From a virus: 35,465 nucleotides of DNA. The stretch is taken from the UHGV virus genome UHGV-1465456; one strand, 5' to 3'. The position numbers and the translations under genes are program-made. Numbering within the stretch: position 1 is the stretch's first letter; every line of letters begins with the position of its first letter. Shown piece after piece: positions 1 to 35,465 of the stretch. The notes beneath the pieces are model-generated. The model was not told the origin of the DNA and did not search any database. It worked only from the letters and a program-made list of their open reading frames with translations.

Positions 1-46
1 TGAATAGCGATGACCTCATCTACCGAAAGGAATGTAATCTCAGTCA

Positions 47-460
47 TTACTTATCTTCCAGTTTTTTTATGATGTCCGCATGCTTGGTCTGAGTATGTTG
101 CAGAGCTTTGATAAATGACTCAGACACGCCCTGCAAAGCAACTGCTGCATTAGTGGCCTTCATCATAGTCTGGCGAGCCTCATCAGACTGAAGAAGGGCA
201 TCCAATTGCTTAGTAAGCTTCATGACACCCTCCGTTATCTGTGGTGACAAATTCGATGCAATTAATTGCGCAAGATGCGTGTCTATTGTTTTCGCAGATG
301 TTTTTACCTCATCTGCGGAAGCGATTTCATCAACTGATTTTGCACTGATGACAAGGTCGGGCTTTCCGCGCTGCGTAACTGTGACGCTTTCACCAGAGCG
401 TAAACAGTCCAGCGTTGCAGATAAATCCGATCGCATTTGCGTGTAAGTAATGATTTTCAT
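47..460 (-). CDS. Phd/YefM-like antitoxin-domain protein with long helical C-terminal extension (ORF 47..478; likely start MKIITYT at 460)
   Basis: N-terminus MKIITYTQMRSDLSATLDCLRSGESVTVTQRGKPDLVISA resembles Phd/YefM antitoxin fold from memory; RBS-like AGAGGG upstream; lower GC than flanking tail genes. Confidence 0.5.
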   Translation of the reverse strand: MKIITYTQMRSDLSATLDCLRSGESVTVTQRGKPDLVISAKSVDEIASADEVKTSAKTIDTHLAQLIASNLSPQITEGVMKLTKQLDALLQSDEARQTMMKATNAAVALQGVSESFIKALQHTQTKHADIIKKLEDK

Positions 461-470
461 GGCACCCTCT

Positions 471-484
471 CTGTACATGTACAG
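471..484. promoter_or_regulatory. 14-bp perfect palindrome CTGTACATGTACAG just upstream of the Phd-like gene; candidate autoregulatory operator
   Basis: Palindrome read directly in sequence, 11-24 nt upstream of the start codon at 460 on the minus strand. Confidence 0.35.
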
Positions 485-542
485 ATTAGTGCATAATAAA
501 AACGCGAGATCAACGATTATTGATGTTTAAGGATGCGGATCA

Positions 543-893
543 TCATTTCACCTTCACGCAGTCGTATGTTGCATACTGACGCGGCGCATCCATGCTGGCT
601 TGCAACCACTGTGCGTTGAGAATGGCTTTGCCGTTGCGCTTGATGTACTCAAGCCCAACCCAGCGGCCGGGTTGGTCGGTTGCAACCATCCATTCTGCTT
701 TCATGTTTTGGTAGTCATCTTTAGACTTGAGAAAAGACATTTTTTGCGTTTCAGGTTTTACCCCGTTAATAAGCATTAGTCCTTCTTTGCCCGCAGTGAG
801 GCGATACGGCCCGCACTGAGTATCAGCTAAGGCCTCTGACGTGCCGACAACTGATAAAAGAACACCACAAATTAGAAGTTTGGCCTTACCCAT
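543..893 (-). CDS. small secreted protein with Sec-type signal peptide, unknown function (ORF 543..953; likely start MGKAKLL at 893)
   Basis: N-terminal MGKAKLLICGVLLSVVGTSEALA hydrophobic core with AxA cleavage motif; two Cys in mature part; start abuts stop of upstream tail gene. Confidence 0.5.
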   Translation of the reverse strand: MGKAKLLICGVLLSVVGTSEALADTQCGPYRLTAGKEGLMLINGVKPETQKMSFLKSKDDYQNMKAEWMVATDQPGRWVGLEYIKRNGKAILNAQWLQASMDAPRQYATYDCVKVK

Positions 894-894
894 C

Positions 895-1959
895 TTATAC
901 CTGCCATTTTTTAAGCGTGTCCTGACTAACCATTTCACGAGCACCACGCGCAAAACACATCAAATCCATGTACCACGCCTGACCTCTGGTGTCGCCAGTA
1001 TAGTCGATAGCTTTGACGATATAAACGCCATCCGTCGCAATGCTGGCAGCCTGTGACGTCGTGCCGGTCAGCACACGGTTGCCGTTCTCTTCTGTTTCGG
1101 TGATACGCCCGGGCGACTGTGCGATTTCGCTATTGCCGAGCGCGGCGCGGTACACCGAAGCCTGATCGAGCTGGATAAGACCATTAATGCGGATGTTCGG
1201 GTTTATCAGGCACCGCACGTTTACGCCGCCGCCCATCGTCTGTTGCGGCATACCGATCAGGCCAGTATCGGCATTCAACACAATGGCTTCGTGAATATAT
1301 TTATCTTCAGGCACCATCTGGACCTGACCATCCACCAGTTGCCATGTCGCTTTGCACTGCGCAGCAATATTATCCATCACGTTACGGGTGGATGAATAAA
1401 TCGCACGGCCACGAGGAAACACGGTATCAGGAAAGTCACCGGTAATGCCCTGCGTCACGCCGAACGCGTTGAAATCCTGCATAGTCGCCCGGTGCAGGTC
1501 CGAAACGGTATAACCAGCGGCAAGCGTGGTGATGGTAGTCGCGTAGAGGAACGCTTCGTGGTTACTGATGGCCTGAATCAGCACCCAGGAATCGGTGATG
1601 TTGTCCTTCCCGGTGACGGTGAAGCGAATATCACCGTCAAATATCAGGCCGTAGTTCTGACCGTTCACCTGCCCTACCTGGTCTGGTGAAATCTCCCGGG
1701 CGACACCAACCTGGCTCGCATCAACATCCGGCGCTATACCGTCATATCCGGCAATGATGCGAATTTTTGCAAACTCCTGCCCCAGTATCTTGTTCGTGGT
1801 ATCGGTCGAAAGGTTGTAAATTTTCACGTTCGCCACTCGCGGCCAGCGTGTATCTGCCCACTCGATCTGGAACGTGACCTTAAAATCAGACAGGGAAACG
1901 CCCTGCCCGTTCTGGTCCAACAGTTGCAGCTCAAAATGGCGCATCCAGTTAAGAGACAT
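895..1959 (-). CDS. phage tail/baseplate protein (354 aa), possibly hub-like
   Basis: Long ORF in minus-strand tail operon downstream of tape measure; function inferred from position only. Confidence 0.45.
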   Translation of the reverse strand: MSLNWMRHFELQLLDQNGQGVSLSDFKVTFQIEWADTRWPRVANVKIYNLSTDTTNKILGQEFAKIRIIAGYDGIAPDVDASQVGVAREISPDQVGQVNGQNYGLIFDGDIRFTVTGKDNITDSWVLIQAISNHEAFLYATTITTLAAGYTVSDLHRATMQDFNAFGVTQGITGDFPDTVFPRGRAIYSSTRNVMDNIAAQCKATWQLVDGQVQMVPEDKYIHEAIVLNADTGLIGMPQQTMGGGVNVRCLINPNIRINGLIQLDQASVYRAALGNSEIAQSPGRITETEENGNRVLTGTTSQAASIATDGVYIVKAIDYTGDTRGQAWYMDLMCFARGAREMVSQDTLKKWQV

Positions 1960-1961
1960 TT

Positions 1962-2267
1962 CTACTCCTGCACGAAAATGAGGTGGCTGTATGTGCCGAG
2001 GTTGGTTTTGGTGGGCTCGTCCGGTGCGCCTACATCGCAGCCAACGAGCAGCGCCCCGTTAATACCTAGTTGAGGATATTGCTCAAGAAGATTTACACCG
2101 GTTACCAGCGGCACGCCAGAAAGAAGCGGTTCGCCACTGCTATCTTGTACATCCAGAATCCAGCCAGCAGAATCACGCCAAATGACTCTCAGCGTGTATG
2201 TTGTCTCTGCTAACTGAATGCGAAATAGCTGGTTATCCGGCGATAAAGGGATTTCAGTTACATTCAT
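1962..2267 (-). CDS. phage tail protein (101 aa), unknown role
   Basis: ORF tightly packed in tail operon, start overlaps upstream stop. Confidence 0.45.
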   Translation of the reverse strand: MNVTEIPLSPDNQLFRIQLAETTYTLRVIWRDSAGWILDVQDSSGEPLLSGVPLVTGVNLLEQYPQLGINGALLVGCDVGAPDEPTKTNLGTYSHLIFVQE

Positions 2268-2890
2268 TGGATACCTATAGAGTTACCAAGTCTGGTTCCT
2301 TTTAGTCCATCAAACCACCCTGTTGACTTAATTACCGATTCATTTACTGGGGTGGTGGATTTCATCCCGGAATTCTGCACCGCCGATGTGCTGACGCCAT
2401 CCTGCATATCTGATTTATCTGCAACGCTAACGCTCTGCGTCTGCGACATGATCACTTCACGCAGGGTAAGCGTGCAGTTCAGCACGTTCTCGCTGGTTTT
2501 ATCCGTTGTCACCTCGATGGCTCGCACCAGCATATTGCTGTAAACCCGCTTTCCGGTCACTACATCGAACGGCACCCGAGAGGACTGGAGATCCAGTAGT
2601 TGCTGATAGGTCTCTTTCGGGCTAAGTCCGGCGCTGAGGCCGATTGACGATGTATCAATGAAGTCCAGCAACGAACCGCCACCAGCGAAGCCGCATTCCA
2701 TTGTGACTTCGCTGGGGCGCTTATACGCATGATCGGCGATGAAGCCCGAAGCGCTATTCGTTGTTGGCTTCTCCACCGGGTGCTCAGTAATTTCGAGCGC
2801 ATCAGAATGCTTTTCGGAGACGACCACGCTGGGGATCAGCAGGCCAATTCGCCGGGATTGCTGGCGAAAAATAGCGGAGAGAATATCCAT
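2264..2890 (-). CDS. phage tail protein (208 aa) downstream of tape measure
   Basis: ORF in tail operon, ATGA-type overlap with tape measure end. Confidence 0.5.
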   Translation of the reverse strand: MDILSAIFRQQSRRIGLLIPSVVVSEKHSDALEITEHPVEKPTTNSASGFIADHAYKRPSEVTMECGFAGGGSLLDFIDTSSIGLSAGLSPKETYQQLLDLQSSRVPFDVVTGKRVYSNMLVRAIEVTTDKTSENVLNCTLTLREVIMSQTQSVSVADKSDMQDGVSTSAVQNSGMKSTTPVNESVIKSTGWFDGLKGTRLGNSIGIQ

Positions 2891-4893
2891 TAGCTCGGCA
2901 CCGTTCGAAGTTGTTGAGTTAGTTGTGAATTAACGTTCTTCTGCCGCTCAACTGTGATATTGGCAGCCTCACGTGGATCAGATACACCGTGAATATTAAT
3001 AACCGTTTCTTGCTGTATGTTTTGTGAAGCACCGCCACCAGCGGCCATACGAACCAATTCACTTGGGTAAGGGTTTCTCCCGTTCTCATGATGGATAATT
3101 CCATTCATCAGAGAGGACATTACCTGCGGATCTTTAAGGTTGAGAATGGCATCAGGAGCCACACCCATCATTTTCGATAACTGAGCAATGTAAGCACCGG
3201 TATTATTTTCATTCCCCGGTGCCCACGTAGAGATTATATCGTTAAGGGTTTGCAGCGGCTTGCCTGTCGTCTTACCTTCAAAGTAGCGCATTAATTGTCG
3301 GGAAAGCGCTTTCAGGCCATCATAGGCAGTTTCAAACCGGGCGAACCTGCCGCCAGGCCTTTCGAGCGTCGCCCCAGATTGCCCACGAAAGTCGATATTA
3401 CCGGGGTTATTATTTCTAATACCTCGTGGAGCTTTAGCAGACTGGGCATGTTGGTCAGGCTCATCATCACCGAACCAGCCGCGCACCGTTCGGCCCACGC
3501 TGCGAGGATCGAATCCCCAGTGCTCTTTAATCCAGTCGGCGGTACCGTTGGCGCTATCTGTTACCATCGGCATCGCTGACGGATTTTCGCTGCCCTGATT
3601 TAGCAGCTGTTTGCCTATACTAGCGGCCTGCGCCCAGTTGCCATCTTTTATGGCATTCAGCAAATCAGCGATCATGTTCAGCATCTTGCCGAACTCACCC
3701 ATTTGCGAAATGAAGTTGCTAAAATCCCACTTTAGGGACCATGACTTGGGGTCAATACCGAGCAACTTAGCCAGCGCTTTTGTCAGGTCCGTAACAGTCT
3801 TTTTCAGGTCACCAATCATTTTGACGGCCTGATCAATTTCAGTCTTCCATTTCCCCCAGTCAATCAGGCTTTTGCCACCTTCTTTCCACGTCTGGTAATC
3901 ATCCAAGAGCAGACCAAGTGCAATAATAAGCGTCGTTATCATGCCCAAGGGTGATGACATGAAAGCGGTATTTAGCAGCCGCCATGCAACCAACAGCCCA
4001 CTGAACAATGCGATAAGCTGCTGCGTGGCTGGGTTCAGCTTTTTGAACCAGGCGATCACACCCTCAACAGCTTGCCCAGTTCGCCATAACACGCGGGTAA
4101 TCGCGTCACCTGCCCAGAGAATTCCTTTGATGATCTTCGTGATGACCGCTTCAATCTTCGGCCAGTTGTCGAGTATCTGCCTGCGGAAGTTATCAATACT
4201 GCCAGCAAGGCCACCAGCTAGGTTAGAGCCAATCTTGTCTTTCGCCTGTCCAAGCGTCATCGTCAGATTACGCATGGAGGTCATGAAAATATTGGACTGT
4301 TTAGCCGCTGACTCAGCATTAAAACCAATACGCTTTGCCGTCAACGCGTACTCAGAACTGAGCTGCCCCATCCCTCTGCGCATCGCCATCAGCGTGTTTT
4401 CATCGATGCCAAGCATCTGCGCGTATTGTTTCGCGCGGTAATACGGCATGTTGTTGAGCTTTTGCCCAACGCCAGTAAAGATGGCCGCAGTATCACGCAT
4501 CTTTCCGCTGGCATCGCGGGTCTGTACGCCCAGACGGTTCAGGAACCCTTCCGCCCCCGGATTGCTACGCATGAAACCAGCCAACCCTTCAAGAGAGGAC
4601 ATGGCCGACTCGGCGCTGGCACCGGTTTGCGATGCGGCATAGCCCAGCGCTTTGATGCCCTGGACGCTGGCCCCCGTCCGCTGGGATGCCCAGTAAATTT
4701 TATCCAGACCATTCGCGATCTGGGTGGTAAATCCGACAATGCTAAGCGCTGAGCCTTTCACCACCGCGCCGACCTTCAGAACGTTCGCGGTAACGCCTTT
4801 CAGCACGGCTTCAAACTTATTAGCGCCAGCCTGATCGATATCGAATCCCAGCGAAACAAGGAAGTCTTTAATCGTATCTGCGTTACCGCTCAT
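2890..4893 (-). CDS. tail tape measure protein (667 aa) with conserved C-terminal domain (RNNNPGNI motif)
   Basis: Size, position after tail chaperone, Gly/Ala-rich helical N-terminal half, hydrophobic central segments; C-terminal domain identity not resolved. Confidence 0.7.
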   Translation of the reverse strand: MSGNADTIKDFLVSLGFDIDQAGANKFEAVLKGVTANVLKVGAVVKGSALSIVGFTTQIANGLDKIYWASQRTGASVQGIKALGYAASQTGASAESAMSSLEGLAGFMRSNPGAEGFLNRLGVQTRDASGKMRDTAAIFTGVGQKLNNMPYYRAKQYAQMLGIDENTLMAMRRGMGQLSSEYALTAKRIGFNAESAAKQSNIFMTSMRNLTMTLGQAKDKIGSNLAGGLAGSIDNFRRQILDNWPKIEAVITKIIKGILWAGDAITRVLWRTGQAVEGVIAWFKKLNPATQQLIALFSGLLVAWRLLNTAFMSSPLGMITTLIIALGLLLDDYQTWKEGGKSLIDWGKWKTEIDQAVKMIGDLKKTVTDLTKALAKLLGIDPKSWSLKWDFSNFISQMGEFGKMLNMIADLLNAIKDGNWAQAASIGKQLLNQGSENPSAMPMVTDSANGTADWIKEHWGFDPRSVGRTVRGWFGDDEPDQHAQSAKAPRGIRNNNPGNIDFRGQSGATLERPGGRFARFETAYDGLKALSRQLMRYFEGKTTGKPLQTLNDIISTWAPGNENNTGAYIAQLSKMMGVAPDAILNLKDPQVMSSLMNGIIHHENGRNPYPSELVRMAAGGGASQNIQQETVINIHGVSDPREAANITVERQKNVNSQLTQQLRTVPS

Positions 4894-5122
4894 TGGCCGC
4901 TCTCCATTTATCTACCCGGGCGTCGTTATCCTCGCGCATGTCGAGGTAGTCATTGAGAAGCGCGATACGGCAGAGGTCTACCGCACCGCTGTTAAGGTCT
5001 TTCTGGTCAATATGGAAGGCAAGCGCCGGACGAAGAATAAAGTCTTCACCGCCCGGCAGGCTGTTGAAGGTTATTCCGCTGGCGGGGTGGGCGTCTCGCT
5101 GGTAGGGAGTCCTTGCAAAAAA
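4883..5122 (-). CDS. predicted -1 frameshift extension of tail assembly chaperone (lambda G/GT-like); slippery T_TTT_TTG at 5116..5122
   Basis: Heptamer T TTT TTG in the chaperone zero frame; -1 frame stays open about 80 codons to TAA at 4883-4885, overlapping tape measure start. Confidence 0.45.
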   Translation of the reverse strand, partial: FFARTPYQRDAHPASGITFNSLPGGEDFILRPALAFHIDQKDLNSGAVDLCRIALLNDYLDMREDNDARVDKWRAANER

Positions 5123-5496
5123 TTTCCCAGCGAGTCGGCGACCACCCGCGCCACCAGTTGCAGCATGGTAAGCAGGTCGATATCGTCAAACGCCATTTCG
5201 CCATGCTGGCAGACCGGCACCCAGCCTTTCATGTGCTCGCGTGAAACAACGGAAAGGCAGGGGAACAGGATAGCGTCAACGTCGCCATCGCTCAGATCGG
5301 ACACAGCATTGGCAATCTTTGGCAGGATGGTAGCCATCGCGCCTTCGGTGTCTTTGCTGCTGATCTTCTCCTGAACGCTCCGGAAGTCAGAAACCATCCC
5401 GGCCAGAACCGGCAACAGCTTGCGGGACACCTTCAGCTGTTCGAAAACGCTGAGCTTTGCGGTGCGATATTTCACGCCTTTAATTTCGAATTCCAT
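5071..5496 (-). CDS. tail assembly chaperone (141 aa)
   Basis: Position between tail tube and tape measure; acidic small protein; associated frameshift signal. Confidence 0.55.
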   Translation of the reverse strand: MEFEIKGVKYRTAKLSVFEQLKVSRKLLPVLAGMVSDFRSVQEKISSKDTEGAMATILPKIANAVSDLSDGDVDAILFPCLSVVSREHMKGWVPVCQHGEMAFDDIDLLTMLQLVARVVADSLGNFLQGLPTSETPTPPAE

Positions 5497-5499
5497 GCG

Positions 5500-5940
5500 T
5501 TAAAACTCCCCGAGAAGCTGGTCAATCTTGCCGCAGTCGAATACCCAGGCGACGGTTCCGCCCTCTTTAGCGTTATTGAAATCAGGCTGTTTCTGGAATG
5601 CACACGAACGCGCAGTAGAAATATCACCCGATGCCGTGTTGCGAATGACGATCACGTTATTGCCCCAGGTGGCAGAGGACTGGCTTTGCGCGTTATACGC
5701 CAGAGACAGCTTTTTATTCACCGGGGAGGTTTTGAGTAGCGTCACCGTAATGGTGCCTGACTTATCGGCGTGCAGGCTGTGCATCACCTCGCCGTCGGCA
5801 CCGATGGTCATGGTGTTTTTGTTGCCGCCCATGGTCTGGGTGATACCTTCCTCAGAGTTCGCAGAACCCTGACCAAGATCGATAACGCCGGTCGGCCCGG
5901 TGAGCGACGCGGTTACATCGAGAAAAGAATAAGTTGCCAT
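5500..5940 (-). CDS. tail tube protein (146 aa), putative
   Basis: Position immediately downstream of sheath-like gene. Confidence 0.5.
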   Translation of the reverse strand: MATYSFLDVTASLTGPTGVIDLGQGSANSEEGITQTMGGNKNTMTIGADGEVMHSLHADKSGTITVTLLKTSPVNKKLSLAYNAQSQSSATWGNNVIVIRNTASGDISTARSCAFQKQPDFNNAKEGGTVAWVFDCGKIDQLLGEF

Positions 5941-5950
5941 TTATCGCTCC

Positions 5951-7111
5951 TTAGCGAACCACGTTGATCTGCACATCGGCGTAATGAACTGCGCCAGCCA
6001 GCTTACAAGCCACCTGGATTAACGGCGCTTTGCGTGCTTCTCGGTCAGCCTGTGCTTGCTCGGAAAGAGGTTGCGCATACACGTAATAACCTTTTGTCAG
6101 CGTATCACCGGAATTCAGTTGCCCGATAGGGCCACCATTCCACACGCCAGCCGCTACCAGACCGTTCGTGACGGACTGATCCATGGACTGTTCAACGTTG
6201 GAAAGCAGACGGGTCACACCGGCATCAGTCTGCGGAATTTTGGTGGTGCTGGTGTAAAGCAGGTTATAGAGGTTGGTCTGAACGTAGTTCTGCAACCAGT
6301 CGAGCCCGTGGCGCTCGTCGAAGAAGTCACCGTTCGCCATGACACCCTGTTGCAGGATCGCCGTGTCGTTGGCGTAGTACACGAACACGTTCGCATTCTT
6401 CGCATCCACAGCCGCCGCCTGTCCTACCGTCAGCGTTTCGTAGGTTACGCTCGGTTCCTGTTTGAATTTCAGGGTAATGGTGGTATTGCTGCCGTTGAAA
6501 TTGACAGTAAACGCGCGACCGAAAGCTGAAACCGCCGCATAAGGGCTGCTGGTGGAATATTGAATAAAGGTACGGGAATACTTACCGGCCTTTAATTTAG
6601 ACGCAACATCGGTCGTCGAAGTCGTGCTGATGATCTCAGCGTCGGCTGACGTTACCCCGAAAATGCGGCTCAGGCTGGACGCTTCGATGAGTTTAGCAAC
6701 CTCAATCACGTCGTCAGCATCAAGCACATCATCGCCATCAGCAACATCATCAGCGACAACCAGCCCATACCAGTTGGTATACTGCAGGCAGGCATTAACA
6801 GCTTGCACGATGGTTTCCACGCTTCCACCTTCGGAAGAGGTCAGCGTCTTCGCCCAGCGGCCAACATAAACCTGCGTCGGCTTCGGCGACTGGCTGAAGA
6901 AAACCTGCGCCGCTTCATATTCCGGGCTGTCGACTCCGAAGTCCTCGCCAATGTCATCAACGGACGCATAAAGGCGAACGCGCTCCTGCACCGGAATGAC
7001 AGTGGAAGAACCGAGGATCAGCAGTGCGCCGAAGTTACGACCAGTAGCCGCTTTCGGCGAGATGATCACATCAACGTTTACAACGTTGGATACAGGTAAG
7101 CCCTGCGTCAT
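5951..7111 (-). CDS. tail sheath-like protein (386 aa, DUF3383-like), putative
   Basis: Size and position upstream of tube/chaperone/tape measure; family assignment from memory only. Confidence 0.5.
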
Positions 7112-7114
7112 AGT

Positions 7115-7720
7115 TTATTCTCCAAAAAAGGTGACTGGCGCTTCCACCAGCGATTTAATGCCGTACTCGCGCACGACCTTCCGGCGCAGGCGCACCGTCA
7201 TGTCGTAGCGGCGAACCCATTGCTGGTTGATAAGTTCGGGGAAAGGGGTCAGACCGGTATAGTCGCCCAGAGACAAACCAAGCGCGTTCAGCTCAGCATT
7301 GTTTTGCGGGACAGATATGCCATCGCGAAAACGGGACGCATAAGACATACCAGCCGGGCCATAGAACGACGCCATGCACTCGAACGTTTCATGCCGCCAG
7401 AGCTGAGCGCCCTCGTCGGTCTGATTGGTGAATGCAGGACTGTTATCAATGGGCCACCCGGTAACGCCGAACGCACACCAGTTCGTTTCAACTGACGGTA
7501 GTGATGGCTGTTCTTTCTGCCAGCGCGGGCGAACCATCCCCGCAGGCAAGCCGGAAACATTGCGCATCCATCGGCTTAGCAGCCTGTCGAGCGCTTCGTC
7601 ATAATCAGGATCGCCGCTGGTGGGTGTCAGCCAGCCGCGCTCTGTGCTGGTGTTATTGCTCAACGGGAGTTCCCCCATCAAACGGCAGTAATTCGCAATG
7701 TGCCTGGACAAAGCCAGCAC
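7115..7720 (-). CDS. phage structural protein (201 aa), head-tail joining or tail completion; true start may be internal (about 7678)
   Basis: ORF in structural operon; first Met overlaps upstream gene by 68 nt. Confidence 0.45.
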   Translation of the reverse strand: MLALSRHIANYCRLMGELPLSNNTSTERGWLTPTSGDPDYDEALDRLLSRWMRNVSGLPAGMVRPRWQKEQPSLPSVETNWCAFGVTGWPIDNSPAFTNQTDEGAQLWRHETFECMASFYGPAGMSYASRFRDGISVPQNNAELNALGLSLGDYTGLTPFPELINQQWVRRYDMTVRLRRKVVREYGIKSLVEAPVTFFGE

Positions 7721-8042
7721 CGTAAGCCGTGTACGGGTCGACGAATGTCACACGATAATCACGGTTCTGGTACGTCACGATATCGGCATCACGGCCAGTC
7801 TGCCCCTGCGTCAGCCGCTCAGTTGTCACGATGAGAATCGCGCCACTGATAACCTGGCCGGACTGCATACGTCGGTTTTCGAGAGAGCGGTCAACGGTAA
7901 CAACTCCGGCAAACTGCGTTTTAACTTCGCTGTCGCTGCCGATCCCGTCCTCGTCCACCGTTTGCGCGCGACGCGTTACCCACAGGTTGAAGTCGCAAAA
8001 ATCGGGGTCAAAAAGTACGTCCGTCACATCAAGATTCGGCAT
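7653..8042 (-). CDS. phage structural protein (129 aa), unknown
   Basis: ORF in structural operon. Confidence 0.45.
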   Translation of the reverse strand: MPNLDVTDVLFDPDFCDFNLWVTRRAQTVDEDGIGSDSEVKTQFAGVVTVDRSLENRRMQSGQVISGAILIVTTERLTQGQTGRDADIVTYQNRDYRVTFVDPYTAYGAGFVQAHCELLPFDGGTPVEQ

Positions 8043-8583
8043 CTTTATCCCTCACAACATGGGTAATGGCTCTGCGATATTGCCCGGTGTCAATTAGCGG
8101 TTTCACCAGGTCGGTTCCGGGAGACTCGCCAGCAGCGCGCCGCGCAAGTTCCGCTTTTGCCCCTTTGCGGCCACGGCGTGCACGGGCTTCAACGGTGCTA
8201 TCAGCAAGCGGTGTAAAGCCGGTAATGGTCATGTAACTCCTGACGCCATTCGCGGCCAGCGTTCCGGCGCGGTTAAGCGCTCTTTCTGCACCCGCCGCAT
8301 TTCCATCAAGCGCAGCCTGCGCCGCTGCTTTGAGCTGCGGCACCGTCTGTTCCTCTACGGATTTAACGCCGGGGATCAGGTGCGGGCGTGGGGGTATGTT
8401 TTGCGCTGGTGAGCCGTATTCGTTGACGTAACCGATCCCCTCATTACCAAACGGAACATCTTCACGCTCGCTGTCTTCCGAAGGGATGCCGACCAGCACA
8501 TCCTTTTTGGTTAGCGACCGGAGCGCATCCAGAATGGCCTGAGCGTTATCAACCCTCGTTGTTACACCACTTTTGAAACTCAT
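8029..8583 (-). CDS. phage structural protein (184 aa), unknown
   Basis: ORF in structural operon. Confidence 0.45.
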
Positions 8584-8987
8584 AGCTGGCGACCGCCCGC
8601 ACCGAACATCGTGATCAGCTGATAAAATTCAGCGCCATATCGGGTGTTATTCCAGAAGCCTGCGTCAGGGTTTAGCGTCGCGCTGGTGTCATAGCTGACG
8701 CTTACCTTGTCAACGGACTTGGAGGACTGAACACCATTGGTTGAACCGCCCGGACCGCCAACCAGCATTGCCCGGCTATCTGCCGCCCAGAGCGTCATGT
8801 AGTGAGCCACGAACAACTCGACAAAGTACGGAAACAACTCTTTGCCGGTGACGTTTTCGCTCAGCAGCACATCAGCCAGATTCAGACGAAACTGGATTTG
8901 TGCTTCGGGATATTTGGCAGGGTCAGCAAACTGTGGAAAGTCGCGCCGAAAATCACTTACTGTTGGCAGGCTTTGATTCTTTGGCAT
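8580..8987 (-). CDS. phage head-tail connector-like protein (DUF4054-like), start probably internal Met of ORF 8580..9086
   Basis: ORF in structural operon; longest start would overlap upstream gene by more than 100 nt. Confidence 0.4.
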
Positions 8988-9342
8988 CTTTCGCCCCATT
9001 ACCGCCAGTCTGGGCGGCAGCAATCTGCGCTTGCAGGCTGTCGTTCTGCTCTTGCAGCTTGAGCAGCGCTTCTCGCAGATCGGCAATCAACTGATCTTTA
9101 TCGATAATCTGCTTATCTTTGTCGGCAATCTGAGCTTGCAGGCTGTCGATAATGGGTTGCAGATCATCGGTGTCGCTAATCACGCTTTCGGAAAGCTCGG
9201 AGTGCGCCTGGGTGAACCAGTGCGACGCGACCTCTTCCGGTACGTTATGCCGTCCCCGGCCAAACTCCCTTTTTGACTGATCGCCGAGCGTCAGCGTAAA
9301 CGGGGTGTGAACATGGATGGTAGCCAGCTTTTCTTTCGCCAT
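8953..9342 (-). CDS. phage head-associated protein with coiled-coil C-terminus (129 aa)
   Basis: ORF immediately downstream of capsid gene; heptad-like [21 protein letters not shown] segment. Confidence 0.45.
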
Positions 9343-9383
9343 TTTCAGTTCCCTTCTGGCCCCTTTCGGGGCCGTTCTGGTTA

Positions 9384-10325
9384 TCAGATACCGTCCACGT
9401 AGGACAGGGTTTCTTTGTACACTGGCTCAACCGCACCGAGCTTGCCGTAGTAGGTCGCAATCTGATACAGACCGCGATACTGGACAGGAACGCTCTGCAA
9501 CGGCACCAGCGGATAGCGCACGTATTTCTTGTCGTTGGTGTAGGCGATCATACGGTCTTTACCGCCAACCCCACGCCCTTTCAGCCATTTGACCGCTTTG
9601 ATTTCAAGCGGAACGCCGTTCTGGTGGAAAGCGATAGTGTTCACAGCCAGATAGGTCAGCAGTGACTGGTTACCCGCTTCGGAAACCTTACGGCTCGCCA
9701 GCAGTGAATACTGCTCTGGCGGAATGCGCAGATCAGAAGGCACGATGGAATAACCGGATGCTGCCCAGGCATTAGACAGAATGCTGTTCACGCTATCGAG
9801 GATCTCGTCGTTGGTTGAGTTCGCCCAGGTCTTCGGCGCATTGTTCAGCGTCACACCGACAAGGTTTGCCAGCCCTTTCAGGCCGAGCGCATCATCGCCG
9901 ATGTAAACCTGCTCGTCGTTATCCATCTGCCATTTGAGCTGCATCCCGTCGTACTTCTGGGTATCAATCGGGCGACCTACCTGCTGAGCTGCTGCCAGCT
10001 CTACAACGGTCCAGCCCAGTTCCATACCCCAGAGGTTCAGTGGATTGCCGTCTTTGCTGATATCCACGTTCACGCCAGCAATAGCGGTGGAGTCTTTGCC
10101 TACCCAGTTTTTACCATTCGGATTTGCGCCAGTACCAGCAGCGCCAAAACTGGTGTTAGTCCAGCTGGAAATGTCATCTGCGATAGAAACGTCTTCACGC
10201 AGCTGAATATCGCGGGTCCAGGTGTAACCCACCAGCGGCAGGTTCAGCGTCTGGTCGAGTCGCTCCAGCTCCCCGATGAGAAAGGCACCAGAGCTATCAA
10301 CGGTTGCCTGATCAAAAGTAATCAT
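9384..10325 (-). CDS. major capsid protein (313 aa), putative
   Basis: Size and position after scaffold in head module. Confidence 0.55.
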   Translation of the reverse strand: MITFDQATVDSSGAFLIGELERLDQTLNLPLVGYTWTRDIQLREDVSIADDISSWTNTSFGAAGTGANPNGKNWVGKDSTAIAGVNVDISKDGNPLNLWGMELGWTVVELAAAQQVGRPIDTQKYDGMQLKWQMDNDEQVYIGDDALGLKGLANLVGVTLNNAPKTWANSTNDEILDSVNSILSNAWAASGYSIVPSDLRIPPEQYSLLASRKVSEAGNQSLLTYLAVNTIAFHQNGVPLEIKAVKWLKGRGVGGKDRMIAYTNDKKYVRYPLVPLQSVPVQYRGLYQIATYYGKLGAVEPVYKETLSYVDGI

Positions 10326-10336
10326 TCGTCTGTTCC

Positions 10337-10840
10337 TTAAATCTTCCAGGAGATTTCTGCATTGCCGTTAGCGTCACCGGCCCCTGTGAATTCGGCGTTG
10401 GTCAGCGCCACGTTTTTGCCACTGACGGACGTGGACATGAAGCCGCCCAGCGGCACTTTGATGGATTCATCAGTGGAGACGACAACGTATACCGGGTCGC
10501 CTTTTTTGATGGTGCTGGCATCAAAATCAGAACCGAGATTAACGGTCATGTAGCCACGCTTCATGGCGTCACCCGGGAAGTTCTTATCCGTCCCCACCTG
10601 GCGAACCATGTCTGGCTGTGATGTGGTCGGATACGGACGAACGTAGATCCCCTTCACCTTGTCGGCGGTGTCACCGTCCGCCAGCGGCACGAAAAAGCCG
10701 TCAGCGTCGTATTTGCCAGCCAGACCATAGGCAGCGAAGGCGTTAGCGGATTTAAGGATCACCGGCTCGACGGTTAAGTCCTGCGGGCGAGAGATAGCCC
10801 CGGCAATGCCAACAGGCATCCGGTACAGATATGCAGTCAT
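10337..10840 (-). CDS. head structural/decoration protein (167 aa), putative
   Basis: Position between scaffold and capsid genes. Confidence 0.4.
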   Translation of the reverse strand: MTAYLYRMPVGIAGAISRPQDLTVEPVILKSANAFAAYGLAGKYDADGFFVPLADGDTADKVKGIYVRPYPTTSQPDMVRQVGTDKNFPGDAMKRGYMTVNLGSDFDASTIKKGDPVYVVVSTDESIKVPLGGFMSTSVSGKNVALTNAEFTGAGDANGNAEISWKI

Positions 10841-10844
10841 TGGA

Positions 10845-12077
10845 TTATCCTTTGCGGTTAGACCAGAAGTCGGCGTTTTGTTTGTTCAGGGAAGCGATGC
10901 TGGTCATGCCCATATTTGGACGTTGTGCATCGCCCGTGGTGCTGCGGGTGTTTCGCCCTTTGGCAATCTCTGACACGGCGTTAAACGCCATATCGACCGA
11001 TTGCTTGGGCAATTTGCGGATATCTGCATCACCGACAACCTGGCGAACCAGTGTTTTGTCAGCGGCAGCCAGCACATCACGTTTGAACGCGGTCGGTTTC
11101 ACCTTACGGCTCAGATCGATACCCGGGACGATAACCTCGGCACGATAGGCAGAGTCACCGGTAATCGTGGTTTCCTCTTCGTCGTCCTCGCCGTCGCCGG
11201 TCGGATCTTTTTTGTCTTTTTCGTCAGGCTTATTGTCGTTATCGCCCGTCGCAGTTCCTTCGAGCTTAGCCAGCAGGGCTTTGAGCAAGGTTTTGATATC
11301 GTCCTCGCCGTCGCCGGTTGGATCTCCGCCCATTTCCGGCTTTTTGTCCGGCAATGGTTGCTGCGGTGAAAGGTTAATGTTGAGGTTAACGCCGCTCGGC
11401 AGATCCCCTTCGTCACCCGTTACCGCCGCTGGCGCAGAGTCCAGCAGTTCGTTCATGGTGTCAGCATCACCCGTTTTGATGGCCGTGCGCATGCGGGTCC
11501 ACCAGCTTTTCTTTTGATTTGCCATTGTGTCTCTGTCTCCAATTGCACAACGATTTCCGGCTCTGCCTTTAGGGACAAGAGCCACATGGTTTCCGGTAAT
11601 ATCGACCTGCTCGGCTTTACCTGGCTCGGTCTGCTCGTACTCCGCGTCATAGCCGCACGACACTTCGCGCAGACCATCTTCGATAAGCTGAATGGCGCTT
11701 TCGTCTTTGACGATAAGGTCTGCCAGCATCAAATCAGACTGGTCACCAGTCCCGCGCCGAACGTTCTGAAGATGCCCGACCGCAAGCTCTTTCCAGTTCT
11801 CGGGGTTGACCAGCCGCACATTTCCGTTTTCATCTTCAGGATGCAGGATCGTGATGCTCATCCCTTCGAATGAGGCGAGCGTGGCCGGATGGAATACCTG
11901 CTCAGGAGAGCGCGTTACGACTATTTCACCGAACTTATCGGGTTTCAGTTTTGGCAGGTCATCAGCACCATAGAGCTGCTTACCTGTTCGTCCTATCGGC
12001 ACGTCTTTGCACAGCAGCGAGCCGTCAGCCAGCTGATAGCGGGTTTCCCCCAGCCGGGTGTAGAAGAAATATTTCAT
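10845..12077 (-). CDS. prohead scaffold/protease-like protein (410 aa, DUF2213-like N-terminus, acidic repeat-containing C-terminal half)
   Basis: Position after portal and Mu-F-like genes; highly acidic region with internal repeat. Confidence 0.5.
   Translation of the reverse strand: MKYFFYTRLGETRYQLADGSLLCKDVPIGRTGKQLYGADDLPKLKPDKFGEIVVTRSPEQVFHPATLASFEGMSITILHPEDENGNVRLVNPENWKELAVGHLQNVRRGTGDQSDLMLADLIVKDESAIQLIEDGLREVSCGYDAEYEQTEPGKAEQVDITGNHVALVPKGRAGNRCAIGDRDTMANQKKSWWTRMRTAIKTGDADTMNELLDSAPAAVTGDEGDLPSGVNLNINLSPQQPLPDKKPEMGGDPTGDGEDDIKTLLKALLAKLEGTATGDNDNKPDEKDKKDPTGDGEDDEEETTITGDSAYRAEVIVPGIDLSRKVKPTAFKRDVLAAADKTLVRQVVGDADIRKLPKQSVDMAFNAVSEIAKGRNTRSTTGDAQRPNMGMTSIASLNKQNADFWSNRKG
11183..11324. 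repeat. two copies of a 25-bp direct repeat within the scaffold gene, encoding DPTGDGEDD peptide repeats
   Basis: tcgtcctcgccgtcgccggtYggatc read at 11183-11207 and 11299-11324. Confidence 0.6.
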
Positions 12078-12274
12078 CCATCCGCCGCCTTAGTGGATTT
12101 AATAAACTCACGCAGCAGATGCTTTATCTGACGCGCATTACCACGACCTATAAGTTGGCAGCGCTTTGCTCTATCACCAACAGATTGATAAATAGCCTCT
12201 ACGCCATTGTATTTAGCAGTGATGCGCGTAGCTTCGCTGGCCTGTTCTTTCAGGAAATAGATTGTTTTTTCCAT
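12074..12274 (-). CDS. small protein (66 aa), unknown
   Basis: ORF with ATGA overlap to downstream scaffold gene. Confidence 0.35.
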   Translation of the reverse strand: MEKTIYFLKEQASEATRITAKYNGVEAIYQSVGDRAKRCQLIGRGNARQIKHLLREFIKSTKAADG

Positions 12275-12288
12275 GGGTTACCTGCAAT

Positions 12289-13062
12289 TCAGGCGAGATA
12301 GGGATGAGGTGTCGGGAATACGATTTCTTTGTAGCAACGGCAGTTAGGTAACTCCCCGGCGTGACCGGTCATGCCGTCAAGCGTTGGAGGTCGGCCCCAT
12401 TCGACAAACTTCCCTTCCATCTCTCGATGAGAATGCCGGACGTCGCCATCTTCGGCTGTACGCCAGATATAACCATTCGAGCCGATTGACAGCGCACGCG
12501 CCTGATCCAGTGCACCGGTTGCGCGCCCAAGCTCAGTCCGGGCGATAAGGTTCGCTCGTGAGCGTGACACGTCACCGGAAGCAGCTATCTCTTTCGCGAA
12601 TGGCTCAGCGCGGCCACCAGTCACAACAGCCTCGATGGCTTTGTTCTGAATGTCATACACCCGATCGGCGGCCTCAAGAGGCAGCGATTTAATGTACTTA
12701 ATTTGCTCGGCAACGATGGATTTCATCACCTGGCCTACCGGGGCGCGGTCAACCATGTTGCGCAGCTCTGCGCTGATGTTCCGGCTGTGCTGACGCCACT
12801 GCTTTTCATTCTGGCGCGCTATGTCTGCGGTGAAGTTCTCAGCAACCTTCGTCGCCCAGGGGGTGATGATTTCGCTGTAGCGCTCCAGCGCATCCATTAT
12901 TTCGGTGACGCTATCGTTTGAACCATCGTAGCGCCCATTTACGATATCCCCGACCGCCCGCGCTATCTGCCGTAGGCTCGTTCGATATCGGATCTCCGCC
13001 TGGCGACTCTGGCGGTTTGTCGCCAAGTTCGCCGATGCCTGGCGGCGCTTCGTCTTCGGCAT
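12289..13062 (-). CDS. head morphogenesis protein (Mu F / SPP1 gp7-like); start may be internal because first Met overlaps portal by 150 nt
   Basis: Position after portal; family recalled from memory; C-terminal Cys motif PNCRCY. Confidence 0.55.
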   Translation of the reverse strand: MPKTKRRQASANLATNRQSRQAEIRYRTSLRQIARAVGDIVNGRYDGSNDSVTEIMDALERYSEIITPWATKVAENFTADIARQNEKQWRQHSRNISAELRNMVDRAPVGQVMKSIVAEQIKYIKSLPLEAADRVYDIQNKAIEAVVTGGRAEPFAKEIAASGDVSRSRANLIARTELGRATGALDQARALSIGSNGYIWRTAEDGDVRHSHREMEGKFVEWGRPPTLDGMTGHAGELPNCRCYKEIVFPTPHPYLA

Positions 13063-14380
13063 TCTCGATATCCTCGTCGGTAATGGATGCCCCGATGCCG
13101 GTGACGTCAGAGTTTTCGCGCAGGTCGGTCATCGCCGCCTTACGCGTCATCAATCCGTCGCCCAGCGCGGTACTGATCGCGTTGGTGGTGTTTACGGCCA
13201 CCGTTGATCGGTCAACGTCTGACATTTGCCATAGCGGGTTAAACTCAAACGTGAAATCGTCCGGCAGCGGCTTTCCGAGTTCCGAGCGGTGCATAATGTC
13301 CAGTATCCGGCGCATCGGCAGCCGTAAGCGGCGCTCCTGCAATGAGCTCACCCGGTCGTAATAGTTGGCGAGGTCTGCATCACCAGTAGAGAAGCCTTTC
13401 GGGGATTGACCGAACAGGCGTACCAGCGGGATACCAACGGCACCGCTGATCTGCTCAGCAAACTGCGAAAGAATGTCATCCAGACCACTAAAGCTGTACT
13501 GGTGGGTTTCGAACTTATCCCGCGAGTCCATGAGCGTCATACCTTCATTGCTCTGGAACTGGCGGATCAGGTCGATGTTCTTCAGCAACGCTTCGAACGC
13601 CGGGCCTCCAAGCGCGATAAGCTCGCGCAACTTCTCCACGCTATAGGTACGCAGATGCGCTTTATAGACCAGCTGCGCCGCGCCGACAGTAGCGCTATCG
13701 AACGCAGTAAGCCGATCCCAGATACGCTCTACAACCGACATTCCCCATTCGTTTTCGGTCATCTTCTGCTGGAATGGCAGCGTGACGCCATCAAAGCGGA
13801 TCAGGCGGCTGTGATGGATGCGCCAGGCCGGAATGCCCGTTGCGGTGGTCACCACGTCGTAAAACTCAGGCTTGCCGAGGTCCGGCCCCATCTCTTTAAT
13901 GCGGCGTGTCAGCACCGGGTTAATCATCCAGCGGTCGAGCGGGAGAATGCCCTTAAACTTGCCCTCGCCAATGGTTTCGAGTCGCAGCGGGGTCATTGGT
14001 GCTTGCCCCTCGATCATGATGAAGCCGACCGCGCCGCCGTAGAGGCGCGACCATTTCAGCACGTCGTTCAGCGCATCCCAGATCTGCAACTCATCCAGTT
14101 GCGCTTCGAGGGTGCCACGGTCTTTGGCGTCAATCTCCGAAGTGATGCGAATGCCCTTTCGGGTCATATCGTCCGGGATAGCGTCGACCGCTTCACCGAT
14201 AACCCACGAACCGCGATATGACCATTCCACCAGCATGCGGTTGCGGCTGGTGGAGTTCGCCCGGTAGGTCGATGCTGAATGCTGGTTAGGCGTCTGCATC
14301 CCAACACGGGCGACGAAGTTCTCGTAGCCGTCAGCGGTGGGCTGTGCCGTTCGCTGAGAGGATTGCTTGTTTCGTGCCAT
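12911..14380 (-). CDS. portal protein (489 aa)
   Basis: Size and position immediately downstream of large terminase, start overlaps terminase stop. Confidence 0.7.
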   Translation of the reverse strand: MARNKQSSQRTAQPTADGYENFVARVGMQTPNQHSASTYRANSTSRNRMLVEWSYRGSWVIGEAVDAIPDDMTRKGIRITSEIDAKDRGTLEAQLDELQIWDALNDVLKWSRLYGGAVGFIMIEGQAPMTPLRLETIGEGKFKGILPLDRWMINPVLTRRIKEMGPDLGKPEFYDVVTTATGIPAWRIHHSRLIRFDGVTLPFQQKMTENEWGMSVVERIWDRLTAFDSATVGAAQLVYKAHLRTYSVEKLRELIALGGPAFEALLKNIDLIRQFQSNEGMTLMDSRDKFETHQYSFSGLDDILSQFAEQISGAVGIPLVRLFGQSPKGFSTGDADLANYYDRVSSLQERRLRLPMRRILDIMHRSELGKPLPDDFTFEFNPLWQMSDVDRSTVAVNTTNAISTALGDGLMTRKAAMTDLRENSDVTGIGASITDEDIENAEDEAPPGIGELGDKPPESPGGDPISNEPTADSAGGRGYRKWALRWFKR

Positions 14381-16008
14381 CAGGCCTGTCTCCCTAGCAG
14401 CTCCCAGATGTTCAGGGCTGAATTCATTGGCGCGTAGCTGATCATCACCGAGTCGGCGAGGTTCGGCGACTTGGTGCCATCAGGCTGTTTATCAACAACG
14501 ATTTTCCCCACGCCATTAATGGAGTAGGTCGGCTGCGACAGCTCGATGATGAGTTTGTCTTTGCTCGCCATGGCGCTGCTGATTGAGATGATTTCGTCCG
14601 GGTTGTAGGCCATGCCCTCAACCACGGCGCGATAGGTGTTCTGGAAAAGCTTGCGTAAATGCCACCAGCTCTGGGCCTTGGCGTTGGCGAAGAAGTCCTT
14701 GTTCAGGCGTGCGGCCTGTCCGTTGTCCCCGCGCACCGCTTCATCGTCCGGATCAAATACCGCGCCGCTACCACGAAACGGTGTGGCGAGTATTGACGGT
14801 CGGCGCGCAGCGTTACGCAGTTCGTTGATGGCGCGTGCATCGCCGCGAACGCCAGCGCCCAGGCCGTCCTCGTCGAAGCGAAATTCTTCGAGGTTGTCCT
14901 GTTCGCAAAAGCCGAAGACCTTCTCAACGGACTGGTAAATGTCGCTGCCCACGCCGGACCATTCACGCACGTTCTCCAGAAGGAAGCCGTGACGGGTCGA
15001 AAAGGCATTTTTGTCCCGGCCTTCGTCGGCGACGTCCATCGCGCCCAGTCGCTTGCCCGTTGGCTGAATACCAAGTTTGATATGCGCGTCGACGGCAGCC
15101 TGTACCCAGTCGGACGGGATCAGGACGCCTTCCGCAGATGCGCTGTAGTTCAGGTCAAGTTCCTGCGCCACCACCACCGGATTGTCGATTTTCTCGCACT
15201 CCCTGCGATACCACTCTTCATCCTTGCGAGGATCATCCCGCCAGTGGAATGTGAATACCGGTATCTTCCCGCCGTGACGCTTCTGCGCGAACGGGTTCGC
15301 CATGCCATTAACCGAGCTCAGGTCAATACGGCAACGGGTGGTTTGCGACAGCGCCGCATCAATCAACAGAGGACGCTGGAGGAATGCAGCTTCATCCACC
15401 AGGTAGAGCGTGGTACGGTCACCACGACCGATATTGTCGCCAGCCTCGCCTTTGATGACCGCGCCAGTATCGGGAAACTCAACGCGCATATACGGCGCAT
15501 GCTTCTTCTCGTCCCACGAACCACGAAACTCGATGGGCAGTGTTTCCACGAACTTTCGCGCCTTCCAGAACAGCGCCTTCGGGTCACCGGTGCTGTCGAC
15601 GTATTCCTCTTTACGGGAGCCGAAACCGATAACCATTTCTTTGTTGAAGAGACAAAGCGAGCAGGCCAGCCCGATCGCGGTCCAACTGAGCCCCATTTCG
15701 CGGCTCTTTTCGGTGATGCCGTTCTCCAGTCGTTCGCGCCGCTCCATGATCCAGTGAATCCACTCTTCCTGTTTCGGGAACAGCAGAAAAGGGATGGTGA
15801 CCGGCAGGCCATAATCGATGTTACGCGGGTCAGTAGTCATACCCCAGTCGATGATGAACTGTGCCGGGTTGGTGCGATAAAACTGCTTTAGCGCTGGCAG
15901 CATTTCAGGGTTCTGGCGAATGCGCTGTAAGCGCTCCATCCGCCATTCAAAAACCATCTGGTAATCAGGGTTTCTGAAATCGAATTCAAACGGGAGAGGC
16001 ATGATCAC
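14380..16008 (-). CDS. terminase large subunit (542 aa)
   Basis: Size, position, Walker-B-like LYLVDEAAF motif and C-terminal nuclease-like region. Confidence 0.8.
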
Positions 16009-16478
16009 CCCATCATCTTGCGGTAAATCTCTGCGGCCTGATCTGCGGTGAGGTTGGTCGTCTCGGTCTTGATCGGGCCGCCATCCTTGCCAGTGCTCTC
16101 AACCTTCAGCTTATTGGTGTAAGCGTCGCCAACCTCTTTCGCGGCCTGTTCGATAAGCTGCGCCGTCAGGGAGAAGTTTTTCATCCCCTCGGTTTTGGTT
16201 GCCATGCGGTCAAGCACGCGGAGGCGATAGGATTTGTTCGCTATCGGAATGTCGCTGGTTTCGGTCAGGAACCGTTCGCGCGTCGCGTGGAACATCTCGA
16301 TCCACTTTTTGGCGAGCGTCTTACCGCTGGCCTTCGTGGGGTCGTGAGATTCAGCCTGCTGGCGGGTGATCCTGATCCCGAATTCTTTTTGGACAGCCTC
16401 GACCACCTGCGATGGCGTGTCATAGCACGCAAGCGACTGAATGATGAAGGCTTTCACATCAGGTTTTAATGCAGCCAT
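16005..16478 (-). CDS. terminase small subunit (157 aa, DUF2280-like), putative
   Basis: Position directly upstream of and overlapping large terminase. Confidence 0.55.
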
Positions 16479-16509
16479 AAATCACCATTCGTCTTATACA
16501 GTCCAGTAT

Positions 16510-17166
16510 TTAAGCCAGTCGCAGCATGCACGTCCCGCACGCTCTGGCAATATCGAGATGAGCAACCTCCGCTGGCTGATTCGCCGCATCAATCATTTCC
16601 TGCACGTCCCGGCTCGCACCGTAACGGCGAACCACGCCCACAAACTCTTCCACGTCATGGCCGCGCAGCTTCAGCTTTGGCTGCCCTTCCTGCGTGAACT
16701 TCGGCGCACCAAATTCATCTGTCGCTTGGCAGATGTGATAAAGCTCGTGCTCTATCAGCGCGCAGAATTCCAGATCGGAACATTGCGAGCAGTAATCGGC
16801 GGCCAGCGTGATGATGAACTGCGGCACCCTGCCGAACCATTCATACATCTGCTGCTCCATCCGCGCTTTCTGCCAGCCTCCGGCCCGCATTGCCACTTCT
16901 TCCGCCTGCCCCAGCACGGAACGCCCTTTCTTCTCGAAAGCGTTCGATGCCCAGAGAAAGCACAGATCCGCTTCAAGCAAATGCTGGTGGTCATGGTTGT
17001 AGAGGTCACCCTCATCGCTCAGGATGTGCTGATTCAGCCACTCGCCAACGTCATTAGCGGGCATAATGCTGATGTACGGCTTCGGGTCAGGTGGCATCGT
17101 AAAATGCGCTGGTGGGTGTGGTCTGTTCATGAATAATTCCAGTGCTCCATTATCGAAGCCCCTCAA
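16510..17166 (-). CDS. HExxH motif protein, putative zinc metallopeptidase of unknown role (218 aa)
   Basis: Motif IEHELYH read in translation; no confident family assignment. Confidence 0.45.
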   Translation of the reverse strand: MRGFDNGALELFMNRPHPPAHFTMPPDPKPYISIMPANDVGEWLNQHILSDEGDLYNHDHQHLLEADLCFLWASNAFEKKGRSVLGQAEEVAMRAGGWQKARMEQQMYEWFGRVPQFIITLAADYCSQCSDLEFCALIEHELYHICQATDEFGAPKFTQEGQPKLKLRGHDVEEFVGVVRRYGASRDVQEMIDAANQPAEVAHLDIARACGTCMLRLA

Positions 17167-17190
17167 TGAAGGGCTTCTGTAATGCCGCGA

Positions 17191-17715
17191 TCAGCCAATA
17201 AGTAATTCCGGCTGCGTTACCTGCATGATGTGCTCATGTTCGAGCTCCAGGACGCGCTTCTCTTTCTTCCGCTCGTTCATCAAACGGCTTCCGAACGTGC
17301 CTTTCAGCTTTGAGCGCGTTTCTTTGATGGCGTAGCGATGCTGCAATTCTTCACCCATCGCCATGCGCCGGTTTAGCTGCTCTGCCATCCAGTTGAATGC
17401 TGCGATATAGCTCTCCTTGATTGCCGCAGCAGCTTTCCCGGTGAACCCCATCACAACCATGATCCAGCCATCTTTCGTCAGGCTGTACATCGGGCGAACC
17501 TTGCCCTGCTCATCGATATAATCAGCCGACGCAAAATTGCGTTGGCTAAACTCACGCGAGCAATCAGCCTTAACCTGCTCGATTTTCCTGAGAACATCAC
17601 CGTGTCGCTTGCCGAAGTACTTGGCAATTTTTCTGGATGTGGTAACGACCTCTCCGTTTTTGGCTTGCACCATTTCTCGGAAGTCGAAGGATGGAATAAC
17701 TGAATGATTATTCAT
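17191..17715 (-). CDS. phage regulatory protein Rha family (174 aa)
   Basis: Recalled Rha-family similarity; position between lysis and terminase as in P22. Confidence 0.6.
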   Translation of the reverse strand: MNNHSVIPSFDFREMVQAKNGEVVTTSRKIAKYFGKRHGDVLRKIEQVKADCSREFSQRNFASADYIDEQGKVRPMYSLTKDGWIMVVMGFTGKAAAAIKESYIAAFNWMAEQLNRRMAMGEELQHRYAIKETRSKLKGTFGSRLMNERKKEKRVLELEHEHIMQVTQPELLIG

Positions 17716-17729
17716 AGCGTCTTTACCTT

Positions 17730-18281
17730 TTAGAAAGTGAGCCTGTCTCTGGTTCCGTGATTTTTGTGATATTGCAACTGCATCTCGGCAGCCTTTCTTG
17801 CTTTCACCGCTTCACGGAAATCATCGAAGTAACCAATATGCTTCACCTTCCCAGAGACGTTTATCTTTGCTCTCCACTTTCCCCGCGCTTTATACCAACC
17901 TACTCCTGGGATACCGGTTTTATTTGTGGAGTAAAGGCGCAAATTTTTGCTATTGGCTGCCGAAGTTACTGATCGCAAGTTGTCTATGCGGTTATCACTC
18001 CTATCGCCTGAAATGTGATCAATCTCATTATCAGGCCAGTAGCCGTAATGTAACGCCCAGGCTACACGATGAGATCTATATAACCGGCCGCATATCCCGA
18101 TACGCAAATATCCATCGCTATCACGTGCGCCTGCTACTTTTCCAGCAAAATTAGCATTGGTCGCCCGCCAAGAATTTTCGGTCTTAAAATGAATTTTTGG
18201 TCGCTGCTTCCAACGGATAACACCAGTATCTGGTGCGTATTCCAGTGCTTCTTTCAGATATTCGATAGAAATATCATTCAT
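17730..18281 (-). CDS. HNH endonuclease with AP2-like DNA-binding domain (183 aa)
   Basis: HNH-like DHISGDRSDNRIDNL motif and AP2-like GVGWYKARGKWRAKI...GYFDDFREAVKARKAAE segment. Confidence 0.7.
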   Translation of the reverse strand: MNDISIEYLKEALEYAPDTGVIRWKQRPKIHFKTENSWRATNANFAGKVAGARDSDGYLRIGICGRLYRSHRVAWALHYGYWPDNEIDHISGDRSDNRIDNLRSVTSAANSKNLRLYSTNKTGIPGVGWYKARGKWRAKINVSGKVKHIGYFDDFREAVKARKAAEMQLQYHKNHGTRDRLTF

Positions 18282-18424
18282 CGGATTTACCTTTTAGTGA
18301 TGAACCTTGTCTCACAGGAAATCCGGCCCTCAGATGCTCCGACAGCCAGCCGGTATCCTCAAGGGTCATCCTGAAAGGTTCTGAGTGGTAATATGCGCGT
18401 GAGATGCGCTGTGAAATTCAGATG

Positions 18425-18450
18425 TAAAAAAGCCCCGCATCGCGAGGCTC
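18425..18450 (-). terminator. rho-independent terminator candidate after lysis cassette
   Basis: Imperfect GC hairpin followed by T6 on minus strand. Confidence 0.4.
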
Positions 18451-18481
18451 ATTAAATGGACTTTGTGATTTGCAAAAAAAA

Positions 18482-18949
18482 TTATTTCAGGCATTGCGTC
18501 CTGATGTACTCCTGCAGGTAGTTAACCTGCGCGGTTATCTTGTCGATTCCACTTCGGAGACGGTAATAATTGAGTTCAGCATCTGCTGTAAGTCTTGGGC
18601 TTTCTCCATCGCCCATGCCGCTGGCTCCGGTCGTTGACTTTGCACAGGTGGCGGCGACTTGCAGCCGCTTACGGCCAGCAATGACATCGCTATGCAGACG
18701 CTCAATGGTTTCTTTCGCATCAGCCAGTTCTCCGGTGTATTTGGCATCCAGTGCAGCGACATCACGCTGGCGGGTCTGCATGTCTTTAATGGTGGCGGTC
18801 GCCAGGAGGAGTTTCTCAGTGGCCTTATCGCGCTGGTCTCTGTAAGTGATGGCGTTGTCGCGGTAGTGGTTCACGAAGAAAGCCAGTGCGCCGATTAACG
18901 CCAGCACCAGCAACTGCAGCCAGTAACGCTTAACCAGTGCGCTAATCAT
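18482..18949 (-). CDS. Rz: i-spanin Rz
   Basis: Strong recalled similarity to lambda Rz ([11 protein letters not shown]...[13 protein letters not shown]); N-terminal TM segment. Confidence 0.85.
18535..18720 (-). CDS. Rz1: o-spanin Rz1 lipoprotein embedded in Rz in +1 frame (start at MRKKPLSV)
   Basis: Embedded ORF with lipobox LLAVSGC and Pro-rich mature part. Confidence 0.7.
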
Positions 18950-19395
18950 GACAGGAACAGAGCTCGCTCTGCCTTGCGGCGATTCGTGAGCCCCGGCATC
19001 ACCTTTCCGCCTGATTTATTCCAGCGCAGAAATTCATCTGCCGCGCCTTTTATATCGCCAGCATTCAGCTTTTTCAGCAGTGTAGATGTGGAAAGAGCAC
19101 GCGACCCAACGTTGTAAGCGAACGACACCAGTGCGTCGAACTGGCCTTGTGTCAGCTTCACCCTGACAACTTTCAGCACGTCATTCTCATAACCAACAAG
19201 CCCTGTTTTCAGAAGCCTGTCAGCGGTTTGCTGGTCGATAGTCATACCGCGCTTTACTGGCTTTCCGTCAACCGGATGGGTCCAGCCATAGCCGATGGTC
19301 CACGGCGCATCTCCCGTTCCGGGGTCGGGGTAAGCAGTCAGCCGACAACCTTCAAATTTTTTTATCAGAGCAATTCCGTCAGGACTGGTTTGCAT
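18946..19395 (-). CDS. phage lysozyme (T4/P22 gp19-type endolysin); start at internal Met MQTSPDG of ORF 18946..19467
   Basis: Recalled similarity to P22 gp19-type lysozymes (C-terminal [11 protein letters not shown]); position between holin and Rz. Confidence 0.8.
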
Positions 19396-19702
19396 CGTCA
19401 ACTCCCGCCTTTTTTGCTGCAAGTTTTTTAATAAGATTGCCGATCGAATCGGTGCCGATGTATCCAATAAAGACGCTGGCTATGTAGGCGAGGTTGCTGC
19501 TCAGGCCGATAAAGTCCAGAAGGTCACGAACGAACCAGGCAATCATCGCGCACATCAGCGCATCAATTAGCGTTTTTGTTACCGCGCCGCCGTTATAGCG
19601 ACCACGCAGATACGCCATGATAAAAGCCAGCATTGCACCAATACCCTGCTCCTTGGCGGCAAGTAGCGCAGCGATGAAATCTTGTTTGTATGGCATTTTC
19701 AT
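19379..19702 (-). CDS. S: class I holin, lambda S-like, with dual-start MKM motif
   Basis: Near-identity to recalled lambda S sequence (MKMP...AAKEQGIGA...LRGRYNGGA...); start chosen at MKM inside ORF 19379..19780. Confidence 0.85.
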
Positions 19703-19810
19703 AGGCCTCACCTCCGATTTTTCGGATGGCGCTGTGTGTGTATGAAAAGGATCAGGCTTCACTGGCTGGATTTTCAACAAAGCACGTAGTGATTGATTCC
19801 CGTGAGCCTG

Positions 19811-19835
19811 AAATAAAAAACCCGCTCAAGGCGGG
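19811..19835 (-). terminator. rho-independent terminator between tRNA genes and holin
   Basis: Minus-strand hairpin CCCGCCTTGAGCGGG followed by TTTTTTATTT. Confidence 0.6.
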
Positions 19836-19891
19836 AATGTTAGGGTGTGGCAATGTCAGCTCTGCGGCTGAAGATACCCTGGCTGGGTTTT

Positions 19892-19967
19892 TGGTGCCGG
19901 TTAACGGATTTGAACCGCTACCTATTCACTTACAAGGCGACCGCTCTACCATTGGAGCTAAACCAGC
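19892..19967 (-). tRNA. tRNA, anticodon UGU by manual folding (Thr)
   Basis: Manual cloverleaf: 7-bp acceptor stem, 4-bp D stem with GG in loop, anticodon loop CUUGUAA, T loop TTCAAAT, encoded CCA. Confidence 0.65.
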
Positions 19968-19972
19968 ATGTT

Positions 19973-20047
19973 TGGCGGGACAGCGTGGACTCGAACCACG
20001 ATAAGAAGGTTAACAGCCTTCCGTAATGACCTTTATACGACTGACCC
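19973..20047 (-). tRNA. tRNA, anticodon GUU by manual folding (Asn); one acceptor-stem mismatch
   Basis: Manual cloverleaf: anticodon stem GAAGG/CCUUC, loop CUGUUAA, T arm CGTGG-TTCGAGT-CCACG, encoded CCA. Confidence 0.55.
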
Positions 20048-20050
20048 AAA

Positions 20051-20093
20051 TAAAAAAAGCCACCGTTGCAACTTAAGAGTCACTAACGGCAGC
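20051..20093 (-). terminator. terminator-like hairpin plus T7 run immediately downstream of Q (candidate tR-prime-like element)
   Basis: Minus strand GCUGCCGUU...AACGGUGGC stem followed by UUUUUUU. Confidence 0.4.
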
Positions 20094-20110
20094 TTACCCT
20101 CTAATTATGG

Positions 20111-20629
20111 CTAAATGGCTAATTGCATGTCAAGGTTTTTAACAGCAACATGCTTAACTTTCTCAACACGTTTACGCATTTTGAAAGCATTTTGCATTGG
20201 TTGGTACAAAACAAATAATGACGCTTTCAGGATATCGTCAATTTCGTTTCTACAGGTTGCCAGTGAAGGTTTTCTCCATCCCTCGCCACCGCGTCCACAC
20301 ATCTTGCGTGGCTTTGCAGTCGCGTGATAGTAGGATGCAATTGCTCGCTTAGATGAACCATGAGCGTAGTAGCTGAGGAGGATGCCAAAGGCTTTCTTGT
20401 CAATGTACATGACGGAATCAACGACCTGAGAAATCAACATTCCATCATCATCATTACACATTGGCCTTGTCATAATTCTTCCCGGCTCTACGCTCTCCAT
20501 GAACTTCGCTATTACGCTGCTCATGCGCTTTTCCAGACGACCTGAATAAACCCATGCGCCCCACAGTTCAAGCCAGCCATTCAGCCACTCGTGCTGCTCT
20601 TTGGTGAGGTTTAGTTCTCTTATGCTCAT
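20111..20629 (-). CDS. late-gene antitermination protein Q-like (172 aa)
   Basis: Position between nin region and lysis genes; recalled resemblance to Q-family proteins of enteric prophages (not lambda Q itself). Confidence 0.55.
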   Translation of the reverse strand: MSIRELNLTKEQHEWLNGWLELWGAWVYSGRLEKRMSSVIAKFMESVEPGRIMTRPMCNDDDGMLISQVVDSVMYIDKKAFGILLSYYAHGSSKRAIASYYHATAKPRKMCGRGGEGWRKPSLATCRNEIDDILKASLFVLYQPMQNAFKMRKRVEKVKHVAVKNLDMQLAI

Positions 20630-20814
20630 CGTCTTCCCCTCTTGCCTTGTTTGACCATCAGGACGCCGTTAACTATTACGTGACGCTCGCCTTTGCTGTC
20701 TCGGTTGTACTTGAGCACTGTTCCTCTTGCGCAGGAAAGCATCCTCGCCACTTCGGTCTGATTGCCTCGTGTCTGGATAAGAAGCTCTGGTATCGTTTGA
20801 ATTGTGGCGTTCAT
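20626..20814 (-). CDS. ninH: NinH-like protein
   Basis: Recalled similarity to lambda NinH (NQTEVAR...RHAIVNGVLMV). Confidence 0.7.
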   Translation of the reverse strand: MNATIQTIPELLIQTRGNQTEVARMLSCARGTVLKYNRDSKGERHVIVNGVLMVKQGKRGRR

Positions 20815-21173
20815 GCGTTCTCCAGTTCGGTGATTTTTATTCCAAGCCGTCCGCCTGGTACTTTCACACCACGAATTACGCGAATGTCATCGAATTGCTC
20901 GTCGTCTTCCGCAAATCCGGCGTGGATAAGGGAGTCGAGTAAACCTTTCAGGATGTTGTCGAGGTCGCGGCGGCGGGAATCTGGAACGTCTGCGATGACT
21001 TTGATACGGAGTCGTGATTTGGTGAAAATGTCTAACTTGAGTTGGCGAATGATTTGCTGAACGTCTTTTCGGTATTTCTGGCCTTTATCGCTGATGTAGT
21101 ATTGGCTTCCCCGTCTTCTCCAGTAGGTATTCAGCGACGGCGGGTATGGAAGCACAAACTGATATTCGTTCAT
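20811..21173 (-). CDS. rusA: Holliday junction resolvase RusA
   Basis: Recalled RusA motifs (PDxRRRDLDN, GGRL...ITE). Confidence 0.8.
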   Translation of the reverse strand: MNEYQFVLPYPPSLNTYWRRRGSQYYISDKGQKYRKDVQQIIRQLKLDIFTKSRLRIKVIADVPDSRRRDLDNILKGLLDSLIHAGFAEDDEQFDDIRVIRGVKVPGGRLGIKITELENA

Positions 21174-21460
21174 GGTTTAATCTTCCCCTCCTTCAGCAGT
21201 ATCGCCTGCGTCCTGATCACGCCTTCGAGGTGGTAAAGTCTGGCGTCTTTGTTGTCGAGGTTATGGGTGCGTCGGTCGATCTCCGCGTGGCAGTCGCTAC
21301 AAGCCCATGCGCCGATCAGGTCGTCAGGTTTCATTCCCGTTCCGCAAATTCCAGCCATCCGGTAATGTGCCAGAACTGTAGTTTCAGGATTGCCATTGCA
21401 TACGCCGTAAATACGTACCTGACATTCTCTGCCGCGTGCTTCTTTGCGTAGATTGGCCAT
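21170..21460 (-). CDS. YbcO-like protein (DUF1364), Cys-rich putative nuclease
   Basis: Recalled similarity to E. coli prophage YbcO (RGRECQVRI...GVCNGNPET). Confidence 0.65.
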   Translation of the reverse strand: MANLRKEARGRECQVRIYGVCNGNPETTVLAHYRMAGICGTGMKPDDLIGAWACSDCHAEIDRRTHNLDNKDARLYHLEGVIRTQAILLKEGKIKP

Positions 21461-22182
21461 TAAGCAGCCTCCCCTGTTACTTTCAGCATTCCGTTATCGA
21501 GCAGCTTTCTGGTCAGCCACTGTTGACCACGCCCGGTGATTTTTGTGGTGAACGATATCTGTATTCCGTGATTTGTGTTGACCGCTGTTTCTTTCACTGT
21601 GAAATAGCCGCGCTCCATATATTCCTGCATTGGCACATTGCGCCGGGAACCTGAAGCAATAAGGATTTTGTGATCGCGCATCCACGCAAACAGTTTGTTT
21701 GGACCAATACCAACAACCTTTGCAAAGTTTCCAATCAAAATTCCGCTGGCCTCGCCAACGCGATCGGCAAACTCAACTTTAGGTGCGGCAATTGCGAGCT
21801 GGTTTTCCAGTTGCATTTTCTGCTCAGCAAGATCAGCAGCAAGGCGCAACGCTTCTGGTAGCGTTTTGGGGATATTAACCGCAGCTTCTTCAAGCTCTCG
21901 CCAACGGTCAACAAGACGAGCGGTGAATTCCGGCGACAACTGAGCGACGACAATAATGCTGTCTCGCTTACCTTGTTCGCCCTCAAAAACGTAAGCCTCT
22001 ACGCCACGAAGTAATCCTAAGTTATTGATTTTTTCGAAAACCACCATTGGGGGATTTCGGATCACACCTCGAGCCGCCAGTCGTTCAATAGATTGTTTCA
22101 CCTTGTCATGACGACTTCCCACCAACTCAGCGATTTCAATGCTTGTCATTTTGATGGCATTGCCATTTATTAACTCATTCAT
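21460..22182 (-). CDS. Rha/KilAC-type antirepressor-like protein (Roi-like, 240 aa)
   Basis: N-terminal Rha-like segment and C-terminal KilA-C-like segment recalled from memory; nin-region position. Confidence 0.6.
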   Translation of the reverse strand: MNELINGNAIKMTSIEIAELVGSRHDKVKQSIERLAARGVIRNPPMVVFEKINNLGLLRGVEAYVFEGEQGKRDSIIVVAQLSPEFTARLVDRWRELEEAAVNIPKTLPEALRLAADLAEQKMQLENQLAIAAPKVEFADRVGEASGILIGNFAKVVGIGPNKLFAWMRDHKILIASGSRRNVPMQEYMERGYFTVKETAVNTNHGIQISFTTKITGRGQQWLTRKLLDNGMLKVTGEAA

Positions 22183-22351
22183 CGTCTTCTTCCTCGTACA
22201 TTGAGCTATTCGGATCGCTCATCAGCTCTGCGCAGCAATCGGAGCACACGTGAACTTCCAGCACATGCAGCTTCTGACCGCAGTTAGCGCACGTTAAAGC
22301 CCGCTCGACGCTTTCTTTCTGGTATTGAAGGGATTGGGATGGGCTAAGCAT
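22175..22351 (-). CDS. small zinc-finger protein (58 aa), NinD-like position
   Basis: ORF with CxxC...CxxC pattern; ATGA overlap with antirepressor start; below the 60-aa track cutoff, found by manual translation. Confidence 0.45.
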   Translation of the reverse strand: MLSPSQSLQYQKESVERALTCANCGQKLHVLEVHVCSDCCAELMSDPNSSMYEEEDDE

Positions 22352-22796
22352 TATTGGCGTCCTGCATCATGAGAAAGACAATCATGGCGGCGCGGAGTGG
22401 ATTAGACTGATACTGAATTCCGAACTTTTGACAAGATGAAATCGCATCACACCACTCGTGATATTCGCCTTCATATCTCGTATCGGTACTATCAAACATT
22501 ATGCTGATTTTGTTTTCAGTGATAATTGGCCACGCATATTCAGGATTATTGCAAGGATTGAAGCAATTTCCGTTTGAAGAACGGAAGCCATTAATATCCC
22601 TTTTTTGCGTCTGCCAAATAGGACCTCTTTCGTCAGTGGGGATCTCAGAATCGAAATCTGCTTCGTCATCAGGTATGAAGAAATGCTCCTCCATATCTAA
22701 AGCCTCACATACTCGCTTGTTAATTTCAAAATCACTTAACTGTGAATAATCCATTGTCATTTCCTCGCACGATGCCTTAGCCACCGGATATCCCAC
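22344..22796 (-). CDS. DUF2591-like phage protein (start may be internal MDYSQLS)
   Basis: Recalled family resemblance; nin-region position. Confidence 0.5.
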
Positions 22797-22933
22797 AGGT
22801 GAGCCGTGTAGTTGAAGGTTTTTACGTCAGATTCTTTTGGGATTGGCTTGCGTTTATTTCTGGAGCGTTTCGTTGGAAGGTATTTGCAGTTTTCGCAGAT
22901 TATGTCGGTGATACTTCGTCGCTGTCGTCTCAT
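22757..22933 (-). CDS. small basic Cys-containing protein, unknown (start likely at MRRQRRS)
   Basis: ORF between NinB and the DUF2591-like gene; very basic. Confidence 0.3.
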
Positions 22934-23352
22934 TCGTACCTCCTGTCGGTAAATCTGACACCCTGACCAATAGCCCATGCTGTTGTGTACTCGATCAGAC
23001 TTGCCATACGCTTCACGCTCATCTGCGCGCTGCTTTCGCGAATGTTGACGTATTCGCCTTCAAGGCCGGGCAAAACATCAGCTTCCTGCTTTGTTGCCAC
23101 TGCATGACCGCTTATCAACAAAACCTTCCATTGTTCTGGTTTTAACCATTTGCCGCACCATTGAACCTGACTTGCGATATCCGCCAGCATCGCGTGAAAT
23201 TTTGCGTTCTGGTCAAGGTTGCGCTTGTAGTCAGTAATGCGGATGGTAACTGGCTTGTCTTTATCGAGTGGTGTTGCGAGGATGGCGGTGATTGCGGTTT
23301 GCTGTTGTTGCTTACTCCTGAGGAAAATTGTCTGTTTCATGGAATTCCTCAA
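22930..23352 (-). CDS. ninB: recombination protein NinB (Orf)
   Basis: Recalled similarity to lambda NinB (RNLDQN motif region). Confidence 0.75.
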
Positions 23353-23561
23353 TATGTGTAAAGGCTATATCCGTTTTTATTTGTCCTGGTGCCATAGCCA
23401 TATAGGCTCCAGTCATCCTGTTTTCTCTCACCAAAAATATGCTTGCGGTATTCTTCCTGCTGGCGTCTCCATATTTCCATCATGTCTGGCTGGTTCTTTT
23501 CTCGCATTTTTCGAATCTGCTCAAGGATGAACTCTATTTGCTGCTGATTTGTCATGCTCAC
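23349..23561 (-). CDS. small protein (70 aa), unknown
   Basis: ORF with ATGA overlap to NinB start. Confidence 0.35.
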   Translation of the reverse strand: MSMTNQQQIEFILEQIRKMREKNQPDMMEIWRRQQEEYRKHIFGERKQDDWSLYGYGTRTNKNGYSLYTY

Positions 23562-23565
23562 TCCT

Positions 23566-23781
23566 TTACTTTAAATCCAGACTCCGAATAATTCTGTTGC
23601 GCTGAAACTCATTGTTGAGTTTGGACAACCGTCGAAGAACACGGTCACGCGGATAGCGTCGTGCAGCAGGTGAATGCTCATACAACTCATCAATCGGCAA
23701 ACTGGACGATGAACGATACCGATACCAACGCACCAACTCTTCACGAAAATTAGCCCTGACAAGCTCAGCTATCGTACTCAT
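23566..23781 (-). CDS. small basic protein (71 aa), unknown
   Basis: ORF just downstream of a terminator hairpin. Confidence 0.35.
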   Translation of the reverse strand: MSTIAELVRANFREELVRWYRYRSSSSLPIDELYEHSPAARRYPRDRVLRRLSKLNNEFQRNRIIRSLDLK

Positions 23782-23810
23782 TTCTTAAAGCCTCCAATTC
23801 CCTCTCCCCC

Positions 23811-23842
23811 AAATAAAAAGGCCTGCGATTACCAGCAGGCCT
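23811..23842 (-). terminator. rho-independent terminator in nin region (tR2-like position)
   Basis: Minus-strand 8-bp stem AGGCCTGC/GCAGGCCT followed by TTTTTATTT. Confidence 0.6.
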
Positions 23843-23867
23843 GTTATTAGCTCAGTGATGTAGATGG

Positions 23868-24158
23868 TCATTGCCTTACCTCCATAAGCGCCCTATTAAT
23901 AAACGCCGTCATTGGATTTGCACATCCCCACCCCGTACCATCTGGATTTCTTTTAATTGGCTCCTTCTTCACTTTGCGTTTTGCATAAATAACCGTCTTC
24001 CACTTACGCTCAACAACACTCAAATGTCCTTGTTTCACCATATGCCTTGCTGCTTGAGCGATTCTGTTATTTGGTATTCCGGTGATCAGTGCTAATTCAT
24101 GTGGGGAGAATTGTTCATGAGTTTTCAGATATTCCAGGATGATTTCTTTTCCAGTCAC
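23868..24158 (-). CDS. small winged-helix-like protein (96 aa), unknown
   Basis: ORF with ATGA overlap to DnaC-like gene end. Confidence 0.45.
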   Translation of the reverse strand: MTGKEIILEYLKTHEQFSPHELALITGIPNNRIAQAARHMVKQGHLSVVERKWKTVIYAKRKVKKEPIKRNPDGTGWGCANPMTAFINRALMEVRQ

Positions 24159-25066
24159 GATCTGCTCCTGTAACTATCCCATGTAAACGCAAGAGTGCAC
24201 CCTCCGCCATCATTCATCCTGTCAATAACACGCTCACCAATGAATGCCGAAAGTTCATCTTTGCTCTGATTACTAATCAGGATTGTTGGCTTCATGTATT
24301 CATATCTGGTGTTGATAATTTCGAACATGATTAGCTTTTCAGCATCACTGCCGAACTGCACGCCAACCTCATCGATTATTAACAAGTCAGGATGCGTAAA
24401 TTGCCTAATGACTTCTTCTTCAGTTCTGGTTGCGGCCTTAGACCATGTTGATTTGTACTCTCTGGCAATTTTCAACGCAGTGGTAAATATCACAGAGCTT
24501 TGATGCTCGATAATGGCGTGCCTAGCGATAGCCAGTGCAAGGTGGTTCTTTCCAGTTCCAGGCTTACCACACATGACCAGTCCGCCACCTTTTTGAAGGC
24601 GTTCAGGCCACTTACTGGCATATGCCTGGCATACCTTAAGAACTCGCTTTGCATCATCGTTAACAGGCTCATAATTCTGAAGAGTGCAATTTTTGAACCT
24701 CTCTGGAATATTGAGAGAATTCAACAAATATTCAATTTTTGATTGTCTTGCTCTTTGTTCTGCCTGCTCACGTTCAATCTCTTTCTTACGAATTTTCTCC
24801 TCAAGGCACTGTGGGCACTCAGATTTACTTGAAGTAATTCTTTTTCCTGAGATGGTCAGATATTTCTCATAGGAAGTATATTTACCGTGTTTCTCGCACT
24901 CTTCCACTGTGCTGGTAACTGACATTCCATCTGATACTGATCCAATTTTGCTAAACTCAAGTTTCTGTTTCAGATCAGAAATGTCATTGATTTTTGAGTC
25001 TACAAGTTGCCTTTGCAGTGCCAGATTGTAACCATTTGTCGTATTCATATTCACTCCTGCGCCCAT
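24155..25066 (-). CDS. DnaC-like replicative helicase loader (AAA+ ATPase with N-terminal Cys cluster)
   Basis: Walker A CGKPGTGKNHL, Walker B LLIIDEVG; position downstream of O. Confidence 0.8.
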   Translation of the reverse strand: MGAGVNMNTTNGYNLALQRQLVDSKINDISDLKQKLEFSKIGSVSDGMSVTSTVEECEKHGKYTSYEKYLTISGKRITSSKSECPQCLEEKIRKKEIEREQAEQRARQSKIEYLLNSLNIPERFKNCTLQNYEPVNDDAKRVLKVCQAYASKWPERLQKGGGLVMCGKPGTGKNHLALAIARHAIIEHQSSVIFTTALKIAREYKSTWSKAATRTEEEVIRQFTHPDLLIIDEVGVQFGSDAEKLIMFEIINTRYEYMKPTILISNQSKDELSAFIGERVIDRMNDGGGCTLAFTWDSYRSRS

Positions 25067-25920
25067 GAAGGCATTTCAGTTTGCCCGTAATCTTTGGCGG
25101 CAAAGTTTTCCTGCATAGCTCGCTGCTGCGGCCTCGGTTGAGATTTCCCCTTTGGAGTCTTGGGTTCAAAAATCCCCTGCCAACCACTGGCGATGCTCTG
25201 GTTTATAATTTCTTCAGGTGTATATCCCTTCTCCAGACTTCTGCTTAGAACGTTGATAGCCTGAGTGACGCTTTGCTTAGACTTGATCGACTTACCTATC
25301 TCCTTGCGATAGGTAACCCACGACAACCATGTTTCTGCCGATAACCAATCAGGCAACTCTGTTTCTAGCGGGTCGAACTTCTGAGAAATTTTTTTGGGGG
25401 ATATAGGGGGTTTATTAATATTTTCTTTTGTCTTTAAAGAATGTCTTTTGTGTGTCTCTAACTTCGAGACATTGAGTGTCTCTAACTTCGAGACATTGAG
25501 TGTCTCTAATTTGGAGACATTTTTTGTCTCTAACTTCGAGACAAAGTTGCTAACTTGGAGACACTTGCTGAATTGCCACGCAGATACCTCCCTGTTTACA
25601 CCGATTTGATTTCCATCCATAAACAGGCAATTCATTGAAATCAGTTCTTTTTTAGCCTTGTTAACATTCTGCCTTGATAGTCCTGTTAACTGAGCAATTT
25701 GCTCATCGGCTATTCGATCTGTTTTCTTATTGAATCCATATGTTTTCCGGACGTAGGCCAGCATAACTTTCAACTGGCGAGCGGTTAAATCGGCACTTGC
25801 GATAGCTTCCAGCAGCTCGTTAGCGAATCTGGTGTAACCATCATCGATATCAGCCACTCTTAGCTCCTGTTCGGCAAAGTTACCTCTGCCGAAGTTGAGT
25901 ATTTTTGCTGTATTTGTCAT
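25051..25920 (-). CDS. O: replication initiator protein O-like, with ori iterons inside the gene
   Basis: Peptide repeats VSKLETxNVSKLET encoded by iterons; lambdoid position after cII. Confidence 0.75.
   Translation of the reverse strand: MTNTAKILNFGRGNFAEQELRVADIDDGYTRFANELLEAIASADLTARQLKVMLAYVRKTYGFNKKTDRIADEQIAQLTGLSRQNVNKAKKELISMNCLFMDGNQIGVNREVSAWQFSKCLQVSNFVSKLETKNVSKLETLNVSKLETLNVSKLETHKRHSLKTKENINKPPISPKKISQKFDPLETELPDWLSAETWLSWVTYRKEIGKSIKSKQSVTQAINVLSRSLEKGYTPEEIINQSIASGWQGIFEPKTPKGKSQPRPQQRAMQENFAAKDYGQTEMPSWAQE
25430..25570. repeat. replication origin iterons (four to five copies of GTCTCTAACTTCGAGACA-like units) with adjacent AT-rich region 25385..25430
   Basis: Direct repeats read in sequence; each unit is itself an inverted repeat. 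Confidence 0.75.
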
Positions 25921-25952
25921 AATGACTCCTGTGGATTGATCCAGTAATTACC

Positions 25953-26252
25953 TCAGAATTCCATCTGGATTTGTTCAGAACGCTCGGTTGCCGCCGGGCG
26001 TTTTTTATTGGTGAGAATCGAAGCAACTTGTCGTGCCAATCGAGCCATATCGTCGTCAACGACGCCCCATTCAAGAACAGCAAGCAGCATTGCCATCTTC
26101 GGCAGCCACGTTTCTTTCCAGCGGGTTATCTGTGCCTTATCAACGCCGATCTCTTTAGCTACGTTGTTGCCACCTTTCATAGCGATACGGTTAAGCAACC
26201 AGGACTCAATGCGACGGGCATTGACCTTGTTGCGGTTAATTGAGTTTTCCAT
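25953..26252 (-). CDS. cII: transcriptional activator CII
   Basis: Near-identity to recalled lambda CII C-terminal region (LLAVLEWGVVDDDMARLARQVA...KKRPAATERSEQIQMEF). Confidence 0.85.
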   Translation of the reverse strand: MENSINRNKVNARRIESWLLNRIAMKGGNNVAKEIGVDKAQITRWKETWLPKMAMLLAVLEWGVVDDDMARLARQVASILTNKKRPAATERSEQIQMEF

Positions 26253-26334
26253 TTGTTAAATTCCTAGAGTGTTAAATAGTTAAATAGGCCAATGTGCAGA
26301 CACGCATAGCCTTTAAGACTTGTTGTTTTGAATC

Positions 26335-26367
26335 GCCCTTTTTCAGGGCTTAGATGTGATAAGAGCG
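26335..26367 (-). promoter_or_regulatory. nutR: boxA CGCTCTTA and boxB hairpin GCCCTGAAAAAGGGC on minus strand
   Basis: Exact lambda-like boxB and boxA read as reverse complement immediately downstream of cro. Confidence 0.75.
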
Positions 26368-26375
26368 GGTGTTAC

Positions 26376-26591
26376 TTAGGCTGCGCTGGTAGTTGGTGGG
26401 AAAACGTCATCAAGGGAGCAATTGCAACCGAGACGGTTCAGGCCCTCGACAATAAGGCGACTTTCCGGCAGACCAGGGGTGCGGATATCAAGCTCATAAT
26501 TGGCAATTCGCGACTGCCCCCAGCCTATGGCAGAAGCCAGAGCGGCTTGCGAAATCCCAATTTTTTTTCGCTGCTCTGCAATGTTGTTCAT
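26376..26591 (-). CDS. cro: Cro-like HTH repressor (71 aa)
   Basis: Small HTH protein (GISQAALASAIGWGQSRI) divergent from cI across an operator region. Confidence 0.7.
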   Translation of the reverse strand: MNNIAEQRKKIGISQAALASAIGWGQSRIANYELDIRTPGLPESRLIVEGLNRLGCNCSLDDVFPPTTSAA

Positions 26592-26599
26592 ATCAACCT

Positions 26600-26690
26600 C
26601 CAGTGGTTAGATGAATTAATTATTCACGATATGTGATTAACTGTCAACACCATATTGTGTAGATACCACAATCACATGGCGTGATATTAT
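26600..26690. promoter_or_regulatory. oR/pR/pRM region with three operator-like inverted repeats (TCAC-N5-GTGA type)
   Basis: TCACGATATGTGA 26624-26636, ACACCATATTGTGT 26647-26660, ATCACATGGCGTGAT 26671-26685 between divergent cro and cI. Confidence 0.6.
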
Positions 26691-26696
26691 TGAGGC

Positions 26697-27344
26697 ATGA
26701 AAACTATGCATGAAATTATCGGCGAGAGGATAAAGTCCCTTCGCGAAGCTAAAGGACTCAGCCAAGCAAAGTTAGCCAACCTTTGCGGCTGGGGTGCGCC
26801 TTCACGACTGGGGAATTATGAGCTTGGCACGCGAAAAGTTAGCGCTGATGATGCGTTAACGCTTGCTGAGGTTCTTAAGGTGTCTCCTTCGCTTATTCTT
26901 TTTGGCGAAGACAATGGGCCAGTATTCCAGAAATTTGAGTACCCGGTTTTCTCGCATGTACAAGCTGGTATGTTCTCACCTGAATTTCGCACATTCACCG
27001 AACGTGATGCAGAGAGATGGGTAAGCACGACAAAGAAAGCCAGCGACAATGCATTCTGGCTTGAGGTTGAAGGCCATTCCATGACGGCTCCTGCTGGTTC
27101 AAAGCCTAGCTTCCCTGAAGGAATGCTAATTCTTGTAGATCCAGATGAACCGGTTGACCCTGGTGATTTCTGTATCGCCAGATTAGGTGGCGATGAATTC
27201 ACGTTTAAGAAACTGATCAAGGACAGCGGGCAGATATTTCTCCAGCCATTGAATCCTCAATTCCCCATGATGCCGTGTAATGAGCACTGTCGGGTTGTTG
27301 GTAAGGTTGTTGCGTCACAGTGGCCTGAAGAGACGTTTGGGTGA
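26697..27344 (+). CDS. cI: CI repressor: non-lambda HTH N-terminus with lambda-like LexA/S24-type C-terminal domain (start may be second ATG at 26706)
   Basis: C-terminal half nearly identical to recalled lambda CI ([13 protein letters not shown]...[16 protein letters not shown]...[15 protein letters not shown]). Confidence 0.85.
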
Positions 27345-27437
27345 TAAGAGAATATCTGATAGTAGGCGTGGTTACTTTGCTCTCGGTTGTTGCGATCGTG
27401 CTTATGGTGGCCTGATGAGACGTTTGGGTGATGAGAG
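27321..27437. repeat. 30-bp direct repeat (2 mismatches) duplicating the 3-prime end of cI, copies at 27321-27350 and 27408-27437
   Basis: TGGCCTGA[A/T]GAGACGTTTGGGTGAT[A/G]AGAG read twice, first copy containing the cI stop codon. Confidence 0.7.
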
Positions 27438-27507
27438 GTCAAGCTCTAATGGCTTGCGATAATCAACGGACAATTTTTCTAATTTATATTAAAATAAGGG
27501 ATGTTCA

Positions 27508-28350
27508 ATGAGTAAGTTTGGGTGTGATATGAGTAGGCAAATTACCGTTTTCGATGACGCATCACAGTTAACATTTGATGATTTCGCCAGGGAGAATGGT
27601 GTTACCTATTGGTTCGCATCTGATCTGGCGATGATGCTTGGGTATAATGGTATGGACCAGATACTAAAAGCCATCAACAAGGCAACGTCTGTATGCGTTA
27701 ACCTTGATATCCCCGTCTACGACAACTTCATTCAGATGCCTTCTGAGAATGCGCAAAATGACTTTAAATTAACTCGATTTGCTTGCTATTTAACTGTAAT
27801 GAATGGCGATATTAGCAATCAGAAAGTTGCAAATGCTCAGGCATACTTTGCTGGTCTGGCAGCAGAAATTCAAGCGGCGTATCATAACCATGATGCAGTT
27901 AACCGAGTTTATTTGCGTGGTGAAATCACTTCAAGAGAAAAGACTCTTAGCCACGTGGCACATAAGCATGGCGTAGTAGACTATGGTCTTTTTCAAAATG
28001 CAGGATATCGCGGGATGTACAACATGAATCTCACGCAATTGAAAGCCCGCAAAGGACTAACTAAAAAAGATGGAACAATGCTTGATTTTATGGGCAGCGA
28101 AGAACTTGCTGCTAACATTTTCCGAATAACACAAACAGAAGCAAGAATAAGAAACCAGAATCTTAAGGGGCAGGTGCAACTTGAAAATGCCGCTGAAACA
28201 GTTGGAAGATCTGTTAGAAATGTAATGATTGCCAACACAGGAACGGCACCTGAGAGTATTAAGTTGTCTCAAGATAAAATTCAAAAAGTTAGAAGCAGTA
28301 TCAAGAAAACACACAAAGCACTAGTAAAGCACGATAAGAAGAAGCCTTAA
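27508..28350 (+). CDS. DinD-like protein (DNA-damage-inducible protein D family, Bro-N-like N-terminus), 280 aa, in the rexAB-equivalent slot
   Basis: Recalled similarity to E. coli DinD (RFACYLTVMNGD; FMGSEELAANIFRITQTEARIRN); RBS AAGGGA; same strand as cI. Confidence 0.6.
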   Translation: MSKFGCDMSRQITVFDDASQLTFDDFARENGVTYWFASDLAMMLGYNGMDQILKAINKATSVCVNLDIPVYDNFIQMPSENAQNDFKLTRFACYLTVMNGDISNQKVANAQAYFAGLAAEIQAAYHNHDAVNRVYLRGEITSREKTLSHVAHKHGVVDYGLFQNAGYRGMYNMNLTQLKARKGLTKKDGTMLDFMGSEELAANIFRITQTEARIRNQNLKGQVQLENAAETVGRSVRNVMIANTGTAPESIKLSQDKIQKVRSSIKKTHKALVKHDKKKP

Positions 28351-28356
28351 TAGTGA

Positions 28357-28379
28357 CCCGGCCATCGCGCCGGGTTTTT
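28357..28379 (+). terminator. rho-independent terminator ending the cI/DinD-like transcription unit
   Basis: Hairpin CCCGGC-CATCGC-GCCGGG followed by TTTTT. Confidence 0.7.
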
Positions 28380-28602
28380 ACTGTCCTTTCCTCACGAACT
28401 CCGCAGCATCCCTCAGCAATCCCTTGTGAATAACATTACCCACCGCCCTCCTCTTGGTCTCCAAGCTATCCACAATCGCATCCCTATTAATCACCACCCC
28501 GCCGATAATCAACTCAACAACCGCGCCGCCAATCTCGCCAGCGATGAAAGCTGCGCGGTCTTCCAGCAGTTCATCCCTACCCATATCCATTCCCAGCCCC
28601 AT
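28378..28602 (-). CDS. possible small hydrophobic protein (74 aa) antisense between terminator and oL; doubtful
   Basis: ORF with plausible composition and hydrophobic segment, but strong strand compositional skew and an overlapping plus-strand ORF make the call uncertain. Confidence 0.25.
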   Translation of the reverse strand: MGLGMDMGRDELLEDRAAFIAGEIGGAVVELIIGGVVINRDAIVDSLETKRRAVGNVIHKGLLRDAAEFVRKGQ

Positions 28603-28669
28603 AACAATGCCCTCTTTGATGTTTTTCTGAGCATATCACGTTTTTTTGAAATTATTTACCCCACTAAAA

Positions 28670-28745
28670 ACATACACATATCGTGTGATAAATAAATTAT
28701 ACACATATCGTGATTGACATTTAAATCACAATGCGTGAATATTGC
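28670..28745. promoter_or_regulatory. oL/pL region: operator-like inverted repeats and pL (-35 TTGACA 28714-28719, -10 near 28737-28742)
   Basis: CAC-N5-GTG type sites at 28675-28687, 28702-28712, 28726-28738; downstream transcript start resembles lambda pL leader (ATCAGCAGGACGCAC). Confidence 0.6.
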
Positions 28746-28782
28746 TCCATCAGCAGGACGCACTACTCACCAGGACGGTGAA

Positions 28783-28812
28783 GCTCTTAAAAATCTGGCG
28801 CTGAAAAAGCGC
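28783..28812 (+). promoter_or_regulatory. nutL: boxA-like GCTCTTAAAAA and boxB-like hairpin GCGCTGAAAAAGCGC
   Basis: Motifs read in pL leader upstream of N, matching the lambda nut arrangement. Confidence 0.65.
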
Positions 28813-29080
28813 AGCATTCAAAGCAGAAGGCTTTGGGGTGTGGTGAAGCCAGCTAGTCACTGGCAAGTGCTTACCTACTGTTGAGCGGTGAAGAGCTCCC
28901 AACGCTAGCAATAGCGTGGACGAGATGGGGAGCCGCGGGCGATAAGGCCGCCATAACGCGCACGTTGTCGCATGGAAAAATCGCTGGGGTGCCGGTTATA
29001 CCCCTCCGAATGAGACTCAACAAGCTGGAGCTAGACTACCAGCCACCACACCACCAAAGCTAACTGACAGGAGAATCCAG

Positions 29081-29407
29081 ATGGATGCACAAACACGCCG
29101 CCGCGAACGTCGCGCAGAGAAACAGGCTCAATGGAAATCAGCAAATCCCCTGTTGGTTGGGGTAAGCGCAAAACCAGTTAACCGCCCTATTCTCTCGCTG
29201 AATCGCAAACCGAAATCACGAGTAGAAAGCGCACTGAATCCGATAGACCTTACGGTACTGGCTGAATACCACGAACAGATTGAAAGCAACCTGCAACGTA
29301 TTGAGCGCAAGAATCAGCGCACATGGTACAGCAAGCCACGCAGTGAAATGGGTGTGACTTGTGTTGGTCGCCAGAAAATGAAATTAGGCAGCAAACCACT
29401 TATTTGA
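29081..29407 (+). CDS. N: antitermination protein N
   Basis: Near-identity to recalled lambda N (MDAQTRRRERRAEKQAQWK...). Confidence 0.9.
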   Translation: MDAQTRRRERRAEKQAQWKSANPLLVGVSAKPVNRPILSLNRKPKSRVESALNPIDLTVLAEYHEQIESNLQRIERKNQRTWYSKPRSEMGVTCVGRQKMKLGSKPLI

Positions 29408-29415
29408 GGTGAGAT

Positions 29416-29859
29416 ATGAGTACTAATGGATGGTATTACCTGCATAAAAATGGTGATCTTATTTATAAGCCATCACCAGATGCAATTATTGATATTCGTG
29501 ATTCTGATTTAGCGGTTTGCTCATGGCCATTAGATGTTAGCAGCCGTAAAACTGCATGGGACATTCTGGTTGAGTCCATGGCTCTTGGTGCCAACAAAGA
29601 GCGCGTTAATGAGCTGGCTAGCAAATGGAATTGCAATGATGATGACGCTGATAAATATGCAGAGGTCGTTGGCGTGACAATCGAGTTAGATGGAAACGCT
29701 TGGTGTGCACACGCTCATAATTTTGTTGATTTACAGGAATCTCCTGCTGGATTCGGCAATACCAAGCTTGAGGCGATGGCTTCTCTTGCTGAGCAACTTG
29801 GTTTATCAGGCGGCCACATGTGGAGAAGTTCATTTTCTGATTTGGTTAAGGCCGCATAG
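29416..29859 (+). CDS. hypothetical protein (147 aa) directly downstream of N
   Basis: ORF with short spacing after N; stop codon lies in loop of a terminator hairpin. Confidence 0.5.
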   Translation: MSTNGWYYLHKNGDLIYKPSPDAIIDIRDSDLAVCSWPLDVSSRKTAWDILVESMALGANKERVNELASKWNCNDDDADKYAEVVGVTIELDGNAWCAHAHNFVDLQESPAGFGNTKLEAMASLAEQLGLSGGHMWRSSFSDLVKAA

Positions 29860-29876
29860 TCGGCCTTTATTTTTGG
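29848..29876 (+). terminator. rho-independent terminator (tL1-like)
   Basis: Hairpin AAGGCCG-CATAGT-CGGCCTT followed by TATTTTT. Confidence 0.6.
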
Positions 29877-29898
29877 CATAAATACACAGAGGTGAATA

Positions 29899-30150
29899 AT
29901 GACAGTAGGAAGAATGAAAAGGCCATGGAATGTTGTTGGCGCTGGATTTAACGATGATGGGGTTTATTTCACGTTTGACGATACAACCATCCATCGAGGT
30001 GATGTGAGATTGATGGAGGCAGCTCCTGATTTGCTCGAAGCTCTGCAAGCGATGCTAAACAAGGCATACAAGCAAAACTGGGATGACCATTATCCTGATG
30101 AAGTATCGAAAGCACTGTCAGCAATCAGCAAAGCCATTGGAGATGAGTAA
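29899..30150 (+). CDS. hypothetical protein (83 aa)
   Basis: ORF with RBS-like GAGG upstream. Confidence 0.45.
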   Translation: MTVGRMKRPWNVVGAGFNDDGVYFTFDDTTIHRGDVRLMEAAPDLLEALQAMLNKAYKQNWDDHYPDEVSKALSAISKAIGDE

Positions 30151-30153
30151 TAT

Positions 30154-30624
30154 ATGACAAAATCATGGAGCGTACCTTTTCCTGAATCAGAAACTGAACA
30201 TGAGGGAATGCCTGTTTTCTGGAGATTCCAGGCGACAGTTGAAGAAGATGGAATCAAAATATTCGCACTTCAATATATAGCTTTTCATCAGACAGAGCAT
30301 TATGCATGGTTGGTTCCTGCGCATTGGATTGTTAATTTTAAACCAGCACCAAATCAGTGGTTACAGGAATGGAAACAAAAGAGAAATAGATATGCAATTA
30401 AGAAAGTAGCAAAAAATGCAGAAAGATCTTTTGCATTCCCAACGAAGAAACTTGCCATTGAAAGTTTATTGCGCCGGAAGAAATACCATTTAATGAGAAT
30501 CAAACAAGATTTGGCTGTTGTATCAACTCTTGTTGATGGGATGAAGAATATTGATACATCAACACCAGATATTGAATATAACTTTGGACACAACCAAGAA
30601 ACAGAAAACTGGGTGTTTTATTAG
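30154..30624 (+). CDS. hypothetical protein (156 aa), AT-rich moron-like gene
   Basis: ORF 4 nt after previous gene; lower GC than neighbours. Confidence 0.5.
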   Translation: MTKSWSVPFPESETEHEGMPVFWRFQATVEEDGIKIFALQYIAFHQTEHYAWLVPAHWIVNFKPAPNQWLQEWKQKRNRYAIKKVAKNAERSFAFPTKKLAIESLLRRKKYHLMRIKQDLAVVSTLVDGMKNIDTSTPDIEYNFGHNQETENWVFY

Positions 30625-30728
30625 TACGAATAAGCACTGTGTATTCATTCCAACGAGTGAATACACGGAGCAATGTCGCTCGTAACTAAACAGGAGCCGA
30701 CTTGTTCTGATTATTGGAAATCTTCTTT

Positions 30729-30752
30729 GCCCTCCGATGTGAGGGATTTTTT
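30729..30752 (+). terminator. rho-independent terminator upstream of cIII-like gene (tL-like)
   Basis: Hairpin CCCTC-CGATGTG-GAGGG followed by ATTTTTT. Confidence 0.6.
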
Positions 30753-30818
30753 ATATTCATACCAATAACGCTTCACTTGAGGCGTTTTCGTTATGCAATC
30801 AAACAGAAGGAGCATCCT

Positions 30819-30989
30819 ATGCAACAGTTCGCTATTGCAGGGGCGGCATCGGTTCGCCCTTTCAACCCGATTTTATCGGTGCAGCATTCACGAAAAAATA
30901 TTTTAACCGGAGCAGACTTTAAACAACCTCGCGTTAAGAGCTTGCTGGATCGTCTTGTTGAGTTTCTGAATCAAAAGGTACAGCCATGA
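30819..30989 (+). CDS. CIII-like small protein (56 aa), start at internal Met of ORF 30714..30989
   Basis: Strong RBS AAGGAG before ATG at 30819; loose resemblance to the CIII central region; lambdoid position. Confidence 0.45.
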   Translation: MQQFAIAGAASVRPFNPILSVQHSRKNILTGADFKQPRVKSLLDRLVEFLNQKVQP

Positions 30990-31150
30990 AAAAACCAACT
31001 TACGAGGAACTGGAAGAAGCCCTGAAAGAGCTTAGAAGAATGGCTTTCGCCCGACGCACTAACTCTCACAACTGCGGCCCATTTCAGTACTCGGATTTAT
31101 GCGAGGACATCATTGAGGTAACTCAACTGATTAAGGTCGTTAAGCAATGA
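30986..31150 (+). CDS. small protein (54 aa), unknown (Kil-like position)
   Basis: Manual translation MKKPTYEELEEALKELRR...; ATGA overlap with upstream stop; below 60-aa cutoff. Confidence 0.4.
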   Translation: MKKPTYEELEEALKELRRMAFARRTNSHNCGPFQYSDLCEDIIEVTQLIKVVKQ

Positions 31151-31231
31151 GCATTACGGATACATGGTCAGACGAAGAATTCATTCGTCAGATGAAAGAA
31201 ATGCTCAATCAGCACAAAGAACAGGAGAAAG

Positions 31232-31543
31232 ATGATGATTCTGACTCTGAATGATAAGCGTGAAATATCGCAAATCATCGCAAGTTTTACTGATGAAGAT
31301 TACGAACGAATCAACAGTGAAGTTGATCGCCTCTGCAAACGTTGCGACCCAATAAGCGAAATGCTTCGCTCATATAAGCCAGATGAACACACTAAGGACG
31401 CTATCGACTGGCTGGAAGATGATGACTGTGACTATCAGGAAAAAGCCGCTGAATGGTTCTGGGATGCAATAACCGAAAGAGTTAAGGCTGAATATGCCTT
31501 CGCAATATTCAAACGCAGACACATTTTTGGAGAAGCAGCATGA
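31232..31543 (+). CDS. hypothetical acidic protein (103 aa) upstream of RecT
   Basis: ORF with ATGA overlap into RecT start. Confidence 0.5.
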   Translation: MMILTLNDKREISQIIASFTDEDYERINSEVDRLCKRCDPISEMLRSYKPDEHTKDAIDWLEDDDCDYQEKAAEWFWDAITERVKAEYAFAIFKRRHIFGEAA

Positions 31544-32451
31544 GCAATATCGTTGAATTCGTTAAACAGCAAGAGCAGTTATTCTGCGGAGCATTGACTG
31601 AACAGACGGTGACATGGGCTAAGGAAAGCCAGTTTGCAATTCAGTATTTCCAAAAAAACGATTACCTGGCTAAAACGGCACTGGCAAATCCAACCAGCGC
31701 ACAGAACGCCATCATCAATGTTGCGGCGATCGGCATCACCTTAAACCCGGCCAGCAAACTGGCTTATCTGGTTCCGCGCGACGGCATGGTTTGCCTTGAT
31801 ATCAGTTATATGGGATTGCTCCATATTGCAATGGAGTCTGGTGTTATCTCATGGGGTCAGGCAAAACTTGTTCATGCTAACGATACCTATGAGTTAAACG
31901 GTCTTGATAAAGCACCAACCCATAAATACAACGCCTTCGGTGATCGTGGTGATATCGTTGGCGTTTACTGCACAGTTAAGACGCCAGCAGGTGATTATCT
32001 AACGGAAGAGATGAGTCTGGCTGAAATTGAGGCTGTAAGGAAAACAAGCAAGGCAGCATTCAGCGATAAAGGACCATGGGTAAATCACTGGAATGAGATG
32101 GCGCGAAAGACGGTCGTAAAGCGTGCAAGCAAGTATTGGCCTAAGGCATCACGTCTTGATAGTGCTATTCACGTACTAAACGAAGAAGAAGGTGTGTGGA
32201 CTGAACCAGTTATGCCGCACAAATCAGAGGAAGATATCCGCGAAGATGAACGGAAACGCCAGCAGGAAATAATGGATAAAGCACAATTTCTTTGTGATGA
32301 AATGGCTCAGGCAGAAAACATGGATGATTTGAAGCGATATTTTGCAGAAGCATATCGCCTGACATCTGGAATGAAATTGCAGCAGAACGTACAAGCCATT
32401 TACATAGAATGCAAAGCGAAACTGGAGGTTGCCAGTGAGCAAACTGTATGA
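31540..32451 (+). CDS. recT: RecT-family single-strand annealing recombinase (303 aa)
   Basis: Recalled RecT-family resemblance; position in pL operon recombination module. Confidence 0.65.
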   Translation: MSNIVEFVKQQEQLFCGALTEQTVTWAKESQFAIQYFQKNDYLAKTALANPTSAQNAIINVAAIGITLNPASKLAYLVPRDGMVCLDISYMGLLHIAMESGVISWGQAKLVHANDTYELNGLDKAPTHKYNAFGDRGDIVGVYCTVKTPAGDYLTEEMSLAEIEAVRKTSKAAFSDKGPWVNHWNEMARKTVVKRASKYWPKASRLDSAIHVLNEEEGVWTEPVMPHKSEEDIREDERKRQQEIMDKAQFLCDEMAQAENMDDLKRYFAEAYRLTSGMKLQQNVQAIYIECKAKLEVASEQTV

Positions 32452-32917
32452 AATAGCCAATGAATACGCAAAGCTGATGGATTCAGATTTAGAGCCAGAG
32501 ATGATTGCTGACACAATAGAAGGCATGGAAGGAGAATTTACCGATAAAATAGAGCAACTTCTTTCCGTCATTAAAAATGAATCTGGTTATGCTGAACGCC
32601 TCAAGGAAGAGGCAAAGTCACTGAATGAGCGAGCCGCAGTAATCCAAAATAAGATTGACAGCATCAAATCATATATAGCGTCATCGCTTGAAATGGTTGG
32701 CAAGAAAAATATTCGAGCAGGTATTCACCAGGTAACAATCCGCAAACCGTCAGAAATTGTAGAAATAATCGACTCAAGCGTCCTTCCTCCTGAATACGTT
32801 GAGTTTGAAACGACAATTAAAGCCGACAAACTGGCAATCAAACACCAACTAAAAGCAGGAATAAATATTCCCGGTGCTCAACTCAAGGTTGGGAAACCTT
32901 CACTTCTTATCAAATAA
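32435..32917 (+). CDS. Gp157-like protein (about 160 aa), GTG start after GGAGG
   Basis: Recalled resemblance to siphovirus Gp157 family often adjacent to recT/erf. Confidence 0.45.
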   Translation: MSKLYEIANEYAKLMDSDLEPEMIADTIEGMEGEFTDKIEQLLSVIKNESGYAERLKEEAKSLNERAAVIQNKIDSIKSYIASSLEMVGKKNIRAGIHQVTIRKPSEIVEIIDSSVLPPEYVEFETTIKADKLAIKHQLKAGINIPGAQLKVGKPSLLIK

Positions 32918-32928
32918 CGGTATCGCCT

Positions 32929-33243
32929 ATGAAAAAGACTCCATGGGAGAAATGGGAAGTCGATTTCTTGCGCGAAGTATCGGCGACAATGCCAGTTGAA
33001 GTTATTGCTGAAAAACTGGAAAGGACTGAAAAAGCAGTTATGGCGAAAGCAACAAGGATTGGCGCTGACATTGTTAGCCGACTTCGTGGAAGACGCTGGA
33101 CAAGAGCCGAAGTATCACTTTTCGGTAAGTTCTCCGCAGAAGAAATAGCAATTGCAACCTGCCGCTCAATTTATTCAGTAAGAGCTATGCGATACAAGCT
33201 AAAAAAACTCGATGAAGAAAGAGCAGGCATACGAATAAATTAA
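32929..33243 (+). CDS. hypothetical protein (104 aa)
   Basis: ORF with RBS-like sequence. Confidence 0.45.
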
Positions 33244-33259
33244 CAAAGAGGAATTTACC

Positions 33260-33427
33260 ATGAGAGGACTTGCATACAATCCCGGCATTCTTCCGGCAGA
33301 AATGATTATTCGCCAACGCGTAAAGCCAATGCCATCGAGAGAGGAATTGCTTAAGAGAAAGAGTTTCGGTTCTGTTAATGACAACAAATATCTGAATGCG
33401 ATGTGGCGCAAAGGAGGCAACCAGTGA
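33260..33427 (+). CDS. small protein (55 aa), unknown
   Basis: Manual translation [17 protein letters not shown]...; RBS AAGAGGA; below 60-aa cutoff. Confidence 0.4.
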
Positions 33428-34266
33428 GCAAGATTGACTATCAGGTACTGCGTGAGGCAGCAGAGCAGGCAACGAAAGGGAGCTACATCGTAGGGCATAC
33501 ATCGGGCAATCAGCATGGGAATATAACAGGAGTTTTTGTTTGTCAAAAATGGAAAGGAGAACCCGGTGGTGTGATTGCGGAATGTCATGTTAACTGCCTG
33601 GTTGAAACAGATGTTCAGGCTTATGCAAACGCTGAATTTATTGCTGCTTTTAATCCAAATGTTGCGCTGGCACTACTGGATGAACGAGATGCATTAAATG
33701 AACGCCTAGCCGAACTGGAGGCTGATTTAGCAGGGCTGGCCGAAGACCACCAGAAAGCGACTGAGTCAATTAAGCAGGCTGATGCAGCTGTTAAGTTGGC
33801 ACACGAGAAGTTTTCGGCGCTGGCGGCGGAGAATGCGATGTTGAAGCAACGGACACAGCAACTTATCGACATCATTAGTAATACTGACAATGACTACTGC
33901 ATGTGTGGTTCTGCTATGAAAGACCACGTGCACGGCGGATGTGGTTATCCTACTGGCATGTTCGATTATTACTACAACCAGTGGCTGGAGTCAGATAACA
34001 AAACCCCGGCCACCGACGCTTTTTTGGATGAAGTGAAGACTGAAGCACGCAAGGATGGAGCTTACTTTGTGGCGAACAGAATGCTGGCTGCCTGGGAAGC
34101 TGGTTTTATTGATGATACTGCGAAGAACGCCGCGGATATTGCCAGGATGATTATTACCTCTACTGAGTTTATGGCTAATGCGCCGGAAGGCGATTTTGAC
34201 CGCTCATTCTCTGATGGCGTTCTCGAAGATATCGCCGCCCAGCTTCGCAAAGGAGCCTCGCTATGA
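33424..34266 (+). CDS. Ea22-like coiled-coil protein (GTG start after AAAGGAGG; ORF 33403..34266)
   Basis: Motif [26 protein letters not shown] typical of Ead/Ea22-like proteins as recalled. Confidence 0.55.
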
Positions 34267-34475
34267 GAAAATATCCGAGAGTTGAAGGTGTCTTGTCTAA
34301 AAAGAAAAACACTTCCGCGAAATGTCGTTGCGGTGCAGTGGCTAAATATAAAACCACGGTGCAGGTAGATATTTTTCGTGGCGATGATGAGGTTTTCTGG
34401 TCATGTGCCGAACACAAAAATGACTGTGTGTTTCTGCTGGATGGCGCAGTCGAGAGCCAAGGAGCAGCCCAATGA
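34263..34475 (+). CDS. small Cys-containing protein (70 aa), unknown
   Basis: ORF with ATGA overlaps on both sides. Confidence 0.45.
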   Translation: MRKYPRVEGVLSKKKNTSAKCRCGAVAKYKTTVQVDIFRGDDEVFWSCAEHKNDCVFLLDGAVESQGAAQ

Positions 34476-34849
34476 CAGCACTCAACAAACAGGCGCTGCG
34501 TGAAATCGCAGCGGCAGCAGTTGGCGCACATGAGCGCCTTAGTGTTATGCCGCCTGATGACATTTTCGATATCTCACTGGCAGAAGGAACTCAGCTTGAT
34601 GCAGATATCACTGCCTTGAACGCGCTGAACTCCGCAGCCAACCCCGCCACCGTGCTGGCGCTGCTGGATGAGTTGGAAACCGCAGAGAAGCGAATCGCTG
34701 AACTGGAAGCGAAGCTCGATAGCGCAGATAAATTGCAAGATAGCGCATTTCGTCATGGTCTTCAGCATGGCTTCAGTTTAGGTCAAACGGATAATCAGGC
34801 TGGATTTGAAGAGTGCTTATCTGCCTATGGCACCGGTAAAGGAGAGTGA
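34472..34849 (+). CDS. Ea22-like coiled-coil protein (125 aa)
   Basis: Motif NPATVLALLDELETAEKRIAELEAKLD. Confidence 0.55.
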   Translation: MTALNKQALREIAAAAVGAHERLSVMPPDDIFDISLAEGTQLDADITALNALNSAANPATVLALLDELETAEKRIAELEAKLDSADKLQDSAFRHGLQHGFSLGQTDNQAGFEECLSAYGTGKGE

Positions 34850-35124
34850 ATGTGAAAAATTATCTCAGCAATTTAGCCAGCATGCTTCAGGGGATTGCAG
34901 GTGTCATTTCAGACGGCGAGCGGGTGCAGAAAGAGTGCCCTGCGCACTTAAAGTCAGCACTACTCGAGGCTTCTCACGCGCTAGATGGTCAATCGGTCAG
35001 GGTCAATTATCCGCCTAATGGAAAGCCTGAAATTGTTAATGCCCGCGGACACCATCGACCGCTTACCTTCCGGGAACGAGTGGCAATCCGCTTACTTGGT
35101 GGCAGGACGGAGATTCGCCCATGA
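34846..35124 (+). CDS. hypothetical protein (92 aa), GTG start
   Basis: ORF overlapping upstream stop and downstream start. Confidence 0.4.
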   Translation: MNVKNYLSNLASMLQGIAGVISDGERVQKECPAHLKSALLEASHALDGQSVRVNYPPNGKPEIVNARGHHRPLTFRERVAIRLLGGRTEIRP

Positions 35125-35465
35125 GCACTATTACCAGAGAACTGGCAAAGCTGTTCAGAAAAATTACGAATTCTGAAATTGATGCGGAGGGTAACGCTCA
35201 TGTTGTTTTATCTCCTGCTGATAGCCTCCTGATTAATAATGCGCGTATCGCGCTGGCATCGCTCGAAGCGGAGCCTGTGGCGTGGGCGCACAGATTAATC
35301 AACAAGCGTAACGGAGTCGTTCACCCTTGGGTTTACGGTAGCGCAGAGGCGTGTCCAAGCGAGGGGGATATCTTCAATATTGAGGTAATGCCGCTCTACA
35401 CCGCCCCGCCAGCGCCGGTATCTGTGCCCGCTGCGATGGAAATTGATGATGACTTTGACAGCGCG
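35121..35465 (+). CDS. hypothetical protein, 5-prime partial (runs off window end)
   Basis: ATG at 35121 with ATGA overlap; manual translation open for 115 codons to window end. Confidence 0.45.
   Translation, partial: MSTITRELAKLFRKITNSEIDAEGNAHVVLSPADSLLINNARIALASLEAEPVAWAHRLINKRNGVVHPWVYGSAEACPSEGDIFNIEVMPLYTAPPAPVSVPAAMEIDDDFDSA

Follow-up and report, generated by a model that had tools for sequence, protein, structure and literature searches.

A probable Phd-Doc cassette in a temperate myovirus prophage, with a long antitoxin and a compact putative operator

The window analysed here is the whole 35,465-nucleotide stretch of the virus genome UHGV-1465456, and at its left edge lies a short reverse-strand gene preceded by a perfect palindrome. 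This raises the question of whether the gene encodes one half of a toxin-antitoxin pair, what its partner may be and how the two would be regulated. We consider, with a probability of about 0.86, that it constitutes the promoter-proximal half of a Phd-Doc type II toxin-antitoxin operon, carried as a moron by a temperate myovirus between the baseplate hub and gpV spike genes. Both the antitoxin and the toxin are already named Phd/Doc in RefSeq, and the finding mainly confirms that annotation. The cassette is ordinary in kind; its antitoxin is unusually long and its operator unusually compact. What is added is a corrected start, a comparative case for the operator, and an operator spacing and antitoxin length unlike those of the two textbook systems.

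Doc is known to phosphorylate EF-Tu, and Phd, besides binding Doc, acts as repressor of the operon (PMC13034048). By analogy with P1 Phd-Doc and YefM-YoeB, the present antitoxin would dimerise via residues 1-38 and bind the palindrome, and the bound form would block RNA polymerase at the -10 region and the transcription start. Its C-terminal helix (about residues 113-137), possibly together with the helices at 73-110, may fold onto Doc and block it, again as judged from the P1 and YefM systems. Free Doc, if it acts like P1 Doc, would phosphorylate EF-Tu and thereby arrest translation, and the antitoxin, as in P1 and YefM, would be the labile partner, such that loss of expression frees Doc. The features relevant to this scheme are listed in Table 1.

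Table 1. Features of the phd-doc cassette within the window.
Feature	Coordinates	Strand	Details and basis
doc toxin gene, 5' end; remainder off window	1..47	-	15 codons + 2 nt (MTEITFLSVDEVIAI...); TAATG at 49-45; full gene in L001
Antitoxin gene, Phd/YefM family, long form	47..460	-	137 aa + stop codon
Best-conserved antitoxin segment, SFxKALQHTQTKHAxIIKKLEDK; codons 113-137	50..124	-	12 invariant residues, F116-K137, in 21 sequences
Variable indel-rich linker (39-56) and three predicted helices (57-68, 73-91, 93-110); codons 39-112	125..346	-	Family alignment, AlphaFold model
Predicted Phd-type dimerisation and DNA-binding domain, strand-helix-helix-strand-strand; codons 1-38	347..460	-	pLDDT ~85; Foldseek match to P1 Phd 4zlx_A
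Shine-Dalgarno-like AGAGGG, ending 4 nt before ATG	465..470	-	Direct reading
Perfect 16-bp palindrome TCTGTACATGTACAGA, putative antitoxin operator	470..485		Direct reading; core 472-483 = two abutting TGTACA hexamers
-10-like hexamer ACTAAT, preceded by TGc	485..490	-	Family consensus TGnGCTAAnC
-35-like hexamer TTGATC, 17 nt upstream of ACTAAT	508..513	-	Consensus resemblance only

The antitoxin and its Doc partner

The 137-aa product, beginning MKIITYTQMR, is identical to WP_001515093.1, which is present on 506 contigs. A mechanically called ORF of 143 aa, starting from an ATG at 478, was rejected, its extension being unconserved and lying inside the palindrome. The start at 460 was chosen because it agrees with the homologues, follows the AGAGGG Shine-Dalgarno sequence, which has a purine-rich counterpart in all relatives, and aligns with residue 1 of P1 Phd.

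Scores against curated profiles were marginally under cut-off with the library copies used, with PF02604 yielding 28.5 bits (E 1.4e-6) against a gathering score of 29.8, and TIGR01552 yielding 20.2 bits against 20.8. PF02604 is, moreover, listed in the protein collection for WP_001515093.1 and for nearly all relatives. Profile alignment (hhalign) with P1 Phd residues 1-45 gave a probability of 92.5 %, and a Foldseek search with the AlphaFold model gave the P1 Phd N-domain (4zlx_A) as best match, with an rmsd of 1.1 Å and 37 % identity over 38 columns; among the best 13 matches, 12 were P1 Phd chains and the remaining one was YefM. In the alignment of 21 family members R10 is invariant and R31 nearly so. 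P1 Phd also carries arginine at both positions, and in YefM both are essential for DNA binding (PMC4803016). The N-domain shows dN/dS values of 0-0.09. The Phd/YefM-like N-terminus noticed in the first-pass annotation is recovered by these comparisons, and sequence and structural model together support the identification of the 137-aa protein as a probable Phd/YefM-type antitoxin. No PHROGs family matched the antitoxin, PADLOC gave no match for it and weak candidate-family matches only for Doc, and tblastn of the antitoxin against the INPHARED phages found no match.

An initial suggestion that a toxin partner lies just outside the window proved correct, although the start proposed for it did not. 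An ATG does occur at 19-17, and no stop interrupts its frame before the window edge. However, in a 99.7 % identical E. coli prophage (L001), from which the full doc gene was read, with only 15 codons of it inside the window, this frame closes after 51 codons and lies inside doc, out of frame with it; it was therefore rejected. The start codon of the toxin is corrected to the ATG at 47-45, which overlaps the antitoxin stop codon.

The L001 gene encodes 135 aa (WP_001515094.1, annotated as a death-on-curing family toxin) and scores 81.3 bits with TIGR01550 (cut-off 38.65) and 45.4 bits with PF02661 (E 1.5e-11, cut-off 24). It also matches phrog_577 (Doc-like toxin) with an E value of 1.5e-33 and P1 Doc (3k33) with one of 7e-20. 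The Doc-type Fic motif HxFx(D/N)(A/G)NKR is intact as HAFNDANKR at residues 65-73, and it is identical in the 12 complete Doc partners that were read, except for HAFMDANKR in Gilliamella. A doc gene follows the antitoxin gene in every full locus examined. Extension leftward via L001 therefore yields Doc, and not the ordinary tail or fibre gene that would have spoken against a toxin-antitoxin pair.

A palindromic site at the antitoxin promoter

Ahead of the antitoxin gene, a perfect 14-bp palindrome, CTGTACATGTACAG, had been reported 11-24 nt before the ATG, which places it at 471-484. Its perfection and its distance hold, but its length was understated, since the perfect match extends to 16 bp. 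On its own such a palindrome lies within chance: dinucleotide shuffles of the window contain 2.5 ± 1.7 perfect 14-bp palindromes and the real window holds one. What makes it significant is where it lies and how widely it is conserved among genera.

The 12-bp core TGTACATGTACA is invariant in all 12 loci with a full-length antitoxin, which derive from E. coli, Serratia, Klebsiella, Pectobacterium, Pantoea, Xenorhabdus, Enterobacter, Morganella, Lelliottia and Gilliamella and whose antitoxins share 36-100 % protein identity. The flanking DNA has diverged, with a mean pairwise identity of 42 % over the 45 nt upstream, and synonymous divergence between the loci approaches or exceeds saturation (dS 0.5 to > 2). 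Moreover, beside Xenorhabdus antitoxins lacking the Phd domain the palindrome is either decayed (CTGTACACATACAG) or absent.

Promoter-like elements were assigned upstream of the palindrome, which lies between the -10-like hexamer and the ribosome-binding site. In the -10-like ACTAAT the position of the critical A is taken by C, and the -35-like element keeps its register as TTG(C/A)T(C/A) in six tail-slot loci. A scan for the strict sigma-70 consensus reported no promoter, and the assignment consequently depends on the conserved pattern TTGnTC-17-(A/G)CTAAT. An intrinsic terminator follows doc and is conserved in the relatives examined.

The operator core of YefM is TGTACA, overlapping the -10 region (PMC1802561), and the hexamer is also present in the P1 Phd operator, where the phd promoter reads TATAAT-TGTGTACACA. 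The autoregulatory operator proposed at the outset is therefore well in keeping with the comparative evidence, namely a site that abuts a -10-like hexamer, carries the TGTACA core found in YefM and P1, and stays unchanged in all 12 loci. We infer that TGTACATGTACA is the operator of the antitoxin, for which the loci provide a clear comparative case.

The palindrome could alternatively have arisen by chance, as the shuffled yield of about 2.5 per window would allow, or it could act as a hairpin in the 5' untranslated RNA, influencing mRNA stability or translation, with no protein operator involved; if transcribed, it could fold, immediately ahead of the Shine-Dalgarno sequence, into a 6-bp stem closed by a 4-nt loop. 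We consider this very improbable. The core matches the recognition element known for the Phd/YefM fold, the palindrome decays in Xenorhabdus where the DNA-binding domain is lost, and the 12-nt core is constant in all 12 loci with zero compensatory changes, a pattern that fits DNA-protein contact better than an RNA stem.

A further alternative is a LexA (SOS) box, through which DNA damage would switch on the cassette along with the prophage. In E. coli this box reads CTGT-N8-ACAG, and the outer C and G are essential for LexA. The palindrome shares the outer bases CTGT...ACAG, but they are separated by N6 where N8 is required, and the outermost C and G are not constant, Morganella having ATGTACATGTACAG and three loci CTGTACATGTACAA, while the inner TGTACATGTACA remains constant. 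With the wrong spacing and unconserved outer bases, this candidate was rejected and retains almost no probability.

The two TGTACA cores of the putative antitoxin operator lie 6 bp apart. In the systems studied so far the spacing is 12-13 bp, so that the stoichiometry of binding could be unlike that of the model systems. No further TGTACA-like site, as a second operator, was found in the 82-nt intergenic region; over the window the hexamer occurs 8 times, against 5.3 ± 2.2 in shuffles. A 12-bp palindrome, GCAATTAATTGC, inside the antitoxin gene (258-269) was discarded as it is not conserved. A TGTACA hexamer also occurs just after doc in L001 and is not conserved in relatives.

The long antitoxin and its relation to characterised systems

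The long helical C-terminal extension described in the first-pass annotation amounts to about 90 residues, with three helices predicted at 57-110, whereas the whole of P1 Phd comprises only 73 aa. The linker at residues 39-56 is variable in length and modelled as disordered (pLDDT < 50), and the model reaches a pLDDT of only 60-73 over the C-terminal 90 residues. The middle region carries a conserved motif S72-P73-x3-E77, with S72, P73, E77, Q85 and S92 nearly invariant in the family alignment, and shows dN/dS values of 0.16-0.46. For the C-terminal helix these values fall to 0.03-0.08. Codons 113-137 are the putative Doc-binding, neutralising helix, on the basis of their invariant residues, the low dN/dS values and the occurrence of 56-aa antitoxin versions beside intact Doc. 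These Xenorhabdus proteins, without residues 1 to ~80, keep only the C-terminal part, and natural truncations of this kind make the last ~55 residues the probable neutralising part.

Comparison of the C-terminal 90 residues with the Doc-binding tail of P1 Phd by hhalign revealed no similarity, and for the C-terminal region nothing was found in Pfam, in a PDB sequence search or with Foldseek. A HMMER search with residues 46-137 against 1.84 billion cluster representatives retrieved 10 proteins, all of one family, with no sign of a fusion to other well-known domains. As judged by these searches, the ~90-residue region is confined to a small Enterobacterales family, and is unusual.

The closest characterised relative is P1 Phd-Doc (PDB 3K33, 3KH2, 4ZM0; M95666), in which the antitoxin gene likewise comes first and overlaps the toxin gene. 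The N-domains are alike (36-37 % identity over ~40 residues), the Docs are clear homologues with a common HxFxDANKR motif, the TGTACA-containing P1 palindrome directly abuts the -10 as here, and both pairs reside on a temperate phage. They differ in antitoxin length, with residues 46-137 having no detectable counterpart in the P1 tail. They differ, too, in the operator, which is a single composite site of 12-16 bp here and two sites ~13 bp apart in P1, and in their carrier, the present module lying in the baseplate gene block of an integrated myovirus prophage while P1 is a plasmid prophage. The YefM-YoeB pair of E. coli and the Axe-Txe pair share the N-terminal fold and arginines 10 and 31, and the YefM-YoeB operator has TGTACA hexamers overlapping the -10 as here (PMC1802561, PMC4803016). 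However, their toxin is a RelE-fold ribonuclease and not Doc, their hexamers lie 12 bp apart centre to centre, and their antitoxins have ~83-92 aa.

In the Phd-Doc pair of Enterococcus faecalis the toxin belongs to the Doc family (9vzc_A, E 3e-10 to Doc here), and the antitoxin recognises a single palindromic operator, like the site predicted here; its N-domain is an AbrB/MazE-like beta-dome, unlike the Phd/YefM fold, and neutralisation occurs via toxin dimerisation (PMC13034048). In class I Fic pairs (VbhT-VbhA, FicT-FicA), a Fic-fold toxin is preceded, as here, by the gene for a small helical inhibitory antitoxin, with the inhibitory motif (S/T)xxxE(G/N) (PMC3667792). The antitoxin sequence S72-P73-x-x-x-E77-G78 was considered as a candidate for this motif and rejected; its serine and glutamate are five positions apart, against four in class I Fic, and the present Doc (HAFNDANKRTAF) lacks the arginine, the second in the Fic signature, that is the target of the inhibitory glutamate. 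The pair thus falls outside class I Fic.

These differences raise an alternative in which the Phd-Doc pair is regulated and neutralised by an architecture unlike that of P1, the ~75 extra residues being a functional module and conditional cooperativity of the P1 style being absent. The extra residues might serve as a spacer allowing Doc to bridge dimers on opposite faces of the overlapping TGTACA sites, as a second Doc-contacting element or as a sensor. Cores 6 bp apart (12 bp in YefM, 13 bp in P1), purifying selection on the middle region with its near-invariant residues, the restriction of the C-terminal region to just 10 cluster representatives and the precedent of E. faecalis, which shows that architecture varies within the family (PMC13034048), would all be consistent with this. 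It is nevertheless unlikely in our estimation. The stretch 39-56 differs in length among family members and is disordered in the model, Xenorhabdus retains Doc beside antitoxins without residues 1 to ~80, and a single dimer reading the entire palindrome is equally possible.

In the same vein, and as a tentative and rather doubtful proposal, the small Enterobacterales family may represent a distinct Phd-Doc subtype, defined by a fused 12-bp operator and a ~75-residue helical insert between the DNA-binding domain and the Doc-binding helix. If so, dimers would sit on roughly opposite faces of the DNA or would compete, and the geometry of repression and toxin sensing would be unlike P1 conditional cooperativity. 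The fixation of the cassette in the baseplate operon of one myovirus lineage across at least five genera would then hint at a role in the phage life cycle rather than in simple addiction. Phd-Doc is a model for conditional cooperativity, and fused half-sites combined with a long linker would provide a convenient natural test of how geometry determines it.

An old resident of the tail gene block

The cassette lies in a slot of a temperate myovirus prophage that is flanked by the baseplate hub genes on one side and the gpV spike gene on the other. In Citrobacter phage Omnitron, which is 95.3 % identical over positions 944-8000, a 128-aa signal-peptide gene fills the slot. The antitoxin gene has a GC content of 44.7 %, in line with the lower GC content first noted; the tail genes at 895-4893 have 52.1 % and the window as a whole 50.2 %. 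Together with the promoter-like site, the terminator and the different occupant in Omnitron, this bears out the earlier view of a moron. In five genera the same slot holds phd-doc, which makes the cassette an old resident of the phage lineage.

In a lysogen the most likely role of the cassette is to retain the prophage, to act in abortive defence against other phages, or both. Our literature search yielded nothing specific on this phd-doc module, nor on an anti-phage role of Phd-Doc in prophages. The conserved tail-block placement offers a way to ask whether such cassettes guard the lysogen from phages or the prophage from loss.

Both genes are under strong purifying selection, with dN/dS values across genera of 0.02-0.05 for doc and 0.07-0.19 for the whole antitoxin gene. 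These values weigh heavily against the pair being a decaying, non-functional remnant, as might be supposed from the rarity of the module in E. coli (5 of 5426 complete genomes) and from three Xenorhabdus loci (L006, L011, L014) with truncated antitoxins or no detectable doc ORF. We regard that explanation as extremely improbable, as the window-type genes are intact, the catalytic motif of Doc is kept, and promoter, operator and terminator are all conserved.

The phd and doc genes

At the left edge of the window the stop codon of an antitoxin gene (phd) overlaps, in TAATG, the start codon of a second frame which translates as MTEITFLSVDEVIAI up to the window edge. In a 99.7 % identical E. coli prophage locus (L001, ECONIH5) this frame extends to a 135-aa protein, named a death-on-curing family toxin in RefSeq (WP_001515094.1), with the Doc-type Fic motif HAFNDANKR at residues 65-73. 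Its matches to P1 Doc structures (E 7e-20), PF02661 (45.4 bits), TIGR01550 (81.3 bits; cut-off 38.65) and phrog_577, "Doc-like toxin", mark it as a clear Doc by similarity. A first-pass annotation had anticipated a toxin partner just outside the window, and its observations were confirmed and its interpretation supported with one correction: the toxin start that it placed at ATG 19-17 was rejected, since the ORF from this codon is 51 codons long and lies within doc in another frame, and the real start is ATG 47-45. The cassette is of a well-known kind, which automatic annotation had already recognised, the gene upstream of doc in L001 carrying the RefSeq name Phd/YefM antitoxin (WP_001515093.1).

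The antitoxin resembles Phd/YefM at the N-terminus, as had been proposed from the sequence. PF02604 yielded E 1.4e-6 and 28.5 bits, slightly below its gathering score of 29.8, and TIGR01552 20.2 bits, slightly below its cut-off of 20.8. P1 Phd chains were the top PDB matches with phmmer, and the family alignment, compared with P1 Phd by hhalign, gave a probability of 92.5 %, confined to residues 1-45. An AlphaFold2 model, with pLDDT about 85 for residues 1-38, superimposes on the P1 Phd N-domain (4zlx_A) with an rmsd of 1.1 A over 38 columns, and 12 of the 13 best Foldseek matches were P1 Phd chains, the remaining one being YefM. Moreover, R10 is invariant and R31 nearly so in the family alignment, and YefM cannot bind DNA without these arginines (PMC4803016). 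Residues 1-38 are a Phd/YefM domain. All relatives begin with MK(T/I)(I/V)TYTQ; a mechanical ORF starting six codons earlier, at ATG 478, was rejected because that ATG lies within the palindrome described below and the extension lacks conservation. The gene has a lower GC content (44.7 %) than the adjacent tail genes (52.1 %; overall 50.2 %), in agreement with the earlier observation. Its exact product is encoded on 506 contigs of a large protein collection and by no record of the INPHARED phage set.

The long helical C-terminal extension noted earlier was reproduced in the model, where the remaining ~90 residues are predicted to form helices at 57-68, 73-91, 93-110 and 114-136 (pLDDT 50-73). 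Searches of Pfam, PDB sequences and folds gave no match for this region, and hhalign detected no similarity between it and the tail with which P1 Phd binds Doc. When residues 46-137 were scanned in full with HMMER against 1.84 billion cluster representatives, only 10 proteins were returned, all of the same family; the region is lineage-specific. Two blocks stand out as strongly conserved in the family alignment, residues 1-38 and the C-terminal ~25 (SFxKALQHTQTKHAxIIKKLEDK, 12 positions of which are invariant). They are separated by a length-variable stretch (39-56) and moderately conserved helices with S72-P73-x3-E77. Nei-Gojobori dN/dS estimates agree, with 0-0.09 for phd codons 1-40, 0.16-0.46 for codons 41-112, 0.03-0.08 for codons 113-137 and 0.02-0.05 for doc, and both genes are under purifying selection. 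Together with the retention of roughly residues 80-137 by truncated Xenorhabdus antitoxins, this suggests that Doc is neutralised by the C-terminal helix, possibly together with the one or two helices before it. The conserved SPxxxEG resembles the inhibitory-helix motif (S/T)xxxE(G/N) of Fic systems (PMC3667792), but assignment of the pair to the class I Fic antitoxin systems was rejected because the spacing is off by one and the second Fic arginine, which the inhibitory glutamate targets there, is missing from this Doc.

Positions of features in the window, unless another locus is named
Feature	Position	Strand	Remarks
Antitoxin gene	47-460	minus	137 aa, MKIITYTQMR...KKLEDK
TAATG	49-45		Antitoxin stop, doc start
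AGAGGG	465-470	minus	Precedes ATG at 460
14-bp palindrome	471-484		CTGTACATGTACAG
16-bp palindrome	470-485		TCTGTACATGTACAGA
ACTAAT	485-490	minus	Window form of consensus TGnGCTAAnC, directly upstream of core
TTGATC	508-513	minus	Window form of TTG(C/A)T(C/A), 17 nt further up
12-bp perfect palindrome	258-269		GCAATTAATTGC, inside antitoxin coding region
116-aa protein gene	543-893	minus	N-terminal signal peptide MGKAKLLICGVLLSVVGTSEALA/DTQCG..., phrog_3443 (function unknown)
Rz-like spanin	18482-18949		Lysis gene near tRNAs
tRNA-Thr(TGT) / tRNA-Asn(GTT)	19892-19967 and 19973-20047	minus	Phage-borne, near lysis genes
Strong terminator, L001	5598-5617		Just left of window, between doc and gpV spike, within tail/baseplate block
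56-aa antitoxin, L009	about 5983-6153		C-terminal part of family only
Conserved C-terminal segment after unrelated N-terminus, L014	5959-6159		Xenorhabdus hominickii
128-aa gene, Omnitron (L015)	3200-3586		Own terminator

Putative operator and regulation

The 14-bp palindrome lies where the first-pass annotation placed it and extends to a perfect 16 bp, the only perfect palindrome of at least 14 bp in the window. Taken alone its presence is unexceptional, as dinucleotide-shuffled versions of the window contain 2.5 +/- 1.7 perfect 14-bp palindromes. Complete E. coli genomes, a set with one genome for each GTDB species and look-ups of identical proteins supplied the related loci. Twelve of these encode a full-length antitoxin, and every one has the 12-nt core TGTACATGTACA unchanged, 15-27 nt upstream of the start codon. 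Their protein identities range over 36-100 %, and they represent E. coli (two types), Serratia (two), Klebsiella, Pectobacterium, Pantoea, Xenorhabdus bovienii, Enterobacter mori, Morganella, Lelliottia and Gilliamella. Pairwise identity in the 45 nt preceding the core averages only 42 % (minimum 16 %), synonymous sites in the genes have come close to or passed saturation (dS 0.5 to above 2) and no compensatory changes occur within the core among the loci compared; judged by these alignments, such a pattern is that of a protein-DNA contact and not of an RNA stem. A second palindrome, inside the antitoxin gene, shows no conservation among five related loci and is probably due to chance.

The TTG(C/A)T(C/A) register upstream of the core was seen in the six tail-slot loci; the promoter remains putative since a strict sigma-70 scan did not report it. 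In P1 phd, TATAAT is followed directly by TGTGTACACA, and GAGTACAC forms a second site 13 bp further along; in yefM-yoeB of E. coli the two TGTACA cores are spaced 12 bp, overlap the -10 and are footprinted by YefM (PMC1802561). The window layout matches theirs and, with the invariant core, favours the operator role suggested earlier, although here the two TGTACA cores adjoin directly, with their centres 6 bp apart.

The Xenorhabdus loci provide a natural control for this operator reading. In several species an antitoxin of 56 aa, without the Phd domain, adjoins an intact Doc, and the palindrome has decayed to CTGTACACATACAG (L011-L013) or is absent (L009, L010). The 56-aa proteins (L009, L010, L012, L013) are a natural domain deletion. 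In X. hominickii an unrelated N-terminus, MDNKLFSRLTESMAQMNEMI..., precedes the conserved Doc-binding-like segment and a script found no downstream doc ORF of at least 80 aa, which could reflect domain shuffling or decay.

The comparisons establish the operon structure, domain identities, catalytic motif and purifying selection, and the conservation of the putative operator, promoter-like site and terminator. By analogy with P1 Phd-Doc and YefM-YoeB, an antitoxin dimer would bind the palindrome and repress the operon (PMC13034048, PMC1802561, PMC4803016), while its C-terminus would fold onto Doc and inhibit it. Free Doc, as in P1, would phosphorylate EF-Tu and halt translation and, with a labile antitoxin, the pair could act as an addiction or abortive-infection device. 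A literature search found no experimental work on the long-antitoxin Phd-Doc subfamily; with its lineage-specific antitoxin tail and directly adjoining operator hexamers it is a variant of mild interest and no surprise.

Genomic setting

The window derives from a temperate myovirus, and its PHROG matches include sheath, major head, portal, terminase, spanin, Ant, a DnaC-like loader, a CI-like repressor and RecT. Leftward on the minus strand, through window and L001, lie genes for the tape measure, a Dit-like baseplate protein, plug, hub (354 aa), a 116-aa signal-peptide protein, phd, doc, a terminator, the gpV spike and further baseplate and fibre proteins. The 116-aa protein, encoded right after the hub, keeps this position in Omnitron, Serratia, Klebsiella and Pectobacterium relatives and is predicted to be secreted, from mid tail operon.

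Citrobacter phage Omnitron, 95.3 % identical over 944-8000, carries in the phd-doc slot an unrelated 128-aa signal-peptide gene without a PHROG match, and shares the right junction TTTTTTTATGGGGTTTTTATGCCAATTCC with the window; the hub-spike position resembles a slot for exchangeable morons. Downstream of doc the relatives examined have an intrinsic terminator, and the strong one of L001 is conserved in all tail-slot loci; late transcription would need to read through it. Given this terminator and the different gene in Omnitron, the cassette fits the definition of a moron, as the first-pass annotation had suggested.

Prophages of Serratia, Klebsiella, Pectobacterium and Pantoea also carry phd-doc in this slot, their antitoxins being as little as 49 % identical, and the cassette is an old resident of this myovirus lineage. 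It is rare in E. coli (5/5426 complete genomes). More distant relatives (L005, L007, L017) lie in other prophages between a Q-type antiterminator and lysis genes (holin/endolysin); lysis genes also follow the cassette in L008, where the upstream side is beyond the contig end. A single non-phage chromosomal neighbourhood occurs in Morganella (L004), next to cytochrome bd-like and Lrp-like genes.

Follow-up and report, generated by a model that had tools for sequence, protein, structure and literature searches.

Free-standing HNH homing genes are known from phages, as in I-HmuI of Bacillus phage SPO1 and the intergenic mob and seg genes of T-even phages, and phage mRNAs are likewise known to carry hairpin leaders, like the RNase III processing sites of the lambda N leader and the T7 intergenic R sites. 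In lambdoid phages, a late-operon slot exemplified by phi80 rha and P22 orf201, together with the accessory units called "morons", has reportedly been described. The locus considered here lies in a window of 35,465 nucleotides (UHGV virus genome UHGV-1465456, the whole stretch of DNA that was analysed) and is built of parts of known kinds, although the RNA motif at its centre appears to be undescribed. The explanation of the whole that we regard as probable is that a mobile HNH cassette has inserted into the conserved structured leader of an accessory slot.

The region would correspond to the variable slot for accessory genes that lies between the spanin and packaging genes in a lambdoid late operon. 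On the minus strand the gene order is Rz/Rz1, HNH_3 endonuclease, Rha, HExxH protein, DUF2280 and TerL, with the following features:

18482-18949, minus strand: Rz ORF, with Rz1 embedded within it
18430..18450, minus strand: intrinsic terminator directly after Rz/Rz1 (terminator scan), with a GC-rich stem of 9 bp and then a T-run
18394..18409, minus strand: conserved box GCGCATCTCACGCGCA (GCGC box), immediately upstream of the hairpin
18279..18388, minus strand: complete structured leader, "h-type" allele, predicted with the covariance model and ending at the HNH start codon
18286..18313, minus strand: leader copy 1, GAGACAAGGTTCATCACTAAAAGGTAAA, predicted 3' arm of the h-type hairpin, with the Shine-Dalgarno sequence (SD) for HNH
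17730-18281, minus strand: free-standing HNH endonuclease gene (183 aa), HNH_3 with a weak AP2-like C-terminal domain
17722..17749, minus strand: leader copy 2, GAGACAGGCTCACTTTCTAAAAGGTAAA, canonical 3' arm, predicted to be orphaned (5' partner lost), with the SD for Rha
17191-17715, minus strand: Rha (174 aa; PF09669, TIGR02681)
17155..17177, minus strand: stable 10-bp hairpin between the Rha stop and the metallopeptidase start, with no T-run
16510-17166, minus strand: HExxH ORF (PF18894), 218 aa from TTG, or 206 aa (16510..17130) from ATG 17130
16005-16478, minus strand: DUF2280 gene (PF10045, 167.6 bits), in the small-terminase position

The original prediction had called the HNH, Rha and HExxH genes correctly, and Pfam domains and ORFs agree on all three. 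The endonuclease matches HNH_3 (PF13392) at 67.5 bits against a cut-off of 24.8 and the phrog_99 HNH endonuclease family with an E-value of 1.7e-67, and an AP2 match at residues 122-161 (18.9 bits, E 0.0019) falls below its cut-off of 33.3. Its best PDB sequence match by phmmer is I-HmuI (1u3e), with the DH..N..N motif aligned, and the catalytic His and Asn of the beta-beta-alpha-metal motif are present, IDHISGDRSDNRIDNLRSVTSAAN of the window protein aligning with VDHKDGNKDNNLSTNLRWVTQKIN of I-HmuI. Rha scores 99.4 bits against Phage_pRha (PF09669) and 113.9 bits against TIGR02681. The Rz terminator (fold -14.1 kcal/mol, z -3.1) occupies a site whose homologues carry a terminator annotation in phi80, HK106 and epsilon34, and the hairpin at 17155..17177 reaches -28 kcal/mol for its 81-nt context (z -3.98). 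DUF2280 may be the small terminase, a role suggested by its position only.

The duplicated leader that had been proposed ahead of HNH and Rha is real: an imperfect direct repeat of 28 nt, with 75% identity ungapped, precedes both genes, its copies 564 nt apart. A core common to both, CTAAAAGGTAAA, is present in exactly two places in the 35 kb, where 0.12 would be expected, and gapped local alignment stretches the similarity to ~48 nt, with a score that none of 2,000 shuffles reached. The similarity hence extends well beyond a ribosome-binding site. The MN-x-S start common to HNH and Rha, also offered as a sign of duplication, is merely ATGAAT plus chance. What had been missed is a conserved RNA hairpin, of which the leader makes up one arm.

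Folding and covariance modelling identify the repeat as the 3' arm of this predicted ~110-nt hairpin in the late mRNA, an arm in which the SD is paired. The h-type leader consists of a 5' arm (18360-18378), then an inner hairpin, an asymmetric loop GUGAGA and the 3' arm with the SD; it scores 47.9 bits against the covariance model (E 3e-11) and has an MFE of -39.6 kcal/mol (z -2.7) with the SD paired, the mean probability of being unpaired in the computed fold being 0.003. The same architecture emerged in all 21 diverse leaders folded independently, with the SD-bearing arm paired in each, and the model matched 58 sequences in the sense strand as against three weak antisense ones. Paired cells make up 95.4% of the hairpin alignment, and double changes are seen in 26 of its 28 pairs, values reached in none of 500 shuffles (slid controls are 38-50% paired), a control that does not amount to a probability because the alignment had been built to fit the structure in the model and contains many closely related sequences. 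On the sense strand, G.U wobbles fill 104 cells and A.C only 14. The SD has a mean unpaired probability of 0.003-0.006 within full hairpins versus 0.22 in the window's Rha leader; its sequestration is not universal, as the type C hairpin (L162 Rha#1) leaves it about half open. The Stx version has a continuous 26-bp helix at its base, and box GCGCATCTCACGCGCA recurs with slight variation in every hairpin type that was gathered. Taken together, these analyses argue strongly for a covarying, SD-occluding predicted RNA structure that is conserved with compensatory changes. RNAalifold on a plain MAFFT alignment of all hairpin types had given a patchy consensus, because MAFFT misaligned the h-type arms, and was replaced by single-sequence folds and the covariance-model alignment.

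No Rfam 15 family matched anywhere in the window at the gathering threshold, nor did a relevant one at E<=10 within 17100-18520 or, at E<=1, in loci with canonical A and B, Klebsiella, Aeromonas and type C hairpins. The phi80, HK620 and CUS-3 records leave the hairpin unannotated, and literature searches for a published description gave nothing relevant. A sigma-70 promoter scan ahead of the hairpin found none; a candidate -35 seen by eye in type A leaders is missing from other variants, and a classical moron architecture was rejected for lack of a conserved promoter at this place. No IHF consensus was found in the region near the leader.

The hairpin is widespread: phi80, HK620 and Stx phages carry it, as do more than 100 viral contigs and hundreds of enterobacterial prophages, and pieces of the leaders are present in 1,131 of 5,426 complete E. 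coli genomes. Genes downstream of it are interchangeable (Rha, KilA-N, GIY-YIG or HNH): it lies upstream of rha in phi80, where a 132-nt element matches the canonical hairpin at 100% identity, of a KilA-N gene in HK620, and of antirepressor and Rha genes in Stx phages, and the slot of HK106 and epsilon34 is occupied by a GIY-YIG gene. Among exact leader matches in IMG/VR, 115 of 119 are present once only, and the proteins that begin behind them show at least 15 different N-termini; the full-length slot proteins that were scanned fall into the Pfam families Rha, KilA-N, T5orf172/MUG113 (GIY-YIG-like) and HNH_3. The h-type hairpin is not HNH-specific, since it also stands before antirepressor (Stx phage Lyz12581Vzw), KilA-N (L219) and Rha (L215) genes. 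Tandem hairpin-gene units occur in L162, L005, L007, L073, L150 and L235. The earlier idea of a modular cassette thus holds in two ways, in that the slot after Rz takes interchangeable genes behind the same leader and the HNH segment is itself a 564-nt presence/absence polymorphism.

This insertion polymorphism is directly visible in near-identical prophages that have one hairpin only and lack the HNH segment of 564 nt. By alignment, the ECONIH5 prophage passes from CTGTGAGACA straight into GGCTCACTTTCTAAAAGGTAAAGACGCT and the ATG of Rha, without exactly the 564 nt that separate the window repeats, and leader copy 2 is identical to its single leader as well as to the 115 of 119 IMG/VR matches. 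Citrobacter phage Omnitron and three further E. coli prophages show 93-94% identity across the region with a gap over HNH. Conversely, three HNH-positive prophages whose flanks differ (Rz versus LysC/DUF2570 on the left, two Rha alleles or KilA-N on the right) share at 100% identity the block that runs from the Rz terminator, its left edge, to leader 2. The full cassette is rare: of 5,426 complete E. coli genomes, two have it. The last six sense codons and stop of HNH (RDRLTF*) lie within leader copy 2, and ten of ten HNH homologues in IMG/VR loci (85-100% aa identity) have an h-type leader upstream and a canonical-type 3' arm at their end, which in L009 is a Klebsiella-type variant, with at least five different genes downstream. 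Association with the hairpin is confined to this HNH lineage, since it is absent from distant homologues at 44% identity or less. Simple homologous recombination through the conserved flanks is enough to account for this pattern without nuclease activity. The HNH_3 domain, the catalytic residues and the sporadic presence at a fixed site fit a homing endonuclease, and homing is here putative.

Rha is the resident gene of the variable slot after Rz, in the position of phi80 rha in the late operon after the lysis genes. The window and contig L004 are 100% identical except at ~17400-17730, where identity drops to 56-76%, and the N-terminal half of Rha is a swapped allele relative to L004. Leader copy 2 scores 14.9 bits against the covariance model (E 0.054) and its local fold is not significant (z -1.05); a remnant 5' arm inside the HNH ORF was accordingly rejected as no better than shuffles. 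Rha would retain only an orphan arm because the cassette brings its own hairpin and the HNH ORF ends in the resident 3' arm.

The third gene, to which the original prediction could assign no family, does have one: it matches PhageMetallopep (PF18894) at 147 bits over profile positions 2-134 of 134. The zinc-peptidase-like motif noted at the outset stands, as H128, E129 and H132 (HExxH) are invariant in 77 and in 134 diverse PF18894 members, and H158 is invariant too; the length of 218 aa does not, the start being most likely ATG 17130 (206 aa), in agreement with RefSeq annotation of near-identical genes and with homologues, and TTG 17166 falling inside the stable hairpin. A possible second metal site consists of the invariant H48, H50, C198 and C201. 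AlphaFold2 with 30 close homologues reached a pLDDT of 46.5 and a diverse profile-search alignment was used instead; the catalytic core of the structure so predicted resembles solved zincins, and the modelled fold is zincin-like, with minigluzincins and Spartan's SprT domain as its nearest structural neighbours. PDB sequence searches with the metallopeptidase sequence and two profiles, and with DUF2280, gave no match, a Foldseek search of PDB with the metallopeptidase model gave nothing significant, a BFVD fold search returned only another PF18894 member, and literature searches on PF18894 and DUF2280 gave nothing relevant. In all 80 IMG/VR loci, and likewise in RefSeq prophages, the metallopeptidase gene is followed by DUF2280; such gene linkage shows association, not mechanism, and places the protein, as far as gene context can tell, with the DUF2280/packaging genes rather than with Rha or the variable slot.

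Several other explanations were weighed. That the two leaders are alike only through a strong ribosome-binding site, or by chance, with no cassette and no insertion, draws on the exact common core, which does include the SD; it has next to no probability, being already refuted by the existence of an exact 564-nt empty site, by the length of the repeat and the shuffles, and by covariation in the helix arm that the repeated segment represents, and the neighbouring metallopeptidase and DUF2280 leaders stay at background (alignment scores of 11-13 versus 34 for the HNH/Rha pair). HNH genes adjoining terminase genes are common in phages (PMC3592412, PMC5304195), and the window gene sits 1.25 kb upstream of DUF2280, so that it might be an HK97 gp74-type terminase accessory factor needed for DNA packaging. 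This we consider very improbable: the gene does not itself adjoin the terminase genes, is missing from prophages whose metallopeptidase, DUF2280 and TerL genes are 94-99% identical, occurs beside several different terminase types and belongs to the HNH_3/I-HmuI class, not the short gp74 class. L005 and L011, moreover, also hold a separate 118-aa CxxC ORF in the gp74 position just upstream of the terminase, and HK106 has an annotated gp74-like HNH there plus the GIY-YIG gene in the slot. As for the earlier analogy with ImmR/ImmA, in which Rha would be cleaved or controlled by the HExxH protein as its cognate metalloprotease, the adjacency of the two genes in the window and the invariant motif speak for it, yet an M78 domain was not found and the adjacency is not conserved, Rha being detected upstream of the metallopeptidase in only ~9 of 80 IMG/VR loci against 80 of 80 for DUF2280. 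The pairing therefore strikes us as extremely improbable.

A rival of a different kind would have the hairpin work as DNA, either as a nuclease recognition or cleavage site or as a folded single-stranded recombination site for cassette stacking and exchange, by an analogy, only a loose one, with integron attC sites. Slot nucleases of at least three lineages (the window HNH_3, a clearly different HNH_3 in L111, and GIY-YIG/T5orf172), the junctions mapped to the conserved internal loop GUGAGACA(A)GG for the right end of HNH and for L007's chimeric hairpin, the tandem units, and a structure better conserved than sequence all accord with it, and the wobble excess is compatible with same-strand ssDNA because G.T wobbles are tolerated there also. 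On the other hand, no dedicated recombinase is associated with the hairpin, the built-in SD and start codon and the constant co-orientation with transcription fit a role in mRNA, and microhomology and phage recombinases suffice for the few junctions looked at. We judge a purely DNA-level role unlikely. One may tentatively imagine, as a conjecture that could hold but probably does not, that hairpin and GCGC box form a dual-role lambdoid "cassette leader": an RNA gate for potentially harmful accessory genes (Rha, KilA-N, antirepressor, nucleases) and a DNA joint whose hot-spot loop serves cassette exchange and stacking and is targeted by HNH/GIY-YIG homing endonucleases, compensatory arm changes preserving RNA function while escaping cleavage.

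According to the insertion of a mobile HNH cassette, which remains our preferred explanation, relatives carry their slot gene behind one conserved ~110-nt leader, predicted to fold in the late mRNA into a long irregular hairpin whose 3' arm holds the SD and pairs with a 5' arm ~75 nt upstream. The window's extra cassette comprises its own complete hairpin allele and the I-HmuI-like HNH gene, recombined in such that the HNH ORF terminates within the 3' arm of the resident leader. Copy 1 would still sit in a full hairpin, serving HNH, and copy 2 would be orphaned, serving Rha, and the "duplicated leader" would therefore be two homologous 3' arms. The hairpin may keep slot-gene translation low, or dependent on processing; insertion would then put HNH under hairpin control and leave the Rha RBS far more open. 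The cassette could spread by recombination through its conserved flanks, possibly begun by a nuclease cut (homing). The PF18894 protein, a probable zincin-like hydrolase, lies outside the slot, travels with DUF2280 upstream of the TerL gene and presumably acts in or alongside packaging. For annotation, the duplicated leader would thus be explained, the HNH gene would count as a sporadic mobile endonuclease and not a packaging factor, and the HExxH protein would be filed with DUF2280 and the adjacent packaging genes, not with regulation. The hairpin, moreover, offers a handle on how late-operon accessory genes may be kept in check, and on what makes this spot in lambdoid genomes so active as a mosaic junction and a place where nuclease genes land.

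Compared with the known systems, the window HNH resembles I-HmuI and the mob and seg genes in its HNH_3 catalytic domain, its small size and place between conserved genes, its presence or absence at one site among near-identical genomes, and an inserted block that is 100% identical in different backgrounds. It differs in its location (a structured non-coding leader instead of an intron or the neighbourhood of a conserved coding target), in an ORF that ends in host-derived leader sequence, and, with respect to I-HmuI, in a weak AP2-like tail in place of the I-HmuI DNA-binding domains. The slot shares with that of phi80 rha and P22 orf201 its position after Rz/Rz1 and its swappable accessory genes, whereas its unit, unlike a classical promoter-gene-terminator moron, has no conserved promoter. 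Like RBS-sequestering or RNase III leaders, the hairpin is a long irregular one in a polycistronic phage transcript with the SD in its predicted basal helix, but it has no sequence or Rfam relationship with the lambda N leader or the T7 R sites. PF18894 shows 10-15% identity to the solved structures of minigluzincins (projannalysin, selecase) and of the SprT domains of Spartan/Wss1, has additional elements at both termini, in which HxH and CxxC are invariant, and, unlike any of these, always occurs upstream of DUF2280 and the TerL gene. To ImmA/IrrE (M78) and ImmR it is alike only as an HExxH protein beside a DNA-binding protein in a mobile element, and differs from them in family, fold neighbours, operon and conservation of the pairing.

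The accessory genes of the window lie on the minus strand between the spanin genes Rz/Rz1 and the packaging genes, a position here called the slot; this part of lambdoid phage genomes is well known for its variability.

Gene order around the slot (family names from Pfam)
20111-20629, minus, Q-like antiterminator gene
19973-20047, minus, tRNA-Asn(GTT), between the Q-like and holin genes
19892-19967, minus, tRNA-Thr(TGT), between the Q-like and holin genes
after the tRNA genes and before Rz, minus, holin gene, then lysozyme gene
18482-18949, minus, Rz, with Rz1 embedded (Phage_lysis)
17730-18281, minus, HNH ORF, 183 aa (HNH_3)
17191-17715, minus, Rha ORF, 174 aa (Phage_pRha)
16510-17166, minus, HExxH ORF read from TTG (PhageMetallopep, PF18894)
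16005-16478, minus, DUF2280 gene
14380-16008, minus, TerL, 542 aa

The HNH ORF scores 67.5 bits for HNH_3 in Pfam, with a sub-threshold AP2 match (18.9 bits, cut-off 33.3), and the Rha ORF 99.4 for Phage_pRha; HNH, Rha and spanin calls are concordant in PHROGs and NCBIfam. The HNH, Rha and HExxH genes are all ordinary members of known families. Related prophages, too, have tRNA genes between the Q-like and holin genes.

The repeated leader claimed in the original prediction is real. Its copies before Rha (17722-17749) and HNH (18286-18313), spaced by 564 nt, are 75% identical over 28 ungapped nucleotides. For the 12-mer CTAAAAGGTAAA the window holds exactly two occurrences, where 0.12 would be expected. 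Gapped local alignment extends the likeness to about 48 nt, beyond a shared ribosome-binding site (RBS), with none of 2,000 shuffles as good, and the metallopeptidase and DUF2280 leaders give background scores in the same test. Megablast finds one phage and many prophages that align throughout this region at 93-94% identity apart from a gap over HNH, among them Citrobacter phage Omnitron and the E. coli prophages of ECONIH5, C 236-04A, TOK-001 and 2021CK-01361, and the annotated order in relatives without HNH is Rz, Rha, "putative metallopeptidase", DUF2280. At the aligned ECONIH5 junction a single leader, in which CTGTGAGACA runs directly into GGCTCACTTTCTAAAAGGTAAAGACGCT-ATG, is found, and exactly 564 nt, the spacing of the window repeat, are absent. 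A likeness due only to a shared RBS or to chance is excluded, being contradicted by this empty site, the repeat statistics, the shuffles and the hairpin covariation described below.

The hunch of a modular cassette was also right. The HNH block, reaching from the Rz terminator as far as the second leader, is 100% identical to the window in the E. coli prophages ES3, where LysC/DUF2570 replaces Rz on the left, and ET650, where a KilA-N gene replaces Rha on the right; its identity amid differing neighbours marks it as a unit that moved recently. The entire cassette is rare, being present in 2 of 5,426 complete E. coli genomes, 1,131 of which hold pieces of the two leaders. Those two, ES3 and ET650, both come from frog-farm samples (Chenghai, Shantou, China), but the prophages that hold the cassette differ, which points to a recent spread in that locality. 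A variant leader precedes each of the ten HNH homologues at 85-100% identity, and all of them end within a canonical-type leader, with at least five different genes next. In one of the comparison loci (L009) the arm downstream of HNH is a Klebsiella-type variant, suggesting that the 3' arm at the HNH end belongs to the recipient. The mobile unit would comprise the hairpin allele found before HNH (h-type), the ORF, and the 3' arm of the canonical allele seen in empty-site relatives such as ECONIH5, with a left crossover probably in the conserved terminator/GCGC-box region and a right one in the conserved loop GAGACA(G)G, which places the end of the HNH ORF, RDRLTF-stop, inside the resident arm. 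Contig L007 (1786-2386) has a chimeric hairpin whose crossover falls in this loop as well, where an h-type 5' part is joined to a different 3' arm at GACAAGG/CTCAC; that region holds three leader copies, with a 75-aa gene, a 61-aa gene and HNH downstream, and reads as evidence of repeated crossovers in the internal loop of the hairpin.

The 119-120 nt that precede HNH in the window and Rha in ECONIH5 fold into the same long irregular hairpin. Its 5' arm (CCUUUCAG...) is base-paired to the leader (...CUAAAAGG), and between the arms lie an inner hairpin, then a U-run and the asymmetric loop GUGAGA. Compensatory changes in both arms distinguish the two alleles, and 21 of 21 diverse versions, folded independently, reach this architecture. 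A covariance model built on ten canonical sequences detects one full element in the window (18279-18388, 47.9 bits); the leader before Rha reaches only 14.9 bits and folds locally no better than its shuffles do. Run on 90 sources, the model has 58 matches on the sense strand and 3 weak ones on the antisense strand. In the alignment, which was fitted to the model and includes many related sequences, paired cells amount to 95.4% and double changes affect 26 of 28 pairs; no shuffle (0/500) attains the observed pairing values, and slid partners are 38-50% paired. No Rfam family matches any version, and the element is unannotated in the phi80, HK106, CUS-3, epsilon34 and HK620 records.

On the sense strand G.U wobbles outnumber A.C mismatches by 104 to 14, an excess that favours a sense transcript or sense single-stranded DNA over a mere DNA palindrome. 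That the hairpin works at the level of DNA, whether as target of a nuclease or as a joint of the attC kind, we consider unlikely. The HNH protein aligns to the homing endonuclease I-HmuI through its catalytic DH..N..N motif, and nucleases of at least three lineages are found in the slot. The strongly conserved hairpin DNA is a plausible candidate homing target. Homing itself is an inference: h-type hairpins stand in front of non-HNH genes as well, and ordinary recombination between the flanks is enough to account for the arrangement. A role for HNH as a gp74-type packaging factor is not supported, given that the gene is dispensable in near-identical prophages, that it belongs to a different HNH class, and that HK106 has a gp74-type HNH besides its slot nuclease.

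The leader recurs widely, as a conserved boundary in the mosaic of these genomes. The exact 16-mer CTCACTTTCTAAAAGG occurs in at least 119 IMG/VR stretches, and among the 119 matches listed 115 are lone empty-site leaders, which share their upstream context and lead into at least 15 different N-termini. The full-length slot proteins scanned with Pfam are Rha and KilA-N, each with or without ORF11CD3, T5orf172/MUG113 (GIY-YIG-like) and a second HNH_3. The ORF11CD3 C-terminal domain (...RWG..KKP.L...IPGLP), common to Rha- and KilA-N-type proteins (L033, L040, L110 and others) and present whatever the N-terminal domain, points to a possible common partner or function of slot genes. A 132-nt canonical element is 100% identical before phi80 rha and the HK106 GIY-YIG gene, about 85% identical in Stx, CUS-3, Sf101 and epsilon34 phages, and recognisable in Klebsiella, Hafnia, Providencia and Aeromonas phages. 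An h-type hairpin also precedes an antirepressor gene upstream of Rz in Stx prophages (Stx phage Lyz12581Vzw, 156-268; E. coli O157:H7), and its 3' arm is matched by hundreds of EHEC genomes. Directly upstream of every hairpin type lies a conserved box, GCGCATCTCACGCGCA in the window (18394-18409, minus) and TGCGCA-N4-5-TGCGCA, two palindromic hexamers, in other types, at which no conserved promoter is evident in the window and related loci. An IMG/VR locus (L004) is 100% identical to the window across lysis, HNH, metallopeptidase, DUF2280 and TerL, the sole difference being the N-terminal (DNA-binding) half of Rha (~17400-17730, 56-76% nucleotide identity), a domain-level allele swap with its left breakpoint at the leader.

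In the full hairpins of window HNH, ECONIH5, phi80 and HK620 the Shine-Dalgarno sequence (SD) is almost entirely paired (mean P(unpaired) 0.003-0.006); at the window Rha leader the value is 0.22. HNH would inherit an occluded RBS, while that of Rha, 14 nt past the HNH stop codon, would have become much more accessible after insertion, and the hairpin may limit slot-gene translation or make it processing-dependent. The Stx version has a continuous 26-bp basal helix, so an RNase III-type role is possible. Occlusion is not universal in the family: in "type C" hairpins (L162, 973-1085; similar in L206, L212, L238, L167 and L005), whose architecture is kept by compensatory changes, the SD lies just outside the basal helix and is about half open (P(unpaired) ~0.49).

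The HExxH protein, for which the original prediction could assign no family, matches PF18894 over its full length (147 bits). The gene call stands, although its length from TTG 17166 does not: the most likely start is ATG 17130 (206 aa), matching RefSeq annotation in near-identical prophages and close homologues, and the TTG falls inside a stable 10-bp hairpin without T-run (17155-17177, minus) between the Rha stop and the metallopeptidase start. Homologues, many with 50-100 additional N-terminal residues, span Proteobacteria (more than 3,400 in 90% clusters; 1,112 representatives in 50% clusters), with H128, E129, H132, H158, C198 and G199 invariant and H48, H50 and C201 invariant or nearly so. 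An HxH (H48, H50) near the N-terminus and a C-terminal CxxC (C198, C201) suggest a second, structural metal site that might bridge both ends of the protein. Its zincin fold is nearest to minigluzincins and to Spartan's SprT domain (7.0), with BepA, BlaR1, YbeY and Wss1 next. DUF2280 follows immediately in 80 of 80 IMG/VR loci, in agreement with RefSeq and NCBI contigs, whereas the upstream gene varies (Rha in about 9, KilA-N in about 9, no reference slot gene detected between Rz and the metallopeptidase gene in 20); the terminase large subunit downstream is of the window's type or Terminase_3. The protein therefore belongs with DUF2280 and the adjacent packaging genes, and the suggested ImmR/ImmA-like pairing with Rha is not supported.

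What deserves to be kept is the structured leader, which is conserved, covarying, SD-occluding and absent from Rfam, occurs in phi80, HK620 and Stx phages, and serves mobile nuclease genes as junction and landing site alike. Several contigs have a pair of complete hairpin-gene units, such as Rha-Rha (L162) or antirepressor plus Rha (an Stx phage); by comparison, the second unit of the window retains only the 3' arm. Both components are of known kinds: the HNH unit is a free-standing homing-endonuclease cassette, its homing presumed, and the leader, as folded, would be an RBS-sequestering one.

Follow-up and report, generated by a model that had tools for sequence, protein, structure and literature searches.

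A DinD-family gene between cI and oL of a lambdoid prophage: a recurrent immunity-region cassette and candidate exclusion factor

Genes located behind the repressor of a prophage, such as rexAB and bstA, are classic lysogen-expressed exclusion systems. In lambda, rexAB is expressed in the lysogen together with cI; RexB, one of its two products, sits in the membrane, and Rex acts through membrane depolarisation. The bstA gene of Salmonella prophage BTP1 likewise lies downstream of cI, carries its own terminator and is highly expressed in lysogens (PMC8585504). The analysis described here, of the 35,465-nucleotide viral genome UHGV-1465456 (the window), points to a DinD-family cassette as another recurrent occupant of this post-cI slot.

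DinD has been known as an SOS gene since the 1980s, and we know of no clear role for it. The E. coli protein, also called PcsA, is the product of a chromosomal SOS gene situated between yicC and yicG; it is cited as regulating RecA by inhibition of postsynaptic filaments (Uranga et al. 2011).

The immunity region of the window includes a cro-like HTH gene on the minus strand (26376..26591), taken from the ORF list and divergent from the repressor; its equivalent in locus L168, which encodes an identical DinD-like protein, contains Pfam HTH_3/HTH_31. The oR region (26619..26690) contains operator repeats, PR on the minus strand (26647..26619, TTGACA-17-AATAAT in the promoter scan) and, presumably, PRM. 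The cI-type repressor (26697..27344, plus strand) combines an HTH domain (HTH_3/HTH_31) with a Peptidase_S24 domain (Pfam, E 1.1e-26), has a C-terminal domain close to the one in lambda cI, and is proposed as the first gene of the operon. A spacer of 163 nt (27345..27507) separates it from the DinD-family gene (27508..28350, plus strand, ATG start, 280 aa), which is followed on the same strand by an intrinsic terminator with a CCCGGCC/GGCCGGG stem and a T-run (28355..28384). A conserved hypothetical ORF of 74 aa (28378..28602, minus strand; phrog_3975, E 2.1e-36) converges on the DinD-like gene. It has homologues in phages SW-37, HK225, phi80 and HK639 and accompanies the cassette in loci L167-L171; we regard it as a neighbour, not clearly as a member of the cassette unit. 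The oL operators and PL follow (28667..28743; repeats D3, I2 and I3), with PL itself on the plus strand at 28714-28743 (TTGACA-18-AATATT, promoter scan). A repeat search found operator repeats common to 26621-26684 and 28667-28741, and inverted repeats I2, I3 and I8 of oR recur in oL. The antiterminator gene N (29081..29407, plus strand; Pfam N36, E 5.7e-26), first gene of the PL operon, forms the far boundary of the immunity region. When collections of phage and E. coli genomes were searched for DNA nearly identical to 26300-29450, no record covered at least 80% of the interval.

Alignment with phage lambda places the gene precisely. Homology spans the 3' end of cI and ends just past its stop codon, at the point where lambda continues into rexA, indicating that the DinD-like gene occupies the rexAB slot. 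The original prediction had placed it there, and the alignment, the S24 repressor upstream and oL downstream all agree; the gene occupies the interval from cI to oL and has the orientation of cI, as cargo of the rexAB and bstA type does. The prediction had also put a clean rho-independent terminator before oL. A strong terminator is present, but it does not directly adjoin oL, as the 74-aa minus-strand ORF intervenes. The slot, running from the cI stop codon to the terminator before oL, is thus identical to that of rexA and rexB, although lambda has two genes there instead of one, with no sequence similarity to the DinD-like gene, and RexB is located in the membrane whereas the prophage DinD-like protein is predicted to be soluble, with domains of DNA-binding type. 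The resemblance to BstA extends further: both are encoded by a single gene right after cI with its own Rho-independent terminator, and both are found behind the repressors of diverse prophages (PMC8585504). Both are proteins of about 300 aa with a KilA-N/Bro-N-type N-terminal domain and a second domain lacking a known effector motif. However, the two show no detectable sequence relationship and differ in their C-terminal domains. No BstA or KilA-N match was obtained with PADLOC at E<=0.01, in a version that may hold no BstA model, or with Pfam. Abortive-infection defence and aba self-immunity have been demonstrated for BstA, while the prophage DinD-like protein is a candidate.

The assignment of the gene draws on the ORF list, NCBIfam, Pfam, PADLOC and BLASTP. 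Translation is predicted to start from an ATG lying 6 nt beyond a Shine-Dalgarno sequence, AAGGGA (27496-27501). The original prediction had matched the protein to DinD, with a Bro-N-like N-terminus and two conserved motifs, and protein and HMM searches of 27508..28350 bear this out, with significant similarity to both families. A BLASTP alignment with K-12 DinD spans 258 residues at 34% identity (E 2e-44), pairing residues 30-270 of the prophage protein with DinD residues 17-273. Both predicted motifs are present: LTRFACYLTVMNGD in the prophage protein corresponds to LSRYACYLVVQNGD in K-12 DinD, and FMGSEELAANIFRITQTE to HMGSTELAANLFRATQTE. The NCBIfam model NF008573 was matched at E 4.5e-57, from position 12 to position 286 of a profile of 288; the score of 193.6 bits lies below the equivalog cut-off of 242 bits, which K-12 DinD itself passes with 488.1 bits, and the match is collinear over the full length. 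Pfam Bro-N (PF02498) was matched over residues 29-110 with 33.0 bits, above the gathering threshold of 25.6. Homology to the DinD family is significant in both domains of the protein; family searches yielded 2227 homologues at E<=1e-5 and 3208 representatives (50% identity) at E<=1e-10. These comparisons confirm the predicted product as a full-length DinD-family, Bro-N protein. It shares with E. coli DinD its motifs, its collinear two-domain organisation and its size (280 versus 274 aa), and differs in the greater charge polarisation of its domains, the Bro-N N-terminal domain being acidic (net charge −6) and the helical C-terminal domain basic (net charge +14). It differs also in position, behind cI instead of in the chromosomal dinD locus. 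The score below the equivalog cut-off and the lack of a LexA box, described below, identify the prophage gene, at the level of sequence, as a DinD paralogue and not an orthologue of the SOS gene. Neither a nuclease or toxin domain nor any other effector domain is recognisable in the protein.

How the gene is expressed was approached through its flanking sequences. The spacer, 27345-27507, was scanned for repeats, promoters, terminators and LexA boxes; the terminator scan found no terminator in it, and its fold is not significant (z +0.81). It contains a degenerate 31-nt copy of the cI 3' end (27407-27437; direct repeat D2, 94% identical), and the relative in E2348/69 lacks an extra 87 bp in this interval. 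The promoter scan returned a weak promoter-like match at 27467-27495, through which the DinD-like gene may have a promoter of its own. Rho-dependent termination would be possible in this untranslated stretch of 163 nt. Control by LexA was rejected, as no CTG-N10-CAG box is present in 27345-27507; the scan detected the positive control, K-12 dinD, whose box CTGTATATAAATACAG lies 45 nt 5' of the start (L003, 7700-7715). The prophage gene and K-12 dinD thus differ in this respect as well. Downstream, the terminator scan and fold z-score agree on a stem of 8 pairs, 6 of them G-C, at 28355-28376, followed by the T-run (−17.6 kcal/mol, z −3.84), so that the clean rho-independent terminator predicted after the gene stands. 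Across 10 related loci the stem is invariant while the loop varies, and homology stops just 3' of the hairpin. Among relatives, terminator-like hairpins occur in 43 of 54 regions downstream of the gene versus 3 of 54 spacers.

Comparison of related loci shows that the conserved cassette starts about 30 nt 5' of the ATG and ends just past the hairpin. Conservation beginning so close to the ATG leaves the cassette without a conserved −35 element, and a conserved promoter of its own was rejected on these grounds. The upstream block does contain a −10-like TAAAAT ending 13 nt before the ATG. A transcript starting from it would miss the Shine-Dalgarno sequence, and for this reason we infer that the block of about 30 nt is a ribosome-binding region, not a promoter. 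Our reading is that the cassette is probably promoterless and the gene putatively co-transcribed with cI, for which the comparative evidence gives good, indirect support.

The cI-gene-terminator layout is recurrent behind many different repressors. Of 76 viral loci, 47 have a same-strand S24 repressor no more than 300 bp upstream, and 62 have one no more than 1 kb upstream; these S24 repressors fall into 16 clusters at 40% identity. Some viral loci have a repressor without an S24 domain, and in a streptococcal satellite a homologue lies between the integrase and a repressor that has an HTH domain and no S24 domain. The same layout is found in Pasteurella phage Pmp14 and in a prophage of E. coli E2348/69, whose copy of the gene is E2348C_RS05280, with the product WP_000032717.1. 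An identical DinD-like protein occurs behind three distinct cI genes (215, 219 and 237 aa), and the cro, N and replication genes differ among the loci that share it; it is indexed in 175 blocks of a public collection and occurs in many assemblies. Linkage to repressors is confined to the closest clade and was rejected as a property of the whole DinD family: among 67 species-representative genomic loci it was seen in 9, which are all nearer relatives (48-69% identity) from Pasteurellaceae, Neisseria and methylotroph/methanotroph lineages. Most distant members stand alone, among unremarkable neighbours.

Composition and substitution patterns add to this picture. The GC content of the DinD-like gene is 40.5%, versus 50% for the window. 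An intact ORF was seen at all loci examined, 80 of them viral and 80 genomic, and dN/dS is 0.014-0.047, with synonymous sites saturated. These values, together with the conserved ribosome-binding site and terminator, argue for strong selection on the protein. Remnants of the cI 3' end beside the cassette show repeated recombination at this junction. Taken as a whole, the cassette is compositionally foreign immunity-region cargo consisting of a ribosome-binding site, the 280-aa ORF and an intrinsic terminator, and the comparisons indicate that it has moved among many immunity types under strong purifying selection.

An AlphaFold2 model of the 280-aa protein (pLDDT 88.9) was compared with crystal structures. 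The predicted fold matches only DdrC of Deinococcus, with similarity in both domains. DdrC, a domain-swapped dimer, traps DNA nicks and breaks (PMC11347143) and has been described as Deinococcus-specific. The likeness consists of an acidic winged-helix-type N-terminal domain joined to a helical C-terminal domain, with a similar split of charge (PMC9303277). DdrC also shares DNA-damage induction with E. coli DinD. On the other side, global superposition is poor, and the low TM-scores (0.34-0.47) and high rmsd are consistent with a different orientation of the domains and are not proof of homology. Nor is there sequence similarity by HMMER: DdrC was absent from the matches when a profile was searched against all PDB sequences, even at E<=10, and a sequence search of solved structures gave nothing meaningful. 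Dimerisation and lesion binding are properties of DdrC, to which the prophage protein is compared as a predicted model. The match was unexpected; it suggests a possible mechanism, recognition of nicks and breaks, and a wider protein superfamily.

A link to defence was provided by PADLOC, in which the protein matches the PDC-S13 model PDLC04919 (E 6.1e-85, from position 8 to position 280 of a profile of 281) and, more weakly, two further PDC-S13 models. A type I specificity-subunit model was matched in its N-terminal part. PDC candidates were nominated because they lie inside R-M, BREX and DISARM loci and are described as untested; a dinD-domain gene has been found within a type I R-M operon (PMC9881135). 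The prophage gene resembles PDC-S13 in its strong match to a single-gene model and differs in residing in a prophage repressor operon instead of an R-M, BREX or DISARM locus. Of the 111 proteins scanned as immediate neighbours of 73 distant genomic homologues, up to 4 matched an individual R-M model, the models concerned being a type III methyltransferase, type IIG enzymes and a type I enzyme-methyltransferase. In the literature searched, neither the term PDC-S13 nor experimental work on prophage DinD-like genes was found.

These data have led us to propose, with a probability of roughly 0.45, that the DinD-like protein, made in the lysogen, serves there as an exclusion or defence factor that binds DNA structures, its gene being read through from the repressor promoters. 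Transcription would come from PRM in the lysogen and from PRE during establishment, so that the protein would be made whenever the repressor is made. In the lysogen it would bind unusual DNA structures of a superinfecting phage, candidate targets being ends, nicks and replication or recombination intermediates and, after the example of E. coli DinD, RecA-coated duplex DNA. Binding would block replication or recombination of the incoming phage, making the protein a functional analogue of RexAB and BstA of the same slot. Against such a role stand the lack of a recognisable effector domain, the mostly stand-alone, unremarkable setting of distant family members, and the fact that DinD, the only characterised relative, is cited as a RecA-regulating SOS gene and not as a defence gene. 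The putative operon arrangement is likewise weakened by the promoter-like match, itself weak, at 27467-27495 and by Rho-dependent termination, which could occur in the spacer. A bolder and doubtful extension would unite DinD, the prophage clade and DdrC in one DNA-lesion- or end-sensing superfamily, repeatedly placed in the repressor operons of temperate phages and satellites as a single-protein defence that would recognise ends, nicks or recombination intermediates in the DNA of an incoming phage. If true, this would give the DinD family its first physiological role, place DdrC in a context outside Deinococcus and define a new, effector-less defence mechanism.

The main alternative is that the protein acts on RecA, destabilising its filaments on duplex DNA to the benefit of the prophage, either by limiting recombination with related prophages or incoming DNA or by dampening RecA-dependent spontaneous induction. 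Inhibition of LexA cleavage is reportedly not among the activities of DinD, which would argue against control of induction. The full-length, collinear relationship to DinD (34% identity), cited as an inhibitor of postsynaptic filaments (Uranga et al. 2011), and a RecA-cleavable S24 repressor as partner at most loci speak for action on RecA, and the same idea has been put forward for the DinD homologue of streptococcal islands (PMC4129442). S24 repressors are not the exclusive partners of the gene, however, as the streptococcal satellite and some viral loci illustrate. A pneumococcal island affects transformation, and deletion of its dinD-like gene did not account for this effect (PMC10602874). 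Interaction with RecA need not be conserved at 34% identity, and the presence of family members inside R-M, BREX and DISARM loci would be left unexplained. We consider action on RecA unlikely; if correct, it would make the gene a case in which a prophage tunes recombination in its host.

Phage antirepressors and regulators can carry Bro-N domains, and the Bro-N match above its cut-off could signify a protein that binds the repressors or other regulators of competing prophages or satellites, or binds specific DNA sites and alters transcription of host or phage, as a form of lysogenic conversion. The equivalent acidic domain of DdrC has been suggested as a protein-interaction surface and not a DNA-binding one (PMC9303277), in keeping with such a regulator. 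Searches of a viral fold library gave KilA-N, 'regulatory protein', 'repressor domain' and 'antirepressor' entries, but with the exception of the best one, to an unnamed protein (E 8.6e-06, 131 columns), the matches are weak (E > 0.001), and all have TM values of about 0.4 or less and cover mostly the N-terminal domain. The C-terminal domain is DinD-specific and not the ANT or KilAC of known antirepressors, and constitutive production of an antirepressor alongside the repressor has no obvious logic; we regard a regulatory function as distinctly improbable. The cassette could finally be a selfish or neutral passenger, persisting through linkage to the recombination-prone 3' end of cI and lacking a meaningful phenotype. 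The cI remnants at the junction point to such recombination, and neither expression data nor a phenotype for the gene or its close relatives was found in the literature searched. Yet the low dN/dS, the intact ORFs and the conserved ribosome-binding site and terminator indicate purifying selection, which makes a passenger very unlikely. An exclusion or defence factor of the post-cI slot, the reading we prefer, offers a possible route to function for DinD and for the PADLOC candidate PDC-S13. The gene is a concrete and easily tested defence candidate, and the copy in the well-studied strain E. coli E2348/69 is 95% identical.

The plus strand of the window corresponds to the leftward direction of phage lambda. 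The minus-strand replication genes and cII come first, ahead of a cro-like gene (26376-26591, minus strand), an operator/promoter region at about 26619-26690, a repressor gene encoding HTH and Peptidase_S24 domains (26697-27344, plus strand), a 163-nt spacer and the 280-aa DinD-like ORF (27508-28350, plus strand). Beyond an intrinsic terminator (28355-28376, then a T-run) are an oppositely oriented 74-aa ORF (28378-28602, minus strand), three operator repeats with PL (28667-28743) and the N gene (29081-29407). Operator motifs of 13-17 nt are common to both ends, and the DinD-like ORF therefore lies inside the immunity region. Alignment to lambda revealed homology over the last ~60 nt of cI that stops just past the stop codon, where lambda continues into rexA; the original prediction that the gene occupies the rexAB slot is therefore literally true. 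The terminator expected after the gene and before oL is a strong hairpin (z -3.84); the 74-aa ORF lies between it and oL.

The proposed likeness to E. coli DinD was confirmed by searches. The NCBIfam DinD model matches nearly the full length of the protein (E 4.5e-57), though its 193.6 bits fall below the equivalog cut-off of 242 bits; K-12 DinD scores 488 bits on the same model. Direct comparison with K-12 DinD gave 34% identity over 258 residues (E 2e-44) and located both conserved motifs that had been named, while Pfam Bro-N scored above threshold at the N-terminus, as anticipated. In PHROGs the protein is phrog_8036, annotated as function unknown. A perfect LexA box precedes the start of K-12 dinD by 45 nt, and none was found upstream of the prophage gene. 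The score below the equivalog cut-off and the lack of a LexA box mark the prophage gene as a paralogue within the DinD family that is controlled differently, rather than the SOS gene itself in another copy. The family comprises 3208 cluster representatives (50% identity, E<=1e-10), and the clade of the prophage protein is a single representative at 50% identity.

Relatives of the protein were gathered from viral contigs (n=80) and from genomic loci of representative species (n=80). In 76 viral loci the upstream sequence was long enough to assess: an S24-domain repressor is encoded upstream on the gene's strand, no more than 300 bp away in 47 of them and no more than 1 kb away in 62; these repressors form 16 clusters at 40% identity, and Pfam detected Peptidase_S24 in 45 of 74 distinct immediate upstream ORFs. 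The exact 280-aa protein stands behind three different cI genes (215, 219 and 237 aa) at loci whose cro, N and replication modules differ. In E. coli E2348/69 the cI that precedes a 95% identical protein differs in its DNA-binding domain, and in Pasteurella phage Pmp14 a CI-like repressor is followed by a 68% identical one. Linkage to a repressor was present in only 9/67 species-representative genomes, all nearer relatives (48-69% identity); it characterises the close clade, which comprises Enterobacteriaceae, Pasteurellaceae, Neisseria and some methylotrophs.

No terminator-like site was found in the 163-nt spacer, nor any stable structure, its fold being no better than that of shuffled sequence (z +0.81). 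A weak promoter-like match at 27467-27495 (9/12 positions) belongs to a class that occurs at about chance frequency in the region (7 found, 4.5 expected). Of 54 repressor-adjacent loci, three have a terminator-like hairpin in the spacer and 43 have one in the 150 nt that follow the gene. Ten enterobacterial loci have dissimilar upstream sequences; they become conserved only ~30 nt short of the ATG, where the ribosome-binding region lies, and share an invariant terminator stem, directly past which homology ends. These boundaries, the distribution of hairpins and the many cI partners thus suggest a mobile, promoterless cassette, made up of a ribosome-binding site, the ORF and the terminator, that would depend on transcription of the repressor gene.

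The spacer also holds a degenerate copy (27407-27437) of the cI 3' end, whose last ~30 nt encode ...WPEETFG-stop; its counterpart is at 27320-27350. The E2348/69 locus lacks this copy, being without an extra 87 bp, and another comparison locus, L006, contains several such remnants (3873-3940). These remnants resemble scars left by recombination that recurred at the conserved end of cI, apparently a junction at which immunity modules are exchanged. The gene has a GC content of 40.5% versus 50% for the window. Alleles encode 92-99% identical proteins with synonymous sites saturated; comparison with the E2348/69 allele yielded a dN/dS of 0.014, and comparison with a closer allele one of 0.047. 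The gene is compositionally foreign but under strong constraint and is, by these sequence measures, functional.

Other genes were observed at the same position. Some Neisseria-type viral contigs have an additional 191-aa ORF, without a Pfam match, that separates the repressor from the DinD-like gene, and a 327-aa P63C-domain protein is often encoded next on the same strand, so the slot can take more than one cargo gene; the loci given for this cargo are L042, L043, L045, L049, L052, L057 and L058 (about 650-bp gap) and, in a second group, L046-L048, L052, L053 and L055. Related immunity regions in E. coli genomes and phages that match 26300-29450 of the window (H1, H84, H88) carry other cargo in the slot, for example NYN-domain and PIN-domain proteins in phage ev099 and strain TUM1880, and unnamed hypothetical proteins in HK542 and HK244. 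The slot behind cI is a hotspot for variable cargo.

An AlphaFold2 model built from 49 homologues was confident (pLDDT 88.9, pTM 0.81) and predicts an alpha/beta domain at the N-terminus, joined by a long helix to a helical C-terminal domain, with net charges of -6 and +14 for the N- and C-terminal domains. The same charge split characterizes DdrC, a damage-induced, domain-swapped dimer whose N-terminal domain is an acidic winged helix and whose C-terminal domain has four helices; it binds and compacts DNA, recognising nicks and breaks (PMC9303277, PMC11347143). The authors of those studies knew of no homologues outside Deinococcus, and our literature search found no paper linking DdrC with DinD. 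The modelled resemblance is a lead rather than established homology.

More distant homologues have mixed neighbours: housekeeping genes, transposases and, in a minority, restriction-modification (R-M) components. PADLOC assigns the protein to candidate PDC-S13 (E 6e-85), from a set nominated for embedding in R-M, BREX or DISARM loci. The first ~280 of 717 positions of PDLC03083, a PADLOC model of a type I R-M specificity subunit, align with the whole protein (E 8e-40), implying that a DinD-like module occurs naturally fused to HsdS, and a dinD-domain gene has been described within a type I R-M operon (PMC9881135). In streptococcal phage satellites a homologue lies in the lysogeny module, between the integrase and a repressor-like gene without an S24 domain; it was described as an accessory 'indel', with speculation on recombination control (PMC4129442). 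Deletion of a dinD-like gene from a pneumococcal island did not account for the island's effect on transformation (PMC10602874).

The most likely reading, to which we assign a probability of roughly 0.45, is that the protein would be made in the lysogen and bind unusual DNA structures, thereby disturbing replication or recombination of superinfecting phage. It would then be a functional analogue of RexAB and especially of BstA, whose gene occupies the same slot behind cI, ends at a terminator of its own and is strongly expressed in lysogens; BstA consists of a KilA-N-like domain and a second one devoid of effector motifs (PMC8585504). The main rival, modulation of RecA-dependent recombination or induction, would be an extrapolation from E. 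coli DinD; it is unlikely and is weakened by three points: homologues are also paired with non-S24 repressors, the family is associated with R-M systems, and DinD reportedly leaves LexA cleavage unaffected. A regulatory or antirepressor role is less likely, as is a neutral passenger, which the strong purifying selection contradicts. Simple decisive experiments exist for this gene.

Defence-type cargo behind cI is already known as a kind, the DinD family has been catalogued, as has its PADLOC candidate status, and its homologues had been noticed on mobile elements. What appears to be new is that one DinD clade recurs in the rexAB slot, putatively without a promoter of its own, in many immunity types; the predicted fold match to DdrC appears to be new as well.

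The 74-aa ORF, convergent with the DinD-like gene between the terminator and oL, is phrog_3975 (E 2e-36), to which no function is assigned there. Its GC content is 53.8%; phages SW-37, HK225, phi80 and HK639 encode homologues, and the ORF travels with the cassette at several other loci (L167-L171). A minus-strand promoter-like site at 28696-28725 (TTTAAA-18-TATAAT, 10/12 positions) overlaps the oL operators and is directed away from PL, toward this ORF; one possibility is a divergent promoter controlled by the repressor, as PRM is at oR. Among the replication genes, the O-like initiator ORF (25051-25920, minus strand) contains four tandem copies of the peptide repeat NVSKLET..., which presumably reflect origin iterons within the gene, as in lambda O.
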